From Eledone cirrhosa (lineage: Eukaryota), in assembly GCA_964016885.1 (NCBI GenBank), contig OZ024747.1, positions 67,518,001-67,582,000 of the forward strand: a stretch of 64,000 bases of DNA, given 5' to 3'. The translations under genes and the position numbers were made by a program. The first letter of the stretch is position 1. Each line of letters begins with the position of its first letter. This document shows positions 1 through 64,000 of the stretch, in pieces. The notes under the pieces are model-generated. The model was not told where the DNA came from. It ran no database searches and saw only the letters and a list, made by a program, of their open reading frames with translations.

Positions 1-245
1 GATATTGGGTAGGATTAAATATTACATAGGAATAATAGATAGATATATGAGATTTTACATAAGTATATTAAATATATAATAGTGATATTAAATATTACTC
101 AAAGATATTGAGTATTATATAGGGATATTATATATTACTCAATGACATTAATTATTACACAAGGATAGTACATATTGCATAAGGACATATGATAATAAAT
201 ATTATATAGGAACATTAAATATTACACAGGGATATTAGATATTAT
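1..245. repeat. Degenerate ~20-bp minisatellite (GATATTAAATATTACACAGG-like)
   Basis: Successive units such as gatattaaatattactcaaa, gatattgagtattatatagg, gatattatatattactcaat, gacattaattattacacaag. Confidence 0.75.
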
Positions 246-334
246 TTCTTTTATATTTGTAGTCTAACTGGTTGTAGCATGTTAACAGTGTCGTAATAAA
301 TACTTTAGAAGTAAAAATAATATATATTACTTAC

Positions 335-38648
<38,314 letters not shown>

Positions 38649-38921
38649 CTAGTGGAAAAAAAATTAAAATTTTTTTAGGATAATAAAAAAAATATCATTA
38701 TCAAGAAAAAACAAAACAACATGATTAAACAATAAAAGACAACCAAAACATTTTGAAAGGAATTCAACAATAGGAATAAAAGCATGGCCAGGTATAGGTG
38801 CAGGCATGGTTCTATGGTTAAGGAATTTGCTTCACAACTGTGTAGTTTTGGTTTCAGTCATACTGTGTGGCTCCTTGGGGAAGTGTCTTCTATTATAGCT
38901 TTGGGTTAACCAATGACTTGT

Positions 38922-38989
38922 CAGGGATTTAGTAATATAACAACCTTTCTCATTATAATGAGAAAGGTTGTTATATTACTAAATCCCTG
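38922..38989. repeat. Perfect 68-bp spacerless palindrome
   Basis: CAGGGATTTAGTAATATAACAACCTTTCTCATTA|TAATGAGAAAGGTTGTTATATTACTAAATCCCTG. Confidence 0.95.
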
Positions 38990-41900
38990 GGGTTTGTAAT
39001 ATAACTTAACAAAGGTTCTTACAAAAAATTATGATGGAAGGTTTTTAGATACATATAACACTTTAAGGCACATGACTTAGTAGTTAGAGTGTTGGAATCC
39101 TGATCAAGTGGCATGTTTTTTTTTTTAGCAAAATAAATTATTTCATATTGCTCCTTGTATCAGGAATTGTGACTGGCAGATTGTATCAGCAATATAAAAA
39201 CCAACGGAAACATAGTTTCCTTGGTCCAATCTAATGATGGCTCCCTTCCTTAGAAAACAGCTTTGTATTATAAAACCAGAAGTGGTTTCAAGCAGTTTAA
39301 TATCAAAAGGGTTCATTCCTCATAGAAAATATAAAATAAAAGGGACTGAAATGTTAAAAAGAAGCAATAACGATAATGACAACAATGATCTTGATGATGA
39401 TGATGATGATAATGGTGATGATTGCGAGTACAAACATAGGCCCTAAGCTGCATGGGTGTGCAGCTGCATAGTCACTATATTGGTGCTGCACATATCAAAA
39501 CGTTGCCATTCAGTAGCTTTGAAATGTTGTACAATAGCTTTGAAATATCGTGCAGTAGTTTTAAATTTAAAATATATTTACTCAAATCATCAAACGGTCC
39601 ACTCAGGGGTTGGGAAAAATTAAAGGGAAAGTTGGCGAGGACATTAATCATGAGAGTGATGATGATGATGATGATGATGATATTAGTAATGATGATGATT
39701 ATGATGAATACATCCCCTCCAGAAAAAAAATTATTTAAAAATAACTGTTGCATTATGTGATTGTATTAAGTTTCTTCAATGTCAATGATTAAGAAATATT
39801 TTCTGGCAGTTTCCCATCACCTCTCCCTTTTCTCCACTACCTACATGTTTCCATGCTGTGAATTAATTTCACCATCAGTCAGCAATTGGTTTAACTCTTC
39901 CATGGCCATATTTATAACGAAAATTACTGCCCATGATTTTAAAATCCTTTTGAAAATAATCAAGTATCTGGAGGAATTTAGTAAAATAACTGTGTTTAGA
40001 ACATAGTTTAACAAAAATTCTTACATAAAAATATGGTGGAAAGTTTTTAGATAAATATAAAATGTTTGATACCAGCTTGGCCCAAACTGTGTCTCTATGT
40101 ATGTATTATTTTGTATATATTACTATGAATGTGCATAAGTATGTTTGTTTATGTGGTGGTGAGGCAGTTTAGCTCATGATTGTAAGGTTACATGTTTGAT
40201 TGCCAGTGCCACATTATGTCTTTGAGCAAGATGCTTTTTGAGTTTATCTTTGGTTATATTATTAATGGTGTCAAAGCAAACATTAGCGACAACACAACCC
40301 TGGGTTACTCACGCAAACAAAGTTTCGGTCAATGATTTTGATGTCAGAAATCTGACCTTTACAGTTGACCTTTACCTTTGACCTTTCTTCTTCTAGTTGT
40401 TGCCAAGGTGGTTGTTGTTGTAGATGCCTTCTGGCATGGCAGACCTAACCAAAATTTCAACCAACTCCTGGGCAATATATAAATATACACATACACACTT
40501 ACGTCTACATGCACATGTGCATGCATATGCCTACATGAACACGTAGAGATGCACTTGTGTGTGAGGGCACATTCCCGTCACATACATGCACAGGTACACA
40601 CACACACATGTGCACATCCAAATACATAAATTCACACAGCCACATATAGATGACAACTGTCTTGACCAAACTGATTGCCAGATTCAATGCTCAGAGTAAG
40701 TAACAAGATCACATTTATCTGCATACGAAAATTCACGTATTAAAGAAGTAAACACCTTTGTTGAAAACTAAATAAGACCCCAAAAAGAGGAAGCACAGAG
40801 AAGAACCAATAGTTAACCTGCTCTGGGTAAGGATTCCACTGAGCCTAGCATTTGTGTATGGCAAAACATTGAATGTTGTAGATACATTTGTGTATTTAGG
40901 CGGTGTAGTTTACATGACAAGCACCTTTGCTGATGAAATTTCTTTACAACTAAAGAAAGCAAGTGATTCTTTTGGTAAATTATAGAGGTGTCCCTGGTGT
41001 TAACATAGGATATCTATTGATACAAAGTTAAAGGTGTACCAAACATGTGTATTATATACATGTGACACTTCGGTCACATACTAGTGAAATATAAAAAATG
41101 CTTGAACATTTTCATCAGCAGCATTTTCTCTGAATACTCAGTATCCAGTGTGTATATGTACATATGTGTTTGAGTGTATATGTGTGTTTGTCTTTGGAAT
41201 GTTCAGCTACTTGCATGTTAATCATATGAATAGGCTGTTTGGTTGATCAAATCATTTGGCCCATTTGTCATAAATAGCAATAACAATATAGTTTTGGTGT
41301 AACTGGCCATACATTCTTCTATTGTTGAATTGTAGCAAGAACCCAGTAGTAATATACTGAAGCAGGTTAAATGAATACATTGATGGAATTCAGGCAAACA
41401 GCTTGAGAGGTTGGTGGTATGTTTCTTTTCACCAATGCTACATTATATTAGAGGGTGTGGATGTCAGCATCATGGAGTAATTAAGACAGGACAGACAGGA
41501 ATAATATAGCAGTGTCAATGAAATCAACTACTTTAAAATAAGGAACTGATCATCAGATTGAACCAAGGAAGCAATCTTTTCATTGGTCTTTCCATTGTTG
41601 ATATTATCTGCTGGTCAAACCTCTTGACAGAAGGAGGTAAGATTTGAAGTCAGAATGGATAGAGACAGATAAGATACTGTAAAGAATCTCATCCCACATT
41701 TTAACAATTCTGTAAGGCCAAGTTGACTTCAGTGAGACTTGAGCTCAGATCACAGAGAACCAAAACAAATGCAGAAGCATTTAATCCAATGCACTAGTGA
41801 TTCTGTCAATTCTCCACCTACATTAATTCAGATTTGGATAGTTTATAAGAGAAACAAAACTTATGTTAAATGTACTTCATGATGGAAATAATATTTTAAA

Positions 41901-43606
41901 AATGTCAATAAAATAACTTATGAATGTTGCAAAATCATTCAATCCCAAATGAAGAAAACTAGAAGAAAAATAACAAATACTCCAAAAATATAGTAAATAT
42001 TGATATGATGATATGGCGGCAGTTTATGTTTTTGTTGTTTCTACTAATGCTAATGAAGAATTCAACAGATTACTATAGAGATTGTATAAAAAATGGCAGG
42101 TTTAGGATTGGAAGTGGTGTGTAGTAGTGTGTAAACTAGCTGGTACTGGCCTAAACTTAAATATCAGAGCATGATATGTTAGATGTGTAATAAGGGGATC
42201 AGTTTAAACCTAGGAAATGCCTTAGCATGGCTGATGAAGAGTTTAAAGTCAGTTTAATGAATAAAATGACGAAGGTGGATGTGAGAAGATAAGCAACATT
42301 TAAAGTTTATGTATGCACAAGATTATTTGACAACACAAAGTGGAATGTTAGTAATACTGATGAAGTAAAGAAGGAGGTAGTCATAGTCATGGCTGCAATG
42401 TGGATGGAGGTAGAAATAAAGGGTGAGTGGTAAGGAAATGAGAGTAACGAAGAAGTTGTAATTAAACAGAAATGTGTGTGTTTGCAATTAAAAGAAAATC
42501 GTGGTAACACTATTTTTTTCTTTTAGTCATTTATTTAAATTTTGCAACATTATTCAGAATGAGAGAGATAAGAAAATATCTGGCCCCATCAACTCTGTTT
42601 TTATTTGTTTAAATAGAATTTTTGGAATGGCAGAGATTTGAGTTGTGCTTTAAATAGGATTTTAAGTATTTCAGAAACCTGAAAGATATGATAAATGTCA
42701 AAAACTATTATATGTTTTAGTACTGAGGGTAACAGGGGCTTTCTATATACCTTTTACTGTTTTATGACTAATAATGAATTGGTTGTTTCATGATGAAGAA
42801 AATGAAAAAAATTATTTGAAATACAAGCACTTAGGCGATAAAATTCAGTTGTGGGTTTCTGAAGGTAAACATTACTATTTTAATGATTATTAATTTCTTT
42901 TGATTCAGCACAAAGCCATTTGAACTACCTTTCCCTGGTATATTACTAGTACTTAGAGAAAATAAGGACAAAGTTGACTTTTGAGTGATTTGAATCATCA
43001 GAAGATCATGGGATGAAACTAAACAGTTTAAGAGATCCCTAGAAGAGTTCAATAAGTTCAGTTATCATGAGGAGCAAAGAATCTACTGTCTTGGACTAAA
43101 GCTCTTTATCTGAGGGTGAGGAAGAGAGTGAAATTAGTTGTTGTTTTGGATATAGGAAACAAAATGACAATCAATATCTTCAGATTCTAGATTTTACTCC
43201 CAATATTTTTTGACAGATAACTTCCCTAATACTTGACTGTTTTTATCAACTTATATATATATATATATATATAACAATTTCTTCTATTGGTACAAGACAT
43301 ATTTCTGAGGAGTACAACGATTTCTCTCATTAGCAGGCACAAGAAATTAAACAGAGCAGAAGTTTAGATCATTGAATTGACCCTAATATACACCTGGTAT
43401 TTTTTAATTGATATCAGAAGGATGAAAAGTGCAACCAGCTCATTTGGTGATTTAAACTCTACTGCTTTAATTGTTTCATGGTCATATTTCTCAAAGGTAG
43501 GAACTGCTTACATTTTTCAGTTAATTTTCATAATAATCAAGAATTTTGAGTGAAGAGATGCTCTACTGAAGAGGACTCATCTAACCTATGACAAATAGAT
43601 ATAAAA

Positions 43607-43797
43607 ATAATTGTTTCTACTTTAGGCACAAGGCCAGCAATTACCCAGTGCATCACTGGTACTTTATTTTATTGACCCCGTAAGGATGAAAGGCAAAGTC
43701 AACCTCGGCAGGATTTGAACTCAGATCGTAAAGGGACGTAACTATGCTGGAAAGCATGGCGTCTGACCCTCTACCGATACTGCCAATCCACCGCCCT
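43607..43797 (-). mobile_element. Full-length SINE family 1 copy with TSD GATATAAAAATAAT
   Basis: A/B boxes, core, tail, flanking direct repeat. Confidence 0.87.
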
Positions 43798-46700
43798 TAA
43801 TGGATATAAAAATAATGATGATAATTTGAGGTGTTTAGGAAAATAACTGTAAAATGTGTTACTTGTTCAATCCCAGACTGAAGTACCACATAGAAGCTTC
43901 TTTGTTGGCTCATTATTTATTGATATATAATTTAGTTGCTGAAACTTAACAAAATTTAATGTTTACCTAAGGAAACTTTACATTATCAGTTTTGTATTAA
44001 CAATTTTTTTAATCATTTTCTATCATATTCACGCCAAATCTGAAACTATTCCTGGTTCTAGGATACTAAACTGTTTATTTATAGTGTCTACATTTATCTA
44101 AAAATAACCTTCCATATATTTTTCTGTAAGAACCTTTGTTAAGTTACGTTCCAAACACCAGCTAAATAATGAAAAAGTTAGTTATTTTACTAAATCCTAC
44201 CAATTTCTTGATTATTTTCTGTGGAAATATGGTAATGAAAGGATTAAATATGAAAATTGTAGTATGTGTAGTTTTATATTTTGTGAATATCAAACCAGGA
44301 GCAATTTCAAATGGGTTAGAATTAAAAGTTGTAGTGCTAGTGTCTTGTTAAAATGCATTCAGCACACTCTATAAAGTGGTTGGTAGTAAGAAATGTATCC
44401 AGCTGTAGAAATCATGCCCCAAAGTGAATGTATGAGCAAGTGCTCTCTCTGACATGTCCAGTCTCAGACTACGACAACCTGCCCAACCTATGGACTCATA
44501 GAAAGTAGACATAAAACAATGATGATGATGAGGACACTGTAGTACAAGAGAGATTAACCAGTTTGTGAGTTTGTGTAAAGAGGCATAAAAAGAGAAGTGG
44601 GTTTTAAGAGATGAACAACAGTAAAGATAGCAGAATATGTATTAAAGATCATCTCAGCATTAACAGTGTCTTATGATGGCAACTGTTTTTTTAATATACT
44701 GATGATATCCTGGGTTGAATATAATACACTAGATAGTATTGGTATTGTAATAGGAGGAGCTCTTGAATTATAGCGGAAGGAATTATTGGATTACAGTGGG
44801 TGGAGTTTTTGGTGGGTGGAGGTATTGGATTCTACTGGGTGAGTTTGGTATTGTGATGGAAGAGGTCTTCGATTTTACTTGTTTGTTTATTATACATTAT
44901 ACATAAATATATATGCACAAGGCCAGCAATATCGGGATTTTGAGTTATGGTAAGTTGATTATATTGACTCAGGTTTTTGAATAATACTCTATTTTATTGA
45001 CTCTGGAAGGATGAAAGGCAAAGTTAACCCCAGAAATAATACTGCGAGACATTTTGTTTGGCTCTCTAAATAATCTGCAAATCCACTGTAATGTTAAAAA
45101 TAAGTACTAGAGAACACTAGTGTTTTTATTTTTAAACAGTTAAATATGTCTGGAGGGGAAGTGTAAGTGCTGTGATCTTTGCAATTCCACCCAGTCTGGT
45201 GAGGTTGATGCAGTTGATACTCAGTAGCTTTATAGGTCAATGTTTGCAACACAAATGAGGACAGGGATGAAATACCAGACAGTTCTATTTCTTAGAATGA
45301 GTGGCTGGGGATAAAATATAGTGTGTGTTCAGTGTGTAGAGGGAAGATATGAACAGCAACAAGTATTTAACCCTTTCATTACCATATTTCTTATGAAATA
45401 ATCACGAATTTAGAGAGTAATTTAGTAATATAACTAATGTTTACATTATTAAACTGGTATTTGAAATATAATTTAACAAAGATACTTACATAAAATTGAT
45501 GATGGAATATTGTTAGATAAACATAATTACATGAAAAACAAACAATTTTTTTTAATGTAGAACCAGGGGTGGTTTTTAGCAGTTTAGTTTTAAAAGAGTT
45601 AAGCAGACAGCCAAATTCTTACAGCGAAACTAGCCAGAATTATTCAATAATAGGCTACAACAACAACAACAAAAATTAATGACTTAATTGGAAGACAAAT
45701 TTCTGAGTAGAAGGGGATAACAAAAATATTTATGTTGTTGACTAGTTGACCCGGGGGTTCTCAACAGGAAGATGGAAACCAAGAGAGGAAGGAGCAAGCT
45801 GGGGGAAGCAAGTGGTGATGTGTAAAGAAAGTGGGAACCTAGGATCTGTGAGCCATTGAGGAGAATACCATAAGCACTTGATTAATATGCTGGTGCACTG
45901 TAATTGCTTAAAGACATTATATTAAAGATATATCAGTCTACATCACCCCCACCACTACCACCACCACTGGTACCACCAGCATTACCTCTACTGTCACCCA
46001 CAGTATGTTATCCTCACGACTACTCCTGCCACCACCACCACCACCACCACCATCACTACCAGCATCCTGTTCCTTTTCATAACATAGTTTTCTAGCTTCA
46101 GTTTACTTTGATCCCTACTGAAATATCTGACAGACATAACCAAAATGTGGGACATGACACAACACTTTACTCCCCTAAATTATAAAACACAAACAAAATA
46201 TCTCTTGATATCTCATACCAGCTTTATCTGGTTCTGTTGTACCCTTTCAGTAAAGTAATACTCTGAATTCTTCCGTTACCATATTTCTAATGAAAGACAC
46301 TGACTATGATTTTCAAATCATAGCCAGTTTGTATAAAGAGGTATAAAAAGAGAAGTGGGTTTTAAGAGATCAGCAACAGTGAAGATAGAAGAATATGTAT
46401 TAAAGATCATCTCGACATTAACAGTGTCTCAAGATGGCAACTGCTTTTGTATATGATTTTCCAATCATAGACAAATTTAGTGGGATTCAGAAGATAACAT
46501 AACAAAGGTTTTGACATAAAAGTATGATGGAAGGTTTTTAGATAAATAAAAATACTTTAAAATAAAGTTTTGTATAATAGAACCAGGGGCAGTTTCAAAT
46601 AGCTTTAAGAGTGAGTCACTGATCAATATTGTAGGGGCTCGGTATCGACAAACTGGAGGGCTGCCCTAGCTACGCCACTGTTAGAGTGTCAGACAAAATG

Positions 46701-47059
46701 CTTTGGGGTATTTGCTCTGGCTCTCCACACTCTGAGTTCAGGTCAACATTGCTTTTAACCCTTTTTTAGACAATAAAGTACCTTTCATAGACATTTGATT
46801 GACATTTAATGCCCATGTTGTTAGGTATATATATATATATATATATAATCCAGCCAGAGCCTTATCTTCATACCAAAGATAACAGATCAATAAACAAAGA
46901 ATTGTACAAAATATGGAGACATAAAATAACTAAATGTATAGCTGAAAAATATAACCAAAATGTAACAAAATAAAAGAAACAACAGAACAAGAAGAATAAA
47001 CTAAACAATAAATAGAGTTTTGTATATGAAGTGTCAAATGTTATATATGTATGTATGTG

Positions 47060-48685
47060 TGTGAGCGTGTGCTACTTTGAGAGGATAAGAGGTATGGAGT
47101 GTTCCAGATTGTGAAACAGTGTGCTAGAGAAAACCAAGATGTAGTGCAGGAAAACTGTATCCAAAATGACAATGGAGCACTTACTATGTTTGGTGCAGAG
47201 AAGAAAGAGGCATGAAAGTGATACCACAAGAGACTAATGAATCAAGAGAATAAATCAGGCCTATCCCATGTAGACCCAACTGAGACCAGACATAAATATT
47301 GTTAGTGGGGTGATAGACAAAGCAGTTAAGGATACAAAGGTAGGGGAGGCAGCTGGACCAGCTAGTATAGTTGCTGAGATGCTAAAAACCTCTGGCATGA
47401 TAGCTTATGAACTAGTCAGATGCATAATTAATCAAGTAATACAAGATGGTGTCATATCCAATGAATGGTACAACAGTATCATTGTGAACTGCTAAAATAG
47501 TAAAGGTGGTGCACTAGAGAGAGGTAACTACAGAGGCATGAAGTTGATAGACCAGGTCATGAATGTTACTGAAAGGGTTATAGCATAACTTATTAGCGAC
47601 AGAGTTAAGATAGATGAGATGCAGTTCAGATTTATATCAAGTAAGGGTACTATTGATGCTCTCTTTTTGGCTACAGAAGAGGTACTTAGTTAAGAGTAAG
47701 CCGCTGTACCTGGATATATGTGGATCTGGAAAAGGCCTTTGATAAAGTACTCTGCTCTGTACACTGGTGGGGGCTTAGAAGGTTAGGTGTAAACGACTTC
47801 AAATATAGAAGTGCAACCAGTAGTTGAGAGTTGGCAGAGAGTACATTGAGGAAGTGCAGGTGGGGATCCATCAGTCTTCAGTCCACTTCCATTTATCATT
47901 GTCTTTCAAGACATTACAGAAAATTCTAAAACTGTCACGCCATGAGAAATCCTTTATGATGGTGATCTAGTTTTTACAGCTGAATCTGTAGGAATTAGAA
48001 GCAAAATTCTAGGCATGGAAGAAAAACCTAGAATTGAAAAGCCTAAAAGTTAACCTAGCAAAGACTAAAGTCTTCTTAATAACTAGGAAGGACAGGAAAC
48101 TGTTAATGTCAGGGAAGTGGCCTTGCTCAATGTGTCAAAAAGGGGTGCACAGAAACTCCATAAGGTGCATACAGTGTAGACTATGGATGCACAGGAGATG
48201 TAGTGGGATTGCAGACATGCTAACAGAGAAGATAGACTTTATATTCAACAGATGCACAGGAGAAGTAAGCACTAAGTGCATTTATGAAATTGTTTCCATC
48301 TACATGGGAAGCTTCTTAGAAGTTGTTGACAGCTTTAGCCACCTACAGGACCTAATCAGCCTAATCAGCAGTGTGGGAAGTTTCTTTGAAAGTGTGATAG
48401 GCAGAGTAAGAATGGACTGGAAGAAATTTAAGGAATTGGTATCTCTGCTGACAAAAATGGGATTATCTCTGAGAATGAAGGGTAGACTGTATTATGCCTG
48501 CATGTGAACTGCAATGCAGTGAGACATGGGCTTTGACAGCAGAAGACTGGCTAGAAAGAAATGAAGTGAGTATCCTCTGACAGATGTGAAATGTTAGTGG
48601 GCATGAATGACATAGTATAAGCAAACTTAGAGAAAAACTTGGCATAAAAGGAATTGGATGTAATGTGCAAGAGAGAAGATTGTAA
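47060..48685 (+). mobile_element. Old decayed RTE LINE
   Basis: ORFs 47310 and 48034 (KVNLAKTK...WPCSMC...) homologous to the intact RTE. Confidence 0.85.
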
Positions 48686-48708
48686 TATATATATATATAT
48701 ATATATAT

Positions 48709-48970
48709 CATCATCATCATCATCATCATCGTTTAACGTCCGTGTTCCATGCTTGCATGGGTTTGGACGGGAGTTTTCCCACTTGAGGCAAGAGTGGTTG
48801 TCTTGCTCGCATAGGACTGTCTGGCGGGTTTTCTACAGTTGGATGCCCTTCCTAACACCAACCACATTTACAGTGTGGGGCTGGGAGGTTTTTACCGTGT
48901 TGCCTACCACGGCCACATTACAGCGTGGACTGTCTGGCAGGTTTTCTACAGCTGGATGACCTTCCTAACA

Positions 48971-48972
<2 letters not shown>
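48709..48972 (-). mobile_element. RTE 3'-UTR fragment with internal duplication
   Basis: Similar to the reverse complement of 25380-25600; (CAT)n tail. Confidence 0.7.
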
Positions 48973-49017
<45 letters not shown>

Positions 49018-49020
49018 TAT

Positions 49021-53822
<4,802 letters not shown>

Positions 53823-54110
53823 CAAATAACGAAACGAAATTAAATTTCGTTTCGTTTGTAACTCACTTTTGTATGACTGACGCTTAAACAATTAAGTTAA
53901 AAATGTACATCCACATATGTATACTGAAATACTAGTATGCATATGAATACACACACGTATACATATGTAGATGTACCAAGTCTTTCACTGGTTACTTTAC
54001 TGTGAGTATCCAGCTATTCTGTATGTAAACACACAGACAAACCGGTTTTTAGAGTCATACTGGTTTTTGAGGAAACACCTTTCCTCTATTCTCCAGAAAG
54101 CCAGACAAGG

Positions 54111-54155
54111 AATATTGAACTAGTTTCGTTGTTGTTACAACTCATCAGCAATATT
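54111..54155 (-). ncRNA. Type-I hammerhead ribozyme (intact core)
   Basis: AATATTG-CTGATGA-GTTGT-AACA-ACAAC-GAAA-CTAG-TT-CAATATT; stem I extends into a further ~16-bp helix (54088-54183). Confidence 0.88.
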
Positions 54156-54581
54156 TACCTATCTACCGGCCTTTCTGGAGAATCGTAAAAGCACATATCG
54201 TTATATGCTTTTTCTATGAAAATTAGTAGTGGGCAGACTAATTTGCATAGAGTGTGAGTACGTACCGGTTCAACGGAGACGATAAAAACAAATAACGAAA
54301 CGAAATTAAATTTCGTTTCGTTTGTAACTCACTTTTGTATGACTGACGCTTAAACAATTAAGTTAAGTTTTTAACTTAATTGTTTAAGCGTCAGTCATAC
54401 AAAAGTGAGTTACAAACGAAACGAAATTTAATTTCGTTTCGTTATTTGTTTTTATCGTCTCCGTTGAACCGGTACGTACTCACACTCTATGCAAATTAGT
54501 CTGCCCACTACTAATTTTCATAGAAAAAGCATATAACGATATGTGCTTTTACGATTCTCCAGAAAGGCAGGTAGATAGGTA

Positions 54582-54626
54582 AATATTGCTGATGAGTTGT
54601 AACAACAATGAAACTAGTTCAATATT
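54582..54626 (+). ncRNA. Type-I hammerhead ribozyme (inverted copy, one G-U in stem II)
   Basis: AATATTG-CTGATGA-GTTGT-AACA-ACAAT-GAAA-CTAG-TT-CAATATT. Confidence 0.83.
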
Positions 54627-54848
54627 CCTTGTCTGGCTTTCTGGAGAATAGAGGAAAGGTGTTTCCTCAAAAACCAGTATGACTCTAAAAACCGGTTTGT
54701 CTGTGTGTTTACATACAGAATAGCTGGATACTCACAGTAAAGTGACCAGTGAAAGACTTGTTACATCTACATATGTATACGTGTGTGTATTCATATGCAT
54801 ACTAGTATTTCAGTATACATATGTGGATGTACATTTTTAACTTAATTG

Positions 54849-54901
<53 letters not shown>

Positions 54902-54960
54902 CATATATATACATATATATATATACATATATATATATACATATATACATATATATATAT

Positions 54961-55298
54961 GGAGGCACATGGCTTAGTGGTTAGAGCATTGGCCTTGCAA
55001 TCAAAAGGTTGTGAGTTCAATTCTCAGACCGGGTGATGTGTTGTTTCCTTGAGCAAGACACTTTATTTCACATTGCTCCAGTTTACTCAGCTGTAGAAAT
55101 GAGATGATAGGGACTGGGGTCCATATCATTCCACTGCAAAGTGGTCGTGGAGGTGCCACGGAAAAAAAGCACCCAGCACTCACTGTAAATGAGGTTGGTG
55201 TTAGGAAGGGCATCCAGCTGTAGAAATCAAGCCAGAATCAGTTCCCGTCCCACACTTGTAAGCAGAGAAAAAGCGGACATAAAATGAAATGATGATGA
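54961..55298 (+). mobile_element. tRNA-derived SINE family 2 with RTE-type tail
   Basis: A/B boxes; reverse complement of 9818-10162. Confidence 0.88.
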
Positions 55299-55533
55299 TA
55301 TATATATATATATATATATAATTTATTTAGTTTTGACCTGTTTAACTTGATTTGGTTTTTTGGCTTGGGTCGTTAATGCCTTTTTGACCACCTTTTCAGT
55401 TTTGTATGGCTTCTTAACAATTGTTTAGCTCTGGTTTTTAACTATTGAGTACTTTGCCAGTGTCATTTCTGATTTTTGTGTTTCGTTTCACCTTTCCTGC
55501 CCGCCGAAATGCGATTCTCGCTGAATCTTTATT

Positions 55534-55572
<39 letters not shown>

Positions 55573-56079
55573 ATATGTATGTATTTTTTCTCGCAAGTCA
55601 GTTCTTTCATTGCTACGGTCCTCGCGGCTGAATTACCGGTCACTATCTTCAATTTGCAGAACCCTTTAAACTGTATGTTATTACTCTAAGGTTTTATACC
55701 TTATCGAGTGCTTGGCTGAACTTCTGAATGCATTCATCGGCTTAGCTGTGGCTCGAGCTTCGAATATACTGTACTTCCATTTGTATATATATACATATGT
55801 ATATTACAATGCAATAACATTTGTTAAATATTCCATATTTACTTTAGGTGGTATATTTCAGGTTCAGTCTTCCCTTTTATTTAAGTCACGTAGACATAAA
55901 GTCATAACACTGATTACTTGTTAAGTCATTGAGTACACAGAGTGATTAAATATCTCACTAAAATTGTGTTCTGCCTACATTTATGTGCATCTATTTACTA
56001 GATCTATGTGTGTGTGTGTGTGAATGTATACATACAAATGTTTACACACATACATGCATGTATACATATATACAGTTCA

Positions 56080-56810
56080 CTGAGAAGGTTGTACATATTA
56101 GGTACTTGAGTTGAGGAACACAGACCATAGAGGGGATAAGAACCTGACATGGCATTCCAACATGTTCATAACATCTCGTCTTGAAGGATACCTATATCTA
56201 ATCCTGGAACAAGAAATCCCCACCAAATACCTACTGCACAAAAAAGGAAAATCATCAGTTGAAATGTGGGCTGGGCAAAACAAAAGCTGAATATGTTAAC
56301 CACATTTTTGCCAACTTTGAAAGAATATCTTTTTGTTACTAATTTCCACTGAGGTATGACATGGTAGCCAAAATAATCTGGATTGCACTATGAAAGATGA
56401 AAATAAAAATAGAGAGGAATATGTTTGCCCAAAGGAATATTAGTGGAACCTAAAAATAAAAACTACCACCAAATTAAAACACAACTGGCTTAAAATTGCT
56501 CTGAGGGACATCATATAAGAAAGATGCTCTATTGTAAAAGTCAGCTGCCTACACAATGTACTTGTAGTAAGAAAAATACAGGAGGATATCTATGAACCAT
56601 TGATGAGGCATTTGCAGATCCAGTACCCAAGATACATGCTCAGTTTCAAGCCTTTTATTAGTAGAGCTACAGGATATATACCAATCTGCATGGACCAAAG
56701 TATGAGTGAACTTGGATTTGTGGAGAAAGAATGCAGCTCCTTAATTCATAAGAAACAAATGGCCATGATATCTGGAACCTTCAAAGTGTGTAAAACATTC
56801 TTATGATTCA
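56080..56810 (+). mobile_element. Decayed 3' end of an RLE-type non-LTR retrotransposon
   Basis: Remnants HVHNISS, WNLKIKTTTKLKHN, and terminal ISGTFKVCKTFL*. Confidence 0.5.
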
Positions 56811-57403
56811 AAGAATGAAGAATTACACAACAGACAATGAAATTTCCTTTTTTTTTAATAACTTTAACTCCAAGAAGGTGGCCAGTCAAACATAAACTCA
56901 AAATTAAGAGAATGAGACAACATACTTATATACATATACAATTTATATATGTATGTCTAAATACATATAAACTATTAGCTTGGTATGTATGGTGCCAGTG
57001 ATAAGGCAGAGCCTGTTGCTATGTTTCTATGCTTTATAATCCCCTGGGACTGATAAAATAAAGTTTCTTTGATAAAATGAAGTCCTTTAACTAGTCCCTA
57101 TTTTGCATAAATATTGCTTTGTTAAAATCTGTTTCTCACTGGTAGTTTAGAAATGCTATTAACCCCAAAAATGCCTGTGGTTTTTTTTGTGTGTGTTAGC
57201 TTGACACAAACACATCGTCATCGTCACCACTTAAGATCCATTCTTCCATGCTGACATGGGTTGGACTGCTGGCAAATACACATACAGACAAATGTATGTA
57301 TATACACATATATATATATATATATATATAGTATGTGTTTGTGTGTATATGTATGTGTATGTATATATATATATATATATATTTGTATGTGTGTGTGTAT
57401 ATG

Positions 57404-57476
<73 letters not shown>

Positions 57477-57479
57477 AGG

Positions 57480-57892
57480 ACAGGTAAAATTCTCGAGATC
57501 CATGGACGAGTTCTCACCAGCGGTCTCTGTCCCTCATTATTGCTGCCATGTCCTGCGTCTCCAAGAGACTAGTGTCTGTCCTTAGGGCATCAACATATGT
57601 TAACCTCGGTCTTCCTTTTCCAGTGTGTCCATGAAGATTTTACAGGCTTATGGAATCCCCAAGAAGATAGTGGACCTGATATCACTGCTCTACACCAACA
57701 CCAAAGCCAAAGTCATTACAGCCGATGGCATGACAGAGTTTTTTGATATGCTGGCTGGAGTGCTTATCATTGCAGTGGACTATTGTATGTGCCTTGCACT
57801 GGAGAAACACCAGGACTCTGGCTTTACTGTAACACCAGCTCAGAGCAGGAGAGTTAAGACAAAAAAGATATTGGATGCTGAATTTGTCGACG
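57480..57892. mobile_element. RTE-X-like LINE fragment with 5' inversion
   Basis: C-terminus GRPRLTYVDAL...DRDRW on minus (to ~57624) abuts RT segment YGIPKKIV...AGV...EFVDD on plus (57625-57892). Confidence 0.6.
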
Positions 57893-58599
57893 ACACATAT
57901 ATATATATATTTTACATATATTTTACATATATTTTACATATATTTTACATATATATATATATATTTATATATAAATGAATATATATATATATATGTATAT
58001 ATGTATATATATATATATATATGTATGTCTATATACATATGTATGTATATATGGTTAAGCACATGGTTCTGTAAGGTGGTCATGGGGGTAACACAATGAA
58101 TGTACACCCAGTCCACTCTGTTAAATGGCTGGATTTATAAAAGGCAAGCTTGAAAGATAAGGACTAAACAAAATAGAAAGAAACAAAATAGAAAGACACA
58201 TCATTCGGTCAAACATGCACACCCATCCTCCCATTCATAACCTTATCACAAACTTCAAAGGGCCAGAAGTCAACGAAAAGGAATAAAGAGAAAAAAACAA
58301 AAAAAACTTTGGTCACCTATTCAGGGATCAGCTATGCATACACTTTCACCCTCAACCCCATTGCAAATCCAAGAGATCACCAACCAGACTGCCATATGTG
58401 TGTATGTGTGTGTTTATGTGCATGTGTGAGAGTGAGTGAGTATGTGTGTGTGTGAATGTCTGTGTATGTGAGTATGTGTGTGTGAATGAGTGAGTGGGTG
58501 TATGTGTGTGTGAGTATGTGTGTGTGTGTGTGTGAGTATGTGTGTGAGTATGTGTGCATGTGTGTGTGTGTCCATGTCTGTGTTTATGTTCCATTATTT

Positions 58600-58975
58600 A
58601 GGGCGGTGAATTGGCAGTATCGGTAGAGGGTCGGATATGCTTTCTAGCATAGTTACGTCCCTTTACGATCTGAGTTCAATTCCCGCCGAGGTTAACTTTG
58701 CCTTTCATCCTTACGGGGTTGATAAAATAAAGTACCAGTAATGTACTGGGATAATTGCTGGCCTTGTGCCAAAAAGTAGAAACAATTATTTACTGGTGGA
58801 TTGGCAGTATCGGTAGAGGGTCGGACACCATGCTTTGACGCATAGAGTTATGGCCCTTGCCATTCTGAGTTCAAATCCCACCGAGGTTAACTTTGCCTTT
58901 CATCCTTATGGGGTCGATAAAATAAAGTACCAGTAATGCATTGGGTAATTGCTGGCCTTGTGCCAAACAATTATT
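58600..58975 (+). mobile_element. Head-to-tail dimer of SINE family 1
   Basis: Two successive TGGCAGTATCGG...GTTCAA(A/T)TCC...GCCTTTCATCC...AACAATTATT units. Confidence 0.88.
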
Positions 58976-59056
58976 TAGTGGTTCAACAAAAATGATTGAT
59001 AACATATGTACTAGAATTTAAAAATAAGTACTGGGAATTGATGTGATTGATTTTAA

Positions 59057-59277
59057 CCCTTCAGCATTTAAAACAGCCATATCTGGCCAGAATTATCTCA
59101 CATCTTTCTGTTCAAACCAGCCATAACTGGCTTCTCATAGTGATGTTATGGTATTGTTCTCAAAATAAATGATATTAAAATCTCATAGATTCAATATTAT
59201 GTGAGATAATTATGTGAGATAAAGCCTTTACCGTGAAAATACAATAGTAAATATAGAGTAATGTAAATGCTAAAGGG
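59057..59277. mobile_element. piggyBac-like MITE
   Basis: TTAA-CCCTTCAGCATTTA ... TAAATGCTAAAGGG-TTAA. Confidence 0.8.
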
Positions 59278-62036
59278 TTAAGTTGATGCCCCAGTATGGC
59301 TGCAGTCTAAAGAATAAAATAATATATATATATATATGTGTGTGTGTGTTTGGATATTCAGCAAACCTCTTACTCTGAAATTTGGTGGTCACAGTGACCC
59401 TCAGTATTGGCCCAATAATATACAGTACCCAATTACCTGAAATCTAGAAAGCATCTGACATCAAACACAAGTTGGATGTCATGTTATCATGTTATGTGCT
59501 TGTATAGACAAATTTCCAGAAAGATCTGTTGACCTTTCGACAAGTCAATGGCTTTTTTATATCAGAGTGGTTGCATTTTTTTTTCTCTCATCTAATGAAA
59601 ATAATATTTAATGAGAGAAATTAACAGTATTTGTTGACAAATGGTGAATGATTTTGATTCTGGCAGTCTTAAGGATGATGACGATGATGATGATGATGAT
59701 GATAGTGATGTCAGTAGTGTATGTATGATGGTAGTGATAGTGATAATGATGATGATGATTATTATGAGTATTTTAATGATGAATATGGTGATATTGGTGG
59801 TGGTTGTAATGTTAGTAAAGGTTAGAAAAAAGAGGAAAGAAGGCAGAGGAGGAGTTTTTGTTTACATTAAGTACAGTTAGACTCTGGTTCAATTGCCCAA
59901 CAGGCTGAAGATTGCAAGCTGTCAAATTACCATCTGCTTTCTAATAAGTTTATGATTGAATTCATAGCAAGAGAAACATCTGGTGTCCTGGCTCCCTGAA
60001 CTACTTCATTACTTATTGAGATTAGGAGGGATATGGACATCTGTAAGAACAAACTCTATGATTTAGACTACCTTTTTTTGGTGCAAGTCCTTCACTACTC
60101 GCTAGAGTGACTTTGCCATTCGGTCTGCTGAAGTACTTCACTGCTTACTACAATTGGGAAGAAGATGGCCATCTACAAGAATGAGCTTTGATTTGAACTG
60201 GCTCTTTCAGAATATCTCCCTCATTACCCTAAAAGGGTAATGGAATAGATATGCTAAAGGGTAATGAATTTGCCATTTTGTCCAGATCATAAAGCAAAAT
60301 CAATAGTTGAATTGAGTTGATTTCTAAGCTAATTTCGTTTTTGTTTTGTTTCGTTATGGTGTTAAGTTCTTAGTGAATTAAGCTCATTCTATTCTTTTCT
60401 TAATTGTTTTGCTGCTATTTGCATTAGTTTCTATTTATTCTGATCTTTCTGCCAGGAGTCGTGACCAGTAGATGGTATCAGTAATGAAAAAACCAATGGA
60501 AACATTGTTTCCTTGGTCTGATCTGACAATTGGCATCTTTCCTTTTTACAAGTTATTCCTTATGGCTGCTAAATATATACATTTTTTATGATTCAAAGGA
60601 TGAATGCTTACACAAGAGATGAGAAGGTGGCTGGTACAAAATAAATTCAAAATTAAGAGAGAGAACATACATATATTTGTTTGAGTTTTTCAAATACAAA
60701 TCCATCTTAAGAGTGTTGCGTAAACTCTACATAATTAGTGATTTAGTCTGATATTGTGTGTTGGGGTTTTTGTAGTTCTATTCTAAAGGTGTTATTAAAC
60801 AATATAGATATTATATTCTGTTATATATTACTTCCGAGTGTGTTAATGGTTCACATGAATTAGGTGCTGGCCTATCAGCTAAAGGTTAACCATAAATGGA
60901 CTATCGTCAAAGATATTCCAGCTGTAACCATCCCATATTTTTCCAACAAAAAGGATACCCAAGACCACATTAGCCAATGTGTTATTTTCTAAGGTGGTAA
61001 AGTTTAATCAAAGAAAATTCTAACTGCTATTTCTAGTGACAATGATAAAACAGACCTATGATCTTGTAGCCATAGCTATATGGTCATTTCAATTATCAGG
61101 GATGAACTGGGACTAAAACATCAATGACAATAACAACAACGTCAACCTCTAGTTGTGAACTACTCCTCCAACAAAAGGTTGTTGGTGAGTTACAAAAAGT
61201 AGGATTGAAGATGACAATGGACAAAACATTTAATACTTGGTGGTCTGATGAACACATAAATAGATGAATATTGGCAGTGGGAGCACAGAAAAATTGATAA
61301 GTATTCTGTTAGCTTGCAATATGGAATTTAACATTCAATTATGTCTATAATTTTGTGAGGAAAGAGTCAGAACCTGGGTAATTAGCTCTCAGGGCTCAGT
61401 CTACATTGTGTGCCCTCTTTTCTCTGGTTATGCACCCTATTCTCCCAATTATAATAATTTCAATTTATTGTTTGGTAAGCTGATAAACCTAGTTTTGATA
61501 CTTCTTGCTCTAACCACACTAAGAAAATTATAATGCTTGCATTGTAAATACTCACCCATGTCAAATCATGTGACAGGTCATAATATCATACACTCCTCTC
61601 TACCGCTATAAGGCAAAGATGTTTAGTAGTTTATTTATTAATAACAGGAAATTATTATGTACTTAATTATGGAAATTTATGTAAAACTGCAATCCTTTAA
61701 AGATTGGTAATGCACCTTTCTGAGACCTGCACCGTAGATGGCCTAATTGTATCACCAGCCATGAGTGATCAATGGACACTGTTACTCTGTTTTGCTTTAA
61801 AAAGAACTCCCGAAGCTGGCGACTTTGGCAATTTTCCATCAACACTCAGCACCGTAATGTTGATCAGTTAATGAGTTTTGTTAATATATATACATCTTCT
61901 GGAAGATTGTCTATGAACATTACAAAACATTTAGCAAATGTATGAATGTAATAGCAGGACAGTGAAAATGATATTGTTGATGTGTATAAATATATATATA
62001 TATGTGTGTGTATATATATATATATATGTATATATA

Positions 62037-62079
<43 letters not shown>

Positions 62080-62213
62080 GTGTGTGTGTATATATATATA
62101 TATATATTTATGTGTGTGTATATATATATATTTAATATAAAGAATGTAGTGTTTATGCTCTATAAAATAGCTTATAAAATAAGACGAAGACCTTTAAAGA
62201 CGGAAAAAATGCA

Positions 62214-64000
62214 TATAGTGGCCAGGAGGGAAGCTAGGAGACAAGTGTACTTCGCAAGAAGGGAAGCAGAGGAAAGAAATTTCAAGCATGTTCTACAACA
62301 CGAGGCCCAAATCGTGAGGTGTTCAGGATTGCTAGGCAATGTGTCAAGGAAAACCGTGATATTGTCGGGGAGAAATGTGTCCTTAATGATGATGGTGTAC
62401 TTGCCATCACTGACGCTGATAAGAAGGTAGCATGGAAGTGTCAGTACGAAAGGCTACTAAATGAGGAGAATAAATAGGAGAAAGACAGTCTGCCCCACAT
62501 CGATCCAATAGAGGGACCAGCAGTGTTAGTCGAAGGTAGTATAATAAGTAAGGCAATCAAAGATATGAAGACGGGTAAGGCGGCTGGGCCTTTGGAAATA
62601 GTTGCTGAAATGCTGGGACACACCATGGTCACCCGGATAGTAAACCAAGTCATACAGAATGGGGTTGTTCCGAAGGACTGGCATAGCAGCAGCATCATTA
62701 ACTGCTACAAGGGTAAAGGAGATGTCCTAGATAGGAGTAACTATAGAGGCATTAAATTAATCGACCAGGTCATGAAGGTCACAGAAAAAGTAATAGCGCA
62801 ACTAATCAGAGAGAGAATTGATCTAGATGAAATGCAGTTCAGGTTTGTGTCAGGTAAAAGTACCACAGACGCTCTTTTCATTGTACGACAACTACAGGAG
62901 AAGTACCTAGCTAAAAGTAAACCCCTATACTTAGCTTTTGTCGACTTGGAGAAAGCCTTCGACAGAGTCCCCCGTTCCATTATCTGGTGGGCTCTTAGAA
63001 AACTAGGTGTTGATGAATGGCTTGTGAGAGCTATACAAGCCATGAATAAAGAAATAGTCAGCAAGGTTAGAATTAACAACGAATATAGTGAAGAGTTTAG
63101 CGTAAAAGTTGGTGTTCATCAGGGCTCTGTTCTTAGCGCCTACTATTTATTATTGCTCTTCAGGCTATAACAGTGGAGTTCAAGACTGGCTGCCCATGGG
63201 AACTCTCCTATACGCAGATGATCTAACGCTCATAGCTGAATCAATGGCCGAACTAGAGAAGAAATTCCAAACATGGAAGCATGGCCTAGAATCAAAAGGC
63301 CTTAAAATTAACCTGTCTAAGACTAAAGTTCTAGTTTGTAGGAAGGAAAATAGGGCGCCGGTCCCATCCGGGAAATGGCCATGCTCAGTGTGTAGGAATG
63401 GAGTAGGTAGAAACTCCATTTTATGTCCCAAATGCAAAGTATGGGAGTATGAAAGATGTAGTGGGATCACAGGTAAGCTAACTAAGAACATAGATTTTAT
63501 ATGTGGCCGGTGCTCTGGTGCAATAAGTAGCAGCAAGTGCCCACAAAATACTAGCTCACTCCATTGCACAGATGGTTCTATAGAAATAGTGGACAGCTTC
63601 CGTTACCTGGGTGACAAAATCAGCAGTGGGGTGGTGGTGGTGGTGGTGGTGGTGGTGGGGTGCTCTGAAAGTACAGTAGCTAGAGTCAGAACTGGATGGA
63701 AAAAGTTCAGAGAGCTTATACCACTATTAGCCGCTAAAGGGTTCTCCCTAAAAATGAAAGGCAGGCTGTATGATGCCTGCATACGAACAGCAATGTTGCA
63801 TGACAGTGAGACCTGGGCATTGTGTGCAGAGGATATACGCAGACTAGAGAGGAACGAAGCTTGCATGCTCCGCATGAAAGACGACAGCTGTATAAAAAAG
63901 TGCAGGGCAATAAAAATAGACGGTAGCCACGGAGTAGGCAGACCCAGAATAACCTGGGACAACTTGATAAATTCCGACCTCACACACTTACACCTCTCCA
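62214..64000 (+). mobile_element. RTE LINE copy, 5'-truncated and frameshifted, runs off the window
   Basis: ORF 62523 RT motifs; very similar to 23240-25120; (GGT)n expansion and internal deletion near 63870. Confidence 0.92.

Follow-up and report, generated by a model that had tools for sequence, protein, structure and literature searches.

The hammerhead motif at 54088..54183 on the minus strand of the window (the whole 64,000-nt stretch of DNA analyzed here) belongs, as its ribozyme, to a non-coding unit of 466 nt and is not a feature of the collagen gene that surrounds it. We propose, with a probability of about 0.8, that the locus is a retroelement of the non-LTR retrozyme type, non-autonomous and carrying a hammerhead, which is built from this 466-nt unit and was inserted recently into the first intron of a fibrillar collagen gene in an octopod. 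The proposal draws on the architecture of the ribozyme, on the head-to-head arrangement of two nearly identical arms between (TA)n-rich flanks and on a family of variant copies in public sequencing runs.

Architecture of the ribozyme and of the palindromic locus

The motif, a type I hammerhead with extended stem I, was recognized by sequence, fold, the Rfam HH9 model and a structure scan. Direct reading of the minus strand places stem I in seven pairs between 54155-54149 and 54117-54111, the core elements CUGAUGA and GAAA at 54148-54142 and 54127-54124, and stem II in five Watson-Crick pairs (54141-54137 with 54132-54128) closed by a 4-nt loop. The CUAG of helix III occupies 54123-54120 and the GUU triplet 54120-54118, with the predicted cleavage site between 54118 and 54117. 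This reading confirms the intact core, the 7-bp stem I and the perfect 5-bp stem II that an earlier note had described from the letters, and the continuation of stem I through an internal loop into a further helix was found as well, as an outer helix of 13 bp (54183-54171 with 54100-54088). For the 96-nt RNA a fold of -35.3 kcal/mol (z = -5.03) is predicted, an energy equalled in 0 of 200 shuffles. A structure-aware scan over both strands of the 64 kb gave two matches, this hammerhead and its mirror at 54589 (+), against a mean of 0.03 matches in 100 block shuffles, none of which combined a stem I of at least 7 with a stem II of at least 5. The Rfam model HH9 (RF02275) aligns with 38.6 bits (E 7.7e-8), which stays under its gathering score of 52; the gathering-score scan of the whole window consequently returned no hammerhead and a single weak tRNA-like match. 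The HH9 alignment misses most of that model's helix III, while the internal loop of stem I is in register with the model and the terminal base of loop II is an A, two features that bear on a possible tertiary contact between loop 1 and loop 2. The palindrome also gives rise to many miRNA-family matches below cut-off, which were rejected.

All elements of the canonical metazoan core (CUGANGA, GAAA, NUH and G10.1-C11.1) are present, and helix III consists of an A-U pair closing CUAG. Together with a helix I of 7 bp and a helix II of 5 bp, this is the geometry of the canonical metazoan form, for which the available text of PMC4209133 gives about 6 bp in helix I, about 4 bp in helix II and 1-2 bp with a palindromic loop of 2-4 nt in helix III. 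The minimal hammerheads (min-HHRs) of Penelope-like elements (PLEs) have, in the same text, a helix II of 7-8 bp, a helix I of 4-5 bp and one additional base separating positions 9 and 10.1; in our motif helix I is longer, helix II is shorter and no base is inserted at that point. Judged from its sequence, the motif belongs to the canonical metazoan type I hammerheads, and its helix III, weak and palindromic, would need a second copy. The dimer-type helix III of the earlier note is thus upheld, whereas its label of a minimal hammerhead gives way to canonical type I under the definitions in that part of PMC4209133. Helix III resembles that of the axolotl HHR_Amex1, one pair with a palindromic tetraloop (accessible portion of PMC7229834).

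In the computed optimum of the monomer the first three core bases pair with the loop of helix III; when the active fold is imposed, the energy is -27.7 instead of -35.3 kcal/mol, a gap that is overstated because the folding program has no term for the hammerhead core. With the same proviso, the predicted non-active optimum is in line with poor activity of a monomer. An axolotl retrozyme with a one-pair helix III and a palindromic tetraloop reached 6% monomer cleavage in 1 h (PMC7229834, in the part available), and eight of nine predicted Xenopus dimers are given as without cleavage in the accessible text of a preprint (bioRxiv 10.64898/2026.07.22.740005). The isolated 8-nt palindrome of helix III pairs at -6.6 kcal/mol; a two-copy cofold produced an intermolecular helix but no clean double hammerhead, and it is not used as support.

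The left arm of the locus (53901..54366, minus strand, 35% GC) is one full 466-nt unit, of which the hammerhead occupies the middle. Its longest stop-to-stop frames measure 57 aa in the sense and 60 aa in the antisense direction, none exceeds 60 codons even when the unit is closed to a circle, and the circular fold is a chain of hairpins at -156.6 kcal/mol (z -10.9, 60 shuffles) with 67% of the nucleotides paired. At its 3' end the arm continues into a partial tandem, an 85-nt repeat of the unit start (53816..53900, minus strand) that is 100% identical to 54282-54366 and joins (TA)n. Across a centre of 4 nt (54367..54370) it meets, head to head, the inverted right arm (54371..54850, plus strand), which comprises a full unit (54371-54836) and 14 nt of the next. 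(TA)n-rich microsatellite sequence borders the left arm (53460..53815), taken as the insertion target, and the right arm (54851..54960). The two arms are identical at 476 of 480 positions, hence the insertion is young. Both arms exceed one unit and run through an uncut hammerhead, and their 3' ends differ by 71 nt. The hammerhead cores lie 441 bp apart on opposite strands, and the structure scan finds one sense copy only per strand. The mirror hammerhead (54554..54649, plus strand, antisense to collagen) was found by the structure scan and scores 34.4 bits with HH9, again below 52; its C11.1 is changed to U (54609), which turns the conserved G10.1-C11.1 pair into G-U.

Near-perfect arms of 480 bp around a 4-nt centre could also be produced by a fold-back chimera during assembly, in which case there would be one real arm and the ribozyme would be unmasked. 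No strand-change joint occurs among the joints listed in any of the compared runs, so the inverted junction is known from this assembly only; short contigs, for their part, would not be expected to span a perfect palindrome. We give this artefact a very slim chance, as one of the four arm differences (53993) is a segregating variant of the family, the arms have different 3' ends, unique sequence lies beyond both flanks, and such structures are normal for this class of element in the available parts of PMC8557442 and PMC4209133. At 53993 and 54744, where the arms differ, both letters segregate in sequencing run X1, about 83% carrying that of the right arm. This difference is a hint that two template molecules, or a template that had been edited, were involved and not a single fold-back with later mutation.

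The copy family, its neighbours and its variation

Among 24 public sequencing runs listed, 20 contain part of the unit, with word shares of 0.20-0.89 and at least half of the unit in 9; the 20 span 17 organism codes and 16 studies. For 16 of these 20 the match consists of word shares alone, and X2 and X3 come from the same sample as X1. The containing runs include none on record as RNA and so do not speak to expression. Contigs were compared with one unit in X1, X6 and X14, the runs with signal, of which X1 may be the source of the window and is hence not independent. X1 holds 1,024 variant contigs of the 466-nt unit, 525 of them at 99% identity or above, 342 at 95-99%, 123 at 90-95% and 34 below 90%, so that the unit forms a repeat family; their summed depth of 1.75e5 to 6.9e5 over full bins is not a copy number. 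The junctions recur as well. Among the X1 loose ends listed, 12 contigs depart from the unit at 54282 to enter a TA run, exactly where the left arm ends, and among the X1 joints listed 6 contigs pass from 54366 into the unit start. This head-to-tail joint is present in all three runs with signal, at depth 10-17 in X6 (11 contigs) and X14 (2 contigs). In these two non-source runs the unit itself has a depth of about 10-20, with higher local peaks in X6, and X14 contains a single 503-nt contig that closes on itself, roughly 96% identical and at depth 10.

The spread over organism codes and the closed contig of X14 might suggest that the unit is also a free circular replicon moving between animal species. 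Trace DNA of a related octopod would, however, be expected to assemble alike, a high-copy repeat first, the hammerhead is present in one polarity only, and the organisms and library types of the runs are coded, with 16 of the 20 matches given as word shares; we therefore attach hardly any weight to this idea. Low-depth closed contigs fit related octopods or trace DNA equally well, and we draw no conclusion on horizontal transfer. Exact-pattern scans of metagenome contigs and of viral contigs gave 0 matches each.

Several other repeats lie in the window. An apparently intact LINE (49310-52444, minus strand) with a 1,044-aa frame encoding AP-endonuclease, reverse transcriptase (RT) and PHD domains shares the intron and the collagen strand with the hammerhead. 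As this unbroken endonuclease-RT frame (ORF 52444-49310) starts 1.7 kb downstream of the hammerhead on the same strand, the ribozyme could in principle make the 5' end of the LINE. This is extremely doubtful, since a TA tract of 356 nt and another tandem repeat lie in between, other copies of the unit stop in TA runs at the fixed point, and other LINE copies in the window, though possibly truncated, have no adjoining hammerhead; ribozyme families searched upstream of the neighbouring LINE gave no match at E <= 1. The RT frames near the unit are of the AP-endonuclease/PHD LINE type, and broken LINE relatives are found on the plus strand at about 22500-25070, 47400-48500 and 62300-63700.

On the far side of the left (TA)n tract, 52701-53463 forms a second partial tandem, in which 324 nt are repeated at 97% with a spacing of about 410 nt. 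It has a short inverted copy, a 34-bp hairpin beside a TA run, in a layout like that of the hammerhead element; it gave no ribozyme match and could represent either the 5' part of the LINE at 49310-52444 or a further non-autonomous element. Directly adjoining the right TA flank of the hammerhead element is a 317-nt repeat that has a tRNA-like head and is probably a SINE (54963-55279, plus strand); a second copy, 96% identical to it, lies at 9852-10168 (minus strand). Two decayed hammerhead-like cores on the plus strand (30271-30305 and 31816-31842; CUGAUGA ... GAAACGU with palindromic ACGU), near TA runs and devoid of stem I, are possibly old Penelope-type remnants. A 497-aa frame at 3789-5282 (+) has no Pfam match and is presumably similar to the C-terminal portion of a non-LTR element with a restriction-like endonuclease. 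A dispersed repeat family (families D14-D20) is represented by 13 copies in the window, at 1401-1485 and in 12 more places up to 45033 (+).

The substitutions among the copies of the unit are distributed unevenly over its fold. Of 16 sites listed, 6 keep a pair in the sense-strand fold, 2 break one and 8 are unpaired, the two breaks comparing with 6.4 expected (P about 0.016); in the antisense fold the same sites keep 2 pairs and break 8, with 6 unpaired. With the reservation that the sites are non-independent and the fold is predicted from this copy, the pattern points to constraint on RNA of the ribozyme sense. A U-U mismatch in stem II, carried by about 22% of the X1 depth, accounts for one of these breaks and runs counter to a retrozyme reading. 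Variants fall on none of the 15 core positions; about 0.5 of the 16 sites would be expected there, so this is not used as support. Read in the ribozyme sense, 10 of 12 transitions are A/G (two-sided P 0.039).

Cephalopods are characterized by extensive A-to-I editing. The A/G bias could stem from A-to-I editing before reverse transcription or from A-U pairs tolerating G-U, and selection for a fold rich in A and U accounts for this bias as well, the direction of change not being established. A bolder version, in which a recently active cephalopod retrozyme family has its A-to-I-edited RNA written back, editing drives its sequence change and head-to-head insertion acts as an off switch for intronic ribozymes, is speculative and in our estimate unlikely.

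Probable position in the collagen gene and predicted fate of the ribozyme in its transcript

Gly-X-Y collagen exons run along the minus strand from 26854 downward. Upstream of them, the exon at 34469..34679 (minus strand) is 97% identical to the Octopus bimaculoides 'collagen alpha-1(XI)', which is its sole match among 54 candidates, and the most upstream collagen exon in the window (38451..38648, minus strand) has a phase-1 acceptor and no in-frame start codon. The latter is about 81% identical to the homologue, which points to an octopod host probably belonging to a different species, and begins where the homologue's signal-peptide segment ends. This N-terminus, about 50 residues including a hydrophobic, signal-like stretch, has no counterpart in the window: residues 1-51 reach a best E of 0.81 in tblastn, whereas six later segments of the homologue match at E <= 1e-10. 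Between 38700 and 64000 there are five candidates combining an ATG, a hydrophobic stretch and a donor, none of which is like the homologue, and a permissive search for exon 1 returned only noise among the first 80 matches listed. Because the signal segment is unmatched, the later segments match and the phase-1 acceptor falls exactly at the boundary, exon 1 would most likely lie beyond 64000, as far as a predicted protein can guide. The hammerhead would then very probably be located in collagen intron 1, 15 kb upstream of exon 2 and within an intron of more than 25 kb.

The intronic placement suggested in the earlier note is therefore supported by the unmatched signal-peptide exon and the six matching segments, whereas the special link with collagen that it implied is not, the ribozyme being part of a high-copy mobile unit. 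Retrozyme copies in introns amount to about 42-44% in two Xenopus genomes (bioRxiv 10.64898/2026.07.22.740005, accessible text), so that an intronic copy is unremarkable.

Transcription in the collagen direction produces the antisense arm first and the ribozyme arm afterwards. In folds at five transcript lengths, 67 of 69, 167 of 169, 216 of 219, 255 of 259 and 277 of 281 nt of the sense arm are paired with the upstream arm, the last being the stage at which the ribozyme is complete. Forcing the active fold in the full palindrome gives -786.1 against -857.1 kcal/mol, a cost of 71 kcal/mol; all these figures describe equilibrium, not kinetics. In the collagen pre-mRNA the ribozyme is therefore predicted to be masked, in all likelihood, by the opposite arm. 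By symmetry the predicted masking holds equally for transcription from the other side, and only a transcript starting near the palindrome centre would leave the ribozyme exposed. With the antisense arm preceding the ribozyme and the further sense copy needed for a dimer missing, cleavage of the collagen pre-mRNA is not likely in these models. Between the two fates that the earlier note had considered, masking is thus borne out by the predicted pairing (277 of 281 nt and 71 kcal/mol against the active fold), while co-transcriptional cleavage does not emerge as likely with the antisense arm in front and a single sense copy. The insertion is unlikely to matter for collagen expression.

Intronic hammerheads of the HH9/HH10 type in amniotes are few-copy and highly conserved. 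The octopod motif is like them in its type I topology, the internal loop in stem I and its location on the sense strand of a large intron, and its best Rfam match is HH9. That the core is intact and lies on the sense strand of collagen, in what is probably intron 1, may accordingly suggest a ribozyme co-opted by the host to cut or tune the collagen pre-mRNA. In contrast to HH9/HH10, however, it is a young copy of a high-copy repeat family, with arms identical at 476 of 480 positions and an antisense twin, and in contrast to HH9 it has a shorter helix III, the alignment passing over most of that helix at 38.6 bits against the cut-off of 52. With the antisense arm transcribed first, 71 kcal/mol set against the active fold and a second sense copy missing for the dimer, we regard co-option as highly improbable. 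The insertion is better viewed as a passenger, and its self-masking may be the reason why the intron tolerates it.

Integration and relation to retrozymes and Penelope-like elements

The reading of the locus as a young retrozyme-type insertion combines traits of two systems. The unit is like the metazoan non-LTR retrozymes of coral, mussel and axolotl, as the accessible text of PMC7229834 portrays them, in being short, non-coding and below 50% GC with a canonical type I hammerhead, and further in its head-to-tail junctions, its strongly self-paired fold and its many copies, full arrays being presumed here from the joints. It departs from them in its 466-nt unit and in a locus that is a partial tandem with an inverted copy rather than an array, and its expression and circular forms are putative. 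Its size is slightly above the 150-450 bp given in the available part of PMC7229834 and within the 51-972 bp of the preprint extract (bioRxiv 10.64898/2026.07.22.740005). By the activity criterion of 'two consecutive units' in that extract, the single sense hammerhead per strand speaks against an active retrozyme, an objection that concerns this copy and not the family.

The insertion itself is like that of PLEs, for which the accessible text of PMC8557442 names (TA)n as the target and describes incomplete tandems, a 5'-side copy in inverted orientation and a tail confined to one end. The locus has a partial tandem, an inverted 5'-side copy, a one-sided extension and a (TA)n target; it also shares with PLEs a fixed internal 3' end (available parts of PMC11167929, PMC4209133 and PMC8557442) and, with the hammerheads of PLE pseudo-LTRs (pLTRs), a dimer-type helix III and an opposite-strand hammerhead pair (PMC4209133, in part). 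Such pairs on opposite strands are described there at distances of 100-700 bp. Unlike PLEs, the unit has no RT or GIY-YIG ORF, and its extension of 71 nt exceeds the 30-40 nt given for the one-sided tail in the available PMC8557442 text, which counts against the reading proposed here.

These likenesses raise the alternative that the unit is the pLTR of an autonomous Penelope-like element and the locus a 5'-truncated tandem and inverted remnant with no life cycle of its own. The insertion signature would be the same (PMC8557442), truncated opposite-strand pairs are known for PLEs (PMC4209133), and retrozymes have been proposed to be non-autonomous PLE derivatives that arose from pLTRs (bioRxiv 10.64898/2026.07.22.740005), each according to the accessible text of these sources. 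Nevertheless, the end of the unit joins its own start in three of three runs with signal, no ORF next to the unit was seen among the 12 loose ends listed (of 12 + 30), and the hammerhead geometry is canonical and not the minimal PLE form as defined in the available part of PMC4209133. We consider a pLTR remnant improbable.

For the preferred reading, a retrozyme-type unit inserted by PLE-like machinery, we envisage the following course. Tandem copies elsewhere would be transcribed, and two hammerheads could complete each other's helix III via the palindrome and cut the multimers to unit length, after which the unit-length RNA may be ligated into circles. This is the scheme outlined for non-LTR retrozymes, in which dimeric hammerheads cut multimers and circles follow by ligation (accessible text of PMC7229834). 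A Penelope-like reverse transcriptase and endonuclease might then nick the (TA)n tract and copy the RNA, beginning at start sites within it. If both strands of the target were primed, or if a single cDNA folded back, the result would be two arms with their 3' ends at the target and their 5' ends facing each other at the centre. A PLE protein studied in purified form nicks DNA that is AT-rich and extends both of its strands, beginning at two sites inside the RNA and taking mainly RNA that is uncleaved (PMC11167929); these activities would lead to two 3'-anchored arms, unequal ends and uncut ribozymes, as observed here. Since both arms cross an uncut hammerhead and exceed one unit, the template would have been an uncleaved or circular RNA rather than a cleaved linear monomer; a circle and a linear read-through RNA both fit and cannot be told apart. 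Once inserted, the ribozyme would be paired away, since an antisense arm comes first in any read-through transcript.

We found no description of a cephalopod retrozyme in the literature covered by our incomplete searches, and supplementary species lists could include cephalopods. Our reading would extend hammerhead retrozymes to octopods. It would provide a very young copy whose junctions record integration: the 3' end is fixed and lies in (TA)n, the ribozyme is left uncut, and the twin is inverted. Such junctions bear on whether Penelope-like proteins mobilise retrozymes, and on whether they would do so from circles or from linear RNA.
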